Below are positions 1 through 64,000 of a stretch of DNA of 64,000 nucleotides, one piece after another; position 1 is the stretch's first letter, and each line of letters opens with the position of its first letter. The position numbers and the translations under genes were made by a program. The notes below the pieces were generated by a model. It was given only the letters and a program-made list of their open reading frames with translations. It was not told where the DNA came from and did no database searches. The stretch is from contig CAWFQB010000005.1 of assembly GCA_963817895.1 (NCBI GenBank), positions 544,001 through 608,000 of the forward strand. The letters run 5' to 3'. The stretch is from an uncultured Chthonomonadaceae bacterium. Its GTDB lineage: Bacteria > Armatimonadota > Chthonomonadetes > Chthonomonadales > Chthonomonadaceae.

Positions 1-54
1 CATACAGGGCTGATGTTCCATAAATATCGCGGGCGGTGAAATCAAAATGGAGGC

Positions 55-588
55 ATGGAAAAGCAACGCATGAGTTCAGCAGACACATTGACTGTGATTG
101 GAGCCAAATACCTGATTATTCTTCCCCTGCTGCTGGTTTGTTGGGAGTTCTGGCGCGCGACGCCCCAGGAGCGGCAAACCATGCTGCGGCGCGGAATTCT
201 GGCCGGGATTTTAGCCCTCGCGTTCGCCAAAATCGGCGGCGCGTTGTACAATGAGCCGCGTCCGTTTGTGGCGCATCACTTTACGCCCTTGATCCCACAC
301 GAACCGGATAACGGCTTTCCTTCCGACCACACCCTGCTGGCGTTTACATGCGTGTTCCTGCTGCTGGCGCAATTAGCGGTTTCTGAATTTATTCTCGCGG
401 CCCTGTTCGGCCTTGTTATTGCCGCTTCCCGCGTTCGCAGCGGCCTGCACTCCCCACTCGACATTGGCGCGAGCATCGTGTTTGCCGCCCTCGCAGTCGG
501 CATCTCCACTCTTGTTTTCCGCAGTACATGGCACAAATCATCTTCCGCAGTCCATAGCAAGAGGCATAAGAAACACGAAACAGGATGA
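55..588 (+). CDS. PAP2-family membrane phosphatase (undecaprenyl-diphosphatase BcrC-like)
   Basis: PAP2 motifs K..YNEPRPF, GFPSDH, SRVRSGLHSPLD; several hydrophobic helices. Confidence 0.85.
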   Translation: MEKQRMSSADTLTVIGAKYLIILPLLLVCWEFWRATPQERQTMLRRGILAGILALAFAKIGGALYNEPRPFVAHHFTPLIPHEPDNGFPSDHTLLAFTCVFLLLAQLAVSEFILAALFGLVIAASRVRSGLHSPLDIGASIVFAALAVGISTLVFRSTWHKSSSAVHSKRHKKHETG

Positions 589-741
589 AAAAGGCTATTC
601 GCCCTTACCTGCCTTACTCGTTTGCCGGAGGAACCTCGTAGACGCTATCAATTACCATTCGGCTCATAATTTCTTTGTGGTCGCCATTCCACTGTTCAAA
701 GTAATCTTCGCTGCCATTGCCCCGCCACAAGTAGCGCGTAA

Positions 742-1209
742 TTACATCAATCCCGCGCGGCGGTTCCTGCGATAAAATGTAACGAGCGCGCCGTCTTGCA
801 AATACCACACAAACGCTTTTGCTCGACTGTTGGGGAATTCCTTGCGGTACTCCTTGCGACAGCGCGTAACGATATATGCGGGCCAGTCACTGTCCTCGCC
901 ACACATCACTTCAAGAACAGGCTCTTTCACCGGGAGCATCGGCAGGCGACGCATCTGCCACTCGCAGTATCTTTTCTCGTAGGCTTCAATGTACGCGAGG
1001 GGATGAGGATAGCGGATGCCATGCGCTGTAAGAGAACCGTCCTGACCGAGATTTAAATCGCCAAGTTGTGTTTGAAGATAACGAACCAATGCTTGTGTCG
1101 CATTTTCGGCGCGGACAAGATGGATAACCGCATGACCGCCATAGTCATCGGAGTTATACGGCTTGAAATAGATAACAAAATAACACTCTGTCGCAGGTTC
1201 ATAACTCAT
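742..1209 (-). CDS. hypothetical protein
   Basis: 155-aa ORF starting 10 nt after the trpF stop on the same strand; no recognised motif. Confidence 0.6.
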   Translation of the reverse strand: MSYEPATECYFVIYFKPYNSDDYGGHAVIHLVRAENATQALVRYLQTQLGDLNLGQDGSLTAHGIRYPHPLAYIEAYEKRYCEWQMRRLPMLPVKEPVLEVMCGEDSDWPAYIVTRCRKEYRKEFPNSRAKAFVWYLQDGALVTFYRRNRRAGLM

Positions 1210-1218
1210 AGAGTAGAT

Positions 1219-1872
1219 TTATCTTTCCTGCGCTGCCGCGACAAATGCCGCTAATTTTGCCACATCCAGTTGGCCGTTCGTCCGAACGCCGCTGCAAATA
1301 TCTACGCCGAACGGCTGCACAAAATCAATGGCCTGCGCTACATTGTCGGCGTTCAAGCCGCCCGCAAGAAAGAGGGGTAAGACGACGGCTTCCCGAATGG
1401 CGCGGCTGATTTCCCAATCATGGACGCGCCCGGTTCCGCCCAATTCTTTTACGGTCAGGGATGGATTGCCCGAATCCAACAGCAGAGCATCCACATAAGG
1501 CGCAACACTCAACGCTTCCGCAACCGAGGACGGCCCGACAACATGAATCACCTGCACAACTTTGATACCCGGCAGTTCGGCGCGAAGTCGAGCGTATTCG
1601 TCAAGCGGCAGGCTGTCTACAATCTGTAACGTGTTGGCGCGCGTTCGTTTCTGCTGCGCGATAATGGCAGGCGCGTTCTGTTGACTGGTGAGCAGAAATG
1701 TGGCAATCGGCGGCGGAACAGCTTCGATGATATGCGCGATTTGGTCTTCCGCTATGGGCCCAGGACCGCTCGGCATAGCGGATACCAGCCCAAGCGCGGA
1801 GGCGCCGCTGTCAATGGCAAGCCTCGCCTCTTCCCGGCTGGCAATGCAGCAAATTTTAATGCGGGGAGTCAT
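1219..1872 (-). CDS. trpF: phosphoribosylanthranilate isomerase
   Basis: RIKICCI, ALLLDSG, LGGTGRVHDW, LFLAGGLNADNV, PFGVDICSGV motifs. Confidence 0.9.
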   Translation of the reverse strand: MTPRIKICCIASREEARLAIDSGASALGLVSAMPSGPGPIAEDQIAHIIEAVPPPIATFLLTSQQNAPAIIAQQKRTRANTLQIVDSLPLDEYARLRAELPGIKVVQVIHVVGPSSVAEALSVAPYVDALLLDSGNPSLTVKELGGTGRVHDWEISRAIREAVVLPLFLAGGLNADNVAQAIDFVQPFGVDICSGVRTNGQLDVAKLAAFVAAAQER

Positions 1873-1923
1873 GGCGTATTTCTGTACTCATTTCACGAAA
1901 AGAACGCGCAAGCGCGTTTGTTG

Positions 1924-2538
1924 TCAATCATTGGGTGGGCCTTCCACAGGAGACATTTCGAGCGGCGGCGGAAAGGTAACATCCTGATAAATTTCGCCAA
2001 ATGGCAAGGTAACACCGGCAAGGTCGAGCCGTAGCGTGGTTTCCATGCCTTTCAGAACCGTGAGCAGCCAGGTATCGTCCGGCTGACGCGCATATACCTC
2101 AACGATGGGCGCGTCCTGTTGTATCAGGATATAGAGTTGCAGCGAGGACAGGGAACGATAGCAGGCGAATTTGCTTCCGCGATCAACGGCTTCCGTACTG
2201 GACGACAGCACCTCGAAAACAACCGTCGGGTTGCGTACCATCTCCGACGCGCCCTCCTCGTACTGCGGCTGACCACAAACAATAAAGGCATCGGGATAGA
2301 AGTAGGTGTTACATTCGCGGACGCGAACGCGCGTATCGCCCAGGAACAGATTGCACGGGCTACCGTCCAATTGGTTCCCCACACGACGCACAAGATTGCG
2401 AATAATTTGGTTATGTCGGGGGGTGCCGCCCGACATCGCCACAATTTCGCCGTTCCAGTATTCACTACGAAATTCGGCTAAATCTTCCTGTTGCAGGTAC
2501 TGTTCCGGCGTCACGTAACTCCGTGCCAATGCTGTCAT
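1924..2538 (-). CDS. Uma2-family (DUF820) PD-(D/E)XK endonuclease-like protein
   Basis: SEYWNGEIVAMSGGTPRHN, YFYPD, PTVVFEVLSSST..DRGSKF..YR motifs. Confidence 0.9.
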   Translation of the reverse strand: MTALARSYVTPEQYLQQEDLAEFRSEYWNGEIVAMSGGTPRHNQIIRNLVRRVGNQLDGSPCNLFLGDTRVRVRECNTYFYPDAFIVCGQPQYEEGASEMVRNPTVVFEVLSSSTEAVDRGSKFACYRSLSSLQLYILIQQDAPIVEVYARQPDDTWLLTVLKGMETTLRLDLAGVTLPFGEIYQDVTFPPPLEMSPVEGPPND

Positions 2539-2658
2539 CGTTTATTCTCCTTATCAGCAAGTATCTAAAACAGCATACTATGCGGCGCGGCGCTATTCAG
2601 GAAATTTCTCCTGCAATCAGGCGAAGAAACTTGCGCCGGTCTACGCCCGGTATGAGGG

Positions 2659-3495
2659 CTATGGAAACAGTACCTTTTCACCGGCTTTGCCCACCCACGA
2701 ACGCGCGCCGGGATATTTCGCCTCCAGATACCGGACGAACTTTTGCGGGTCTTCCTGATTGCCCACAAACATATCGTAGTGCGCGGGAACGACAAGCCCG
2801 GTCTTCAAATCTCCCGCCAGTTCTACCGCTTCCTGATAGGTCATGTTGCCGATGCAGCCACTCAAAAAGCGTTCCGCGTCGCGCCCGTTGATGGGCAGAA
2901 ACATCACATCTATATGCGGCCATTGGCGTAGCGTGTCGCGCAGGCCGTCGTACAAAATCGTGTCGCCCGCATGGTAGAACGTCACGCCGCCCGCTTCCAC
3001 GACGTAACCGAGATAGGGGAAACCCAGTTCCGGGTCTTCGTCGAACTCCTCGTGCTTGGCTTTGATGGCCGTGATTTTCACGCCATGCTCTTCCCACCAG
3101 TTGCCCGCGTCGAGCGCATGCAGGCGCGATTCGGGAATCTGCCCTTCGGTTTTCATGCGGATGGCCTCGGTTCGCGGACAGAAGAACTGCGCGTCCGGCG
3201 AAGCAACCGCCATGTGGGGGAGCGTGTCCGGGCAAAGGTGATCGCCATGCCCGTGCGTAATCAGGGCAAAATCGGCGTGTCGCGCCTCCTGTGGCGTGAG
3301 CAGGGACGGCGTTTGCCGCGACTCCCAATCGGCAAACCACGGATCGAAATAGAATACCCTGTCCCCGGCCTTCACCACAAACGTATGCTGCCCCAGCCAC
3401 CAGAACGCGCCCTGCCCCCGCGCCGTCTGTGTGTCCCGAATATCCCCTAACAATGTCGCGTGATCCTGCGCGATCTGCGCCCCTGCCAATCCCAT
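2659..3495 (-). CDS. MBL-fold metallo-hydrolase (UlaG-like)
   Basis: THGHGDH, FYHAGDT, VPAHYDMF motifs; start moved to the ATG at 3495 because of a GGAGG RBS. Confidence 0.85.
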   Translation of the reverse strand: MGLAGAQIAQDHATLLGDIRDTQTARGQGAFWWLGQHTFVVKAGDRVFYFDPWFADWESRQTPSLLTPQEARHADFALITHGHGDHLCPDTLPHMAVASPDAQFFCPRTEAIRMKTEGQIPESRLHALDAGNWWEEHGVKITAIKAKHEEFDEDPELGFPYLGYVVEAGGVTFYHAGDTILYDGLRDTLRQWPHIDVMFLPINGRDAERFLSGCIGNMTYQEAVELAGDLKTGLVVPAHYDMFVGNQEDPQKFVRYLEAKYPGARSWVGKAGEKVLFP

Positions 3496-3830
3496 GATTT
3501 CCTCCTGTGGAAAGAGTGTAAATAGCCGCGAATGAACGCGAATATAATCTGAATTACGCATAAAACGCTTTATGGTTGTCTTTTCGGTGTCACGTTGTGC
3601 GCCAACGCGCGTTTAGATGAGGGTAATAGATTCTAGTGTAGGGATTACAACAGCAAACAGGTAATTAGCGGGGGCGGCGCGCGGCCTTGAAGCGGGAACA
3701 AACGTTGTGGAGCGTCCGTCCTATACATACCAAAAGCTGTAAACCGCAGGTTGGAGCCGGGATGTCATGAAGCGTTCGCCCGACCTGACATAATAAAACG
3801 AACACAAACGTGTTTGGGGAGAGAACTAAA

Positions 3831-4157
3831 ATGAATACGAACAAGAGTGTGATGGCTGTTGGCGCATTGGTTGCTTTTATGGGATCGGCTGTGATGGCCC
3901 CCATGACGGCGCGGGCGAGTGAAGAGGGCAAGCGCAACACCACGCTGGGGTTAGGCGCGGGCGCAGCCGCCCTGCTGCTGACGCAGAAGAATAAAATTCC
4001 GGGCGCTCTGGTCGGCGCGGGCGCGGTATATTCGGGCATTTCGCTGCAAAACGACATCAACCGTCGCCACAAGCGCGAACGTCAACTGGCGTATGAGCGC
4101 AGAGTACGCGAACGCCGCGCAGCCCGCGCGCACCGTACCTACCGCCATGATCGGTAG
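3831..4157 (+). CDS. small secreted/membrane glycine-zipper-like hypothetical protein
   Basis: Signal peptide ending ARA, GLGAGAAA and GALVGAGAV segments, basic tail; GGAGAG RBS. Confidence 0.7.
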   Translation: MNTNKSVMAVGALVAFMGSAVMAPMTARASEEGKRNTTLGLGAGAAALLLTQKNKIPGALVGAGAVYSGISLQNDINRRHKRERQLAYERRVRERRAARAHRTYRHDR

Positions 4158-4214
4158 GATAGTTGATAGTCATCCGTTGCTTACTGAACTTCTCTTCGGC
4201 AACGATTAGAACAA

Positions 4215-4250
4215 CCCACTGGAAAATTAATTTTCCAGTGGGCTTTTGTT
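4215..4250. terminator. bidirectional intrinsic terminator
   Basis: Perfect 28-bp palindrome CCCACTGGAAAATTAATTTTCCAGTGGG followed by a T-rich tract, between convergent genes. Confidence 0.75.
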
Positions 4251-4296
4251 TTTACGCGCCCTGAAGAATTTCAGTGTCCTATCAACTATCAACTTC

Positions 4297-5259
4297 CTAA
4301 TGATCCGCGTAATGCTCGAACAGTTCGCTAACGGAGTTGTCTTCGTGGATGCGGAGGATGGCCTGCGCTAACAGGGGCGCGACGGACAGAACCTTGATCT
4401 TGGGGCTGTGCTTGTGCGGGGGCAGGGGGATGGTGTCCGTGACGACGAGGGAGCGCAGGGGCGAACAGTTGACGCGCTCAATGGCCTTGCCCGACAAAAT
4501 GCCGTGCGTACAGCAGGCGTGAACTTCGGCTGCGCCGCGCTCAATCAGGGCTTCCGCGCCCTGCACGATGCTGCCGCCCGTGTCTATCATGTCGTCAATC
4601 ATCACGCAGCGTTTGCCCGCCACATCGCCGATGATCTCCATGATCTCCACTTTGTTGGGTTCCGGGCGGCGCTTGGCGATAATGGCGATGGGGGATTTCA
4701 GATTTTCGGCAAGGGCGCGGGCGCGGGCCACGCCGCCCACGTCCGGCGAAACGACGCAGGTGCTGCCGTCATACAAACCCTCGGAAAGCAGATGCTCGGC
4801 AATCAGCGGGCCGGCGTACAGATGATCTACGGGAAGATCGAAAAATCCCTGAATCTGCCCCGCGTGAAGGTCCAAAGCAAGAACCCGACTGGCCCCCGCC
4901 TGTGTAATCAGGTTGGCGACCAGGCGAGCCGTCACGGGTTCGCGCGGCTTCACCTTTTTATCCTGACGGGCATAGCCATAATAGGGCAAAACAACCGTGA
5001 TGCGCTGGGCGGACGCGCGACGGAAGGCGTCAATCATAATCAACACTTCCATCAGGTTGTCGTTGACCGGGGCGCACGTCGGCTGCACGATGAAAATGTC
5101 CTGCCCCCGCGCCGACTCCTCGATTTTAACGCTGATTTCCCCGTCGGAGAAATGGCTGACCTGAATCTCGCCAAGCTCTACCTTGAGTTCAGCGGCAATG
5201 CTGGCGGCAAGGGCGGGGTTGGCATTACCGGTAAAGATACGCAGGTTGGAACCACACAT
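4297..5259 (-). CDS. prs: ribose-phosphate pyrophosphokinase
   Basis: [46 protein letters not shown]. Confidence 0.97.
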
Positions 5260-5409
5260 AGCCGTTCTCCTCTGGCAATGGACTGAAACAGGCGGTGGCG
5301 GCAGGAAATACAGAGATTAAGAACAGCCGCGAATGAACGCGAATACACGCGAATGGGATGATGAGTTTAAGCGCAAATACGCTTCAGGGCGATACAGCCA
5401 TGCGAAACG

Positions 5410-6900
5410 TTATTCCGGTGACGGGACGACTTCGGCAAGAGTGGATTCGTCCGACATGGCAGACACGGCTTTGGCTTTCGCCTGCCGCGCATGGTACTCG
5501 GCGGCCCAACCCTCTTTTACCGTCGGGCGGGCGCGCGCAATTCCCAATGCGTCGGCGGGAACATCTTCGGTTATCGCGGACGCGGCGGCGATAAACGCGC
5601 CGTCGCCAATCGTTACGGGCGCGACAAGGGTTGAATTGGACCCGATAAACGCGCGTTCGCCAATCAGGGTACGGTATTTGCGATACCCGTCATAATTGCA
5701 GGTAATGGCTCCCGCGCCGATGTTGGTTCCCGCCCCGATTTCGGCATCCCCAATGTACGACAGATGCGACGCCTGTGCGCCCTCGTGGAAAATGGCGTTC
5801 TTCACTTCCACAAAATCGCCAATTTTCACGCGCCTGCCAAGATGCGTACCCGGACGCAAATTCGAGAACGGGCCGACTTTGACGCCATCTTCCAGTTCGC
5901 TGTCCACAACCTGCGAGGCAAGGATGCGGACGCCGTTCCCAATGCGGCTGTTTTCAATGCGGGTCATGGGGCCGAGGACGCAGTCTTCGCCGATGGTTGT
6001 GCCGTGCAGCAGATATGTGTTCGGTTCCACAACCGTATCCTGCCCGATGGTAACGCCCACGTCTATATACGTGTTCGCCGGGTCAATGATGCTCACGCCC
6101 GACAGCATCAATTCGTTTAATATGCGCTGCCGCAAAATCGCGTCACAGCCCGCAAGTTCCACGCGGTTATTGACGCCAAGCACGTCCCGCGCGTCTTCGG
6201 CGGCAACGGCTTCCAATTGCGCGCCCCGGTCGGAAAGCAGGCCGATGGTATCGGTCAGGTAAAATTCGCCCTGCGCGTTCACGGGCTGAATATCGGCAAG
6301 GGCAGACCACAAAGCCGAACTCTGAAAAGCGTACAGGGACGGGTTCCACTCTTTGATGGCGCGTTCGATTTCGGAAGCGTCGCGGTGTTCCACAATGCGC
6401 TGAACCCGCTGCGCCGAATCGCGAATCACGCGCCCGTAGCCGGTTGGGTCGTCCAGAAACGCGGTAAGAAGCGTGGCCGCCGCGCCGGTTTGCTGATGGT
6501 GTTGCAGCAGGCGGGACAGGGTTGCGCCGGGAAGCAGCGGCACATCCCCGGCCAATACCAGAATCGCGCCGGGCCAGTCGCCGAGCAGGGGTTGCGCCGC
6601 CCGCACCGCGTCGCCCGTCCCCTTTTGCTGCGCCTGTAAAACGTACTCGACCTCATTGCCCAACCCGGCTTTTACGGCTTCGGCCTCGTGTCCGACAACC
6701 ACGACAATGCGCTGTACTCCTGCCTGCCGACAAGCGCGAATCACATGCGCGGTCATGGGCAGGCCACAAAGCGGATGCAGCATTTTAGGCATTTTAGAGC
6801 GCATCCGGGTAGATTTGCCCGCTGCCAGAATAATCGCGGCGACCGGCGGATGGTCCTTCGGCGCGGTCTGCGCGGCTGCCGTGGATGCGTTCTCCATCAA
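5410..6900 (-). CDS. glmU: bifunctional UDP-GlcNAc pyrophosphorylase / glucosamine-1-phosphate acetyltransferase
   Basis: ILAAGKSTRMRS, GEFYLTD, hexapeptide repeats, HLSYIGDA, NIGAGAITCNYDG; glmU-prs synteny. Confidence 0.97.
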   Translation of the reverse strand: MMENASTAAAQTAPKDHPPVAAIILAAGKSTRMRSKMPKMLHPLCGLPMTAHVIRACRQAGVQRIVVVVGHEAEAVKAGLGNEVEYVLQAQQKGTGDAVRAAQPLLGDWPGAILVLAGDVPLLPGATLSRLLQHHQQTGAAATLLTAFLDDPTGYGRVIRDSAQRVQRIVEHRDASEIERAIKEWNPSLYAFQSSALWSALADIQPVNAQGEFYLTDTIGLLSDRGAQLEAVAAEDARDVLGVNNRVELAGCDAILRQRILNELMLSGVSIIDPANTYIDVGVTIGQDTVVEPNTYLLHGTTIGEDCVLGPMTRIENSRIGNGVRILASQVVDSELEDGVKVGPFSNLRPGTHLGRRVKIGDFVEVKNAIFHEGAQASHLSYIGDAEIGAGTNIGAGAITCNYDGYRKYRTLIGERAFIGSNSTLVAPVTIGDGAFIAAASAITEDVPADALGIARARPTVKEGWAAEYHARQAKAKAVSAMSDESTLAEVVPSPE

Positions 6901-6992
6901 ATGCTTTCTCCAGTGAAATTATAATTCAGCCTGCGTCGGTGGCAGGAGTATCGCTGACTTCCCACAAAGGGAACGGCGGAACCAACACGACT

Positions 6993-7021
6993 ATTATAAA
7001 GGAATGGGAAAAAGGAGTCAA
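6993..7021 (-). promoter_or_regulatory. sigma70-type promoter of glmU-prs
   Basis: Minus strand TTGACT-17 nt-TATAAT about 90 nt upstream of glmU. Confidence 0.75.
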
Positions 7022-7272
7022 GCGGATTCGGCGCTAATTTTGCCAGCCTTGCAGATAATCCTTCACTATTTTGCTTTGGGAGTGCAAGCCTGTTCAGAAT
7101 TCCCAGAACGCTTCCCGATTCCGCATGGAAAAGACAGGGGCGAGACAGACGCGGCGTAGCGAATGAAAACGCAGGTTATGACGACTGCCTGCCCCTTTTC
7201 AAACTCTAATGCTCGTGTCCATCAGCCTCTGTCTTTGAACTTGAACCAACTTCAGAGTCAGGTTTGCTGTCG

Positions 7273-7800
7273 CTATTCCAGCGTTTCGCGGTAAGCGTCG
7301 AGCGCGGCCCGCGTCAGCATCACATTCTCAATCCCGCTCAGATCGTTGATAACCTCTTCCAGTTGAAGCGGGCTGAACAGGCACTCGAAAGGGTCGAATT
7401 GATCGGCAGGCGTGTTGAGAAAACTGCGCAGGCGCGGGCGCATCACGCCGTAGCGCGACTGCATTTCAACGCGCATTTCGCTGTATTTGCGCGACATGTC
7501 CATCGTCGCGCCCTCTTTAGCGGCGCGGCACAATAAATCCACCATGTCTTCATAATGGACGGTGAAGTCTGCAAGCTGCGCCAGTTGCCGAACGCGCTGC
7601 CGCTGTCGGGCGCGTTCACGCAGGCTCCAGCGATGCAGGTTCGCCGTTGCGGCGCGCTGCCACCAGGCGTGAGCGTCCGCGCGCCATGTCAGCGCCTGCT
7701 CGTTCCAGATGCGCGATTGCCGCAGAAATTGATTGCGCGTGGCGTGCCATTGCAGGCGTAACCGGGCCAGACCGGGCGGGGGACCCAGACGAATCGCCAT
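7273..7800 (-). CDS. hypothetical protein
   Basis: 175-aa ORF with AGGAGAG RBS. Confidence 0.65.
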   Translation of the reverse strand: MAIRLGPPPGLARLRLQWHATRNQFLRQSRIWNEQALTWRADAHAWWQRAATANLHRWSLRERARQRQRVRQLAQLADFTVHYEDMVDLLCRAAKEGATMDMSRKYSEMRVEMQSRYGVMRPRLRSFLNTPADQFDPFECLFSPLQLEEVINDLSGIENVMLTRAALDAYRETLE

Positions 7801-7970
7801 TCTTCTCTCCTTGTTTGCTCCGGTTCACCCGAAAGGGGCTGTCACCGCAACAGCCGGCATCCGCTCTGCAAACGCTTCTAACGAGCGTTTTATGAAAGTA
7901 TACACTGCATAGTTGAACAACTTTCATCGCAGACGGCTTGCCGCCGTTTTATGTTCGCTTATATTTTAGC

Positions 7971-8549
7971 TTAACGTTCCTGCATTTTCGCCAGATAGTT
8001 GACCCGCAGGTCATTGAGGCGGCGCTGCATTTCGCGGCGTTCCTCGGCTGTCAAACCGGCGTCTATCTTGCCCAACAGAAACTGTACGCAGTCAATGGCG
8101 ATTTGCGCTTCGGGCAGGTTCTTTTCCGTCTGCCCGGTCATGGGATTGGCGACCAGTCCCATGGCTCGCCACGCCTGCCCGGAGAAAACGCCGAGCAGCG
8201 TGATTGCCAGCGTTTTTACGTCCATCTGCATGGCGACATACGCCAGCAACGCGCCGGGATCGGGCATGGACATGGCATTGTCGGCGGGTTCGGCATCATC
8301 GGATTCATCGGACACGCCGGGAAGGGTATCCCCGGATGAAGATGAGGACGGGGCTGTAGCCTGCGCGTCCTGCGATTGGGCAGGATTTGCCTTTGCGTTT
8401 GTAGAAAAAGTGTCGGCGGGGACATCTGCGTTGGAACCGTCGGACGCGGGCGGTTCCGCAAGCGTGGATTCGGCGGCTATCGGTTCCTCGGATTGCGCGG
8501 ATCGGCGGCGATCCACGACGTGAAAGGCCGGTTTTTCGGGGTCTGTCAT
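7971..8549 (-). CDS. DUF1844-like protein
   Basis: N-terminal FHVVDRR, acidic linker, C-terminal QAWRAMGLVANPMTG...AQIAIDC...L..LRVNY. Confidence 0.75.
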   Translation of the reverse strand: MTDPEKPAFHVVDRRRSAQSEEPIAAESTLAEPPASDGSNADVPADTFSTNAKANPAQSQDAQATAPSSSSSGDTLPGVSDESDDAEPADNAMSMPDPGALLAYVAMQMDVKTLAITLLGVFSGQAWRAMGLVANPMTGQTEKNLPEAQIAIDCVQFLLGKIDAGLTAEERREMQRRLNDLRVNYLAKMQER

Positions 8550-8849
8550 CGCGGGGTGTAACTCCTCGCGCCTAAAGCGCGTTTCGTTTCAAACGTGCGT
8601 CAGTATAACACAAGTGGCAGGCGATTACAATGGCGAATCGGCACTTTGGCGACTCTTTTTCGACTCTATTTTCACCCAATTGCGAGTCATAGCAGACGCC
8701 TGTTTACAGCGTAATTCGCGCGATTCGCGGCCCATTGCGCAGCAACTATCGGCTATGCGCAACGCTTGCTTTTAAGGCCTACAGGCGCTGGTTGTAACGT
8801 TAATGTATCACTTTCAACTTATCCTTTAACCCCTGCTCGGAGTTTTTTA

Positions 8850-9605
8850 ATGTCACAACTAACCTCTCTGGTCGCGTATTTGAACGAATATCTGGCTGTG
8901 CGCGACGTGCCGGATTACAAGGAGGCGTACAATGGCCTACAGGTGGAGGGCAGGGCTGAAGTTCGCCGCGTCGCCGTTGCCGTAGACGCCTGCAAAGCGA
9001 CCATTGAGCAGGCGATAGCCGGGGGCGCGGACATGATGATTGTGCATCATGGCCTGTTCTGGGGCGCGAAAGCGCCGGTTACGGGCCTGTATTATCAGCG
9101 ATTGGCGCTGCTCATTAAGAACGACCTCGCGCTGTACTCGTGCCATGTGCCTCTGGACGCGCACCCGGAAGTGGGTAACAACCATGTTCTGGCGCGGCTG
9201 TTGGGCTTGAGCGTGTCGGGGTTGTGGGGCGAAATGGAGGGCGTTCCGATGGGCGTGTACGCGGACGTGGACATAGCCCGCGACGAACTGGCTTCCCGTA
9301 TCCGAAATGTGCTGCAAATCGAGCCGCATGTAATCGCTACCGGCCCCTCGGAACTGAAGCGCGTCGGAATTGTCACGGGCGCGGCGGGTACGTGGGTGGA
9401 ACGGGCGCAGGCGCGGGGCATAGATACGCTGTTGACCGGCGAAGGCCCGCACCACACCTATTTCGACGCCGAAGAGCGCGGCCTGAACCTGATTTTCGCC
9501 GGCCACTACGCGACGGAAACGGTAGGCGTCAAAGCGCTTGCGCAGCATCTACAGGAACGTTTCGGACTGGAAACCTTCTACATTGACCATCCCACAGGAC
9601 TGTAA
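8850..9605 (+). CDS. Nif3-like dinuclear metal centre protein (YbgI family)
   Basis: NGLQVEG, IVHHGLFW, HVPLDAHPEVGNN, AGHYATETVGV, PTGL. Confidence 0.93.
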   Translation: MSQLTSLVAYLNEYLAVRDVPDYKEAYNGLQVEGRAEVRRVAVAVDACKATIEQAIAGGADMMIVHHGLFWGAKAPVTGLYYQRLALLIKNDLALYSCHVPLDAHPEVGNNHVLARLLGLSVSGLWGEMEGVPMGVYADVDIARDELASRIRNVLQIEPHVIATGPSELKRVGIVTGAAGTWVERAQARGIDTLLTGEGPHHTYFDAEERGLNLIFAGHYATETVGVKALAQHLQERFGLETFYIDHPTGL

Positions 9606-9611
9606 GGAGTA

Positions 9612-9692
9612 AGATACGAGATACGAGATACGAGATACGAGGTACAAGAAATTCTACTCGTATCTCGTATCTCGTATCTTGTATCTCGTATC
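9612..9692. repeat. inverted pair of heptamer tandem arrays (GATACGA)n/(TCGTATC)n
   Basis: Seen directly between convergent genes. Confidence 0.9.
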
Positions 9693-10070
9693 TCACCCCG
9701 GCGGCCACTGCATGAAGCGCCCGCCCAGAATGTGCCAGTGGACGTGATGCACGGTTTGGCCCCCGTTGTCGCGGGTATTCAACACGACGCGAAAGCCTTC
9801 GTCCGCTATGCCCAAAAGGGTTGCGGTTTGCTGCACGGCAAGCAGGGCGCGGCCTAACAAACCCTCATCGCTCATGTCCATCAGCGTTGGGAAATGCGCG
9901 CGGGGAATCAGCAGGACGTGAACGGGGGCCTGCGGATGCATATCGCGAAACGCGATAAACTCCTCGTTTTCAAAAACCGGCGTGACGGGAATCTGTCCCG
10001 CCGCGATTTTGCAGAAAACGCAGTCGCTTTCGACGGGTTGTTCGCTGTTCGATTCACTTGCGCCTGTCAT
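9693..10070 (-). CDS. histidine triad (HIT/HinT) nucleotide-binding protein
   Basis: DCVFCKI, PQAPVHVLLIP, GQTVHHVHWHILGGR; ATG 10070 with GGAG RBS. Confidence 0.93.
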   Translation of the reverse strand: MTGASESNSEQPVESDCVFCKIAAGQIPVTPVFENEEFIAFRDMHPQAPVHVLLIPRAHFPTLMDMSDEGLLGRALLAVQQTATLLGIADEGFRVVLNTRDNGGQTVHHVHWHILGGRFMQWPPG

Positions 10071-10265
10071 GGCGAACTCCTCCACATTTAGGTTTTGGAT
10101 AACTGGTATTATTGGTGGGAAGAATACCCGATAAAGTGGCGTGAAGACTACGGGGAGGAGGGAGAGAAGGAGGCGCGGCGGCAGGGCCACGCGGCGGAAT
10201 GACTTCAACGTCAACCCGACGGCTTGCAGCAATTCGTAAACAGGCGTGGGCAGGGTAAGGAACCC

Positions 10266-10754
10266 TTAGTTGTTGATGCTGCTATCCGCAGGCGCGGTAT
10301 CCGGCACGGCGTTTGCGGACACGCCCAGTTTTTTCAGGCGGCGCTCCCATCGCTTGTGGATCACGCTGCGCACTTCGCGGCCTATCAAAATGATGCGCCC
10401 GCTGTGGCCGTGCGTGGGCGTCCCCGTAATGAAGTGGTAAATCACCTCGTCGTCGGCGATTTCGCGTTGCACGAAACTGATGTTCTCCGAGGCGCGATGC
10501 CCCCACCAGCCGTAGAACAGGGCGTCCAGATCGAACAGGGTGCTGACGGGCTTGATAACCTCGTACCGCGCCACCACTTCCGTCTCTTCCGAAAGACACA
10601 TGCCGCGCCCGACCAGCCCGAACTTGCGGCTGATACGCATAATGTCCTTCTCGAAAATGGACAGGTCTTCGGCGATACCGTTCTGATTGTTGACGCTGTT
10701 GAGCCATCGTTCGCCGTAACGCTCAACCAGCAACGCTTTCACATCTTCCAGCAT
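10266..10754 (-). CDS. hypothetical protein
   Basis: 162-aa ORF with host-like codon use, co-oriented with neighbours. Confidence 0.65.
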   Translation of the reverse strand: MLEDVKALLVERYGERWLNSVNNQNGIAEDLSIFEKDIMRISRKFGLVGRGMCLSEETEVVARYEVIKPVSTLFDLDALFYGWWGHRASENISFVQREIADDEVIYHFITGTPTHGHSGRIILIGREVRSVIHKRWERRLKKLGVSANAVPDTAPADSSINN

Positions 10755-10790
10755 GGCAGTTTTCGTCTCCGATCTATGAACCGGTTCCGG

Positions 10791-11999
10791 CTACGGAGTC
10801 CAGTCCGCGATAAACACATTGGTTTCGTGCGGCACAGCGCCGTGACGGTTCGAGGCCCACACCAGTCTTTTGCCGTCCGGGCTGAAGTTGGGAAAGCCGT
10901 CGAACTGGCCGCCCCAGGTAATCTGTTCCGGGACGCTGTTGGTATCCGGGGTCCCATCCGGGTTGTCAATGCGCAGGGTGTACACATCAAAACCCCGGCG
11001 TTTTGCGTCCCCCCGGTTGGACGCGTAAATCAGGCTATGTCCGTCCGGCGTCCAGCTTGGGCCGAAACTGGCGATGTTGGCGTCTCGGTCATTGGTGATG
11101 CGCCGCTTCCCACCCCCGTCGCCGTTCATTACGTATAAGTCGAGCGTGGTAGGCCGTATCAGATGTTGCTTGAACAACCGTAGATAGTCGGCCTTTTCCG
11201 TATCCGTCACGGGATGATAAGCGCGGTAGCAGATGCGCTTGCCGTCCGGCGACCACCAGGGGCCGCCATCGTATCCCAGATCATGCGTCAGTTGTCTGGC
11301 ATGGCTGCCGTCCACATTCATCACCCAGATGTCTAAATCGCCGCCCCGGTCACTGGTGAAAACGACTTTTTTGCCGTCCGGCGACAGAACACTCTCTGCA
11401 TTATAGCCGGGTTCCTCATTTTTCTTCAGCTTTGTTGGGAAAAGCGGCTTCAAATCGCTGCCGTCCGCGTTCGCCGTATAAATGCGGTAGGTCGGATAGA
11501 CCGGCCACACATAGCCGAGCGAGTTATCCGGTTTGGGCGGGCAGGCCGGGTCGGACGCATGGGTGGAGGAGAACAACACGCGCTTGCCGTCTTTCATCCA
11601 CCAGCCGCAAGTGGTGCGTCCCGTCCCTGTGCTGACGCGATTCGTAACTCCGCTGCCAATATCCATGACGAATTCCTGATCACATTCGTGACCGTCGCGC
11701 TGCGATTGCAGCACCAGCTTTGTGCCGTCAGGACTGAAATAGGCTTCGGCATTTTCGCCCCCGGAAGTTAGCTGCCGGACATTCGCCAGATGCGTTTCGC
11801 GGGCATCATGGAGTGCGGCAAGCGGGCCGTTGGTTTGAACGTTGCCCTCAACCCCCCGCCCCTTCTCCCAAAAAGGCCTGGGAGAAGGGGAGTAGTTAGG
11901 AGTATGCGCGATTGCTTGCGCGGCGAACCATGCGCAGGCCAGCGTCAGGGCGGGAGCGACAATACGGCGGGGTAAGCGCGTCGGATTCAGGGGACGCAT
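10791..11999 (-). CDS. secreted TolB-like PD40 beta-propeller protein
   Basis: GENAEAYFSPDG and repeated SPDGK motifs, GYDGGPWWSPDG, FDGFPNFSPDG; signal peptide; AAGGAG RBS before ATG 11999. Confidence 0.88.
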   Translation of the reverse strand: MRPLNPTRLPRRIVAPALTLACAWFAAQAIAHTPNYSPSPRPFWEKGRGVEGNVQTNGPLAALHDARETHLANVRQLTSGGENAEAYFSPDGTKLVLQSQRDGHECDQEFVMDIGSGVTNRVSTGTGRTTCGWWMKDGKRVLFSSTHASDPACPPKPDNSLGYVWPVYPTYRIYTANADGSDLKPLFPTKLKKNEEPGYNAESVLSPDGKKVVFTSDRGGDLDIWVMNVDGSHARQLTHDLGYDGGPWWSPDGKRICYRAYHPVTDTEKADYLRLFKQHLIRPTTLDLYVMNGDGGGKRRITNDRDANIASFGPSWTPDGHSLIYASNRGDAKRRGFDVYTLRIDNPDGTPDTNSVPEQITWGGQFDGFPNFSPDGKRLVWASNRHGAVPHETNVFIADWTP

Positions 12000-12492
12000 A
12001 CTGGCTCTCCTTCGAGATCGGAACTTCAGGCATTGGGAAAGACAAAGAGTGTGAGTGGGCTTTCCGGGCAGGGTTGGGAAGCGCGGCGGCGCGCTTGCAG
12101 CGATTGAACAGGCAACGTTGGCGGCGGAGCCAACAGATGTATCTGCGGAAGCGTTTGAACTATCAGGGACGGCTGCAACCGGGCGCGGCAGCCACAACAT
12201 TGTTGAGGGGACACAAAAATTGTATTTGCAAACCGCGGCAAAGGTTGTCTGCGCAATCAGGGTGACGGAACCTCTACATTTCAATCATGTTAGCATAAAA
12301 ATCCCTATATCGCAAGGGGTAGGAGAATATTTTTATACGGCTCATTTCTATCTTTGCCATCTATAAGCGCTTATCCCTACAGCCGCGATAAATGGGACCG
12401 TTACAGCCTGAAGGTGGGCTGTTCGGCCCATGCAAGTGTTGTCGCTCGACTTTATACTGAAAGCATCTTTGTTTTCTTGTGGAGGAAACGCC

Positions 12493-12609
12493 ATGAAACA
12501 GATACTGATGCTTTGCCTGATACTCGTATCCCTTCCTTTGATCGGAGCCATATTGTACTTACTGCTTGTTTGCCTGCTATATTTTGCTTGTCCAGGTATG
12601 CGTTGCTAA
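12493..12609 (+). CDS. 38-aa hydrophobic small membrane protein (not in ORF track)
   Basis: GGAGG RBS 7 nt before ATG; MKQILMLCLILVSLPLIGAILYLLLVCLLYFACPGMRC. Confidence 0.5.
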   Translation: MKQILMLCLILVSLPLIGAILYLLLVCLLYFACPGMRC

Positions 12610-12623
12610 GGCATGTTCGTAAA

Positions 12624-13268
12624 TTACGTGAGCATCTGCCTGATTTCGGCCTTTCGTTGCTCTGCGCTGTCATACTCCGCAGGCTGTTTCGCATAATCAA
12701 AGGCATTCTTGCCTTTTGCATCTTGAATTGTCGGATTTGCGCCATGCGCCAGCAGAAGGCGAACGGCGTCAGGGAACGCTCGCTGCACCATTAATATCAA
12801 AGCAGTACGCCCTTCATAGCCTGCGCCATCTACGTCAGCACCGTATTCGAGCAGCAGTCGCATACATTCCAAAACGTCTTCATTTTGGGCAGGTCCCCAG
12901 TTACTATCCGATTCATCTCCCATTTCCTGCGCCGCTTCCAGTAATGGAGGATTGCCAGGCTCGTAGATGACCTTGTCCCAGTCAATGGTTTTTCGGTAAA
13001 GTGAAGGTTGCGAACCGGTCACAATCCAAAAATCAACGGGTTCATCATAGATGGCATGGTCATACGGATCAACAATGTTCGGATTGCCTCCATGTTTCAA
13101 AAATGTAGACATCAGGCGCGGTGATGAGCGACGCGCAGCGATGCTCATAAAAGGTTGCGTCCATTGATCATCAGTATTGACATTCGCCTTCTCCTGCAAA
13201 AATTTGGCGATCATCTCGTCTTCTTCTTGACGCTCTCGCATCAGTGCAAGTTCGGCTTCGGTACGCAT
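12624..13268 (-). CDS. ankyrin-repeat protein
   Basis: LLLEYGADVDG, GRTALILMV, LLLAHGANPTIQDAKGKNAFDYA; start uncertain. Confidence 0.85.
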   Translation of the reverse strand: MRTEAELALMRERQEEDEMIAKFLQEKANVNTDDQWTQPFMSIAARRSSPRLMSTFLKHGGNPNIVDPYDHAIYDEPVDFWIVTGSQPSLYRKTIDWDKVIYEPGNPPLLEAAQEMGDESDSNWGPAQNEDVLECMRLLLEYGADVDGAGYEGRTALILMVQRAFPDAVRLLLAHGANPTIQDAKGKNAFDYAKQPAEYDSAEQRKAEIRQMLT

Positions 13269-13433
13269 CAGTTGTTTCCTCTCAGGAACAGTATCAGAAC
13301 AGTGTACAAAAACATTTATCATCTTGTCAACGCTTAGTTTCAAAGGAGGACTATGACAACCAAGTGTCACATTGTTAAGAACGGGTTGTCTGTGTAAACG
13401 GACAACCACTCAGATGTTGATAAGGAGAATTGA

Positions 13434-14555
13434 ATGTCGGCTTCGAGATTCATCAGGCAGTTGATATTGGGAATAGCGTTTGGGGTGTTTTGTAAAGGGA
13501 CGGCACACGCGCAGGTTCCTGAAGATCTGGCGCGAAAGAAGGACTTTACCGCGCTGCGTTCGTCCAGCACGGACCCGAAGGGCGGCAATGCGGACATGCG
13601 CCGCGTTCCCGCCGGGGAAACCCTGACCGTTGCGGACATCAAGGGCGCGGGCTGCATCACGCACCTGTGGTTTACCATTGCCTCGCCCTCGCCCGACCAT
13701 CTGCGCGAACTGACGTTGCGCATGTACTGGGACGACGCCAAAACGCCCGCTGTGGAGTGTCCCATCGGCGATTTCTTCGCGCTCGGTCATGCGAAATACG
13801 TGGAGTTCGCCAGCGCGGCCATCAGCATCGGGGCGCACAAGGGGTTGAACTGCTACTGGCCCATGCCTTTCAAGAAACACGCGCTTATCACCGTCACCAA
13901 TGAGGGCGGCAAACAGGTAGATTCGCTGTACTACAATCTCGACTACCGATTGGACAAACGCGCCCCGCGTGACGCCCGCTATTTTCATGCGCAATACCGA
14001 ACCTACTTCCCCGCGCCCGTCGGCAAGGATTTGACCATTTGCGACGTGAAGGGCGCGGGGCATTATGTCGGCACGTTCGTCTCTGTCATGGCGAATTCGG
14101 ATGGCTGGTGGGGCGAGGGCGACGACAATTTCACCGTTGACGGCGAGGACAAACCGAGCATCAGCGGAACCGGCAGCGAGGACTACTTTTGCGGCGGCTG
14201 GGATTTCGGTCGCGCGTTCTGGTCGCCGTTCTTCGGCGTCCCCTACTACGACAATGCGGAAAAGGGCGGCGAAAAGCGGGGAATTCTGAATACGTGCTAT
14301 CGCTGGCATATTCAAGACCCCATCCCCTTCAAAGAGTCGCTTGTCTTCACGCTGGAACACGGCAAACAGGGCTTCGACCGCGACCGCAAGCCGTTCACCA
14401 ACCACTATACCACTGTCGGCTACTACTACGTAGACCATGCGGAGGGTGACACCCCAACTATTCCCGCCTACAAAGACCGCGTTCCCGTCCTGATACCGCT
14501 TCCCACAGAGGAAAAGAAGCCGGACGCGAAAAAACCAGAAGAGAAAAAGCCTTAG
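13434..14555 (+). CDS. secreted DUF2961 / GH172-like glycoside hydrolase
   Basis: GAGCITHLWFT, PIGDFF, NCYWPMPF, WWGEGDD, GTGSEDYF, YRWHIQDPIPF; signal peptide. Confidence 0.9.
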   Translation: MSASRFIRQLILGIAFGVFCKGTAHAQVPEDLARKKDFTALRSSSTDPKGGNADMRRVPAGETLTVADIKGAGCITHLWFTIASPSPDHLRELTLRMYWDDAKTPAVECPIGDFFALGHAKYVEFASAAISIGAHKGLNCYWPMPFKKHALITVTNEGGKQVDSLYYNLDYRLDKRAPRDARYFHAQYRTYFPAPVGKDLTICDVKGAGHYVGTFVSVMANSDGWWGEGDDNFTVDGEDKPSISGTGSEDYFCGGWDFGRAFWSPFFGVPYYDNAEKGGEKRGILNTCYRWHIQDPIPFKESLVFTLEHGKQGFDRDRKPFTNHYTTVGYYYVDHAEGDTPTIPAYKDRVPVLIPLPTEEKKPDAKKPEEKKP

Positions 14556-14613
14556 CCAGTTTCAGTACACAGAGAAAAGTTAGCCGCGAATGAACGCGAA
14601 TAAACGCGACTTC

Positions 14614-14782
14614 ACTACTGGACACATCTTTCCGGGCATTGAAAATACCCGTCTGAGTGGCGTTCCGCCAAGCGTCCTTCGGACGCAATCCTTTGTTTAC
14701 CGAGTTCTGCGTCCGAAGGACGCTTGGCCGCAGGCCATACAGACAGGGGTTTTCAACCCCTGGCAAGAATGTGTTCCGTAGT
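14614..14782. mobile_element. MITE-like element, family B copy 1 (ACTAC.GGACAC termini)
   Basis: Imperfect TIRs, internal GCGTCCTTCGGACGC palindromes; inverted homolog at 44400-44584. Confidence 0.7.
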
Positions 14783-14799
14783 AAAACGCGAATTTAGGA

Positions 14800-16500
14800 A
14801 TGAGGAAACAAAGAATGTTTTCTAACAATTTAGTCTGCAAGGGTTTGATTTTCGGGTTTTTAAGTCTGTTACTCTGTGTCGGCGCAATGGGAGATTCCAA
14901 CGCGCAGCCACGCTCGACACCCGCGAAATTAACTTCGGGGATGCAGAAGCGCTGGCTGTTTATCTGGCGCGATATGAGCGATCCGAAAGAGGTGGAGCGC
15001 GTGATTGCCCGTATGCCCCGCGCTCAGGCGGACGGGTACAACGGCGTCGCGTTCTCGTACAATGTTGCCCCCGCAAAGGCGGCGGAATTGCGGCAGGCGG
15101 CGCAAAAGTACAAACTCGATCTGGTCGCCATTGTGATGAACGGCTCGCGTGACCGCAATTATGCGGAGGGCGTCCTTTCCAAAGACGCGCTGTTCGTCGC
15201 TCAAAATGGAACGGCAACTCTGAAGCAGGATAACCCGACGCGCCTGAACAACGCCGATTTCGAGAACGCGAACGGCAACCATTTCCCCGGCTGGGCGTTT
15301 CAGGATGATGAGGGCGTGACCACGTTTGCCGACCACGAGATTACGCATGGGGGCAAAACGTCCCTGCGCATGGAAAACATCGGCAAAAATAAGGATCGGC
15401 ATTGTCGCATCGAACAGCCGATTCAACTACAGCCGCATCGCCAGTATCACCTTTCGCTCTGGATTAAGACGGAGAACATGGCCCCCGCTGACCCGGAAGT
15501 GAAAATCCTGACGAAGGACACGGGCCGTCAAATCAGCTGGCAGACCTTCCACACGGACAAAACGCAGGACTGGAAACGCTATGACATCGTTTTCAACAGC
15601 CTGGAGAATACCGAAGGGTTGCTGTATCTCGGTTCCTGGTACGGCAAGGAGGGCAAGGCGTGGTGGGACGACATTCAGATCGAAGAGGTTGGACTGATTA
15701 ACGTCCTGCGCCGTCCGGGTACGCCCGTCACGGTGCGCGGGGAGAATGGAACCGTGTATCAGGAGGGGCAGGACTACGCGTCGATTGTAGACCCGCAATT
15801 AAATCCCTGGCGGGCGTACCACGAAGCCCCGCTTCTTAAACTGACGCCCAATACGCGCATCAAGTCCGGCGACCGTTTGCGCGTCAGTTACTACCATCCC
15901 ATCATCATTTATGAGGATCGGATAACAAGCTGCCTGTCGGAGCCGAAAATCTTCGCCGATTGGCGCGAGGAGGTAAAACAGGCCAATACCCTGCTGCATC
16001 CCGCCGCGTTTCTGATGTCGCACGATGAATTGCGCGTCATCAACCAGTGCGCCCTGTGCCAGAGCAAACACGAAACACCCGGCGAACTGCTGGCGGAAAA
16101 CGTCCACAAGGCGGCGCAAATCATCCGCGATATTCGCCCGGACGCCGAAATATGGGTATGGAACGATATGTTCGATCCCTTCCACAACGCCGTAGACGAT
16201 TTCTATGCGGTGAACGGCAGTTTGAAAGGCTCCTGGAAGGGGCTGGACAGGGACGTTGGGATTGTCAACTGGAATGGCGGCAAGATGGGGCAAGACTGCC
16301 CGTTCTTCGCGGATTTAGGGCTGCGGCAAATCCTGTCAGGCTATTACGATGGCGACGAGGACGGTTCCGGTATCCAGAAGTGGAAGGACGCGACCAAAAC
16401 CGTTCCGGGCGTTGTGGGCGCGATGTACACGACATGGGAAGACCGATACGACGCGATGGACGTATGGGCGCAGAAGGCCTGGGGAGGCAAATCGAAATAG
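14800..16500 (+). CDS. secreted protein with a CBM4/9-like module inserted in a putative glycoside hydrolase barrel
   Basis: Signal peptide; NADFE..FPGW..GKTSLRM..WWDDIQIEE jelly-roll; MSHDELR and WNDMFDPFHNA resemble GH20-like catalytic segments (inference). Confidence 0.6.
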   Translation: MRKQRMFSNNLVCKGLIFGFLSLLLCVGAMGDSNAQPRSTPAKLTSGMQKRWLFIWRDMSDPKEVERVIARMPRAQADGYNGVAFSYNVAPAKAAELRQAAQKYKLDLVAIVMNGSRDRNYAEGVLSKDALFVAQNGTATLKQDNPTRLNNADFENANGNHFPGWAFQDDEGVTTFADHEITHGGKTSLRMENIGKNKDRHCRIEQPIQLQPHRQYHLSLWIKTENMAPADPEVKILTKDTGRQISWQTFHTDKTQDWKRYDIVFNSLENTEGLLYLGSWYGKEGKAWWDDIQIEEVGLINVLRRPGTPVTVRGENGTVYQEGQDYASIVDPQLNPWRAYHEAPLLKLTPNTRIKSGDRLRVSYYHPIIIYEDRITSCLSEPKIFADWREEVKQANTLLHPAAFLMSHDELRVINQCALCQSKHETPGELLAENVHKAAQIIRDIRPDAEIWVWNDMFDPFHNAVDDFYAVNGSLKGSWKGLDRDVGIVNWNGGKMGQDCPFFADLGLRQILSGYYDGDEDGSGIQKWKDATKTVPGVVGAMYTTWEDRYDAMDVWAQKAWGGKSK

Positions 16501-16528
16501 CGCTGATACGTCATCAAGGCAAATAATA

Positions 16529-16630
16529 CGTAGGGGCGCTGCTTGCTGCGCCTAAAATGGCGAATTGCTGCGCCTAAAATGGCTTGCTGCGCCCTCGGTT
16601 GAGGAGGGTTCAGCAAGCAGAACCCCTACG
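16529..16630. repeat. GTAG-type REP cluster
   Basis: CGTAGGGGCG...CCCCTACG termini with internal TTGCTGCGCC repeats. Confidence 0.7.
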
Positions 16631-16643
16631 TAAGGGTTCACGC

Positions 16644-17042
16644 CTAATGATGGTAATGGAAATTGAGTATCAGGCCACCCACCACATACACAATCGCATA
16701 CGCCGCGATTCCCATACGTCCGTAACGGCGCACCAGCAGGGGATACCGACGGGCAAGACATTCCAGCAGCAGCAGTTGCGGGATGGTAAACAGCAACTTC
16801 GCCATGACGAACGCGGCGGGCGAAATGGAGGCATAGGCGGCAAGGAGAGGATTGGCTTCCACAACAACGCCGGTTCGCATTAAATACAGGGTGGAGAGCA
16901 TGTCGATCAGGGACAACCCCCCCAGAAGTTTGGCTTCAAGGCCAAACGAGAATTTTCGCAATTCAAAAGTGTCGTTGTGAAATGCCAGAGCCATGAATGG
17001 ATTGATCCTTTCCGAAATACAAACGGTGAGTTGCGCATCCAT
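16644..17042 (-). CDS. DUF5658-like membrane protein
   Basis: LSLIDMLSTLYL...EANPLL...FVMAKL motif; start uncertain. Confidence 0.65.
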   Translation of the reverse strand: MDAQLTVCISERINPFMALAFHNDTFELRKFSFGLEAKLLGGLSLIDMLSTLYLMRTGVVVEANPLLAAYASISPAAFVMAKLLFTIPQLLLLECLARRYPLLVRRYGRMGIAAYAIVYVVGGLILNFHYHH

Positions 17043-17154
17043 CCTGAGACACGTAACTCATTATGGCGATTTGTCTGCCGAAAGTTCTATCAGGTTCCAC
17101 CAATGTTAGATGTCTCTTCCCTCTTCTCCTTCTCAGACGGCGTTATTTCCAATT

Positions 17155-17829
17155 TCAGGTACTTCTACCGGCGCGGACGATCACCCGCCCCAACGCCATC
17201 GGCTGTACCAGGATCGCGCCCGCTTCCAGCAGCAGTTCGCGGCAGGCTATCAGCGACATGCCGCTGCGGGCAATATCATCCAGCAACAACACGCGCTTTC
17301 CCGTTATTAGTTGCGAGTTCTCCACCCGAATCGTCTGCCGGTGCAACTCTCTGGTACTCGGCCCGCCAAACGTGATGCGGCGAATAGTCGTATGACGCGC
17401 AAGGCAGGAAGTGGCGTCAACGCGCCCGTTTTCCGCAAGCTGCCGCGCCAGAGTCCGCATCGGCCAGAAGGCTTGATTGCCCAGGTGCGGGGGAACGACG
17501 GCAATGGCAATATCCGGCTCTAAAATCGGGTCGAGCTGCGCGAACAGGCGTTTGAGGGGCCATTGCCGGTCATTGTTCAGGGCGTTGAGCAGCCGCGTCC
17601 AGCCTAAATTGCGGCGCATAGCGCGGGCGTCGTGTTCAGGTTGAGCGTCCGCGCCGTAAGCGGGCCGATCTTCGCGCAGCAGGTCTTTGGCCGGGGCAAT
17701 CTCCTCCTGCGGGTAAAAATGTCCCATCGTGACAATTCGGTTGGGCCGGTTGAACCGCACGCCCGCCGGAAGAAAACACCCCGCGCTTTCCGGTTCCGTT
17801 TCCAAATTCCTATCATCGGGTTCCGGCAT
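17155..17829 (-). CDS. type I phosphoribosyltransferase (ComF-like)
   Basis: IAVVPPH and PRPP-binding loop VLLLDDIARSGMSL, LLEAGA. Confidence 0.8.
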   Translation of the reverse strand: MPEPDDRNLETEPESAGCFLPAGVRFNRPNRIVTMGHFYPQEEIAPAKDLLREDRPAYGADAQPEHDARAMRRNLGWTRLLNALNNDRQWPLKRLFAQLDPILEPDIAIAVVPPHLGNQAFWPMRTLARQLAENGRVDATSCLARHTTIRRITFGGPSTRELHRQTIRVENSQLITGKRVLLLDDIARSGMSLIACRELLLEAGAILVQPMALGRVIVRAGRST

Positions 17830-17878
17830 TGCTCATTATCGCCTGTACAAACACGCTTTCATTATTATGCGGACAACA

Positions 17879-17918
17879 AGAAACCGCGTCGTGTTGTTAA
17901 TCAACAGACGCGGTTTCT
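17879..17918. terminator. hairpin, likely terminator
   Basis: AGAAACCGCGTC...GACGCGGTTTCT inverted repeat. Confidence 0.6.
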
Positions 17919-17961
17919 CGCCTCATAAGTTCCTGCAAACGCAGTCACGCTGCCACACTGA

Positions 17962-18063
17962 GAGCCTATCCCAACAGGCGATTGCATTTGCGTCCGAAGG
18001 ACGCTTGGCCGTAGGCCACTCAGACGGGTACGTTCTCTGTACCCGGCCTAATGGGATAGGCTC
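17962..18063. mobile_element. 102-bp MITE, family A copy 1
   Basis: TIRs GAGCCTATCCCA...TGGGATAGGCTC; flanks TGA/TTA; one difference from the copy at 40499-40600. Confidence 0.88.
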
Positions 18064-18092
18064 TTAGCAGCCATTTGCAGCAACCCGAACAT

Positions 18093-18938
18093 CTAAACCG
18101 GTCGCCCGGTTTTGTCGTCAAGCCGGTCGCCGGTCAGGGCATCAGCCGTTTTTTCCATGACGCCCCGCGTATCCGGCATACCGGAACCGTCAACGGCATG
18201 TCCGCCCGTCTGGATGCCGGGGATGTTGCCCTCCACGCCGGACGCAGCCACGCTCCGGTTGATATGCTCCCCGACTCCGGGCGTATAGCCCGTGTTGTTG
18301 CTGTAAGCGGTGTTGGAACCCGTGTACATCATGTTGTTGGCGCGGAGGCGGTCCCGCTCCGCCTGAAGCTCGACAGACGTGTAGGGCTGCGCGTCGGCGT
18401 TGTAACCCGTGTAGCCCGTCTGCTGATAGTACGCGGACCGCTGATTGATGTCTACCGCGCCATTGCGATTAAGCGCGTCCACGACGGGCTGTATCAGGTT
18501 GTCGGCAGTCTGTACGCTGACCAAAGTGCCACCGCGCCGGACGCCCTCGGAATAGTACCCCGCTTCGTCATGGGGAATACCGATGTCCACGAGCGCGCCG
18601 AGCAGTCCGCCCGCTGCCGCGCCCAATCCGGCTCCGGTCAGTCCGGCAACCAGCGGTCCCGCAGCGGCAAGCGGGCCAAGACCGGGAATTACCAGCAGAC
18701 CGAGTCCGAGCAGGACGCCGCCCACGCCGCCGATTGCCATGCCTGTTGTCGCGCCGGTTCCCGCAGCCGGCATGACGTAATCTTTGCCTGCCGTGTCGCG
18801 CCAATTCGTGTACTCGTTGTCGGAATTGTTGGCGATAATGCTCACGTCGCTATGCGCCACGCCCAACCGCTCCACTTCGCGCAGCGCGGCTTCCGCGTGT
18901 CCAAACGTGTCAAACAATCCTACCACTGTTCTTGCCAT
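18093..18938 (-). CDS. general stress protein (YflT-like, glycine zipper)
   Basis: TVVGLFD, IPGLGPLAAAGPL, GLLGALVDIGIPHDEA.YY.EGVRRGGTLV. Confidence 0.85.
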   Translation of the reverse strand: MARTVVGLFDTFGHAEAALREVERLGVAHSDVSIIANNSDNEYTNWRDTAGKDYVMPAAGTGATTGMAIGGVGGVLLGLGLLVIPGLGPLAAAGPLVAGLTGAGLGAAAGGLLGALVDIGIPHDEAGYYSEGVRRGGTLVSVQTADNLIQPVVDALNRNGAVDINQRSAYYQQTGYTGYNADAQPYTSVELQAERDRLRANNMMYTGSNTAYSNNTGYTPGVGEHINRSVAASGVEGNIPGIQTGGHAVDGSGMPDTRGVMEKTADALTGDRLDDKTGRPV

Positions 18939-19152
18939 GGTATTGTTCCTTCCAGGGAGGCTCTTGAAGCGCCGACAATGACACTTCAAAAGCGGCGCGG
19001 CGCTACTTTCCGCCGCGCAATCACGCGCAGTTCCCGGCCCTCACGCCCACTCTGGACGGATTTCACAATACTCAGCCGACTGCGCTACGGCATAGACGCG
19101 CCGATTAAATAGAGGGTTCCCTAACCTTCGGACTAGCGACGCTCCCTGCTTA

Positions 19153-19590
19153 TTATTTTGCAGAAGTTTCCTCGTCGCGCAACCGCCAGTAGGCTTGATG
19201 GTACTTGCGAACCCGCTCCATGTCTTTGTCGGTCAAATTGCGAATACGGCGCGTGTCCATGTTGTCCTGCAAGTCGGCCAATTTCACTTTGCGGGAAATA
19301 GGGTCGGGCAGGGCGCGAGCAATGAACGCTTCGTAAGTCTCGCCGTCCCGCGCCGTCACCCTCTCCAGCGCGGCAAGAACGGTTTCCGAAAATCCCTCTT
19401 CGCGCAGCAGTTCCGGCGTCCAGTCCGTATCCTCCACCACGTCATGCAGGATGGCGACGATTTTTTCCTCGTCCGTATCCATCTGCTGCATCATGCGCAG
19501 GGGATGCAGAATGTACGGCGCGCCCGCTTTATCGAATTGTTCCTGATGCGCGACAGCGGCAATCGCAATCGCGCGGGCGAGGGTAGACAT
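19153..19590 (-). CDS. stand-alone HD-domain protein, small alarmone hydrolase-like
   Basis: AHQEQFDKAGAPYILHPL, AILHDVVEDT, VKLADLQDN motifs of RelA/SpoT hydrolase domains. Confidence 0.85.
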   Translation of the reverse strand: MSTLARAIAIAAVAHQEQFDKAGAPYILHPLRMMQQMDTDEEKIVAILHDVVEDTDWTPELLREEGFSETVLAALERVTARDGETYEAFIARALPDPISRKVKLADLQDNMDTRRIRNLTDKDMERVRKYHQAYWRLRDEETSAK

Positions 19591-19600
19591 AAAGAAACTC

Positions 19601-19709
19601 CAGGTGTCAGGTGTCAGGTGTCAGGTGTCAGGTGTCAGGTGTCAGGCAACTTGATACTGCATAATATGACAGTAACGAGGATTTTCCTGACACCTGACAC
19701 CTGACACCT
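19601..19709. repeat. inverted heptamer arrays (CAGGTGT)n/(ACACCTG)n
   Basis: Seen directly; same unit at ~30111-30199. Confidence 0.9.
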
Positions 19710-19711
19710 CC

Positions 19712-21067
19712 TCATGCGAGTGAGCGGATAATCAACCCGCTGTACAATTTAGGGTAGAAGAACGTAGATTTCTGCGGCATTTTGTCGCCTTCGGAAGCCA
19801 CGTCGCGCACTTCGGTCACGGTCGGGTTTTGCAGCAGACAGGCCAGTTGGAACTCGCCTGTTTGTACCTTCTGCACGGCCTCTTCTTCATCACGGGTATA
19901 CGCGACATCCGGCGTGTGCGCGAGTTCCTGCCAGCTGATGCCCAGACAGCGATCCAACACCAGCATTTGCAGAATGGTCACATCCAGATGTTTCCACGCG
20001 AGACAGTGCGAGTCGTCCATAGCCGCTTCCGCCTGCGACAGATCGCGCAGGATCAGGCCGTAGCCTTTGTCGGGCAGAACGATACCGAACCGCTTTTCCC
20101 CCGCGATTTCCTGCTTGATCCACGTTCGCAAATCGGGAATGGACATGAAATGAATATGGAAATACCGCTCCAGTTGTAGCGGCAAATCCTCCATCCGCGC
20201 CGGGGCAATGTTCCTGACCAGCCGATGCGTCGGCAGCACCACCATGCCGGGGTCCTCAAACGCGCTTAAACCGATAAGAATAAAGGATGAAGGATGAAGG
20301 ATGAAGGATGAATCCTCTCCTTCTCGTATCTCGTATCTCGTATCTCCTATCTTCTCCCCTTCTTCTCTCTGGAAGTTGAGCGCCGTCTCATACCGGTGGT
20401 GGCCGTCGGCGATCCAGACGCGCTGCGGGGCGAAGAAGGCTTCCAGTTCGGACAGGAGGGCGGGGTCGGTGTGGCGGTAGAGAATGTGCTGTTCCGTTTC
20501 CGTGCCGGTTTTGCCGGGCAGGTTGGCTTGCAGAAGGGGGGCGGTCGCGCCGCGCGATTGGCGCAATTTCGCTGTAACAGACTGGCCGGGGTCGGCGTAC
20601 AGGCCGTAAATGGGTTCGGGGTTGCAGTGGGTGGCCCGCATCAGTTCCAGACGGTCGGCTTTGGCTTTGGGGTGCGTCTCTTCGTGCGGCAGCACGACGC
20701 CGTTAGCATAGGGTTCCAGTTTCAGGGCGACAAACAGCGTGGTTCGCTCCACAATTCGCGTCGGGTCGAGGGGATGCTCGAAGCGCTGAATGTACTCGTA
20801 CAAACCGGGCGCGTCGTCCTGAACCAACACGCCGCGTTGCAGCGCGTCGCGCAGAAAGGCGTTGGCGCGGGTGTAGCGATTGTTGTCCGGCGTATCTTCG
20901 GGCGTATCTTTGTTGAGCATCAGGCGGACGATGTTGTCAGGATGGCGGGCGTACAATTCATTTTGCTGCGCTGGCGAAAGCACGTCGTAGGGCGGCGCGA
21001 TCACTGTTTCGAGCGGCACTTGCGAAGGAGCATAATGAATTGCGGCAAAGGGGGCGATTTGCGCCAT
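19712..21067 (-). CDS. DUF1015 family protein
   Basis: IAPPYDV, VLPHEET, IADGHHRYETA, VLPTHRLV, MPQKSTFFYPKLYSG. Confidence 0.93.
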   Translation of the reverse strand: MAQIAPFAAIHYAPSQVPLETVIAPPYDVLSPAQQNELYARHPDNIVRLMLNKDTPEDTPDNNRYTRANAFLRDALQRGVLVQDDAPGLYEYIQRFEHPLDPTRIVERTTLFVALKLEPYANGVVLPHEETHPKAKADRLELMRATHCNPEPIYGLYADPGQSVTAKLRQSRGATAPLLQANLPGKTGTETEQHILYRHTDPALLSELEAFFAPQRVWIADGHHRYETALNFQREEGEKIGDTRYEIREGEDSSFILHPSSFILIGLSAFEDPGMVVLPTHRLVRNIAPARMEDLPLQLERYFHIHFMSIPDLRTWIKQEIAGEKRFGIVLPDKGYGLILRDLSQAEAAMDDSHCLAWKHLDVTILQMLVLDRCLGISWQELAHTPDVAYTRDEEEAVQKVQTGEFQLACLLQNPTVTEVRDVASEGDKMPQKSTFFYPKLYSGLIIRSLA

Positions 21068-21579
21068 AGTCTAAGGTCTTCTTTCTATAATGCGATGGGA
21101 ATATGGGATGGCAGTAATTTTCTATCTGCCTGAAGCGGACAGGTGTTTTATTTTATTATACCGCGCAGGGGCGCGAACCCTGAAGGTCAACAGGATGGTA
21201 TCTGTTCTCTGACAGGCAAAACGGGAACAATAATGCAGATGAGCGCGTCTGTTTTCCAGTCGCGCTAACCCCCATCGGCGCGTTTTCAGCAGAAAATCCA
21301 ATACTATCGCGTTAAACAATTCACGTTTTCCTGTGCCGCCGCCAAAATTTCCTGTTTTCAACGCGAATACGCAGGAAAACGCGCAGGCTATCTATAATCT
21401 AGCCTTGCAGACAACGACTTTTGAAGCTATTTTGAATTAATGCTGTCTGGATGCGCGACAAAGCGAAGCAATCGGGTATTCTTTTCAGAACGCCCCGCTT
21501 GCTCCTTGCTTATTCCTGAATTGAGGAAACGCCGGACAGCGCCCCTGAACAACCCAGAACCCTTTGGAGGAATGAAACC

Positions 21580-22452
21580 GTGAAAACCAATATGCAGCGT
21601 AACCTGATGTGCGCCTTTGCCGGAATGTTGAGTCTGGCCGTCGCCGCGTCCCTGACCACGCCCGCCAACGCGCAGGCCAAAATGAAAAAGCAGAAGAGCG
21701 CTCCCATGCAGAAAGACAGCATGATGAAGAGCGACAAGATGCAGGGCAACATGATGATGGACAAGAACGCCAGCGCGGAAGAGCATCGCATGCAGACGCT
21801 GGGCGAAAAGTTCGGCGATTACAAATACATTGATCCCGCGCCCCTGAACTATCCGATGGCCGCGCCCGACTCGCTGGACATTTACCATTTCGACAGCTAC
21901 ACCGGCGACCGGATTATGGCTGGCTCCGTTGTGGATCATCGCATGGACAAAATGATGATGGCGGACAAGACGGCCATGAAGATGGACAAGATGAACCATC
22001 GCATGACGCGCGGCGCGTACTACGATGATCCCTTTACCGCCGATCCCGCGCCCGTCAACTACCCGCTCGCCGCGCCGTCCAGCCTCGACCTGTACCATTT
22101 CAGCGACTATACGATGAATGAACTGCGCACAGGCTCCGCCACCGACAAAAAGATGGACAAGATGATGATGCAGGACAAAATGGTGCCGGGAAGCCGCTCG
22201 TTCTCGCGCCAGTCCTACTACGACAACCCGTACATGGCCGATCCCGCGCCCGTCAACTACCCGCTCGCCGCGCCTGCCAGCCTCGACCTGTACCATTTCA
22301 GCGACTACACCATGAATGAACTGCGCACAGGCTCTGCCGCTGACACAAAGATGGACAAGCAGATGATGAAAGACAACATGACGCCGGGCAGCGGCAAAAT
22401 GGACAAGATGGACAAAGGCGCGAAAAAGTCTTCCGGCAAAATGAAGAAGTAA
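21580..22452 (+). CDS. secreted Met/Lys/Asp-rich repeat protein
   Basis: GGAGG RBS and GTG start; signal peptide; MXKD/MDKM runs; three DPAP.NYP.AAP.SLD.YHF..YT repeats. Confidence 0.8.
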   Translation: MKTNMQRNLMCAFAGMLSLAVAASLTTPANAQAKMKKQKSAPMQKDSMMKSDKMQGNMMMDKNASAEEHRMQTLGEKFGDYKYIDPAPLNYPMAAPDSLDIYHFDSYTGDRIMAGSVVDHRMDKMMMADKTAMKMDKMNHRMTRGAYYDDPFTADPAPVNYPLAAPSSLDLYHFSDYTMNELRTGSATDKKMDKMMMQDKMVPGSRSFSRQSYYDNPYMADPAPVNYPLAAPASLDLYHFSDYTMNELRTGSAADTKMDKQMMKDNMTPGSGKMDKMDKGAKKSSGKMKK

Positions 22453-22490
22453 CCCGCGCAAAGTATTTTTGCCGTTTTCCTGAATTTTGC

Positions 22491-22640
22491 TTGCACAGGA
22501 CGGCTTGCGTGTGGTAACATTAAACTACATTTCTGGTTGACAGATGCGAGGGGCTGCAAACGCGGTCCGGCGCTTGATGTAGGCCGGTATCCTGATGAGA
22601 CTGCCCCGCGTGGCAATTCTCGCCGCGATACCGGCCTTTC
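22491..22640 (+). promoter_or_regulatory. promoter plus structured 5' leader upstream of DUF2294/kdp
   Basis: TTGCAC-18-TAACAT with upstream TG; hairpin AGGCCGGTATC...GATACCGGCCT followed by TT. Confidence 0.45.
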
Positions 22641-22661
22641 GCGTGTTCTGGAACGGATGTA

Positions 22662-23033
22662 ATGAACCGACCGACGAAGGGGACTCTGGAAGCCGAAATC
22701 GCCAACGCCATTACGCGCTTTCATCGGGAACAGCAGGGACGCGGACCAACGGATGTGCGCGCGCACCTGATAGGCGATCTGGTTCTGGCGCGTTGCGCGG
22801 GGATTTTTACGCCCACCGAAGCGCGATTGGCGGTCACGGACGAGGGCCGCAAACTTATCAAAAGCGCGCGTCAGGAGTTGCGCAGCATCAACCATCTGGA
22901 AATAGAGGGCATTGTTGCCGCTCTTGTCGGCTGTCCGGTACTGCGCAGTTACTGCGACGTGAATACCGAAGTCGGGGAACAGATGGAAGTGTACGCGCTG
23001 GAAGCCGACATAGAAAAGCGGCTGGCGCGGTAA
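22662..23033 (+). CDS. DUF2294 / MpsC-family protein
   Basis: KGTLEAEIANAITRFHREQQGRGP..VR, FTPTEARL, GRKLIKSARQEL. Confidence 0.85.
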   Translation: MNRPTKGTLEAEIANAITRFHREQQGRGPTDVRAHLIGDLVLARCAGIFTPTEARLAVTDEGRKLIKSARQELRSINHLEIEGIVAALVGCPVLRSYCDVNTEVGEQMEVYALEADIEKRLAR

Positions 23034-23308
23034 GAACTTGAGATAGAGAATTTTACAGGATTTGCGGTTGCCATGAGGAGGGGTAAGTTTTAGGCTTACC
23101 TGTCTGAGCGGAGGCCGAAGTTCGCAGACATGGAAACGTTTTCGCGTTTCTTGTGTCTTGCGTAACTTCGGCCTCTTTTTGTTTGCAAACCTGAAAAGCT
23201 TCATTCCTCGCAAGGAAAGAGTGACTGTAAGAGGGGTTGAACCCTTAAATAGCCCCTCTCCTAGCGAGGAACGAGCGACCAGGAGAGGGGTTGGGGTGAG
23301 GTAAATTC

Positions 23309-23392
23309 ATGCAGGACATTTTCTACACGGTTATCATTGTTGTTTTCTTCGCCGCCACCGCCGCTTATGTGCGCGGCTGCGACAAACTCTGA
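23309..23392 (+). CDS. 27-aa membrane peptide upstream of kdpF (not in ORF track)
   Basis: MQDIFYTVIIVVFFAATAAYVRGCDKL; GAGG RBS; resembles the xxGC(D/E)xL-ending peptides that precede kdpF in some operons. Confidence 0.7.
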   Translation: MQDIFYTVIIVVFFAATAAYVRGCDKL

Positions 23393-23404
23393 GGAGAAAC
23401 GGTT

Positions 23405-23491
23405 ATGTTCGATTACCTTTGGACAGGCGCGGTCGCTCTTCTCCTCCTCGCCTATCTACTGTACGCGCTGCTGAAGCCGGAGCGTTTTTAG
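23405..23491 (+). CDS. kdpF: K+-transporting ATPase subunit F
   Basis: MFDYLWTGAVALLLLAYLLYALLKPERF with the YL.YALL.PE.F signature; GAGGAG RBS. Confidence 0.92.
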   Translation: MFDYLWTGAVALLLLAYLLYALLKPERF

Positions 23492-23570
23492 AGCCTACAT
23501 CAACAGGTTCCCTTCTCCCAAATCTGGGAGAAGGGGTTAGGGGTTGAGGGCTTTTACCGGGAGGAACTCT

Positions 23571-25438
23571 ATGACACCCAATGGCGTCATCCAAATTTTA
23601 CTGTTTTTTACGCTGATCATGCTGGTGACGAAACCGCTCGGCGCGTACATGGCTCGCGTGTTCGATGGCGAACGGACACTCTTGTCGCCGCTCTTTCGCC
23701 CGATTGAAAAACTCTTCTACGGCATGTTCGGCGTCCGTGAAGAGGAGGATATGAAGTGGACGACGTATGCCTTCGCCATGCTGATGTTCAGCGTGGTCGG
23801 CATCGTGTTCACCTATATCCTGCTGCGCTTTCAGGGACACTTGCCTCTCAACCCCAAAGGTTTCAGCGGCAAGGACATGACGCCCGATCTCGCCTTCAAT
23901 ACGGCGAACTCGTTCGCGACCAATACCAACTGGCAAGCCTATGTGCCGGAAACAACCGTCAGCTACTTTTCCAATATGGTGTCGCTTGCCATTCACAACT
24001 GGATGTCGGCGGCGACTGGCATGGCGATTGCGATTGCGCTTGATACGCGGTTTTGCCCGACGCTCGGCAAACGGCATCGGCAACTTCTGGGTGGATATGA
24101 CGCGCTGTACGCTGTACATCCTGCTGCCGCTTAGTTTTGTCGCCGCGCTGCTTTTCGTGTGGCAGGGCGTCCCGCAGAACTTCCACGCTTATACCGATGT
24201 GAAAACGCTGGAGGGCGCGGCGCAGTCCATCGCGCAGGGCCCGGTCGCTTCGCAGGAAGCCATTAAGATGTTAGGCACGAACGGCGGCGGCTTTTTCAAC
24301 GCCAATAGCGCGCACCCGTTCGAGAACCCGACGCCGCTTGCCAACCTTGTTGCAGATGTTTCTGATCTTCTGCATCCCCGCCGGCCTGACGTACACATTC
24401 GGCAAAATGGTGGGTAACACCAAACAGGGATGGGCGCTGTTCGGAGCCATGTCCGCGCTGTTCTTTACGGGCGTGTTCGTGTGCTACGGAGCCGAGTCCA
24501 AAGGCGTGCCGACTGCGGCAAGCGCGGCGCACATTCTGACCGTAGATACGGGAACGCAGCCCGGCGGCAACATGGAGGGGAAAGAAACGCGCTTCGGCAT
24601 CGCCAATTCCGCCCTGTTCGCGACCGTGACAACAGATGCAAGCTGCGGCGCGGTCAACAGTATGCACGACAGTTACACGCCGCTTGGCGGCATGGTTCCC
24701 CTGTTCAACATTATGACGGGCGAAATCATCTTCGGCGGCGTGGGCGCGGGCTTGTACGGAATTCTGATGTACGCGATTATCGCGGTCTTCATTGCCGGCC
24801 TGATGGTCGGGCGGACGCCGGAATATCTGGGCAAAAAGATCGAGCAGTACGAGGTGAAAATGGCGATGCTGGCCGTCCTGGTTCTGGCTGCCGACATTCT
24901 GTGCTTTACGGCCATTTCCACCAACCTGAATATCGCGCCGGGAGCCACGTCGCAGACGTTTACCGACAAGCAGACAGCGGATGAGAGCAAACTGACGCAG
25001 CAGTTCCCGTCCGCGCAGTGGAACCACGTCAACAACAGCAGTCCGAGCAACTACTACGGCGCGACCTACAACAACCAGAACAACAGCGGGGCGCACGGCT
25101 TCTCGGAAATCCTGTACGCCTACACGTCGGCAACGGGCAACAACGGTTCGGCCTTCGCGGGCATCACGGCGAACACGCCCTACTACAACCTGACGCTCGG
25201 TATTGCCCTGCTCATCGGGCGCTTTATGATGATTATTCCGCTTCTGGCGATTGCGGGCAGTCTGGCAAAGAAGAAGTTCGTACCCGAATTGGCAGGCACG
25301 TTCCCGACAGACAGCGCGACGTTCAGTATCCTGCTCGTCGGCGTGGTTCTGATTGTGGGCGCGTTGACGTTCTTCCCGGCGCTCGCCCTCGGCCCCATCG
25401 TGGAACACTTCCAGATGCTTGGCGGCAAGACGTTTTGA
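23571..25438 (+). CDS. kdpA: K+-transporting ATPase subunit A (two +1 frameshifts near 24040 and 24346)
   Basis: [69 protein letters not shown] across three frames. Confidence 0.93.
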
Positions 25439-25540
25439 CCACAGATTACACAGATTACACAGATTAGCAGATAGGCGATCTGCGCGGAGTAGACGCTAAA
25501 GCTTATCCCGTGAAATCTGTGTAATCTGTGTAATCTGTGG
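25439..25540. repeat. inverted 9-mer arrays (CACAGATTA)n/(TAATCTGTG)n between kdpA and kdpB
   Basis: Seen directly. Confidence 0.85.
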
Positions 25541-25555
25541 ATAAGGACACCAACT

Positions 25556-27685
<2,130 letters not shown>

Positions 27686-27697
27686 AAGGAGCCTTCC

Positions 27698-28354
27698 ATG
27701 TTACAACAACTGCGCGCCGCTGTGGTCAGCGTGCTGGTGATTACGGTCTTAACGGGATTGATTTTCCCGCTTGCGATAACGGCGATTGCCGGAGTGGTCT
27801 TTCCCCGACAGGCGAACGGCAGCCTGATCGAGCAGAATGGCAAAGTGGTGGGTTCCGCGCTCATCGGCCAGAACTTTGCCGCGCCGGGTTACTTTCATCC
27901 GCGCCCTTCCGCTGCGGGCAACGGCTACGACGCGGCCAATTCGAGCGGCACGAACCTGGGGCCGACAAGCGATAAACTGATTAACGGCATCCACAAGAAG
28001 ACGGCGGATGGCAAGGACGATCCGGGCAACTTCGACGGCATCAAAGACCTTGCCGACGCTTACCGCAAAGAGAACAATCTGTCGCCCACACAGGACATCC
28101 CTGCCGACGCCGCCACCCGTTCCGCCAGCGGACTGGATGCGGAAATCAGCCCCGCGAACGCGGAATTGCAAATCGGGCGCGTCGCCAAACAGCGCGGGTT
28201 GGGCGAAGATCAGGTGAAGAAACTTGTCGAGGAGAATACGGCAGGCCGTCAGTTGGGCGTGTTGGGCGAACCCCGCGTCAACGTTCTCAAACTGAATCTC
28301 GCCATAGACCAGGCCGCGCCCGGTAAATCCGGCGCGACGCCGCCAAGCCCGTAA
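27698..28354 (+). CDS. kdpC: K+-transporting ATPase subunit C
   Basis: QANGSLI, GSALIGQNF, YFHPRPSA, SASGLD, LGEPRVNVLKLN. Confidence 0.95.
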   Translation: MLQQLRAAVVSVLVITVLTGLIFPLAITAIAGVVFPRQANGSLIEQNGKVVGSALIGQNFAAPGYFHPRPSAAGNGYDAANSSGTNLGPTSDKLINGIHKKTADGKDDPGNFDGIKDLADAYRKENNLSPTQDIPADAATRSASGLDAEISPANAELQIGRVAKQRGLGEDQVKKLVEENTAGRQLGVLGEPRVNVLKLNLAIDQAAPGKSGATPPSP

Positions 28355-28514
28355 CTTTTACGCGGGACATAAACCTCTTTCGCAAGTCCTTGCCGGCGCG
28401 GCAGGTTCTATCGCATCCGACAGACTTATGAAAGAGGTCTACTGCTTCAGTGAAATAACCATTTATCCGTGTGACTATTCCTGAACTTCGACGAAGGAGT
28501 TTGTAGGGAGAAAA

Positions 28515-29923
28515 ATGAAGAAGGTATTGAGGACGAGCGCGAATTTCATTCAGAACGGCAAGGCAGGCGCAATACTGGCCGCCGCTCTGCTTACCATGAC
28601 GGCTGCGGCAAAAGCGGAGGATACCGCTGCCAAGCCGGACAAACCCACCCCTGCGCCGGTTCAGGCCGCGCCCGCGCAGAACAACCCGCCGCAGACGAGT
28701 ACGCCGCCACAGAAGCCCGCCGAAGGCCAGCCTGCCGCGCCCGCCGCGCCTGCCGCCACGCCGCCCGGAACCGTGACGTACTCCGGCCTCATTGACGTGT
28801 ACTACGGCGTCAACGCCCGCGCCCCACATAGCCCCGCGGGCGGAGGTCCCTTCGGCAAATCTTACGCCGGCCTTGTCTTCCCCAATGGCGAACGCTTCGG
28901 CATTGACAACGTGGGACGCTCCTTCGATGTCAATGACCGCGAACCCTCATTCAGCCTGGGCGAGTTCAACATTACGCGCACTGAAGGCAAAGGCTTTCCG
29001 CTTGGCGTCACCGCTACGCTCACGCTGGGCGATACCGCCCGTCTTGTCCACGCGACGGAACCTGGCGGCACGAGCAGTTGGCAAACGTTGCAGCAGTTGT
29101 ACCTGACCAAAACCATTCATGCGGGCGGACGCGATATTGCCATTGACGGCGGCATCTTCGTTTCGCCCATCGGCATCGAGGTGATTGAGAGTACTAGCAA
29201 CGACAACTACTCGCGCAGTTTCGCGTTCAATACGGTACGCCGCTCTACCATGCGGGTTTTCGCGCCACCCTGCCCCTGTCGTCGAAATTGCAGTTGATGG
29301 GCGCAATCGTCAACGGCTGGAACAACAACGCGGATGACAACGACGGCAAAACCGCTATCGCGCAGCTAACATGGAAGCCGACGGGCAAGTTCACGGGCAT
29401 AGCCAGCTTCATCGGCGGTTCGGAAGGCACGGGCGCGTATGGCCCCGTCTTCGCCCCCAAAAATCAGGCGGGCATCAACACCTACCTGTACGAGGCGCAG
29501 GGTATCTTGCAGGTGACACCGGCCTTAAAACTCTCCGGCGTCGTGGATTATGGAACCGCGTCGGGACACACGCTGCTTGGCGTTCCCGGCGGCGCAACGG
29601 CGCAGGGGCATGTTTCCGGCACATGGCTGGGCGTGGGCGGGTACGCGCGTTACCAGATCAACTCGAAACTGGCGCTGGCCGGACGTATCGAGCAATTCGA
29701 CGACAATGCGGGCGCGGGCGGCGTGGGACTGCGGACGGGCGGGCTGGGCTATAACCGCCTGCGCGAAGGAACCGTGACGCTGGAATACGCTCTCCTGCGC
29801 GGCCATCTCATCTCGCGTCTGGAATACCGCCACGACGCTTCCAACCAGAACTTCTTCGGCGCGGGAAGCAACGCCGTCCGCGATCAGGACACCATCTACG
29901 GCAGCGCGGCGTACAAATTTTAG
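28515..29923 (+). CDS. outer-membrane beta-barrel porin (DUF1597/BBP2-like), frameshifted near 29240-29270
   Basis: Signal peptide, SGLIDVYY, SPIGIEVIES..NDNYSRS, VNGWNN, RLEYRHD, C-terminal YKF. Confidence 0.8.
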
Positions 29924-30041
29924 TTTGCAGCGTATAAAAGGCTATCTATAATCGGACAAGCGCATTTTACGCCACTCCGGTAGCAAGATAGGCCGGTAAC
30001 GGCGGCACGTTTGTTGGATACGCCGAAAGGGGGTGATTTTC

Positions 30042-30107
30042 ATGTCCAAGAAGAAAGATGACAAGAAGGGAAAGAAGAAGGGCGACAAGAAAGGTAAGAA
30101 GAAATGA
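30042..30107 (+). CDS. 21-aa lysine-rich peptide (not in ORF track)
   Basis: MSKKKDDKKGKKKGDKKGKKK; AAGGGGGTG RBS; TTGCAG-16-TATAAT at 29925-29952. Confidence 0.55.
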   Translation: MSKKKDDKKGKKKGDKKGKKK

Positions 30108-30110
30108 TTC

Positions 30111-30199
30111 TCAGGTGTCAGGTGTCAGGTGTCAGGTGTCAGGTAATTCCTACTAAATGTAGTCTCTTCCTGAAACCTGAAACCTGAAACCTGACACCT
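30111..30199. repeat. inverted heptamer arrays (CAGGTGT)n/(CTGAAAC)n
   Basis: Seen directly. Confidence 0.88.
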
Positions 30200-30212
30200 A
30201 CAAAGGCTGTGC

Positions 30213-31832
30213 ATGAACCTGAACGTCACTCCGTTTTTCTGGCTGATTTTGATTGCGTTTATTGTCGCGCTGGCGGCGCGGCGCGTGAAGGTTCCCTACG
30301 CCCTCGCGCTGGTTGTCACGGGGCTGGTATTGGGAGCGGCGCATCTGCTGCCGCACACGCATCTGGAACCGTCGCTGCTGTTTACCGTGTTTTTGCCGCC
30401 CCTGTTGTTCGAGTCGGCGATGCACTGCGATGGAAGACTTGAGGCGGGACTGGATGCCCATCGGCATTTATACCCTTGCGGGAACAGTGCGTCCACCTTT
30501 ATTGTCGGCGGGTTGACCGCATGGGGACTGCATATTCCTTTCGCGGCGGGGTGCGTGTTCGGCGCGTTGATTTCGGCGACCGACCCGATTTCGGTTATCG
30601 CCATTTTCAAGCGGTTGGGCGCGGGCAAGCGCCTGACGCTGATTATGGAGGCGGAAAGCCTGTTCAACAACGATACCGCTGTGGTGCTGTTCGCCGTCAT
30701 GCTGCGGCGTAATGGCGGGCGGCAAAATTTCGCTGATGCAGGGTATCGGGCAGTTTGTGCAGTTGGTTGCCGGGGGCGCGGCGTTGGGAACCGCGATTGG
30801 CCTGTTTGGCGTCCCGCGTCCATAACGAATTAAACGATCATCTGGTGGAAATCACGCTTACGACGGTTGTGGCGTTTGGCTCATATCTGTGCGCCGAAAC
30901 GCTGCACGTATCGGGTGTTATGGCGGTCGTGGCGGCGGGGCTGGTGATTGGCAATGTGGGGATGCAGACGGCCATGACGCCCGGTACGCGCCTGGCCGTA
31001 ACCGCGTTCTGGGAATACGCCGGGTTTGTGGTCAATTCCATTGTGTTCCTGCTGGTCGGCATCGAAGTGGGGTTCGTGGATTGGCGGCACAAAATCGGTC
31101 TGGCCTTGGTTGCGGTCGTTATCGTCCTGGTCGGACGGGCCGCGATTTATCCGATTTCGCTGGTGGTGAACCGCTTAAAAGGGGATGTTCCCCTGTCGTG
31201 GCAGCATGTGCTGTTTTGGGGCGGATTGCGCGGCGCGCTTTCAATGGCGTTGGTATTGGGGCTGGATAAAGATTTTCCGCAGCGGGAAACGCTGGTGGCG
31301 GGAACGTTCGGCGTGGTGCTGTTTTCCCTGCTGGCGCAGGGGCTGACGGTCGGGCCATTGATGAATAAGCTGGGCCTGTCCAACGCGCAGCATCACGAAC
31401 CCAAAGACCATCGGCGGCTGGCGAATGAACTGGTGGCGTGCCAGGCGGCGATTGCCGAATTGGAGCATCTGCGCGCTGACCGAAGCCCACGCGAACTGGT
31501 CTATCGAACTGCTGATGCGCGATTATCGCGCGCGGCTTACCACGCTGGAACAGGCGCTGGAAGAGGTACAGCCGGGCCATAAAGTTCTGCACCGCAAACA
31601 GGCAGCGCGCGCGAAACGGCTGGCGCTGCAAGCCGAAAAAAGCTCTTTGCAGGAAGCCGAGCGGCAAGGCTGGCTGGACGAAGACGACTGGCGCGACCTG
31701 TCCGCCCGCATTGATGGGGAACTGCTGGCATTACATGGGGAGGAAAGTGATAAGATGATCGAAGCTGTAAGGAATAAGCAGGATGCAATCTTGCACTTAT
31801 GCTTGCCTCATCCCTTACACCTTAACCCTTAG
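30213..31832 (+). CDS. CPA1 Na+/H+ antiporter (NhaP/NhaG-like), multiple frameshifts
   Basis: FLPPLLFES, FGALISATDPISV, EAESLFNND, HVSGVMAVV, WGGLRGALS across frames; 3' end approximate. Confidence 0.85.
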
Positions 31833-31847
31833 CGCTTATCTAAACAC

Positions 31848-33697
31848 ATGCAAAACCTGAAAACGCAATTATGGGTAAGTCACCTGCTTCTGGTGCTGCT
31901 GCTGGTGCTGGTGATGGCGGGGGCGATTGTTAATTTTGTTCGATTGGGGCGTTCCGTGGACCGCATCCTGAAGGACAATTACAAGAGCGTGATTGCCGCG
32001 CAGGATATGAAAGAAGCGCTGGAGCGGCAGGACAGCGCGGCGACGTTTTTCCTCGCGGGGCAGGCGCAGAAGGCGCGTGACCAGTATCAGGCGAACTGGA
32101 CGCGGTTTCGGGACGCTTATCAGATCGAAGCGCACAACATCACGGAGCAGGGCGAACAGCAGATTGCGGATGACATCGGGCGCAAGTTTACCGCGTATCG
32201 TCAGAATGTGGAACGACTGCTGTACGCCAGTCCCGCCATGCCGCCGGAAGCAGGCGCGGACGTATTACTTTGGCACATTGGAGCCGGACTTTACGCGCTT
32301 GAAGCAGCGGGCGCAGGACGTGCTGGATATAAATCAGCAGGCGATTGTGCAGGCGGACGAACAGGCCAAAGCGGAAGCCCGCCGCGCCTCGTTTAACAGT
32401 ATCGCGGTGACGGTGGGCGCGTTCGTTTTGTCCCTGCTGCTTGTGCCCTGGACGATTCGGCGCTACGCTGCTCGCCATTGCGGTCGCTTGCGCGGCAGGC
32501 CGAAGAGATCGGCGTGGGGCATTTGAATCAGCGCATTGAACTGAACCGCGCCGGATGAAATCGGCGCACTGGCCGCCGTCATTCAATCAGATGGCGGAAA
32601 AATTGCGGGACGCGCGGCAGGTGGAAGAGCGAGCGGCTGCATCTGGCGGAGCGCATGTCGGATGCCGCGCTGGAGAGTTTGTACGACCCGGTGATCGTGA
32701 CCAATGGCGCGGGACGGATCGCGCATCTCAACCCGGCTGCGGAGGGTTTGTTCGGCCCGGTGGCAAAGGCAAAATCGCGTCCCATTGCGCAGGTCGTGGA
32801 GGACAAAGCGATAGCGGATGCCGTGACGCGGGCCATTCATCAGGAGCGGGTTTCGGCTGCGGAAGACGAGGCCGGGTTTGTCACGCGCAAAATGGGCGAA
32901 GTGGAGCGCGCGTATCGCCTGCGCGCCAGTCCCATGCGCGACGAGGATGGCAGCGTGTTGGGAGCCGTCGTCGTGCTGGAAGACATCACGCATCTGCGCG
33001 AACTGGACCGATTGAAAACCGAATTTATCGGCGTGGCGTCCCACGAACTGCGAACGCCCGTGACCAGCCTGCTGCTGTCCGTGCAATTGCTTCAGGAGGG
33101 CGCAGTCGGGAGAACTCACGCCCGACCAGAAGGAAGTAATCGCCGCGCAGCGCGACGATCTGGAACGGCTGGAACGCATGATGCGCGACCTGCTGGACGT
33201 GACCCGATCTGGAAGCGGGCGTGACGCCGCCCCGCTTTGAGATTGTCCCATCCGGACGAGTTGGCGACAGCGGCGATGCAGGCTGTGGACGCTTCCGCGA
33301 ACGCAAAGGGCGTAGAACTGAAGCGCGATTGGCCGGACGACTTTGCCTCCGGTTCGCGCCGACCGCAATCAGATCACGCGCGTTCTGGTCAATCTGCTCA
33401 ACAACGCCGTTCGGCATACGCCCGCCGGGGGAAGCGTCACCGTCCGCGTTCATCAGGAGCGGCGAGCGTGATTGTTTTCAGGTAGCAGACACGGGAACGG
33501 GAATTCCCGCCGATTACTTGCCGCACATTTTCGAGCGGTTCGTGCAGGTTCCGGGCGCAACGCGGGGCGGCGCGGGGTTGGGCTTGTCCATCGCCCAAAC
33601 CATATCTGAAAGCGCATAACAGCGAAATCAAAGCCGTGGAAAGCGAGCCTGAGGTAAGGGAGCGACCTTCACGTTCACATTGCCGCAAAGTCAATAA
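31848..33697 (+). CDS. membrane sensor histidine kinase (4-helix sensor, HAMP, PAS, HisKA, HATPase), multiple frameshifts
   Basis: ILKDNYKSVIAAQ, ASHELRTP, VADTGTGIP, GAGLGLSIA across frames. Confidence 0.85.
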
Positions 33698-33715
33698 GAG
33701 AGCAAGGGTAAGAAA

Positions 33716-34475
33716 ATGGCGCGTATTCTGATCGTGGATGATGAAAATAACATTCGCATGATGGTTCGATTGGCCTTGCAGCACGTCGGGCATACCGTAG
33801 AAACAGCGGCGGATGGCACGGAAGGTCTGCAGAAATTCGGCAACGGCAGCAATTTCGATCTGGTGTTGCTGGATCAGCGGATGCCGGGATTGGAGGGGCT
33901 GGATGTTCTCAAGCAGATGCGCTATCAGCATCCTACCGCTAAAATCATCATGGCGACCGCGTTCGGCACGATTGACCTGGCGGTAGACGCGATGAAATCG
34001 GGCGCGACCGACTTCCTGCGCAAGCCCTTCACAGCGGAAACCCTGCGTGGAGCCGTTCAATCCGCTTTAAAGGACAACGCATTCCAACGCCCAACGCCCC
34101 AACACCCGACACCCGACAGCCCGTTCCGGCGTAACGTTCGGCTCCACGACAATCAACGGCTTTCGTATCGAGTTCAAGGCCGGGTCGGGCCAGCACATCG
34201 GCGGCGGGTTCCGGCAGGTGTTCACGGTGCGCAGTCCGGGCGGCGAAAACGCGGCCTGCACGGTGGACTTGCCCGCGTATGTGACGGAACTGGTGAAGGC
34301 GCATGCCGACTGCGAACAGATGCCGGGCAATGACCGTTTCTGGCAGGCGTTGTGCGAGGAAGCGCTGGCAAACCATCTGTGGCAAAACGCCGAACTGCCC
34401 GCCAATTCGCAAATGCGCATCGAAGAATTGACGACCGGGCTACGGCGTTTTGTGGATACAGTGATGGCGGCGTAG
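33716..34475 (+). CDS. response regulator with atypical C-terminal domain (frameshift near 34126)
   Basis: ILIVDDE, LLDQRMPG, TAFG, FLRKPF; frame continues into ...GNDRFWQALCEEALANHLWQ. Confidence 0.85.
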
Positions 34476-34552
34476 TCTGAAGCCCTCATCCCCAACCCTT
34501 CTCCAACTTGGGAGAAGGGTGGGATGGCTTGAAATTTTCGGGAAAGGCGACA

Positions 34553-36498
34553 ATGGCATTTTTAGACCGACTGTTGGGCAGGCCGCTGGCAACGCATGAA
34601 GAGGATGAGCAAAAAGTCGGCGTGTTCGCGGGCATTCCCATGCTGGGACTGGACGCGCTTTCGTCGTCGGCGTATGGCCCGGAAGCCGCGCTGACAATTT
34701 TAATTCCCCTCGGCGCGCTCGGACTGGTATACATCGGCCCGATTATCGGCGTGATTCTCGCCCTGCTGACAATTCTGTACTTTTCGTATCGGCAGACCAT
34801 TGCCGCCTATCCGGGCGGCGGCGGCTCGTACACTGTGGCAAAGGAGAATCTGGGAACGCCGGCGGGGCTGCTGGCCGCTGCCGCGCTGCTGCTGGATTAC
34901 GTGATGAACGTGGCGGTCGGCATTTCGGCCGGTATGGGCGCGCTGATTTCCGCCGTGCCCGTCACTGCATCGCTACTTGCTGCCCCTGTGCCTGCTCGCG
35001 CTGGTCTTTGTCGCGTTTATCAATTTGCGCGGCGTTCGCGAATCGGGACTGGCGTTCGCGTTGCCGACCTATTTGTTTGTCGGCACACTTACGATTGTGC
35101 TTGTGGTGGGGTTGGGCAAAGCGTTGATGAGCGGCGGGCATCCCGTTCCGGTTGTCGCGGCGCCTGCCCTGCCCGCCGCGACGGGCGCGATTACGCTGTG
35201 GCTGCTGCTGCGCGCGTTTGCCAGCGGGTGTACCGCGATGACGGGCGTGGAGGCGGTCAGCAACGGCGTCACGGCCTTTGCCAAACCCGCTGTCGTGAAC
35301 GCGCAGCGCACACTGACGGCGATTGTCGTGATTCTGGGCGTTTTGCTTGCCGGGATCGCGTTTCTGGCCCGCGCCTACCACATCGGGGCGATAGACCCGG
35401 ACAGTCCCGCTTACGACAGCATTATTTCGCAGCTTGTGGGCGCGGTTGCCGGAAGGGGCATTTTCTATTACATCACGATTGGCAGCGTTCTCGCCGTGCT
35501 TGCGCTTTCCGCCAATACCAGTTTCGCGGACTTTCCGCGCCTGTGCCGACTGGTGGCGCAGGACGATTTTCTGCCCCATGCGTTTGCCAACCGGGGGCGG
35601 CGGCTCGTGTACTCCTACGGCATCGCCATTTTGACGGTTTCCGCCGGCATTTTGCTGGTCGCGTTCGGCGGCGTAACGGATCGCTTGATTCCCCTTTTCG
35701 CTATCGGCGCGTTTCTGGCTTTTGCGCTGTCACAGGCGGGCATGGTCGTGCATTGGAAGCGGGTTGGCGGCGCGAAATCGCAGGCGTCCCTGTTCGTCAA
35801 CGGATTGGGCTGCGTGGTCACAGTGATTGCGCTTGATAATCGTAATTCTCGCCAAGTTTGCCGAGGGCGCGTGGGTCACGCTGCTGTTGATTCCCGCTTC
35901 CCTGATGGTTTTCTACCGCGTCAAGGCGCATTACGCACATGTGGCGCAGGAAATCCATTGCCCGCGCCCCCTCGATTTGAAACGCATACAGCCGCCCGTT
36001 GTCGTGGTTCCCGTCAAGGCATGGAATACGATTTCGGAACGCGCCCTGCAATTCGCGCTGCAAATGTCGCCGGACGTGATTGCCGTTCACATCAGCGCGG
36101 ACGAGGGCGCGGCGTATGGCTTGCGGATGCAATGGGCGCAGTTTGTCGAGGAGCCGATTGAAAAAGCCGGATTGCCGCAGCCGCGCCTGATACTGCTGAT
36201 GTCGCCGTATCGCCGCCTGTTCAATCCCCTGATTAATTTCATCAACCAGTTGAAAGAGGAATATCCCACGCGCCAGATCGCCGTGATTATCCCCGAACTC
36301 GTGGAAAAGCGCTGGTATCAGTATCTGTTGCACAATCAGCGCGCGACGGGTTTGAAAGCCGCCCTGTTGTTGAAAGGCGACAGCCGGGTTGTGGTTATCA
36401 ATGTGCCGTGGTATTTGGGCGAAACCACAGCGGACCCGGTTGGCGATAACGACTCGACGGCCTTCGCGTTTCGGGAGGAGGTAACCGATGCCGACTGA
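34553..36498 (+). CDS. APC-superfamily KimA/YdaO-like K+ transporter (frameshifts near 34960 and 35830)
   Basis: LDALSSSAYGPE, YPGGGGSYTVAKENLG, NLRGVRESG, TGVEAVSNG, LIPLFAIG, C-terminal LLHNQRA. Confidence 0.88.
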
Positions 36499-37639
36499 GG
36501 AGGATACGCCGCGCCGTCCCACGCCCGAAGAGATACTGGCAAAGGTGAACGCGGAGGAGAAAAAGCAGAAACGCGGACGCCTGAAAGTGTTTCTCGGCTT
36601 TGCGGCGGGCGTGGGCAAATCGTATGAGATGCTCAACGAGGCCAACCGCCGCAAGCAGCGGGGGCAGGATGTGGTTATCGGTTACATCGAAACCCACAAG
36701 CGCAAGGGAACCGAGGAGCAGTTAGGCGATCTGGAAACCGTTCCGCGCAAGCAGATCGAATACCGGGGAACCACGCTCGAAGAGATGGATACGGAAGCCA
36801 TTCTCGTCCGCCGTCCGCAATGGGCCGTTGTGGACGAACTGGCCCATGCAAACGTGCCGGGTTCGGTTCGCGCTAAACGCTGGCAGGACGTGGAGATTTT
36901 GCTGGAAGCGGGTATTCATGTGCTGACGGCGATGAACGTGCAGCATCTGGAGAGCCTGAACGATACGGTTTTCGACATTACGGGCATCCGGGTGCGCGAA
37001 ACCGTTCCCGACTGTATCATACGCGACGCGGGCGAAATAAAGATGGTGGACATCACGCCCCGCTCCCTCATTCACCGGCTGGAACGCGGCGACATTTACG
37101 CGCCCGACAAGGTGCAGCAATCCCTTCAAAACTGGTTCCGCGAGGGCAATCTGAACGCCCTGCGCGAGATCGCGCTGCGGGAAGTGGCGCACGAGGTGGA
37201 TGAGGACGTGGCCGCGTACCGCAGGGAGCGCAACGTCAGGGAGACGTGGGCCACGCATGACCGCGTAATGGTGTGCATCAGCCCTGACCAATCTTCGCTG
37301 CGATTATTGCGGCGCGGCTGGCGGATCGCGGGGCGGCTTCACGCGGAATTGGTGGCCGTGTACGTGGAAAACAAGCCGACGGACGAGGAGCAGAAGCAGA
37401 TATTGAAGGATGATTTCGCGCTTGCGGATCGCCTGAAAGTGCCGGTTGTCACGCTGCACGGCGATGTGGCGAACGAGATTATCCGCTACGCCCGCGAAAA
37501 CCAGATCACGCAAATCGTCATCGGCCATTCGGACCGGACGCGCTTTCAGGAGTTCGTCAAGGGTTCCATCATCAACAAACTAACCTTCGCCCTCCGCAAT
37601 GTGGATATTCTCATCGTCGCCTCGTCAGAAGAAGCGTAG
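36488..37639 (+). CDS. kdpD: stand-alone KdpD N-terminal sensor + USP domain (no TM or kinase domain)
   Basis: RGRLKVFLGFAAGVGKSY, VDELAHAN, KRWQDV, NVQHLESLND, LREIALR; C-terminal USP. Confidence 0.9.
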   Translation: MPTEEDTPRRPTPEEILAKVNAEEKKQKRGRLKVFLGFAAGVGKSYEMLNEANRRKQRGQDVVIGYIETHKRKGTEEQLGDLETVPRKQIEYRGTTLEEMDTEAILVRRPQWAVVDELAHANVPGSVRAKRWQDVEILLEAGIHVLTAMNVQHLESLNDTVFDITGIRVRETVPDCIIRDAGEIKMVDITPRSLIHRLERGDIYAPDKVQQSLQNWFREGNLNALREIALREVAHEVDEDVAAYRRERNVRETWATHDRVMVCISPDQSSLRLLRRGWRIAGRLHAELVAVYVENKPTDEEQKQILKDDFALADRLKVPVVTLHGDVANEIIRYARENQITQIVIGHSDRTRFQEFVKGSIINKLTFALRNVDILIVASSEEA

Positions 37640-37677
37640 GCGAATGACGCGGCCTGCTGCAAAAGTTTATCACGCAG

Positions 37678-37729
37678 TTGATAAGAAACAACCCTGATAT
37701 GATACAATATCCTCATAATCATGTATCAT
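37678..37729 (+). promoter_or_regulatory. TA promoter with operator-like inverted repeat
   Basis: TGaTACAAT extended -10 overlapped by ATGATACA(37699-37706)...TGTATCAT(37722-37729). Confidence 0.55.
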
Positions 37730-37745
37730 CTGTGAGGAGAATGCT

Positions 37746-38003
37746 ATGTCACTTTTAGACATCACAAACGTTTCTGAGGCGGCAAAAGCGTCCGTTGCCT
37801 CTTCCAACGAACCGAACCGACAGAAGATTGGCTCGACAGATCAGGACGCGGCTACTTCTGCTGAGACAACCGCCTCCATAGTTCAACATCTTCTGGCGCA
37901 AGGTTTGCGCATGGAGGACATTATCATGCCGGGTTCCGCCAAAGATGTAGGTATTTATGTGGCGGATGATTTCGATGCGCCCTGTGAAGATTTTGAGGAT
38001 TAG
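37746..38003 (+). CDS. antitoxin (DUF2281-like C-terminus)
   Basis: PGSAKD..IYVADDFDAP.EDFED tail; directly upstream of a PIN toxin. Confidence 0.75.
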   Translation: MSLLDITNVSEAAKASVASSNEPNRQKIGSTDQDAATSAETTASIVQHLLAQGLRMEDIIMPGSAKDVGIYVADDFDAPCEDFED

Positions 38004-38008
38004 CTCTG

Positions 38009-38416
38009 ATGGATTTGCTGATGGATACGCATACTTTCATCTGGTTTATTCAAGACAATCCCCTGTTAGGAATAAAGGCCAAAACCCTGTTAATGGATGG
38101 AACCAATGACAGATGGTTGAGCATTGTCAGCATTTGGGAAATGGCGATAAAAGTACAAACGGGAAAATTGGTTTTTCCAAAACCCTTCCGTACTTTTATC
38201 TCTGAACAGTTGTCCCTCAATAAAATCAGGGTGTTGCCACTGGAGTTTGAGCAGGCGTGTTCTGTTTGCGATCTGGAGTATGCAACCGATCCCGAAGGAA
38301 AGAAACACAAAGACCCATTTGATCGAATGATTGTTGCACAAAGTAAACTGGCAGGATTTCCCTTGTTGAGCAATGAGCAAATATTTGAACACTATGGTGT
38401 CGTCAGGATATGGTAA
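38009..38416 (+). CDS. VapC-family PIN domain toxin
   Basis: LLMDTHTFIW, SIVSIWEMAIK, HKDPFDRMIVAQ. Confidence 0.92.
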   Translation: MDLLMDTHTFIWFIQDNPLLGIKAKTLLMDGTNDRWLSIVSIWEMAIKVQTGKLVFPKPFRTFISEQLSLNKIRVLPLEFEQACSVCDLEYATDPEGKKHKDPFDRMIVAQSKLAGFPLLSNEQIFEHYGVVRIW

Positions 38417-38699
38417 AACCATACCAACAAGAACGTATGGATTGGCATTATCCGGGCGTATTCATCACGTTTCATCATTCGGCTTCCGATCCGCCGATTG
38501 GCATCCATTAGTAGCGCAACTCCTGAGCATGTGTCAGGAATCAACTACTATAAAGAAGGTTCACATGTCATCCGTTCCATAGATTATATTACTAATTATA
38601 TGTAATGTGATTAATAAATAGAGTATGAATTCAGCGCAATATAGAGTAATATTCCTTCTCGCTTGCTTGTTCGTTCAGGACAGAGGAAGGAGCGTTTTT

Positions 38700-39059
38700 A
38701 TGAGGCAGAACCAAAATTCGGCTTTGCTGGATGCAGCAATACCAAAACAATAGAATATCAAGACAGCGCCTGCGCCCGTAGCGGAACCTGCTGCCTTCTT
38801 GACCGATGCGGAAATCAACCGAATAGGCAAGGAGAAATACGCGCAGGAGTTTGCAACCTTCGTGGACACAAAAGAGAATCAGGGCAAACTCTTTCTGTTG
38901 AATGTCGTCACAGACGACTACCAGATCACGCAAACCGTCATCGAGCATTCCGACCGAACCCGCTTTCAAGAATTCGTCAAGGGTTCCATCATCAACAAAC
39001 TAACCTTCGCCCTGCGCGCCGTTGACATTCTCATTGTCGCCGCCGCGGAAGATGGTTGA
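38700..39059 (+). pseudogene. chimeric remnant: small unrelated N-terminus fused to a duplicate of the kdpD 3' end
   Basis: In-frame TAG at 38751; 38920-39041 is a diverged direct repeat of 37500-37621. Confidence 0.7.
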
Positions 39060-39096
39060 ATTCAGTCTATGCAGACCAAAACCTGTGTCGGACTTG

Positions 39097-39126
39097 TTGA
39101 CAATTCTTCCTCTTTCCTCTTATAAT
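39097..39126 (+). promoter_or_regulatory. consensus sigma70 promoter
   Basis: TTGACA-18-TATAAT upstream of the kinase gene. Confidence 0.75.
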
Positions 39127-39236
39127 GGAATTTGTCTTCTTCGATGACTCCATAGACAAGGCGTATCATGCGTCTGGAATTTCATCGTTCGTTTGCTCAA
39201 TGCGTCTTTTCAACGGTTTGTTCTCCAAAGGTTTGT

Positions 39237-40457
39237 ATGGACACTACAACGCGGCAGATGTGGCAACTGAATAAGTATATGTGGATGAGCCTGACGTTTC
39301 TGCTCGTTTACATCCCCCTCGCGTACCGGCAGGGCGTTTTTGAAGCGCCCTTCGGCGTAGTCTGCGCCGTGTACTGCGCGGGCATTGCGGAGGGTGGGCT
39401 GCGCACATGGCTGGGGCTGCGGAGGGGAGGCAATCTCACCGCCCGCGCTTCCTCGCTGTTCAACAATCTGGAAATCGCGCTGATGACGGTCGCGATTGCC
39501 ATCAGCGGCGGCATCCACAGTGATCTATGGCTGCTGTACTTTGTCGTGATGATGTTCGAGGCTTTGTACGCGACCCGGCGAAGCAAAAATCTGCTCGATG
39601 TCAAAATGACATGCTTCTATCTTTTGGGAACCCTGCCCCGTCAAATATTGTCGGCTTATACCGATCCGCTTCACATTTATGCCCGGTTGTTTTTGTCGCA
39701 TCTGTTCTTTTTGATTACGGTCAGCGCGGTGGCGCGGCGTATCAGCGTCAACAACGAGGAGCGTAATCTCGAACTCGTGCTGCTGCGGGAACAGCGGGCA
39801 ACCGCGGAAGAGCGCGCCCGCATCGCCCGCGAAGTGCATGACAGCCTGGGACACGCGCTTGTCGGCAGCATTTTGCGGCTGGAACTGGCCTCCCGGCTCG
39901 TTGCGCGTGACCCACAGGAGGCGGAAACGATCTTGCGCGAAGAGGTTCCGGCCCTGCGCGCGGCCTGGAACGAGTGGCGCGATCTGGCGTTTCATCTGCG
40001 TTCCTGGGATGAAATGACGGAGGGAGAGGATTTGCCCGCGCTGCTGCGCCGCCATAGCGCCCGCTTTGCCGAGCGTACCGGCCTGCGCGTTGTCCTGCGC
40101 GTGGAGGGAGAATTAGAAGCGGAGAGCCAGGAAGCAGGCGGAAGCAGGGGAAGCGCGTGGCAATTGCGCCCCGCGCTGTCGTTTGCCCTGACGCGCATTG
40201 TGCAGGAAGCGCTGACAAACGTGGCCCGCTATGCCCACGCCACGAACATTACGATTACGTTGTCTCAGCCCGCGCCGCAGGAGATATTATGCGTTATCGC
40301 GGACGATGGACAGGGGTTTGATGTGGAAACACAGGCGACCGGCATTGGCCTGGTCTCCATGCGGGAGCGTATTGAAACACTGGGCGGAACATTTTCCCTG
40401 CAAAGCGCCCCCGGACAGGGAACCACTGTGAGAGTAGGGGCAAATGATAAGGGATAA
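39237..40457 (+). CDS. membrane histidine kinase, HisKA_3 (NarX/DesK) type, no adjacent regulator
   Basis: EERARIAREVHDSLGH, QEALTNVARYA, IADDGQGFD, GIGLVSMRER, GQGTTV. Confidence 0.9.
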   Translation: MDTTTRQMWQLNKYMWMSLTFLLVYIPLAYRQGVFEAPFGVVCAVYCAGIAEGGLRTWLGLRRGGNLTARASSLFNNLEIALMTVAIAISGGIHSDLWLLYFVVMMFEALYATRRSKNLLDVKMTCFYLLGTLPRQILSAYTDPLHIYARLFLSHLFFLITVSAVARRISVNNEERNLELVLLREQRATAEERARIAREVHDSLGHALVGSILRLELASRLVARDPQEAETILREEVPALRAAWNEWRDLAFHLRSWDEMTEGEDLPALLRRHSARFAERTGLRVVLRVEGELEAESQEAGGSRGSAWQLRPALSFALTRIVQEALTNVARYAHATNITITLSQPAPQEILCVIADDGQGFDVETQATGIGLVSMRERIETLGGTFSLQSAPGQGTTVRVGANDKG

Positions 40458-40498
40458 GGGCAGCCATTACAAGTTAAGGGCACAGGAGGTATGGCTAA

Positions 40499-40600
40499 GA
40501 GCCTATCCCAACAGGCGATTGCATTTGCGTCCGAAGGACGCTTGGCCGTAGGCCACTCAGACGGGTACGTTCTCTGTACCCGGCCTATTGGGATAGGCTC
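40499..40600. mobile_element. 102-bp MITE, family A copy 2, with TAA target-site duplication
   Basis: TAA|GAGCCTATCCCA...TGGGATAGGCTC|TAA. Confidence 0.9.
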
Positions 40601-40782
40601 TAACTCCAACATTTCCGCAGATTGCCCTTTGCGTCTGCGTTTGACAATGCCCGGGGCGTTATTTTGGTGGGCGCGCAAGCAGGCAACCGGGTCGGTGGCT
40701 TCGCCGCGCCGAAAGGCCCGGGCGAAGTGGCACAGCCCGCGATACACCCTTTCATACGAAACGCAGGCTCCGGCGCTCGAAG

Positions 40783-40808
40783 GGAACTTCTGCTTCTCGT
40801 GGATTGTT
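40783..40808 (+). promoter_or_regulatory. SigR/SigH-type ECF promoter (putative autoregulation)
   Basis: GGAAC-N18-GTT ending 10 nt before the sigma ATG. Confidence 0.6.
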
Positions 40809-40817
40809 GAGAGAAAT

Positions 40818-41465
40818 ATGCGGACACAGGATACGATTGAAGCAGCGGACGCTGAAGCATTGGAAGCAGGCAGCAACGCGACGCCGGAACCAAACAACGG
40901 CGCGGCGGATCGTCGCGCCGCTTATACGCGCCTGATACTGGCGCAGGAAGCCACGCTTTTACGCGCGGCCCGTCGCCTGTGCGGGCGCAATGAGGATCAC
41001 GCGCAGGACTTGACGCAGGAGGCGCTGGTGCGCGGGTACGAGGCATTTCTGGCGGGGCGATTTACGGAAGGAACCAACGCGCGCGCCTGGCTGCTGCGAA
41101 TTCTAACCAACTTCTACATCAACGAATATCGCCATGCCCAAAAATGGAGCGCGGGCGTTGACGTGGATACCCTGACTTCGCAGGGCGAGGCCAGCCCGGA
41201 AAACCTCCGCGCCGCTCCTGCCGACCGCCCCGAAGACGCCCTGCTGTCCCCCACTCTGGACGAGCCGCTGGAACGCGCCCTTGCCGCGCTGTCGGAAGAA
41301 CTGCGCACCTGCGTCCTTCTTGTGGATGTTCAGGAACTGGACTACGCTGAAGCCGCGACTGAACTCAAAATTCCCATTGGAACCGTCCGTTCGCGCCTGT
41401 CCCGCGCCCGCAAAACACTGCATACCCTGCTCTACGATTACGCGCAGGAACGAAGGAGGGCTTGA
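40818..41465 (+). CDS. ECF sigma factor, SigR/SigH-like
   Basis: AQDLTQE, FTEGTNARAWLLRILTNFYINEYR, IPIGTVRSRLSRAR. Confidence 0.92.
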   Translation: MRTQDTIEAADAEALEAGSNATPEPNNGAADRRAAYTRLILAQEATLLRAARRLCGRNEDHAQDLTQEALVRGYEAFLAGRFTEGTNARAWLLRILTNFYINEYRHAQKWSAGVDVDTLTSQGEASPENLRAAPADRPEDALLSPTLDEPLERALAALSEELRTCVLLVDVQELDYAEAATELKIPIGTVRSRLSRARKTLHTLLYDYAQERRRA

Positions 41466-41770
41466 CCATTATGCCATCTGAACACAACGCCGAATTGCCG
41501 CGAACGCTCGAACCCTGCGAACACATGGAAACCTGGGTCAACGGATTGGCGGATGACACGCTCAAAGGCCCCGCCCGCCTGTATACCAAATTCCACATCA
41601 CGACCTGTTCCAAATGCCGCAACGCGCTGGCCGGCCTGAAAGACGTGCATGACCGCCTGAGCGAACTGGAACACGCGCCGGAAGCAGACCCAAACGCCGC
41701 CTGCTCGCTAACGCCGGAACGCCGCGAGGCCCTGAATGTAGGAATGTCAGGCGTGGAACAGCAAAAATAG
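41462..41770 (+). CDS. zinc-binding (ZAS, zf-HC2) anti-sigma factor
   Basis: C...HITTCSKC (HxxxCxxC); overlaps sigma stop; soluble. Confidence 0.82.
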   Translation: MTIMPSEHNAELPRTLEPCEHMETWVNGLADDTLKGPARLYTKFHITTCSKCRNALAGLKDVHDRLSELEHAPEADPNAACSLTPERREALNVGMSGVEQQK

Positions 41771-41862
41771 CAACAGGACATGCAGTTATCTCGACTGGCG
41801 GCGCGCCCCGCTTTGTCTGCTCGTGATACAAACATGACGAAGACAAATTTGAACGGAATGAA

Positions 41863-42438
41863 ATGGATGTCACGGTGATGAGAGTACGACACTCTGGTTT
41901 ACGGTTTTTGGGATTACTCGGCGCAGTAGCGACGCTTGGGAGTGGGGCGGTGTTGGCGATGGGGCAGAACCGGGAAGACAAACCCGCGCGCGAACTGGTC
42001 GGCGGGCCGTGGCTCAATACGCGGCAGGGGACGCCCGTAACCCTCGCGTCGCGCAAAGGAAAAGTAACTCTGGTGCATTTCTGGACGTATGGCTGCATCA
42101 ACTGCCGTCACAACCTGCCCGCTTACGCCCGACTGCAAAAGCGGTTTGCCGCGCGGGATGTGCAGATCATAGGCGTACACACCCCGGAAACGCCGGGTGA
42201 GAAATCCGCCGCGAATGTGGCTCGCGCCATCAAACAGCATGACATCACCTATCCCGTGCTTGTGGACGGCAATAGCGCGAATTGGGAGCGCTGGGGGCAG
42301 CATTACTGGCCTACGGTGTATCTGCTCGACAAACAGGGGCATATTCGCGATCAATGGGAGGGCGAACTTGCTTACAATGGCGCGAACGGCGAAGCGCAGG
42401 TAGAACGCCGCATCACGGAACTGCTTCAGGAAAAATAA
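41863..42438 (+). CDS. exported redoxin (TlpA/DipZ-C-like thioredoxin)
   Basis: Signal peptide, FWTYGCINC, IIGVHTPE, YWPTVYLLDKQG. Confidence 0.88.
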   Translation: MDVTVMRVRHSGLRFLGLLGAVATLGSGAVLAMGQNREDKPARELVGGPWLNTRQGTPVTLASRKGKVTLVHFWTYGCINCRHNLPAYARLQKRFAARDVQIIGVHTPETPGEKSAANVARAIKQHDITYPVLVDGNSANWERWGQHYWPTVYLLDKQGHIRDQWEGELAYNGANGEAQVERRITELLQEK

Positions 42439-42540
42439 CTTTTCGATAGTACGACGGGACAGGAAACAACATTACATTGCAGGAATGTGACCCACGTATA
42501 TGGAAACAAGGTTTCGTACAAATATAAGTTCCCAATCCGG

Positions 42541-42620
42541 CGTAGGGGCACCCCCCGTGTTTGCCCCGGTCATTGTAGGGGCAAACCCCCGTGTTTGCCC
42601 GAACCCGTGTTTGCCCGAAC
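42541..42620. repeat. GTAG-type REP cluster
   Basis: Two GTAGGGGCA..CCCGTGTTTGCCC units plus partial copies. Confidence 0.7.
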
Positions 42621-42636
42621 TTTGTAGGAGGGCGTC

Positions 42637-43353
42637 TTGAAGCGACTTGAAAAAAAGCATCCTCTGGCGATTCGGTGGTTCCACTGGCTGAATTTCCCCA
42701 TTCTGATGGTGATGATCTGGAGCGGACTGGTTATCTATTGGGCCAACGATGTGTACCATCTGGGGCCATTTCATCTGTTCCCCGACTGGTTTTATCATCC
42801 CGGCTATGACGAGAAAAAAGACACCGCGCTGTACAGCCTGAACTCACGGCTTGCCGAGGGGATGGCGTGGCATTTTCTGTTCATGTGGTTCTTCGCCCTC
42901 AACGGCATCCTGTACGTCCTGTACACGGCCTTTTCAGGCGAGTGGCGGTATCTGTTGCCCGACCGGCACAGCTTCAAGGAGGCGCTTCAGGTCACGCTGC
43001 ACGACCTGCACCTGAGCAAGTACCACCCGCCGCGCCGCAAGTTCAACGGGGCGCAGCGCATCGCGTATTCCAGCATGATTGTCATGGGGTTGGGTTCGCT
43101 GCTGACCGGGCTTGCCATTTACAAGCCCACGCAGTTCGCATGGCTGACCGGGCTGTTCGGCGGCTATCCCATTGCCCGATTCATTCACTTCTGGCTGACG
43201 ATGGGCTACTGCGCGTTCTTTGTGGTGCATATTACACAGGTGATTCGCGCCGGATGGAATCAGTTCCGGGCCATGATTACCGGCTTTGAAGTGACCGATG
43301 ACGGCGAAAACGTGCCGGGTTTCAAGGCTGTGCCGGTGGAGGAGATAGGCTAG
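42637..43353 (+). CDS. cytochrome b/b6-domain membrane protein (YdhU/PhsC-like)
   Basis: RWFHWLN, WSGL.IY, WHFLFMW, KFNGAQRIAY, RFIHF. Confidence 0.85.
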   Translation: MKRLEKKHPLAIRWFHWLNFPILMVMIWSGLVIYWANDVYHLGPFHLFPDWFYHPGYDEKKDTALYSLNSRLAEGMAWHFLFMWFFALNGILYVLYTAFSGEWRYLLPDRHSFKEALQVTLHDLHLSKYHPPRRKFNGAQRIAYSSMIVMGLGSLLTGLAIYKPTQFAWLTGLFGGYPIARFIHFWLTMGYCAFFVVHITQVIRAGWNQFRAMITGFEVTDDGENVPGFKAVPVEEIG

Positions 43354-43354
43354 T

Positions 43355-44374
43355 ATGAGTACCAATACACCGGGCGAACCCAAACCGCCTTCAGGCAATA
43401 ATCCTGACCCCAATTTGCAGCCGGGAAACGATGTTCGCTTCACCTCAAATGGGAAAAGTGGCGCGGACACGCCCAACCTGCGCACAGACGAGCATGGTCG
43501 CCACGAACCGTATCCCTCCGTGATGCTGGAACAAGCCGCCAATACTGCGCCTGTTTCCGAAGCGCCCTTACACTCGCCCGTCGCTTTACGCCCGGACGAT
43601 CCAATTGCCAACGACATAGCGGTGGAAAAAGCGATACATCGCATGTCGCGGCGCAGTTTTCTGTGGGGCGCGGCAGCCCTGACGGGAACATACGCGCTGT
43701 GGCGGGGCATCAACGCGCAGCGGACGATAGACGGCATCGGCTGGCCGTTCCAACTCGCGTTACAGGCCAATGAAAACCTCGCCCGCGACTACTTCAAGAC
43801 CACGCGACTGGCCCCGACGTTCGCGCGGGAACAGGTCGGGCGACTGCCTGTGAACGGCACCGATGGCGCAGACCCCAACGACGATTTCGAGTCGGCGGAT
43901 TGGAACCTGCATGTTGTGGGGCTGGAATCGGACGAGGGCGAAGAGGGCGGGCGCAAATTCACCCTTGCCGAGATTAAGAAACTGCCCCGCGTGGAGATGA
44001 TTACGGAACTGAAGTGCATCGAGGGCTGGAGTTCCATTGTGGAGTGGGCCGGGGTTCGATTAGCGGATTTTATCGCGAAATACCCGCCCGCCAAAATAGA
44101 CGAGGCCATGCCGCAGTACGTGGGCATGAAAACACCGGATGAGGGCTATTATATCGGGCTGGACATGGAGAGCGCATTGCACCCGCAAACCCTGCTCTGC
44201 TACGAAATGAACGGCAAGCCGCTCACCTACGAACACGGCGCGCCGCTACGATTGGTAATTCCGCACAAATACGGCATCAAGAACATCAAGCGCATCGGCA
44301 CGATTACCTTTACCAATGACCGCCCGACAGACTATTGGGCCGAACGCGGCTACGACTGGTACGCGGGGCATTGA
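43355..44374 (+). CDS. molybdopterin-dependent oxidoreductase (sulfite oxidase/MsrP family)
   Basis: Tat-like SRRSFL, KCIEGWS, HPQTLLCYEMNG, HGAPLRL, YGIKNIK, YWAERGYDW. Confidence 0.9.
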   Translation: MSTNTPGEPKPPSGNNPDPNLQPGNDVRFTSNGKSGADTPNLRTDEHGRHEPYPSVMLEQAANTAPVSEAPLHSPVALRPDDPIANDIAVEKAIHRMSRRSFLWGAAALTGTYALWRGINAQRTIDGIGWPFQLALQANENLARDYFKTTRLAPTFAREQVGRLPVNGTDGADPNDDFESADWNLHVVGLESDEGEEGGRKFTLAEIKKLPRVEMITELKCIEGWSSIVEWAGVRLADFIAKYPPAKIDEAMPQYVGMKTPDEGYYIGLDMESALHPQTLLCYEMNGKPLTYEHGAPLRLVIPHKYGIKNIKRIGTITFTNDRPTDYWAERGYDWYAGH

Positions 44375-44399
44375 GGAAAGGAAAAGGAGAATATCCTTC

Positions 44400-44584
44400 A
44401 CTACCGGACACCTTTTGCCAGGGGTTGAAAACCCCATCTACATGGCCTGCGGCGTAGGGACATAACTTGTTGTGTCTCCCTACGGACGCAAATGCTTGTT
44501 TTCCAGCCTCCCGCGTCCGAAGGACGCCTGGCGGAACGCCACTCAGACGGGTATTTTCAATACCCGGAAAGTGCGCCCGGTAGT
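44400..44584. mobile_element. MITE-like element, family B copy 2 (inverted), containing a GTAG hairpin
   Basis: ACTACCGGACAC...GCGCCCGGTAGT termini; reverse-complement similarity to 14614-14782; GTAGGGAC...CTCCCTAC at 44454-44483. Confidence 0.7.
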
Positions 44585-44614
44585 ACATTCGTTTTCTTCT
44601 CTTCTCCTTATCCC

Positions 44615-45238
44615 TTATTCCTGCAAATAAGGGTTGCGCTTTCGCTCGGTTCCTATCGTGGTTGCTTTGCCGTGTCCCGGCAGAACGCGGGTTTCGTCGG
44701 GCAGGGTGAGCAGGCGGATTCGGATGGAATGGAGCAAAGTTTGCAGGGAACCGCCGGGCAGGTCGGTGCGCCCGATGCTGCGCGCGAACAGGCAATCCCC
44801 GGAAATCGCCGCATCGCCCACAAGGAACGTGACGTGTCCGGGCGCGTGTCCCGGCGTGAACAACACCTCTATCCGGGTTTGTCCAAGTTGAAGCGTCTGA
44901 TTGTCTTCCAGAAAGATAGTCGGGTCGGGCGAGGGCGTGGCGTCGAAGCCGAACATCACGGCCTGATCTTCCAACGCCTGTAACAAAAACAAATCCTCTC
45001 GGTGCAGGGCAATCGGCGCGCCCGTCTCCTTCACCCAGAACGCATTGCCCATGATGTGGTCAAAATGGGCATGCGTGTTCAGGATGTAGCGCAGTTTGTA
45101 CCCCCCTGCCGTAATTTCGGGCAGAAGGGTTTCGCTGTCGAACGAAGGGTCTACCAGCGCGGCCTCGTTTGTCGCCTCGTCCACAATCAAGTACGTATTG
45201 TTGTCCATCGGGCCGAGCGAATAGGAGTGGATTGTCAT
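44615..45238 (-). CDS. MBL-fold hydrolase (glyoxalase II/YcbL-like)
   Basis: THAHFDH, TPGHAPG, SGDCLF..SIGRTDLPGG, VLPGHG. Confidence 0.92.
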   Translation of the reverse strand: MTIHSYSLGPMDNNTYLIVDEATNEAALVDPSFDSETLLPEITAGGYKLRYILNTHAHFDHIMGNAFWVKETGAPIALHREDLFLLQALEDQAVMFGFDATPSPDPTIFLEDNQTLQLGQTRIEVLFTPGHAPGHVTFLVGDAAISGDCLFARSIGRTDLPGGSLQTLLHSIRIRLLTLPDETRVLPGHGKATTIGTERKRNPYLQE

Positions 45239-45255
45239 GGAAAATCCTTATTGAG

Positions 45256-45383
45256 AGGTTGTTAGTTGTTAGGTTGTCAGGTTGTTAGGTAATTCCTGTG
45301 TTCAGGCTCCTGCCGAAGTAGACATTGTATTTGTACGGCAAGACGACTAACCTAACAACCTGACAACTAACAACTAACAACCT
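45256..45383. repeat. inverted (GTTGTTAG/GTTGTCAG)-type 7-8-mer arrays
   Basis: Seen directly; same family at 50230-50336. Confidence 0.8.
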
Positions 45384-45388
45384 ATGCC

Positions 45389-46327
45389 CTACGGACTGGA
45401 ATCCAAAAACTTCGCCCAGCGCAGTTCGGACACGATATGCGTGGGTTTGAGAACCTCTTCCACCGTGTAGGTCGCCATCGCGTTCACGATCCAATCGAAA
45501 TTCTCCTGCCCGACGGAAGCGACATCGGCGTCCGGGGCGGGGTTGAGAAAGTCAATCGCGTAGGGTACGCCGTCCTGAACCGCGAACTCTACAGTGTTCA
45601 TGTCGTAGCCAAGCGCGCGGCACAGGGTCAGGCAGTCTTTGGTCAGGCGCGCGTTCATCTGCTCCTGCGCGGGCGCGGGTTCCTTGACGTAGCGCTCGGC
45701 ATGAGGGCGGCGCGGATCGTAGCGCATGATATGCACGTTCTGCTGACCGATCACATAGCAGCGGTAATAGTCCTCGAACTCGATCCCCTGCTGCAAAGTC
45801 ATACACAAGTCGCCGGTTTCGTTGTAGGCGGCAAAAAACTCATCGGGCGTATGGACTTTGTAAACGTGTTTCCAGCCGCCGCCGCTGTACGGTTTGAGGA
45901 ACGCGGGAAAGCCGATGTACGCGAAAATCCCCTCCCAATCCAGCGGATACATCAGGTTACGGTGCGACAGTGACGTGGTATCCGGCGGGTGTTGGTTGTG
46001 TGGCAGGAGAACCGTGCGCGGCGTGGCGACCCCCAATTTGGCGGAAAGCGCGTAGTTGAAAAACTTGTCGTCAGCCGTCCACCAGAAGGGGTTGTTGATA
46101 ACGCGGGTTCCGGTCAGAACGGCGTGCTTGAGGAACGCGCGGTAAAACGGAATATCCTGCGAAATACGGTCTACAATCAGGTCATAGCCGCAGGGTTCGT
46201 CCATGATGACGCCGCCCACTTGCAGACTCTCCGCCATCACGCCGTCCACGTTCATGCTGTTGATTTTGTCAACGAGGGCGAACGGAAACGTGTTCTCCAT
46301 GCCGTACAAGATGCCGATTTTTTTCAA
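45389..46327 (-). CDS. ATP-grasp ligase (RimK/glutathione synthetase-like)
   Basis: VINNPFWW.ADDKFF, PAFLKPYSGGGWK, YDMNTVEFAV, IDFLNPAPD. Confidence 0.85.
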   Translation of the reverse strand: MKKIGILYGMENTFPFALVDKINSMNVDGVMAESLQVGGVIMDEPCGYDLIVDRISQDIPFYRAFLKHAVLTGTRVINNPFWWTADDKFFNYALSAKLGVATPRTVLLPHNQHPPDTTSLSHRNLMYPLDWEGIFAYIGFPAFLKPYSGGGWKHVYKVHTPDEFFAAYNETGDLCMTLQQGIEFEDYYRCYVIGQQNVHIMRYDPRRPHAERYVKEPAPAQEQMNARLTKDCLTLCRALGYDMNTVEFAVQDGVPYAIDFLNPAPDADVASVGQENFDWIVNAMATYTVEEVLKPTHIVSELRWAKFLDSSP

Positions 46328-46378
46328 GGCTTCACTCCCATCAAATGTGCGCTCTCACTCTTCACTCTCACTCTTCAC

Positions 46379-47089
46379 TTAAAAATACTTGACCGCCATT
46401 TGCCGCCAGATGGGCCAGTCGTGATACGCGCCGTTACCCCACACATCCAGCCAGTGCCGGATACTTTTGGCGTTCATAATCGCGTCAAGTTGCAGATTGG
46501 AAGCGAGGCAAATGTCTTTTTCGCCAACCGCGAGAATCATCTGCATCTGCTGATAGCGTTCCCAGTACCAGCCGTCGTTGAGATTGGGCAGGAAATCTAC
46601 AGGACTGTTGAGATAAGCGTCCGTGTCTAATTGACCGTCCAGTAACGAGCGGACGCTGAACGCGCCCGCCATGCTGATGCAATGCGTGACCAGATCGGGA
46701 TGCCGCAACGCGAAGTTCACGCAATGGTAGCCGCCGAAACTGCACCCGGTCGCGACTAGCAACGACGAATGGTTACGTTCGCGAATAAACGGCAATACCT
46801 CCTCAATAATGTAACGCTCGTACAGAAGGTGCCGCTGAACGCGGTCATGCGGCGAAACACCCTTGTTGTACCAGCTCTCCTCATCCACGCTGTCCACGCA
46901 AAACGCCTGCAATTCGCCGCTCTCGTACTTCTGTTGCGTGGCCGCGATCATGCCCTGATCTTCGTACTGGTAAAACCGCCCCATCGAGGTGGGAAAGACA
47001 AGCAGCGGCGTCCCGCCCTGCCCGAAGACAAGCAGTTCCATGTCGCGGCCTAAAATCTCGCTGTGCCATTTATGATACTCGCGCTGCAC
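46379..47089 (-). CDS. alpha/beta-hydrolase esterase family protein
   Basis: FPTSMGRF, nucleophile elbow GCSFGGYH, HDWPIW. Confidence 0.88.
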   Translation of the reverse strand: MQREYHKWHSEILGRDMELLVFGQGGTPLLVFPTSMGRFYQYEDQGMIAATQQKYESGELQAFCVDSVDEESWYNKGVSPHDRVQRHLLYERYIIEEVLPFIRERNHSSLLVATGCSFGGYHCVNFALRHPDLVTHCISMAGAFSVRSLLDGQLDTDAYLNSPVDFLPNLNDGWYWERYQQMQMILAVGEKDICLASNLQLDAIMNAKSIRHWLDVWGNGAYHDWPIWRQMAVKYF

Positions 47090-47120
47090 GATTTATCCTT
47101 TCCAAAAGCGAACAAGCGTT

Positions 47121-47444
47121 TCATAAGGCTGAACGCTCTCGGTTTTTCCAGTAAGTGACAAAGGCTGCTATCCAGACGCCGAAGGAAAGCATAATTGAAA
47201 CGTTGCAAACTGCGGCTGTCGTTGTCGGGTAATACGGCCTGTGTGGTTCGTGAAGATAAGGAGTGATGCCAAGACCTACCACAAAGCCGCCAATGAACAT
47301 TGTCCAGCCAACGCCAAGCAAGATACTCCACGAAGCGCGTTTTCGTCCCTGTAAGCCCAATTGTCTGTAACGATATAGCAGGTACAGACCAGAACCAAAT
47401 CCTCCAAAAAGATAAGCAAGCACGAATGGCGCAAAGATAAACAT
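47121..47444 (-). CDS. small membrane hypothetical protein
   Basis: 107 aa with three hydrophobic segments. Confidence 0.5.
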   Translation of the reverse strand: MFIFAPFVLAYLFGGFGSGLYLLYRYRQLGLQGRKRASWSILLGVGWTMFIGGFVVGLGITPYLHEPHRPYYPTTTAAVCNVSIMLSFGVWIAAFVTYWKNRERSAL

Positions 47445-47544
47445 CGGCTATGTATCCGTCGAAAGTGCCTACGCGCCTTCATCATAAATTACGAATGTGA
47501 CTTCCAGCGCTATCAACCGCAATCGAGTTGTCATTGGCATCGTC

Positions 47545-47762
47545 TCAGAAGAAGCGAACTAATTCGCCGGAAGCTCCGAAATGTAACTCAACTTCGCCGT
47601 ACTTCCAGATACGCGGTATACTCTGTTGACGCGAAGCGCCGCCCATAGCATCCGGTCGCCCAGACATGCGCGTACTTCGTCGCGGTTCATTCCGAGTCGC
47701 GCCGCGCCGAAACTGCCGGAACGCATCGCTTCTTGAAGAAATTGCCAATAGTGTGAAGGCAT
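47545..47762 (-). pseudogene. small protein split by a 1-nt deletion near 47655
   Basis: Joining frames gives ...LGMNRDEVRACLGD(P)DAMGGASRQQSIPRIWKYGEVELHF. Confidence 0.5.
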
Positions 47763-47907
47763 TTGCGTTTGTTGACCTCTTGACACTTCATTTACGAGGA
47801 CGAGCGTAATCCGTTGCGCTCCGTAAATAAATTTTTCGCCCGCTTGCCGAATGTTGGCGATGCTTGTTTTGTACGAACAGGGATTCTCATTCTCTGGAGG
47901 GTTTAAC

Positions 47908-49272
47908 ATGTTTTACGAGTGCAGCGCGCAGATTGCCGACAATCCTCCCCAACTCCATTACGGCGTGGCGGTGACGGATGTGGATGGCGACGGCGAATTC
48001 GAGTTTGTGGTGGCGGGCTATGGCTGCGGCAATGTGGTTTTGAAGTGGGACGGGCGGCAATACGTCAATCGCGCCGATGAGAATTTCGCGGACGCGCAGC
48101 GGCAGGCTATTGGGCTGGCGGCGGGCGACCTTGACGGCGACGGGCGCGAAGAGATTTACGTTCTTAACACGGACAGTTTCGCGGGGCGAAAGCAGCACGC
48201 GGACCGGCTATGGAAGTGGCAGGCGAACGGCTGGCAGGATTTGTTCACCCTGCCCGCCAACCGCGACGCGCACAACCTGACGGCGGGGCGTTCGGTTGTG
48301 TGTCTGGACCGGCAGGGAACCGGGCATTACAGTTTCTTTGTTGCCAATTACGGCGGGCCGATGCGCTGTTACGAACTGGAAGAGAACGGCTTTTTATCCG
48401 ACCTTGCCCCCTATCTCGGACTGGCGTACATCACGGGCGGGCGCAGCGCATTGGCCCTGCCGCTTGTTTCGGAACATGTAGATATTTTCGCGGGCAATGA
48501 GGGCGGGCCGAATTTCCTGTTTCGCAACCGGGGCGACGGCACATTCGAGGAGATTGCGGAACGCTGCGGGCTGGAAGACCCTTACGAACATGCGCGCGGC
48601 GTGGCGGTTCTGGACGCCAATCAGGACGGACGCTTCGATCTGGTTGTGGGCAACTGGGAGGGGATGCACCGCCTGTACACGCAAACGCCGACGGGAACCT
48701 TTCTGGATGCCGCGCCGGACGAACTGGCGCAGCCGTCCCGCGTTCGCACCGTAATCGCGGCGGATTTCGACAACGATGGCTACGAGGAGATATTTTTCAA
48801 CAACATCGGCGAACCCAACCGCCTGTTCGGGTATCGCAACGGGGTCTGGACGCGCCTGCCGATGGGGGAGGCGCTGGAACCGAGGGGATTGGGCACGGGC
48901 GCGGCAATCAGCGACATGGACGGCGACGGGCAATTGGAACTGCTCATCGCGCATGGCGAATCGGCCCTACAGCCCCTCTCCCTGTACAAAACGCAACCCA
49001 ATGGCAATCACTGGCTGCGGGTTTTGCCCCTGACAAAGTGGGGCGCGCCCGCCCGCAACGCGGTTGTCACGCTGACGTCAAGCGACCGGACGCAAATTCG
49101 GGCAATTGACGGCGGCAGCGGCTACCTGTGCCAGATGGAACCCGTCGCGCATTTCGGTTTAGGAACGCAAACGGATATAACGCGCATCAAGGTACGCTGG
49201 CCCGATGGCGTAACCCAAACCGTACAAAGGCCAAATGTGGATAGCCTTCTGCGCGTCCCTTATCCGGGGTAA
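47908..49272 (+). CDS. CRTAC1/ASPIC-UnbV family FG-GAP repeat protein
   Basis: Repeated DxDGDG motifs; C-terminal DGGSGYLCQMEPVAHFGLG..VRWPDG. Confidence 0.92.
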   Translation: MFYECSAQIADNPPQLHYGVAVTDVDGDGEFEFVVAGYGCGNVVLKWDGRQYVNRADENFADAQRQAIGLAAGDLDGDGREEIYVLNTDSFAGRKQHADRLWKWQANGWQDLFTLPANRDAHNLTAGRSVVCLDRQGTGHYSFFVANYGGPMRCYELEENGFLSDLAPYLGLAYITGGRSALALPLVSEHVDIFAGNEGGPNFLFRNRGDGTFEEIAERCGLEDPYEHARGVAVLDANQDGRFDLVVGNWEGMHRLYTQTPTGTFLDAAPDELAQPSRVRTVIAADFDNDGYEEIFFNNIGEPNRLFGYRNGVWTRLPMGEALEPRGLGTGAAISDMDGDGQLELLIAHGESALQPLSLYKTQPNGNHWLRVLPLTKWGAPARNAVVTLTSSDRTQIRAIDGGSGYLCQMEPVAHFGLGTQTDITRIKVRWPDGVTQTVQRPNVDSLLRVPYPG

Positions 49273-49638
49273 GTATTCAGATACAGGTATTCAGATAGAT
49301 GTTCAGACACAGGGTTGAAGAAAATTGCGTCCGGGGAATAAATTTCCCGGCTGTGATAACGAAGTCCGCCTGCGCGAATTGCATCCTTATACCTTGCAGG
49401 AAATCATTCTGCCATCAGTCCGCCTTCAGTCCGCGAAGGCGGACTTCGTTATCGGGCGTCCACCCGCAAAGAAGGACACAACCGCGAGTTTCAACTCACG
49501 GCAAAGTCGAGGCAATCATTTTTACGTTGTCTGAACCGTTTATCCTGTTGATGGCTCTGTGATAGCAGAAGCCGCAAAGTTAAGTTACAAGATTCATTCG
49601 CGGGCAGACGCGGACAACAACGCGCAAGGGAGAACGAC

Positions 49639-50229
49639 GTGCGGGATCGAACCTGGGTGCGATTGATGCTGAGTGACGATAAGGCGGCGGGCGAACGCTT
49701 TGCGCGGGAATACTATCCGCGCATCGAGCGGATGCTGCGGTATCTGACCGACAGCCCCGATGTGGCGCGCGACCTGACACAGCAGACGTTTCTGAAAGCG
49801 TGGGGCGCGCTTCCCAATTTCCGCAATAAGTCGGGATTGGGAACGTGGCTGCACCGTATCGCCTATCACGAGTACACGCATTGGCTGCGCGCCCGCCGGG
49901 AACACGCGCCTCTGGAAGCCGCCCATAACATTCCCGGCCCCGCGATGATTAACGATTGGGGCATGGCGCTGCTGCCTCACGCCCTTGCGCAACTGACGGA
50001 CGACCTGCGCGAAACGTTTCTGCTGCATTACGTGCAGGAACTGTCCGTGCGCGAAGTGGCCGACGTGCTGGACGTGCCGCCCGGAACCGTCAAATCCCGC
50101 CTGTTCACCGCCCGGGGCAAACTGCGCGAAATCTTGCAGGAAGCGGAACTGGAAACACAGGCGCAAACCGCAACTAATCCACGCTATGAAGTGCCGGCGC
50201 GATACCGCGTGGAACCGAATACGAGGTGA
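49639..50229 (+). CDS. ECF sigma factor
   Basis: ARDLTQQTFLKAW, TWLHRIAY, SVREVADVLDVPPGTVKSRL. Confidence 0.92.
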   Translation: MRDRTWVRLMLSDDKAAGERFAREYYPRIERMLRYLTDSPDVARDLTQQTFLKAWGALPNFRNKSGLGTWLHRIAYHEYTHWLRARREHAPLEAAHNIPGPAMINDWGMALLPHALAQLTDDLRETFLLHYVQELSVREVADVLDVPPGTVKSRLFTARGKLREILQEAELETQAQTATNPRYEVPARYRVEPNTR

Positions 50230-50336
50230 TAGGTTGTTAGTTGTCAGGTTGCCAGGTTGTTAGTTGTTGGTTTTCTGGCTGCTTGCTTGAACGCCTCAAC
50301 AACCTAACAACCTGGCAACCTGACAACTAACAACCT
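50230..50336. repeat. inverted 7-8-mer arrays forming a long hairpin
   Basis: AGGTTGTTAGTTGTCAGGTTGCCAGGTTGTTAG matched by its reverse complement downstream. Confidence 0.85.
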
Positions 50337-50358
50337 GTCTTGAGAGGACTTGTCCAAA

Positions 50359-52191
50359 ATGAAGTGCCATAACCTGAACAATCTTAATTTTATAGCGCGG
50401 CGGTGGCATCGGCTGTGGTGTCAGGACTGCCGCGCGTCGCAGCATCTGGATACCATGATCGGGTTCGGGCTGATGCAGATGAAGGCCGCGCCGGGGGATA
50501 CGGGGGGATTGGACATGCTGCTGGCGTCCCCGATGCTGCCGGAGGGGGGACGAACCGCGCGGCGGGCTTCGCGCCAAATGGCGGGCAACTGGCTGCGCCA
50601 TCAAACCCAATGGGCGGGAGCGGCTCTTATCGTGGGCGGCGTGTGGTGGCAGTACATGAGTTACATTCCGCCCGTGACGATCCCCGCGAAAGTGGCGCCG
50701 GAACAAAACGCTTTCGACTATTTCAAAATGGCCGGGATCATGGTCAAGGCCAACAAAGATATGGACAATGAAGTGGAGGAGGCTCGGCAGAAATTGGGCG
50801 ATTCGCCCACGCGAGAACGCCGCGACGCCCGCCTGAAACGGGAGGGCAAACCGTTGCCGTCCATCGCGCAGTTGATACAAACGACGGAACGCGAGGGGTT
50901 GCCCATCACGTTTGAGGGCGGCCTGCCATTCAATTTTTCCGGTCCCAAACATGTCTATGACTTTCAGCCCAACTACGTTTATGAGGGCAAAAAAACCCAT
51001 ATGCCGTACACATCGGCGGAAAAGCAACAGTTGCTGGACGACAACCGACTCGCGCTAACGGTTCTGCGCGAAGGTTTGAAGCATCCCTACATGGATGTGT
51101 ACCCGCGCCGGTTCGACGCGCTGTTTCCCGATTACGCGAATTTTCGGCAAATGGCCCGCCTGCTGAATCTGGAAACCGAAGTGAAAGCGGCAAAGGGCGA
51201 CTGGAACGGCGCGATGCAAAGCAGTCTGGACGCGATGCAGATGGGCGCGGAGATGGCGCATGGCGCTCCCGTAATCGGGCGGCTGGTAGGCGACGCCTGC
51301 CAGATTATCGGGGAGCAGGGAGCGTGGAAAGCCGTCGGGCATCTGGACGCGCAGGGAACACGGGCGGCACTCTGGCGGCTACAGGCCATTCGCGCCCGCC
51401 ACGCGCCCTTTGCGGAAACCATTCAGGAGGAGCAGTGGTTCATGCAGGCGTCTTTGCGCGACGAGATGGCAAAACCGGGCTGGCGCGCGAGTTTCATGAA
51501 CATGATGGGAAACACGGATGCGAAAGGGTTTGCGCTTGGCATGTTGGGCTGGTCGAACCGCGTGATTCTGAAAGACATTACGACTGTGATGGACGAGAGC
51601 ATCCGGCGTAGTCGGCTGCCGTATGCGCAAAGCCGCAAATTGAAAGAGATCAAAGAGCCGTTCGACCCCATTGTGCAGATCATGTTCCCCCTGTTTTCCG
51701 GGGCGCGGTATCAGGATGCCTACGGAAGCGAAACGCAGTCCGCGCTGCTGGCGACATCTCTGGCTTTGCGCGCGTACCGTCTGGAACATGCGGGCAAACT
51801 GCCGGATCGTCTGGAACAACTGACGCCGCAGTATCTGGCGCAGGTTCCTGCTGATCCATTTTCCGCCAATGGCAACGCCCCCCTGCGCTATTACACTCTG
51901 GCAGCGAAAATACGCCAAAATCAAATGGCCTCATCGATGCGCGTCGTATACAGATTAGCCGATGACGCGCAAGCGCCACATGTGGACGGGATAACGCGCC
52001 TTGCCGAATACACTCTGTACAGCGTCGGGCCGGACGGCAGGGACGATGGCGGCAACCCGGTAGACCTGCTGCATCAGCCGCAGATCGAAGCCGATGGGTC
52101 GTGGCGCAAAATCGCGCCCGATAGTCCGCAGCGTTATCAGGTTATGCAGATCGCGACGGGCGACATCGTGGCGGGGGTGAATACGCGGTAG
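50359..52191 (+). CDS. putative membrane-anchored anti-sigma-like protein with large exported domain
   Basis: N-terminal HRLWCQDC (HxxxCxxC), one TM segment, C-terminal LP..LEQL.PQYL..VPADPF...YSVGPDGRDDGG. Confidence 0.65.
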   Translation: MKCHNLNNLNFIARRWHRLWCQDCRASQHLDTMIGFGLMQMKAAPGDTGGLDMLLASPMLPEGGRTARRASRQMAGNWLRHQTQWAGAALIVGGVWWQYMSYIPPVTIPAKVAPEQNAFDYFKMAGIMVKANKDMDNEVEEARQKLGDSPTRERRDARLKREGKPLPSIAQLIQTTEREGLPITFEGGLPFNFSGPKHVYDFQPNYVYEGKKTHMPYTSAEKQQLLDDNRLALTVLREGLKHPYMDVYPRRFDALFPDYANFRQMARLLNLETEVKAAKGDWNGAMQSSLDAMQMGAEMAHGAPVIGRLVGDACQIIGEQGAWKAVGHLDAQGTRAALWRLQAIRARHAPFAETIQEEQWFMQASLRDEMAKPGWRASFMNMMGNTDAKGFALGMLGWSNRVILKDITTVMDESIRRSRLPYAQSRKLKEIKEPFDPIVQIMFPLFSGARYQDAYGSETQSALLATSLALRAYRLEHAGKLPDRLEQLTPQYLAQVPADPFSANGNAPLRYYTLAAKIRQNQMASSMRVVYRLADDAQAPHVDGITRLAEYTLYSVGPDGRDDGGNPVDLLHQPQIEADGSWRKIAPDSPQRYQVMQIATGDIVAGVNTR

Positions 52192-52552
52192 TTGTTTTGC
52201 GCCATGATTAATGTGATCAGGATGATTGCCATGATTCTGTAACGGCGAGTTTATCTGCTTGAACCTGATCTTTTGGACACAGGGAAGAGCAGGGAACAGG
52301 AAAACCAATCATGGTAATCATCCCAATCACATTAATCATGGTGCAATACGAGTAGATTGCGCGATTGAAAAGGAACTATATAGTCTTGACAGGAATATTA
52401 TAATTGTGTTATATAAGAGGGATCGAACTGCCTTCCTGAAACGCTGCCATCCTGCTGCAAAGGCATCTGTTAGCGCAAAGCGGCGCGCGACAAAGACACT
52501 GTTGTTTTGTGAGGGGGCGGCAGAAAAGAATGAGTATCGAAAGGATGTATTT

Positions 52553-53182
52553 GTGAACCGTTTTCATTTTTCGGCGGGTTGCGCCATGCTGGCGCTGTCC
52601 GCTGGTAGTTTGTCGGCACACGCGCAAACGTATACGGAGGCCGGGGATACCGGGCAGTTGCTCGTCTCGGCGCAAAATGTGGGTGGCCCGGTCAATCGCA
52701 TCGAAGGAACGCTTTTCAACGGCGACATTGACCTGTTCCGCGCCGACTTCGATTTCACCGGGACGCTGACCGTAAACGCGATTGCCGTTTCGGGTGGCTT
52801 GAATATGAACCTGCACAGTTTCAACAGCGCGGGCAATCCTCGCGGGGCTAATGACGACTTCGGCGGAAGTCTGAACAGCCAACTGACGCTGGCGATCACG
52901 CCGGGTACGTACTACTTCGGGGTGGGGCAAAACAATACGGAAGCCCTCGACAACACGAACACGATCATTCAGGACAACGACAACGGCACGCTGAACCCCA
53001 ACGGCGTACTGGCGGGTTGGGACGGGCCGGGAGTGGGCAGTGGCGCGTATGCCATTATCTTTTCCACGTCCACAGCGCCCGCCGCTGTTCCCGAACCCGG
53101 CAGCGTCGCGCTTTTCGTCGGTATGGGCATTACGGGAACGGTCTTCCTGCGACGCGGCAAACGCGCCCGAAAATCTGCCTGA
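52553..53182 (+). CDS. PEP-CTERM sorting domain protein (PPC-like domain)
   Basis: GTG start, signal peptide ending AHA, C-terminal VPEPGS-TM-RR. Confidence 0.88.
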   Translation: MNRFHFSAGCAMLALSAGSLSAHAQTYTEAGDTGQLLVSAQNVGGPVNRIEGTLFNGDIDLFRADFDFTGTLTVNAIAVSGGLNMNLHSFNSAGNPRGANDDFGGSLNSQLTLAITPGTYYFGVGQNNTEALDNTNTIIQDNDNGTLNPNGVLAGWDGPGVGSGAYAIIFSTSTAPAAVPEPGSVALFVGMGITGTVFLRRGKRARKSA

Positions 53183-53454
53183 CACACTCCCAAAACCGGA
53201 GCAGAAAAAGCCCTCCTGCCCAATGGTGGACAGCCAGGGCTTTATTGTTAAGACCCCGCCTGATTCGACAGGAACTTTCGATTATTGCGAGTTTCCCCGG
53301 AAGCGGGAGGGGGTGGCGCTTCGGCTTACCTGATTTTTTTATAAACCTGCGTATTTTCTCATAATCTACGCAAAAGTGACAGTTTGGCATGAATCTTGCA
53401 CTAATCATTAAGTGGTAGTTTGCTGACGGACCACACTGCTTTCGCTCTATTTTC

Positions 53455-54192
53455 ATGAAGGAGACTCTCTTTATGCCAATGCCGCCACTTTTCCGTATGG
53501 CTCTGCGTCTTGCCTGTCTTGGCTTCCTGCTGCCGACAACCGCGCAGGCGCAAAACTTAGTCCAGGACGGTGATTTCGAACTCGCGAACCCTGGTGTCAC
53601 GACCTTTAACACCTCCTACTTCGGGCCGACAGGGCAGGCTCCGATGTTCGACGCCTTCTGGACAGTTCCGGCAGGAACCGTCGCCATTGATACGGCGCGC
53701 GATTATGTCTATGCCGGGAACAAGAGCCTGTGGCTCAACTCCGATGATCCCATGACTTCCCCCACCAACACCCTTTCGCAGACACTTCTTACCACGCCGG
53801 GACAAAGCTACCTGCTGACGTTCTACGCCGACAGCAGCTTTACCCCCAACGCTCTCGGCAGTGGCCCGCATCCGCTGACTGTCACCTTCGACGGCAACAT
53901 CGTGAGCGGCAGCGCGATTGACGTGCCGGAAAACGGCTATCCCAACAGCGGGCCGGGTTCTAACGCAGCTTTGTTCACCTTGTATTCTTTCCTGGTCACC
54001 ACCAATTCAAGTCTGACCGACCTGACCTTTTCCGCGCAGGGAAGCGTGTTGTTCAATCCGGGCAACACCCTCGAACTCGACAACATCAGCGTCACTCCTG
54101 CCGCCGTTCCCGAACCCGGCAGCATCGCGCTTTTCGTTGGTATGGGCATTACGGGAACAGTGTTCCTGCGCCGCCACAAGAGGTCTGTCTGA
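53455..54192 (+). CDS. PEP-CTERM sorting domain protein (CBM/DUF642-like jelly roll)
   Basis: Signal peptide, NLVQDGDFE, LSQTLLTTPGQSY, LDNISV, VPEPGS-TM-RR. Confidence 0.88.
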   Translation: MKETLFMPMPPLFRMALRLACLGFLLPTTAQAQNLVQDGDFELANPGVTTFNTSYFGPTGQAPMFDAFWTVPAGTVAIDTARDYVYAGNKSLWLNSDDPMTSPTNTLSQTLLTTPGQSYLLTFYADSSFTPNALGSGPHPLTVTFDGNIVSGSAIDVPENGYPNSGPGSNAALFTLYSFLVTTNSSLTDLTFSAQGSVLFNPGNTLELDNISVTPAAVPEPGSIALFVGMGITGTVFLRRHKRSV

Positions 54193-54373
54193 ACCGGGAT
54201 TTACCCGATTAACGGATTAACAGGATTCGGGACAGGCGGATTTCGCTGTTTTGAATCCTGTTTTTCTTGTGTGGAGGAAGAGCAGGGCGTTTGAGAGTCA
54301 ATCCTGCTCATCCTTTAATCCTGTAAATTTTGGTTCAAGACAAGAGGGATGAGGTGCCAGAAGAAAATCCTGA

Positions 54374-54478
54374 TCATACATTGTTGGGATGAACGGCGGT
54401 AATGCGGGGATAGCGAGCAAAATCCGTGACGTTGAGCGTAAGAAGCAACGAAATATTCGAGGCGGCCAGGTACGCCAT
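54374..54478 (-). pseudogene. internally deleted PIN toxin remnant (34 aa)
   Basis: MAYLAASNI + LLTLNVTDFARYPRITAVHP resemble the two ends of a PIN toxin; TGATG coupling to the antitoxin. Confidence 0.6.
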
Positions 54479-54729
54479 CAGTCATGGTCTCCATAAATAC
54501 CGGCGCGGGTTGTGGCATCGTGAGAGAGTACGGGAAGCCCTTCAGACTCTTCTTCCAGAGTATCCAGCGTTGCTTCCCATTCTTCCTGAGACAATTTTTC
54601 CGGCGCGGGAACCGCGACCATCTGTTCAATCAAATTTTGCAGGAAATCGGCAACAGGCTTGCCCTGAGAAGCGGCGCGGGCATGTACAGCGGCTTCTACT
54701 TCGGGGCGCAGGTCTAAGGTGACAGTCAT
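54478..54729 (-). CDS. ribbon-helix-helix-like antitoxin
   Basis: MTVTLDLRPEVEA....RAASQG and LS.DA.TRAGIY tail; GAGGAG RBS. Confidence 0.72.
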   Translation of the reverse strand: MTVTLDLRPEVEAAVHARAASQGKPVADFLQNLIEQMVAVPAPEKLSQEEWEATLDTLEEESEGLPVLSHDATTRAGIYGDHD

Positions 54730-54867
54730 AGTTTTCTCCTCGTGCTTTGCCTGTAATTCAAGGTACACGGCACATTCGAGACGCTCCTGCCGTGTACAGG
54801 CTTATTATACAGTATGACCAAAACGTGGTGAAATATTTTGTCGGTTGACAGAAACAACCGCAGACGA

Positions 54868-54921
54868 AAAGCAACAGGGCAGAACCTTCTCTACATATCG
54901 AAGGTTCTGCCCTGCTGCTTT
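54868..54921. terminator. 22-bp stem hairpin directly after the defence operon
   Basis: AAAGCAACAGGGCAGAACCTTC-10 nt-GAAGGTTCTGCCCTGCTGCTTT (one mismatch). Confidence 0.75.
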
Positions 54922-55388
54922 CAAATAGTAGTGTGGTACAGACGTTCCAATTCGGTGACAATCTGCTGCGAGAGGCGGATGACTTCGGGCAGGCCGGTTG
55001 TGTCGGGGGCGGTGACGTTGGACACGATTTGAAAGTAGGGCTGCCATTGGGCGCGGAGGGTTTGTAGACGTTTTTGGACGCCGTATTCAACGCCTTCGCG
55101 GTAGGTTTCATCGAGTGAAGTGTATTGCGGCAGGGGCGGCAGAGCAAATGCAAACACTTCCAGATCGTCCAACTCTTCCACGTCTACAAGCAGACTCTCT
55201 GATAGCCGCTTGCGAAATGTGCCGTTGTGGTCCAGATGCCCGCCAAGCCGCGTCAACACGCCGCCCCGCGCATTGGTCTGCCCGACATAAACGACGTGGT
55301 TGCGTTTGGAACACAATATGTAGATGTAGGCCATACCCCGTCCGAGGCAGGTACGGCCTAACCTGAAGCGCAGTGTACCCGACAGCAT
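54921..55388 (-). CDS. GIY-YIG-like nuclease
   Basis: YIYIL...VYVGQT......TRLGGH...REGVE pattern (GIY/YIG strands, Arg, Glu). Confidence 0.65.
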   Translation of the reverse strand: MLSGTLRFRLGRTCLGRGMAYIYILCSKRNHVVYVGQTNARGGVLTRLGGHLDHNGTFRKRLSESLLVDVEELDDLEVFAFALPPLPQYTSLDETYREGVEYGVQKRLQTLRAQWQPYFQIVSNVTAPDTTGLPEVIRLSQQIVTELERLYHTTI

Positions 55389-55398
55389 GGCTCTTCAC

Positions 55399-57168
55399 CT
55401 AATCGTCATTGGGAATTTTGTCGCCGACGTCTTTCGCCACTTTAGCCAGCATTTCGGACGCTACGCGGCGATACTCCTGCAAAATGGCTTCAATGTCCTT
55501 GCGGGGATATTTCATGGTCTTCTGCACGTAAACCTCGGCGGCGGCAAGCTGCAAGAGCATCAGGTCGAACACGATGCGCAGGGCGGCGTTGTCAGTGTTG
55601 TCCTGATAGATGGTTTTGGCGAAACGGTGAATGAAGTTGATGCGGACGCAGTTTTTCTTATCAGCGTCATAGTAGGGTTCCCACAGCGCGTTATCCATGA
55701 TGTTGTGAACGGGCATGATGCGGTCACTGGTTCCGGCCTGTTCGCCAACAATGATCTTCTGTATCACTTCGGGCGGTATTTCATCCTCGGTAAAATCTAT
55801 TTCCGGCTGTTGTATTTCCAACAGCAGTTTGGCTTCAGCCTCGAAACGCTCTTCCTGCTCAACGATAATCTCTTGTTGGCGGGCCTGCTTCTCCTGAAAT
55901 GCCTCCTCTGTGTCCGGCTCACCGGGCAATTCTTCGGGAATTTCTGACTGCTGCGCAAGGAGGTTGGCGGTGCTGCCGGGATTCATGCCCGCCCGCCGTT
56001 TTATCTCTTCGCCTGCGTGTTTCCACGCTTTTTTGCTCTTGCGCTTGGCGTCAGTAGAAAAGTCGTCAAGAGCTTTGTAGGCTTCATCGGAAAGATTGAT
56101 GTGCGATTTTTTGACATCTATGTTCAGCACGTCATCCGCGCTGGAATCGATAAAAACGCGCCCGCGAAATGAGTAGAAATCGTTGTCCTGCGGGATAATG
56201 GGGCCGTTGACGCTTGGGAAGCCTTCTGCCCATGAAATCAGGCGTTTGTTACGGTAGACATAGTAGCCATAGTTACCTGCGCCAATGCGGTACAGGTCAC
56301 GTATGCGGGACTGTTCGCCGGTTCCATCGGCTTCAAACGTGGGCGGGTGCGGCAATTGGGTGACTTCCACAACAGCCCTGACGCCCCGTTCGCCGTCGAG
56401 TACCAGTTCCTGCGGTTTTTCGATCCAGCGGGTTTCGCGTCCGTCCCAAATGTTTTCGTCCAGATTGCCGTTTTTGTCGGCTTCCCCGGTAAACAGCACG
56501 TCGAAGGGAGAACACTTTTTGTCTTCGATGTCAATAATCAAGCCATCATCGCGCATGAAGTAGTAGTACACAATACCAACGCGCTGCTGAAGTTCCACAA
56601 CGGTAGAGCGGATACTGGGGTGATTTCCTTTACGAACGTCGGTGACTCGGACAATGGTTCCATGCCCCTCGACGAGATACTCGCCAATCAGAGCGTTATC
56701 TTCATCGGAGAGTTCCACGCGGTCAGCCCCGTAGACGCCGCGCTCTCGGATTTCGGGAAGGGATACTTTGTACTTATGCCATTGCCCGTTACCGTTGCTG
56801 GAAAGCAATTCGAGGGTTTCGCCCTGTGAAAAGGAAGCGGCTTTTAGGCCAAGACCGAATTTGGAGAGAGTGTTAGGCGGGTAGTTGGCATCCGTAGCCC
56901 CAAGCGTGAGCGCATTGATAATGCCTTCCTCATCCATGCCCCTGCCATTGTCAATGATGAGATAGGATTTAACATTGTTCTTCTTGGTATCAGCAACATT
57001 TTTCTCTGGAACAATTTTAACAGATATGCACTTTGCGCCAGCTACAACAGAATTGTCTATAATATCACAGATGGCTGCGTGTGGCGTATAACCAATTTTG
57101 CTAAGTCCATCGCAAATTCTACCCGCGTCCATCTTCAGACTGACAAATGCCATTCTACTTTCCTCCAC
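55399..57168 (-). CDS. MORC-like GHKL (HATPase_c) ATPase
   Basis: GYTPHAAICDIIDNS (N box), DNGRGM (G1), SKFGLGLKAAS (G2), HGTIV (G3), YVYRNKRLI and IDVKKS S5-fold motifs, charged helical C-terminus. Confidence 0.85.
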   Translation of the reverse strand: MEESRMAFVSLKMDAGRICDGLSKIGYTPHAAICDIIDNSVVAGAKCISVKIVPEKNVADTKKNNVKSYLIIDNGRGMDEEGIINALTLGATDANYPPNTLSKFGLGLKAASFSQGETLELLSSNGNGQWHKYKVSLPEIRERGVYGADRVELSDEDNALIGEYLVEGHGTIVRVTDVRKGNHPSIRSTVVELQQRVGIVYYYFMRDDGLIIDIEDKKCSPFDVLFTGEADKNGNLDENIWDGRETRWIEKPQELVLDGERGVRAVVEVTQLPHPPTFEADGTGEQSRIRDLYRIGAGNYGYYVYRNKRLISWAEGFPSVNGPIIPQDNDFYSFRGRVFIDSSADDVLNIDVKKSHINLSDEAYKALDDFSTDAKRKSKKAWKHAGEEIKRRAGMNPGSTANLLAQQSEIPEELPGEPDTEEAFQEKQARQQEIIVEQEERFEAEAKLLLEIQQPEIDFTEDEIPPEVIQKIIVGEQAGTSDRIMPVHNIMDNALWEPYYDADKKNCVRINFIHRFAKTIYQDNTDNAALRIVFDLMLLQLAAAEVYVQKTMKYPRKDIEAILQEYRRVASEMLAKVAKDVGDKIPNDD

Positions 57169-57170
57169 AG

Positions 57171-58013
57171 TTATAAATGACAGATCAAGCAGGCTTGATC
57201 GCTGTCTTCATCATCAAGGACTTTCTCGAAAATTTCGGTCAGGCGTTTGGGTTTTTTGTTGGCCTGCTCGTAGGCCATCGCCTCTTCGTGCATAGCGCGG
57301 ATTTTGGCGACCCGTTCGGGCTGTTCCAGTTCGCTCAGGCTTTCGTTTTGCGCCCATGTGTAACGCCGGACTACGCCCGTGAGCGGATCGGTTTCTTCCT
57401 TTTCAAACGTTTTGGCTTTTTCGTACAGGTCGGGATGTTCGCGTTTCAGGTTTGCCCACTCCACTTTGCGCTGAAAAAAGCAGAAGTAGCAGCCGGAACG
57501 GGTACGCCACTTATAATAGTCCGGCAGGCCCAAACTCGCGTCTTCCAGAATCTGGTACACGCCCTCTTTGTCAATGCCCGCGTCCTTGAACGGGTATACG
57601 GCCTGTATGTTTTCCTTGTGGGAAATGTAGCCGTCCCGGTTCTCATCGGCGCGGATAGCCACATACGACATAATTCGTGCGCCCGGAAACTCCGAATCAA
57701 GCCAGCGTTCAAACGGCTCGATTTTCAGTTTCGCGGTACACCAGCGCATACGCGGCGAGGGCAGGTAATTGTTATAGATTTTCAGGTAGTGGCTGAAAGG
57801 CCGATCCGGGTTCAGGCGCGTAATCGGCTTGCCCAAAAAATTTTCCAGTTTCCCTAAATAATCGTAGGTTTCCTCTAGCTCTTCGCCTGTATCGCAAAAG
57901 TAGTAGTGCATGTCGGGTACGCGGTCGCGCATATACACGGCAAGCGCGGTGCTGTCCTTACCGCCCGATATGCCCAATACGTTCACCACATTTTGCCCGG
58001 TTTGCTCAGTCAT
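57171..58013 (-). CDS. sspD: PAPS-reductase-family protein, SspD-like
   Basis: PP-loop GISGGKDS, RWCT..LK, IRADE, RSGCYFC, terminal CLIC; context with DUF4007 and ATPase. Confidence 0.78.
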   Translation of the reverse strand: MTEQTGQNVVNVLGISGGKDSTALAVYMRDRVPDMHYYFCDTGEELEETYDYLGKLENFLGKPITRLNPDRPFSHYLKIYNNYLPSPRMRWCTAKLKIEPFERWLDSEFPGARIMSYVAIRADENRDGYISHKENIQAVYPFKDAGIDKEGVYQILEDASLGLPDYYKWRTRSGCYFCFFQRKVEWANLKREHPDLYEKAKTFEKEETDPLTGVVRRYTWAQNESLSELEQPERVAKIRAMHEEAMAYEQANKKPKRLTEIFEKVLDDEDSDQACLICHL

Positions 58014-61000
58014 GGGGTTGACCTTTCAGCAGGTTTTGAACCAGTTGGCTGACGACTGCCAATCTTACCTCTTCAGGTTCGCCTCGTAATGTATATTCGA
58101 AATCATTCAGCAGTTTTCGACACAGTGAGTCTATTTTTTCGGTGTCCATTTTCTGCACAAACACGATACGCGATTCTTCTGCGCCCGTGTCGGTTGTTAC
58201 GGCAAGCCGCAGCCCCGTTTGCTCATCGCTATTCGACCTGCGCTGTCGTTCAAACTGAATCACTTCCGCATGTTGAAACGCGGAAATTAATGGTGGCAGA
58301 CGATTTACAAAGCGCTCTTCTTCTGTATCGCTCCAAACATCTGGCGGGCGCGTGGAGATTCCTCCGGCAACCAATTCCAGCCACTCTTTGCGTTTGTACG
58401 CTTCATCCCCGGCACGCACAACGAACGATTTCAAGCGCGGCTCGGTAACGTGCGACAGAATAGAAGCGGAACGGGCGCGTAACTCCTCCCAATCCTTTGT
58501 GCCGAATCCGTTTGTCAGGGCGCGTTCAATGCGCGACAACAGCGCATCGTAAGCCCCCATCACTTCGCTTAGTGATGTATTCCAGTCCATGAAGAACTGC
58601 TCTACGTTTTCCGGGTCTTCCGCCTGCGCCGTAAACGCCCTTGCGCCGAGCAAACGCGGCAGAAACGAGAACAACAATTTTTCCGGCTCTTTGCCTTCCC
58701 GCAGTAAATCGCGTACGGCTTTTGCGGACGGTTCCAGTTTGCGCGTGTGTAGCGTGTAGTCAGGCAATTTGTTTACAACGCGGTATAATTGCCTTACAAC
58801 GTTGACCAGTGTTATTTCGTCACCCGACTTCAATAATCCTCTTGCAAAACGATCTAAAACGGTTTGTCTTTCTCCCGCAATACGACAGCCTTGCAGCGTG
58901 AAATCTTCCCGGCGCTTAATCAACCGCTCGAAAGTCGCCGCGTCTAGTTCGACTACGAACCGGCCCTCTTCGTAAACAACAACCTCATTGGTATTGTACA
59001 GCAACACGGCACACAGTAGAACCGGAATAACTTGTTCTGCTAGTCCAAATGGACGTGCCTGCAAAATGTCGTACAACTGCGTTAAAGGCCGCGCTTCCAA
59101 TGCGCCCTCAAACAGAAAATCATCAATGGCTTTCCACACCTGTACCAGTGCCGGATCGTTCTCATGGTAGGGTGGGAAAATGCCCCATGTCTCGCCGTTT
59201 ACACTGCGGTGTATGCCCGTGCTTTCCAGAATGGAAACGTACATACTCATTTCCGGTGGGAACCCGTCAATGCCCAACTGTTTCTGCTCATAACGCAAAA
59301 TCATCGCTTCAATCAGAATGCGACGGGCGGCGGCAGACGTAGAGGAAATCTGACGACGGTTAATCAATTCGTTCAGCAGTTTCGGAGTTTGCGGGTAGGC
59401 TGTATCGCAGGCAGTAGAAACTAATTCCACAAGTTGCCGATTGGAGGAAAGCGGCGCGACTTCGCCGTTGTAATACCAAACGCTGCTGTCCGCCATATCC
59501 CTCTGCGGGTGCATCAGGCGGTTCCATTCCGATTTGAACGCTTCTGTTGCATCAAGTAGGCGTTCCGACACCTCGCGTTGCGCCACTCTGTCTTTTTCCA
59601 GTTCCGGTGTATCCTTCTGAACCATTTCCAGACTGCTAACAGCAACCGCCGTTTCGCGCAGGGCATCGCTTTCCACGTTGATACCAATAATTATGTCAGG
59701 ATGTTCTAAAGACAAACGTTGCGCCGTTGCTTCCGCTTCCCGAAAGTCTGCCTGATGCATAGCAAGACACAACAGCATCAGCCCGTCAGCGTCAGCATGT
59801 CCGACCCTGACTTCGGCCTCGATCTCATCAGCGCGGCAATAGCGAACGTCGAAAAAGCGCAATGTGCCTGTCAGATACGAGTGACGCCGCGCCACAACGG
59901 GCAGCATCGTTTCCAGTCGACGCGCTGTGGCAACCACATCCGTACCCTGAAAAAAGTGCGGTTTGGCGTCACGCAAGCGGGCGTCAATGTCTACGTCGCT
60001 GCCCTCATATAAACGGTAGGCTTTTTTGAAACGCCGATACGTAATCAAGGTTGCCGTTTCCAGCGCGTCAATCGCTTCCGAAATCTGCGTGGCGGTAATG
60101 CCCGGTTCGATCAGGGCAAATTCAAGCATCTTTTTCGATGGCAAAATTCGCGTCTGTTCGCCCAAAATATGCAGCAATCCGATTGTTTTCACCAGCCTGC
60201 TTTGCAGCGACGATGTGTTGCTCAGTCGGTACAACGCCTCCTGCGTTTCGCTCCAGAGTTTCGCGGTTGCATGGGAATACAGCGCGGAACCGAGCGTTGC
60301 CACCACATAATCATACAGGTGGTCTACCCGGATTTGCGGCAGGTTCTTCCCATCCAAAACATGCGCGTCCAAAAACTCCTTGAAACCAAACGGCTCATCG
60401 GACGCCAGAAACGAAAACAGCGACCGCTCATTCTGCCCGAACCGTTGAAACAGCGTCGGCATAATCAGAAACGTCAGAGGATGCATCGGGTACACCTGTC
60501 GCAGCATCTCGCCAAAATCGGCGGACGGCAGCGACTTCGGTACAATGTGCAACTGCGTACAGGTTGCAAGGTTCTGTTCAGCAACGTTTTCTAACAGATT
60601 TTTGGTTTCGGGTGTCGGCTGCGGCTGAATGGCCTGCGCCAGCAATCGCAAAATCGCTTCCGGTCCATCCCCGAACGGAATGTCCGCGAAACGCCCCTGT
60701 ACCTTATGCCACTCGTTGCGCTGCGGCCCGCTCAACCGATAAGCGTACTCCTCAAACGCCTGATGCAAAATGGTGACAAACACAATCGCGTTGTCGCCGC
60801 TGCGTGACGCGCACTCTGCCAGTTCTTGAAGTACCTGCGTGTCGCTCTGCTCCGTGTGCAGGGCGGCGTACTCCAAAAACTTGCCCATTTCATCTACCAC
60901 TACCAGCAGCCCCGCACACCCGGCAACATGGGCGCGAACATTTTTCGACGCGATTTCAAACAGGCGGACGACATCTTTAGCGCGGGGTTCCGAACTGCTG

Positions 61001-61527
61001 CCACTTCCAGACGCGCTGACGCTTGCCAACTCCTCGCGAATAGCCTGTATCACCACCTCTTTTGCATCCGCAGGCAGATAGTCCAGCGATTGAATCAAGC
61101 CGCGTACCAGAGCAAGCGCAAGCGGTTCCCGCGTCCCCGTCACCAAAACCGGCCAAAATCCCGCCTCTTTTTTGGCAAACAGCGTCGTGTTCAAAGCCGC
61201 CGACTGCGGCCGCGCTTCCCGGCGCAAATTGGCATCCCCAATCTTGCCGACCGCCAGCGTTTTCGCCGCGAACAACGCGAACGCCGATTTTCCCGTGCCA
61301 TACGCGCCCGTCAAACTGTACGCCCGCGCGTTCGGGTTGCGAATCCCCTCCGCGATCCGTTCCAGAGCCGACAGCGCGGCGGGAGTCGGCACATACCCTT
61401 GCAGCGCGTCCACGCTGTAAAAGTCGCGCTCCAAATTCACGGAACGCAGAAACCGTTGGCGCACTCCGACCAACTCTGTCAGGCGCAAACCCGGTTCTGC
61501 CTGTTTCTCAGTCAGTATAGTAGGCAT
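58006..61527 (-). CDS. sspC: large P-loop ATPase, SspC-like
   Basis: FLRSVNLERD, Walker A GAYGTGKS, Walker B VVVDEMGKFLE, EW.KVQGRF, YPMHP, QNERSLFSFL; 1173 aa. Confidence 0.78.
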   Translation of the reverse strand: MPTILTEKQAEPGLRLTELVGVRQRFLRSVNLERDFYSVDALQGYVPTPAALSALERIAEGIRNPNARAYSLTGAYGTGKSAFALFAAKTLAVGKIGDANLRREARPQSAALNTTLFAKKEAGFWPVLVTGTREPLALALVRGLIQSLDYLPADAKEVVIQAIREELASVSASGSGSSSEPRAKDVVRLFEIASKNVRAHVAGCAGLLVVVDEMGKFLEYAALHTEQSDTQVLQELAECASRSGDNAIVFVTILHQAFEEYAYRLSGPQRNEWHKVQGRFADIPFGDGPEAILRLLAQAIQPQPTPETKNLLENVAEQNLATCTQLHIVPKSLPSADFGEMLRQVYPMHPLTFLIMPTLFQRFGQNERSLFSFLASDEPFGFKEFLDAHVLDGKNLPQIRVDHLYDYVVATLGSALYSHATAKLWSETQEALYRLSNTSSLQSRLVKTIGLLHILGEQTRILPSKKMLEFALIEPGITATQISEAIDALETATLITYRRFKKAYRLYEGSDVDIDARLRDAKPHFFQGTDVVATARRLETMLPVVARRHSYLTGTLRFFDVRYCRADEIEAEVRVGHADADGLMLLCLAMHQADFREAEATAQRLSLEHPDIIIGINVESDALRETAVAVSSLEMVQKDTPELEKDRVAQREVSERLLDATEAFKSEWNRLMHPQRDMADSSVWYYNGEVAPLSSNRQLVELVSTACDTAYPQTPKLLNELINRRQISSTSAAARRILIEAMILRYEQKQLGIDGFPPEMSMYVSILESTGIHRSVNGETWGIFPPYHENDPALVQVWKAIDDFLFEGALEARPLTQLYDILQARPFGLAEQVIPVLLCAVLLYNTNEVVVYEEGRFVVELDAATFERLIKRREDFTLQGCRIAGERQTVLDRFARGLLKSGDEITLVNVVRQLYRVVNKLPDYTLHTRKLEPSAKAVRDLLREGKEPEKLLFSFLPRLLGARAFTAQAEDPENVEQFFMDWNTSLSEVMGAYDALLSRIERALTNGFGTKDWEELRARSASILSHVTEPRLKSFVVRAGDEAYKRKEWLELVAGGISTRPPDVWSDTEEERFVNRLPPLISAFQHAEVIQFERQRRSNSDEQTGLRLAVTTDTGAEESRIVFVQKMDTEKIDSLCRKLLNDFEYTLRGEPEEVRLAVVSQLVQNLLKGQPHD

Positions 61528-62440
61528 TCAAAACCTCTTCTTTGCCAATGTCGCCATGCCGCGCCACCTGCCGGATCATCACCGTATCGCTGAACGTCAA
61601 GCGCCCCTGTGTCAATTCCGCCAGCGTATCCAGATACCCCAACACCGTATCATCATCCAATCGGAAAATGCGCCCCGGACTCCCCTCGCCGTACACGATC
61701 TCGCGCAGGCTCAAGGTTTCCTGATTGGAATGTCGCTCCTCCCAACAGTGCAGCAGCGCGTACACGAAAATCGCCGGGGGCAAACTCTCCTTCGGCTCCG
61801 TGTTGAAACGGTAGCGATCCCCCACGCTCAACAGCAAGCCCAGGTTCGTCAGCGGACAATCCAGCGACTCTTCCGCCGTTGACGCAGGCCCGCGCCGCCC
61901 GGTCACATACGTTCGCAAAAAGCAGTTCACATCGTTTTTCAGCGTAGTATCGGAAACCTGCCCCCACGTCCGTTCCGCCGCCACCCGCTTCAAACCCTCC
62001 ATCAAACTCTCGCGGGTAAACTCCGGTTCGCGCATCAGATTGAACGCCCAGTACCACGTCGTCGCCCGCCGCGCATTGGTAGCCAGATGCCAGTGCAGCA
62101 GCCAGAGCGTCCCCTCATCTTCCAGATACTTGTCGTACCCCGGTTCCAGAAACAACGACTTTCCCAACTCGGACGGCAGCAATGGCTTCGTTCTGTTGGA
62201 AGGTAACGCCCCCTCTTCCAGAACTTGCGTCGCCAGACACCAGTGCCGAATCGAGCGCACCATGTTTTTGCCCACGCCAAGCGTCACTATCGCATCATCG
62301 CGCCCGAAAATTTCCGGCTGCCGGGTAATGCCGTCCAATCCCTTTTTCAGCCACGCATAGCGAAAAGGAAACGTCTCGTGACCCGAAAACGACGGATGCA
62401 GGGAAAGCGAAGGCTGGGCCGTCAAACCCATCGAAGACAT
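61508..62440 (-). CDS. sspB: DUF4007 family protein, SspB-like
   Basis: FSGHETFPFRYAWLKKG, LGVGKNMVRSIRHW, DKYLED.GTLWLLHW, SPGRIFRL. Confidence 0.85.
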   Translation of the reverse strand: MSSMGLTAQPSLSLHPSFSGHETFPFRYAWLKKGLDGITRQPEIFGRDDAIVTLGVGKNMVRSIRHWCLATQVLEEGALPSNRTKPLLPSELGKSLFLEPGYDKYLEDEGTLWLLHWHLATNARRATTWYWAFNLMREPEFTRESLMEGLKRVAAERTWGQVSDTTLKNDVNCFLRTYVTGRRGPASTAEESLDCPLTNLGLLLSVGDRYRFNTEPKESLPPAIFVYALLHCWEERHSNQETLSLREIVYGEGSPGRIFRLDDDTVLGYLDTLAELTQGRLTFSDTVMIRQVARHGDIGKEEVLNAYYTD

Positions 62441-62530
62441 AGAGGAATATCCTTAGTACGGCGCAATGCCGAAAATTTAGCGGTAACTGCGGGCGCATCC
62501 AAGCGCAAAAACGCGCCCGGATACACCCGC

Positions 62531-62560
62531 ATTATGACGTATAACCCGGATTTCCGTCAA
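62531..62560 (-). promoter_or_regulatory. sigma70-type promoter of the ssp-like operon
   Basis: Minus strand TTGACG-18-CATAAT about 90 nt upstream of the DUF4007 gene. Confidence 0.55.
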
Positions 62561-62612
62561 GCCAATTTGCGTAGAAATGCCAGCCCCGCGCATCTAAAAG
62601 CCTGTCTCAATA

Positions 62613-62664
62613 GGTTCCCCTTCTCCCAGGCTTTTTTGGGAGAAGGGGTTAGGGGTTGAGGGCT
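62613..62664. repeat. CCCTTCTCCC...GGGAGAAGGGG palindromic REP-like element
   Basis: Related copies at ~11850-11891, 23252-23301, 23508-23551, 34481-34520. Confidence 0.8.
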
Positions 62665-63138
62665 AATTGGAAAAGGCTGCTAAATTGAACACTCTGTCCC
62701 CGGCTTCTACCCTCATCTGTCATAAGCCACCAAAGTTCAAAATTTTTGCAAAACTTTCGCGAAAACTTCTTGAGGATACTTCTAAAAAAGTGGACGAATG
62801 TTAATATACGGGGTCTGCCAAATAGAATACTGTCCCCAAGTAACAAGGGAAGGAGGTGCAAAAAGATGCCAATTCACATCCGACAGCCTTAACCATTCGG
62901 AGGTCACGACGCCTCTTCTTACAACCTGACACAACGAGGCCGAGTGCTGGAAGCGCTGCATTGCCAATATTTCGACGACGCCTCTACATATTTCTCTCCC
63001 CATTTAGAGACATTTGCCCTGTACCGTTTCCTGTTTTCGCGTCCCTGCAAGCCGTATCGGGTATAATCAATCCCGAACCGTTGGCGCGAGGTGGCAATTC
63101 TGCCGCGTTCCGCCCCAACCACTTTGCCGCGAAAGAAG

Positions 63139-64000
<862 letters not shown>

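Follow-up and report, generated by a model that had tools for sequence, protein, structure and literature searches.

In the described SspABCD-SspE and SspABCD-SspFGH systems, an SspBCD writer produces the phosphorothioate (PT) mark, and sspBCD with IscS is enough for PT (PMC8092258). SspE is a single DUF262+HNH polypeptide that joins an NTPase and a nuclease (PMC13251355, PMC8092258), with a PT-licensed NTPase-nuclease logic according to PMC13251355, while SspFGH is a multi-gene effector adjoining an SspBCD writer that uses IscS in trans (PMC8092258). BREX type 4 contains homologues of the same proteins, namely a DUF4007 protein, a BrxC/SspC-like ATPase, and a PAPS reductase (PMC12914056, PMC12839542). 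The MORC restriction-modification operons (SWI2/SNF2+HNH+C5-methylase+Vsr) of Iyer et al. 2008 (PMC2292703) carry GhXhhpXXRhl, the signature motif of the MORC family, with a nuclease gene directly after MORC; PMC2292703 leaves PAPS, Dnd, URI, GIY, and phosphorothioate unmentioned. URI genes, likewise of the GIY-YIG type, lie at Dnd-locus boundaries and have been proposed as stand-alone backup suicide effectors, and the main text of that paper has no link to Ssp and names MORC or GHKL 0 times (Rakesh et al. 2024, PMC10853773). GIY-YIG domains also work in modification-dependent enzymes such as CMoRE (PMC12923530).

The operon analyzed here shares the SspBCD writer, the signature motif, or the GIY-YIG fold with these systems but combines them differently. 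The effector is again an ATPase plus a nuclease, as in SspE, but is divided between two proteins, one a GHKL/MORC ATPase and the other of the GIY-YIG type, and the operon has no SspE match. None of its five proteins has a PADLOC match to SspF, SspG, or SspH, and SspFGH adjoins the pair at three other loci (L004, L007, and L020), which makes SspFGH and the pair distinct modules. Membership in BREX type 4 was rejected because the SspC and SspD models score far above BrxC and BrxP, the genome has no PglZ, and no brxL occurs among the five genes; at two other loci (L052 and L080), the pair does adjoin BrxP. The sister-type MORC operons mark DNA with 5mC and use HNH, whereas here the mark is PT, the nuclease is GIY-YIG, and the operon has no helicase. 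A GIY-YIG gene lies at the edge of the Dnd locus, sometimes on the opposite strand, in L058, L140, L146, and L148. The earlier note on this DNA had not recognized the pair as a described system, and no matching named system was found in PADLOC 2.0 or NCBIfam, where the best match was MzaB (82 bits; cut-off, 850), nor did the literature searched hold a name for MORC + GIY-YIG. MzaB of the Mza system (MzaABCDE) likewise has an N-terminal HATPase_c_3 domain; membership in Mza was rejected on this score (81.9 bits before rounding) and because no other Mza gene occurs among the five proteins.

Operon layout and flanking signals

Five co-oriented minus-strand open reading frames span positions 54921-62440 of the window, the whole 64-kb stretch of DNA that was analyzed, in the order sspB-sspC-sspD-MORC-GIY-YIG (Table 1). 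The overlaps of 20 and 8 bp and gaps of 2 and 10 nt listed in the earlier note were the same when re-measured, and Pfam and PADLOC recovered the domains it had assigned (DUF4007, P-loop ATPase, PAPS reductase, GHKL, and GIY-YIG). The strong downstream hairpin that it reported is real, with 22-nt arms at 54868-54889 and 54900-54921, a stability of −50 kcal/mol, and a z score of −9.0 (0 of 200 shuffles equally stable); its 10-nt loop and the only four U's 3' of it explain its absence from the terminator-scan list. The proposed upstream promoter is present as a site at 62560-62531 but does not stand out, as 6 promoter-like sites were found against 5.9 expected and this one alone is no better than chance. 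Rfam families gave 0 matches in the window, and neither direct repeats flanking the locus nor an empty site bounding an insertion was found.

Table 1. Features of the operon and its flanks
Feature	Coordinates	Strand	Basis
Sigma-70-like promoter candidate, 5' of sspB	62531..62560	-	10/12 consensus match
SspB (DUF4007), 310 aa, PT-writer subunit for DNA binding and nicking	61508..62440	-	Pfam, PADLOC
SspC P-loop ATPase, 1173 aa	58006..61527	-	PADLOC SspC
SspD, PAPS-reductase-family sulfur-transfer subunit, 280 aa	57171..58013	-	PADLOC SspD
MORC-family GHKL+S5 ATPase, 584-589 aa	55399..57168	-	HATPase_c_3, MORC signature, fold
Stand-alone GIY-YIG (URI) nuclease, 155 aa	54921..55388	-	PF01541, fold
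22-bp hairpin, a probable terminator, starting at the stop codon of GIY-YIG	54868..54921	-	folding, arm positions

The phosphorothioation writer

Genes 1 to 3 had been read as the SspBCD core, which their adjacent homologues and PADLOC matches bear out (E values of 8.4e-98 for SspB, 0 for SspC, and 3.9e-117 for SspD). SspB matches Pfam DUF4007 with an E value of 2.4e-91 and retains all 25 residues that are conserved at 90% or more in 29 homologues. SspC scores 1024 bits with the PADLOC SspC model versus 614 with BrxC and has just a weak match in Pfam (AAA_16, E = 0.006); its Walker A (G74-S81) and Walker B (D212-E213) motifs are conserved, and 59 of 61 conserved positions are retained. SspD matches Pfam PAPS_reduct (E = 4e-8), and its PADLOC E value compares with 1.9e-10 for BrxP and 3e-5 for DndC; the loop S16-S21 and cysteines 92, 175, 178, 275, and 278 are conserved, with 66 of 68 conserved positions retained. 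By homology, these genes are SspB, SspC, and SspD with key residues intact, and PT writing itself is predicted. The operon holds no cysteine desulfurase, but the genome has several Aminotran_5 genes of full length as candidates for supply in trans; a desulfurase lies in cis at 34 of 52 related loci.

The MORC ATPase and the GIY-YIG nuclease

Gene 4 encodes 589 aa from a GTG or, counted from an ATG, the 584 aa of database protein P0001. It matches HATPase_c_3 in Pfam (E = 7e-22) and contains both the GHKL ATP-binding motifs and an S5 domain, in which the MORC signature lies at residue 301. This motif is found in 66/66 alignment rows of the gene 4 clade and 4/4 of a sister clade versus 0/8 of the paraMORC paralogue. 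The best folds, covering residues 7 to 385, are MORC3, MORC4, SMCHD1, and MORC2 (Z of 21 to 24), and N39, D73-G75-G77, the K103-K109 loop, and D351-V352-K354 are conserved. Four places before the Asn of motif I, an Asp replaces Glu in 55 of the 66 rows, which makes the rate of this ATPase uncertain. The long helices are accompanied by a conserved C-terminal domain of no recognized kind, common to the PT-linked and methylase-linked (sister) clades; residues 400 to 584 retrieved unnamed clusters only from the ESM Atlas at 0.94-0.95, the nearest named one, at 0.88, giving no usable lead. These features mark gene 4 as a true MORC ATPase, with ATP hydrolysis and a dimer clamp predicted.

Gene 5 matches PF01541 with an E value of 2e-5 (25.2 bits against a cut-off of 22.6), and its best fold is the catalytic domain of I-TevI (Z of 6.0, RMSD of 3.1 over 87 residues), followed by T4 EndoII and UvrC. 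GIY-YIG nucleases have a conserved C-terminal Asn. The nuclease alignment contains no conserved Asn column; a Ser (S123) is retained in 85 of 86 rows. Y23, Y34, G36, R47, H51, and E101 are invariant in all 86, their roles being assigned in part from PMC12923530. Gene 5 has no added recognition domain, and 146 among its best 150 relatives measure 200 aa or less. Searching PDB sequences with a profile of the nuclease gave nothing significant, and no recognizable PT-reading domain was found. Gene 5 is, judged from sequence and fold, a minimal GIY-YIG nuclease with predicted cleavage activity.

Distribution of the pair across genomes

Relatives were retrieved from genome contigs with an alignment query. 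Among loci with at least 700 nt downstream, the GIY-YIG gene lies directly 3' of MORC in 122 of 128; the six exceptions are five truncated MORC frames and one frameshifted MORC that has the nuclease. Of 60 dereplicated loci, 58 have the two genes separated by −44 to +33 nt. In the 52 intact loci with at least 8 kb on both sides, PT genes always occur at most 10 kb from the pair (30/30 after 70% dereplication) and are of the Ssp, Dnd (DndCDE), or BREX-4/BrxP type. The expectation that the distal pair accompanies sspBCD elsewhere was thereby borne out widely, while an exclusive tie to Ssp was not, given the DndCDE and BREX-4/BrxP writers. The loci come from 11 named phyla overall, many being related, with 28 of 58 GTDB loci in the Bacteroidota. 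In one phylum sample of 301 genomes, SspD occurs in 25 and MORC in 3, each time directly after sspD. A nuclease-anchored search of 1,344 genomes gave 8 matches, of which 7 are full-length; each of these 7 follows a MORC gene, and both of the loci that were new have sspC-sspD upstream. Where a truncated MORC lacks the nuclease, SspD or DndC matches were found in 0 of 4 genomes. Two loci (L059, with an sspC fragment, and L050, with sspD missing) keep an intact pair beside a broken writer, SspD not being found in either genome; both are metagenome-assembled genomes (MAGs) of completeness not known.

Distance correlations over 27 loci, which rest on non-independent pairs, gave a rho of 0.83 for MORC with GIY-YIG, 0.75 to 0.83 among Ssp proteins, and 0.33 to 0.52 between the modules. 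In a quick MORC tree that carried long-branch warnings, the sister clade (4 rows, SH-aLRT of 100) aligns over its full length with the PT-linked MORC; its neighbors are HNH, C5 methylase, and Vsr genes, joined by SNF2 at 5 of the 6 loci, which is the restriction-modification arrangement of PMC2292703. MORC and GIY-YIG are, on these comparisons, a separate cassette with its own ancestry, apart from the writer. Its distribution is patchy and mobile: the cassette is missing from both of two congeners and lies within a conjugative element in Flavobacteriaceae. Viral contigs contained 6 distant GHKL matches, confined to the N-terminal 100 to 155 residues and 0 with ssp or GIY genes, and PLSDB plasmids gave 0 matches at an E value of 1e-20.

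Other effectors in this genome and at related loci

The earlier note had seen neither SspE nor BREX pglZ/brxL genes in the window, and in the 81%-complete genome, full-length SspE (DUF262+HNH, ~770 aa), full-length SspH, PglZ (PF08665, 0 matches), DndC, and DndH were not found. Four DUF262 proteins match the SspE models over the first ~100 to 140 positions only, other models scoring higher, and the SspH search retrieved no more than a 293-aa frame with a match to the C-terminal part. With these genome-wide SspE and SspH results and the five operon proteins, membership in SspABCD-SspE and in SspABCD-SspFGH was rejected. An SspE search of five related genomes gave 0 matches but carries no weight, since no control gave a signal. 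The pair fits the effector slot proposed for it but is not always its sole occupant. No other listed effector is present in 16 of the 30 dereplicated loci, and the remaining 14 have another candidate (a PbeA-like helicase in 12, SspFGH in 1, and PglZ in 1); SspE, SspFGH, and DndFGH were also found at other cassette loci.

Possible roles of the pair

The MORC + GIY-YIG cassette is probably an unnamed anti-virus arm of sulfur-marking systems and may itself sense PT, and a PT-coupled function against invaders is likely whatever its logic. The explanation that we put forward, somewhat short of probable, is that the operon carries out PT-based restriction through an unnamed effector made up of two genes, and that the mark protects self. 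A housekeeping IscS-type desulfurase would hand sulfur to SspD, and SspB, SspC, and SspD would place single-strand PT on host DNA, as established for homologues. The genomic comparison shows one cassette, inherited as a unit and retained only alongside PT systems. On the precedent of MORC/MutL biology, the MORC dimer could shut on DNA as an ATP-gated clamp and load or license the small nuclease, which itself lacks a targeting domain. With PT as self, PT-poor invading DNA would then be cut and phage or plasmid replication halted, as the sister MORC+HNH+cytosine-methylase clade and SspFGH suggest by analogy.

In L059 and L050, a simple enzyme that cuts unmarked DNA should be lethal. These loci favor a different reading, possible though rather doubtful, of an effector that is silent without PT, like SspE, or that fires when a phage blocks the PT machinery, with indiscriminate backup or suicide cutting. 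The primary effectors alongside the pair, the URI backup-suicide proposal (PMC10853773), and the PT-licensed logic of SspE (PMC13251355) point the same way, and pairing with writers of differing target motifs (Ssp, Dnd, and BrxP) fits sensing of sulfur or machinery rather than sequence. However, the pair is the only listed effector at just over half of the loci, no PT-reader domain was recognized, and the writer-less cases are only two, both MAGs. A role in PT housekeeping, in which MutL/MutH- or Vsr-like repair or maturation would nick damaged or half-made PT sites without direct defense, seems unlikely. MORC is related to MutL, GIY-YIG is the UvrC incision fold, PT is labile under oxidants, and the three writers that the cassette follows are unrelated but have PT as their shared product. 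Yet in the phylum sample only 3 of the 25 loci with sspD carry the cassette, its distribution is patchy and mobile, Vsr is a separate gene beside MORC+HNH in the sister clade, and sspBCD with IscS suffices for PT (PMC8092258).

The distinct ancestry of the pair and the further defense genes near many loci would suit an independent system merely co-located with PT genes in islands, but PT genes at 52/52 wide-flank loci, against a base rate of 25/301 genomes for SspD, and loss along with the writer in 4/4 decayed cases make this very improbable; chance clustering in defense islands was rejected on the same comparison. Equally remote is PT-dependent (type IV-like) restriction of foreign DNA with PT in a non-host motif. 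Enzymes such as CMoRE offer a precedent (PMC12923530), but the nuclease and its short relatives lack a sensor domain, and such an enzyme should also turn up in hosts without a PT system, as seen in 0 of 52 loci.

The MORC clamp might gauge the sulfur of the DNA backbone independently of sequence motif and so gate GIY-YIG as a writer-independent PT effector, a conjecture that is possible but rather doubtful. If true, it would make the pair a PT effector of a new class, the first that Ssp, Dnd, and BREX-4 writers have in common. The pair would also be a bacterial model, with just two proteins, of MORC using an epigenetic mark against foreign DNA. For many loci that write PT, no restriction partner is known, and the cassette is a candidate for part of them. 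Its exchange among three unrelated PT writers allows a direct test of the way in which a backbone mark that is sparse and variable in motif is read. As a true MORC, with mammalian MORC2/3/4 as its nearest solved structures, gene 4 also provides a simple setting in which to ask how MORC clamps act on DNA when an epigenetic mark prompts them. The cassette is small (~740 aa) and clonable.

The pair and its phosphorothioation neighborhood

The five minus-strand ORFs of the operon lie in the order read by the earlier note (sspB, sspC, sspD, MORC-family GHKL ATPase, and GIY-YIG nuclease), and the 20- and 8-bp overlaps and 2- and 10-nt gaps between them were verified. The hairpin noticed downstream of the last gene is well beyond chance (z −9.0; 0/200 shuffles), and the proposed upstream promoter corresponds to an existing promoter-like site of a kind found at chance frequency (6 found versus 5.9 expected). 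The nearest named relatives of all five proteins belong to the Capsulimonadaceae, phylum Armatimonadota, and the operon is missing from both congeners compared.

PADLOC agrees with the reading of genes 1 to 3 as the writer of DNA phosphorothioation (PT), identifying them as SspB (E 8e-98), SspC (1024 bits versus 614 for BrxC), and SspD (E 4e-117 versus 2e-10 for BrxP). Of the positions highly conserved among 29 to 34 homologues, SspB keeps 25/25, SspC 59/61, and SspD 66/68; Walker A/B and the cysteines of SspD are among those kept. These intact writer genes suggest that SspBCD of this operon would synthesize PT. The five-gene operon contains no desulfurase; several full-length class-V aminotransferases are encoded elsewhere in the host genome, and PMC8092258 describes SspA as replaceable by IscS.

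Gene 4 is a true MORC ATPase. HATPase_c_3 is its sole Pfam match, and its predicted structure (pLDDT 85.9) finds its best folds in MORC3, MORC4, SMCHD1, and MORC2 (Z 21 to 24, residues 7 to 385), with Hsp90, TopoVI-B, and MutL ranking behind. The GhXhhpXXRhl motif by which MORCs are defined (Iyer et al., PMC2292703) occurs in 66/66 dereplicated members of the gene 4 clade and in 0/8 copies of paraMORC, a second GHKL paralogue of some loci; in 55/66 MORC rows, Asp occupies the motif-I position four residues ahead of the Asn. Of 8,000 candidates, 1,962 were listed as homologues, and the top 120 of these are 47 to 100% identical over nearly their full length. No family is assigned to the last 100 residues. 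In a quick tree, to which long-branch warnings apply, the PT-linked MORCs group together in a single clade (SH-aLRT 99); its sister clade (support 100) comprises loci with HNH, C5 methylase, and Vsr genes. The alignment of the sister-clade MORC with gene 4 runs from end to end and takes in the C-terminal domain.

Gene 5 encodes a minimal GIY-YIG nuclease whose conserved core is intact. Residues Y23, Y34, G36, R47, H51, and E101 are invariant in 86/86 rows at a mean identity of ~35 to 39%. Residues 20 to 155 were modeled (pLDDT 96.9), and I-TevI (Z 6.0), T4 EndoII, and UvrC are among its first four fold matches, with modest Z scores. At E ≤ 1e-10 the family counts 154 representatives; 146 of the best 150 relatives do not exceed 200 aa, and a HEPN-like tail is present in three distant relatives.

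Conservation of the pair with PT genes

The MORC and the nuclease are inherited together and depend on PT neighborhoods. In all, 148 MORC-anchored loci were gathered, their ORFs called and clustered, and cluster representatives annotated together with 56 of 91 unlabelled long ORFs; excluding six loci of the separate HNH-linked clade left 142. The nuclease adjoins the MORC in 122 of 128 loci with at least 700 nt downstream and is present in 52 of 54 wide loci (flanks of at least 8 kb each). PT genes accompany the pair in all 52, with writer genes inside the locus in 51 and sspBCD just past the edge in L007; the two wide loci lacking PT genes have a truncated MORC and no nuclease. Dereplication at 70% identity leaves PT genes at 30/30 loci. 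The linkage to sspBCD pointed out in the window recurs elsewhere, with SspBCD in 47/54 wide MORC loci.

The 58 loci from GTDB come from 11 named phyla, with Bacteroidota contributing 28. In one 301-genome phylum sample, SspD occurs in 25 genomes and the MORC in 3 (the host genome and two of one family), each time directly after sspD. A nuclease-anchored search of 1,344 genomes gave eight matches. Three were the search centers themselves and two were loci already in hand; two loci were new, each having sspC-sspD and the MORC upstream of the nuclease, and the eighth match was a fragment truncated at its N terminus and without a MORC.

The pair is a portable cassette. Its neighboring writer is DndCDE in L058, L060, L061, L140, L143, L146, and L148, and BrxP in L052 and L080, and a conjugative element carries many of the Flavobacteriaceae copies. 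Across 27 loci, the pairwise distances of the MORC and of the nuclease correlate at 0.83 and those of the Ssp genes with one another at 0.75 to 0.83, versus 0.33 to 0.52 between the two groups; these correlations come from non-independent pairs and without a permutation test.

Possible effector role and alternatives

Searches of the 81%-complete host genome for full-length SspE, SspH, PglZ, DndC, and DndH found none, which extends the earlier observation that SspE and pglZ are not visible in the window. Among 30 dereplicated wide loci, 16 lack any other listed effector, and the others found were a PbeA-like helicase (12), SspFGH (1), PglZ (1), and SspE (0). Elsewhere the pair stands beside SspE (L093, L121), SspFGH (L004, L020), or DndFGH (L048). 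This census indicates that the pair is sometimes the sole effector candidate and sometimes an extra layer.

The proposal that the pair is a PT-coupled effector holds insofar as it is a conserved partner module of PT systems; its role in restriction is proposed, and no PT-reader domain was identified. We tentatively favor restriction of PT-poor invader DNA, because the sister clade joins the same MORC to a methyl mark and a nuclease. The MORC would clamp on DNA and may recruit the nuclease, which would then cut invader DNA poor in PT. A PT-activated or guard logic is only somewhat less likely. Bearing on it are eight genomes with an intact pair and no complete writer within the locus: five have SspD or DndC elsewhere, and L020 has a divergent sspBCD immediately beyond the locus. 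In the remaining two, L059 and L050, MORC and nuclease are intact, the writer is broken, and the genome has no SspD match. This speaks against the simplest form of the favored reading and for an effector that does no harm when PT is missing, although both genomes are MAGs. A role of the pair in repair is unlikely, and both hitch-hiking with PT genes and PT-directed cutting appear highly improbable beside the favored restriction of PT-poor DNA.

The pair is genuine, intact, and conserved, a module that partners PT systems and apparently has no name yet. As the earlier note suspected, it matches no named system: PADLOC and NCBIfam returned a weak match of gene 4 to MzaB alone (82 bits against a cut-off of 850), and no description of a MORC-GIY pair was found in the literature searched, which covers few subscription journals. 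PMC10853773 describes URI nucleases that lie at the edges of Dnd loci and might act as backups, with no mention of MORC or GHKL in its main text. Neither GHKL nor GIY-YIG is mentioned in PMC12839542, supplements aside, or in the main text of PMC12914056. A table in the latter places HATPase_c_3 near SspD in 221 of 1,056 largest-cluster members (median distance, 4 genes), without comment; this count probably mixes several GHKL families.

Other modules and features

A second PT-linked GHKL module consists of an SF2 helicase (~550 aa), a paraMORC lacking the MORC motif (~610 aa), and a PLD nuclease (~300 aa). It directly follows sspD, without the pair, in 3/24 sspD loci (L187, L195, L204), and accompanies the pair in L005, L031, L037, L040, L090, L105, L109, L119, and L137; an orphan paraMORC follows the pair in L001, L042, L050, and L073. 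In ~12 of the 24 sspD loci of the phylum sample (L190 to L194, L196 to L198, L202, L205, L207, L208), sspD precedes another SspB-like gene, an ORF of ~170 aa, and a large ATPase, together with more large ORFs. These are possibly Ssp-writer/BREX hybrids, with PglZ confirmed in L192 only.

Two further proteins have no PADLOC match. One, of ~830 aa with a weak HATPase_c_3 match, recurs beside L011, L012, L017, L018, L021 to L030, L075, L104, and L235, in the last also immediately before the MORC. The other, a methyltransferase-domain protein of 480 to 860 aa, recurs at PT-locus edges (L004, L016, L040, L058, L060, L063, L090, L127, L140).

Locations of features in the window and in homologous loci (L numbers)
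Location	Strand	Feature	Observation
52259-53182	+	Secreted-looking protein	First of two in tandem with a common 83-nt 3' repeat, which we take to encode a PEP-CTERM-like tail
53455-54192	+	Secreted-looking protein	Second of the two
54478-54768	-	96-aa ORF, antitoxin-like	Weak ribbon-helix-helix match (E 0.028); may be followed by only a toxin-gene remnant, judged by eye
54921-62440	-	Five-gene operon
62600-62680		Second repeat, ~80 nt	~135 copies in host genome
62840-63000	+	Dispersed ~160-nt element	~46 copies in host genome, many in two congeners; strong ribosome-binding site, then conserved 8-9-codon micro-ORF, in 25/25 copies shown; no match in Rfam search
L061:13322-17068		1248-aa DndC-DndD fusion	Adjoins the MORC-GIY pair
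L201:3558-8219		Protein-kinase domain fused to SspF-like domain	Downstream of sspBCD
L203:4824-9441		Protein-kinase domain fused to SspF-like domain	Downstream of sspBCD
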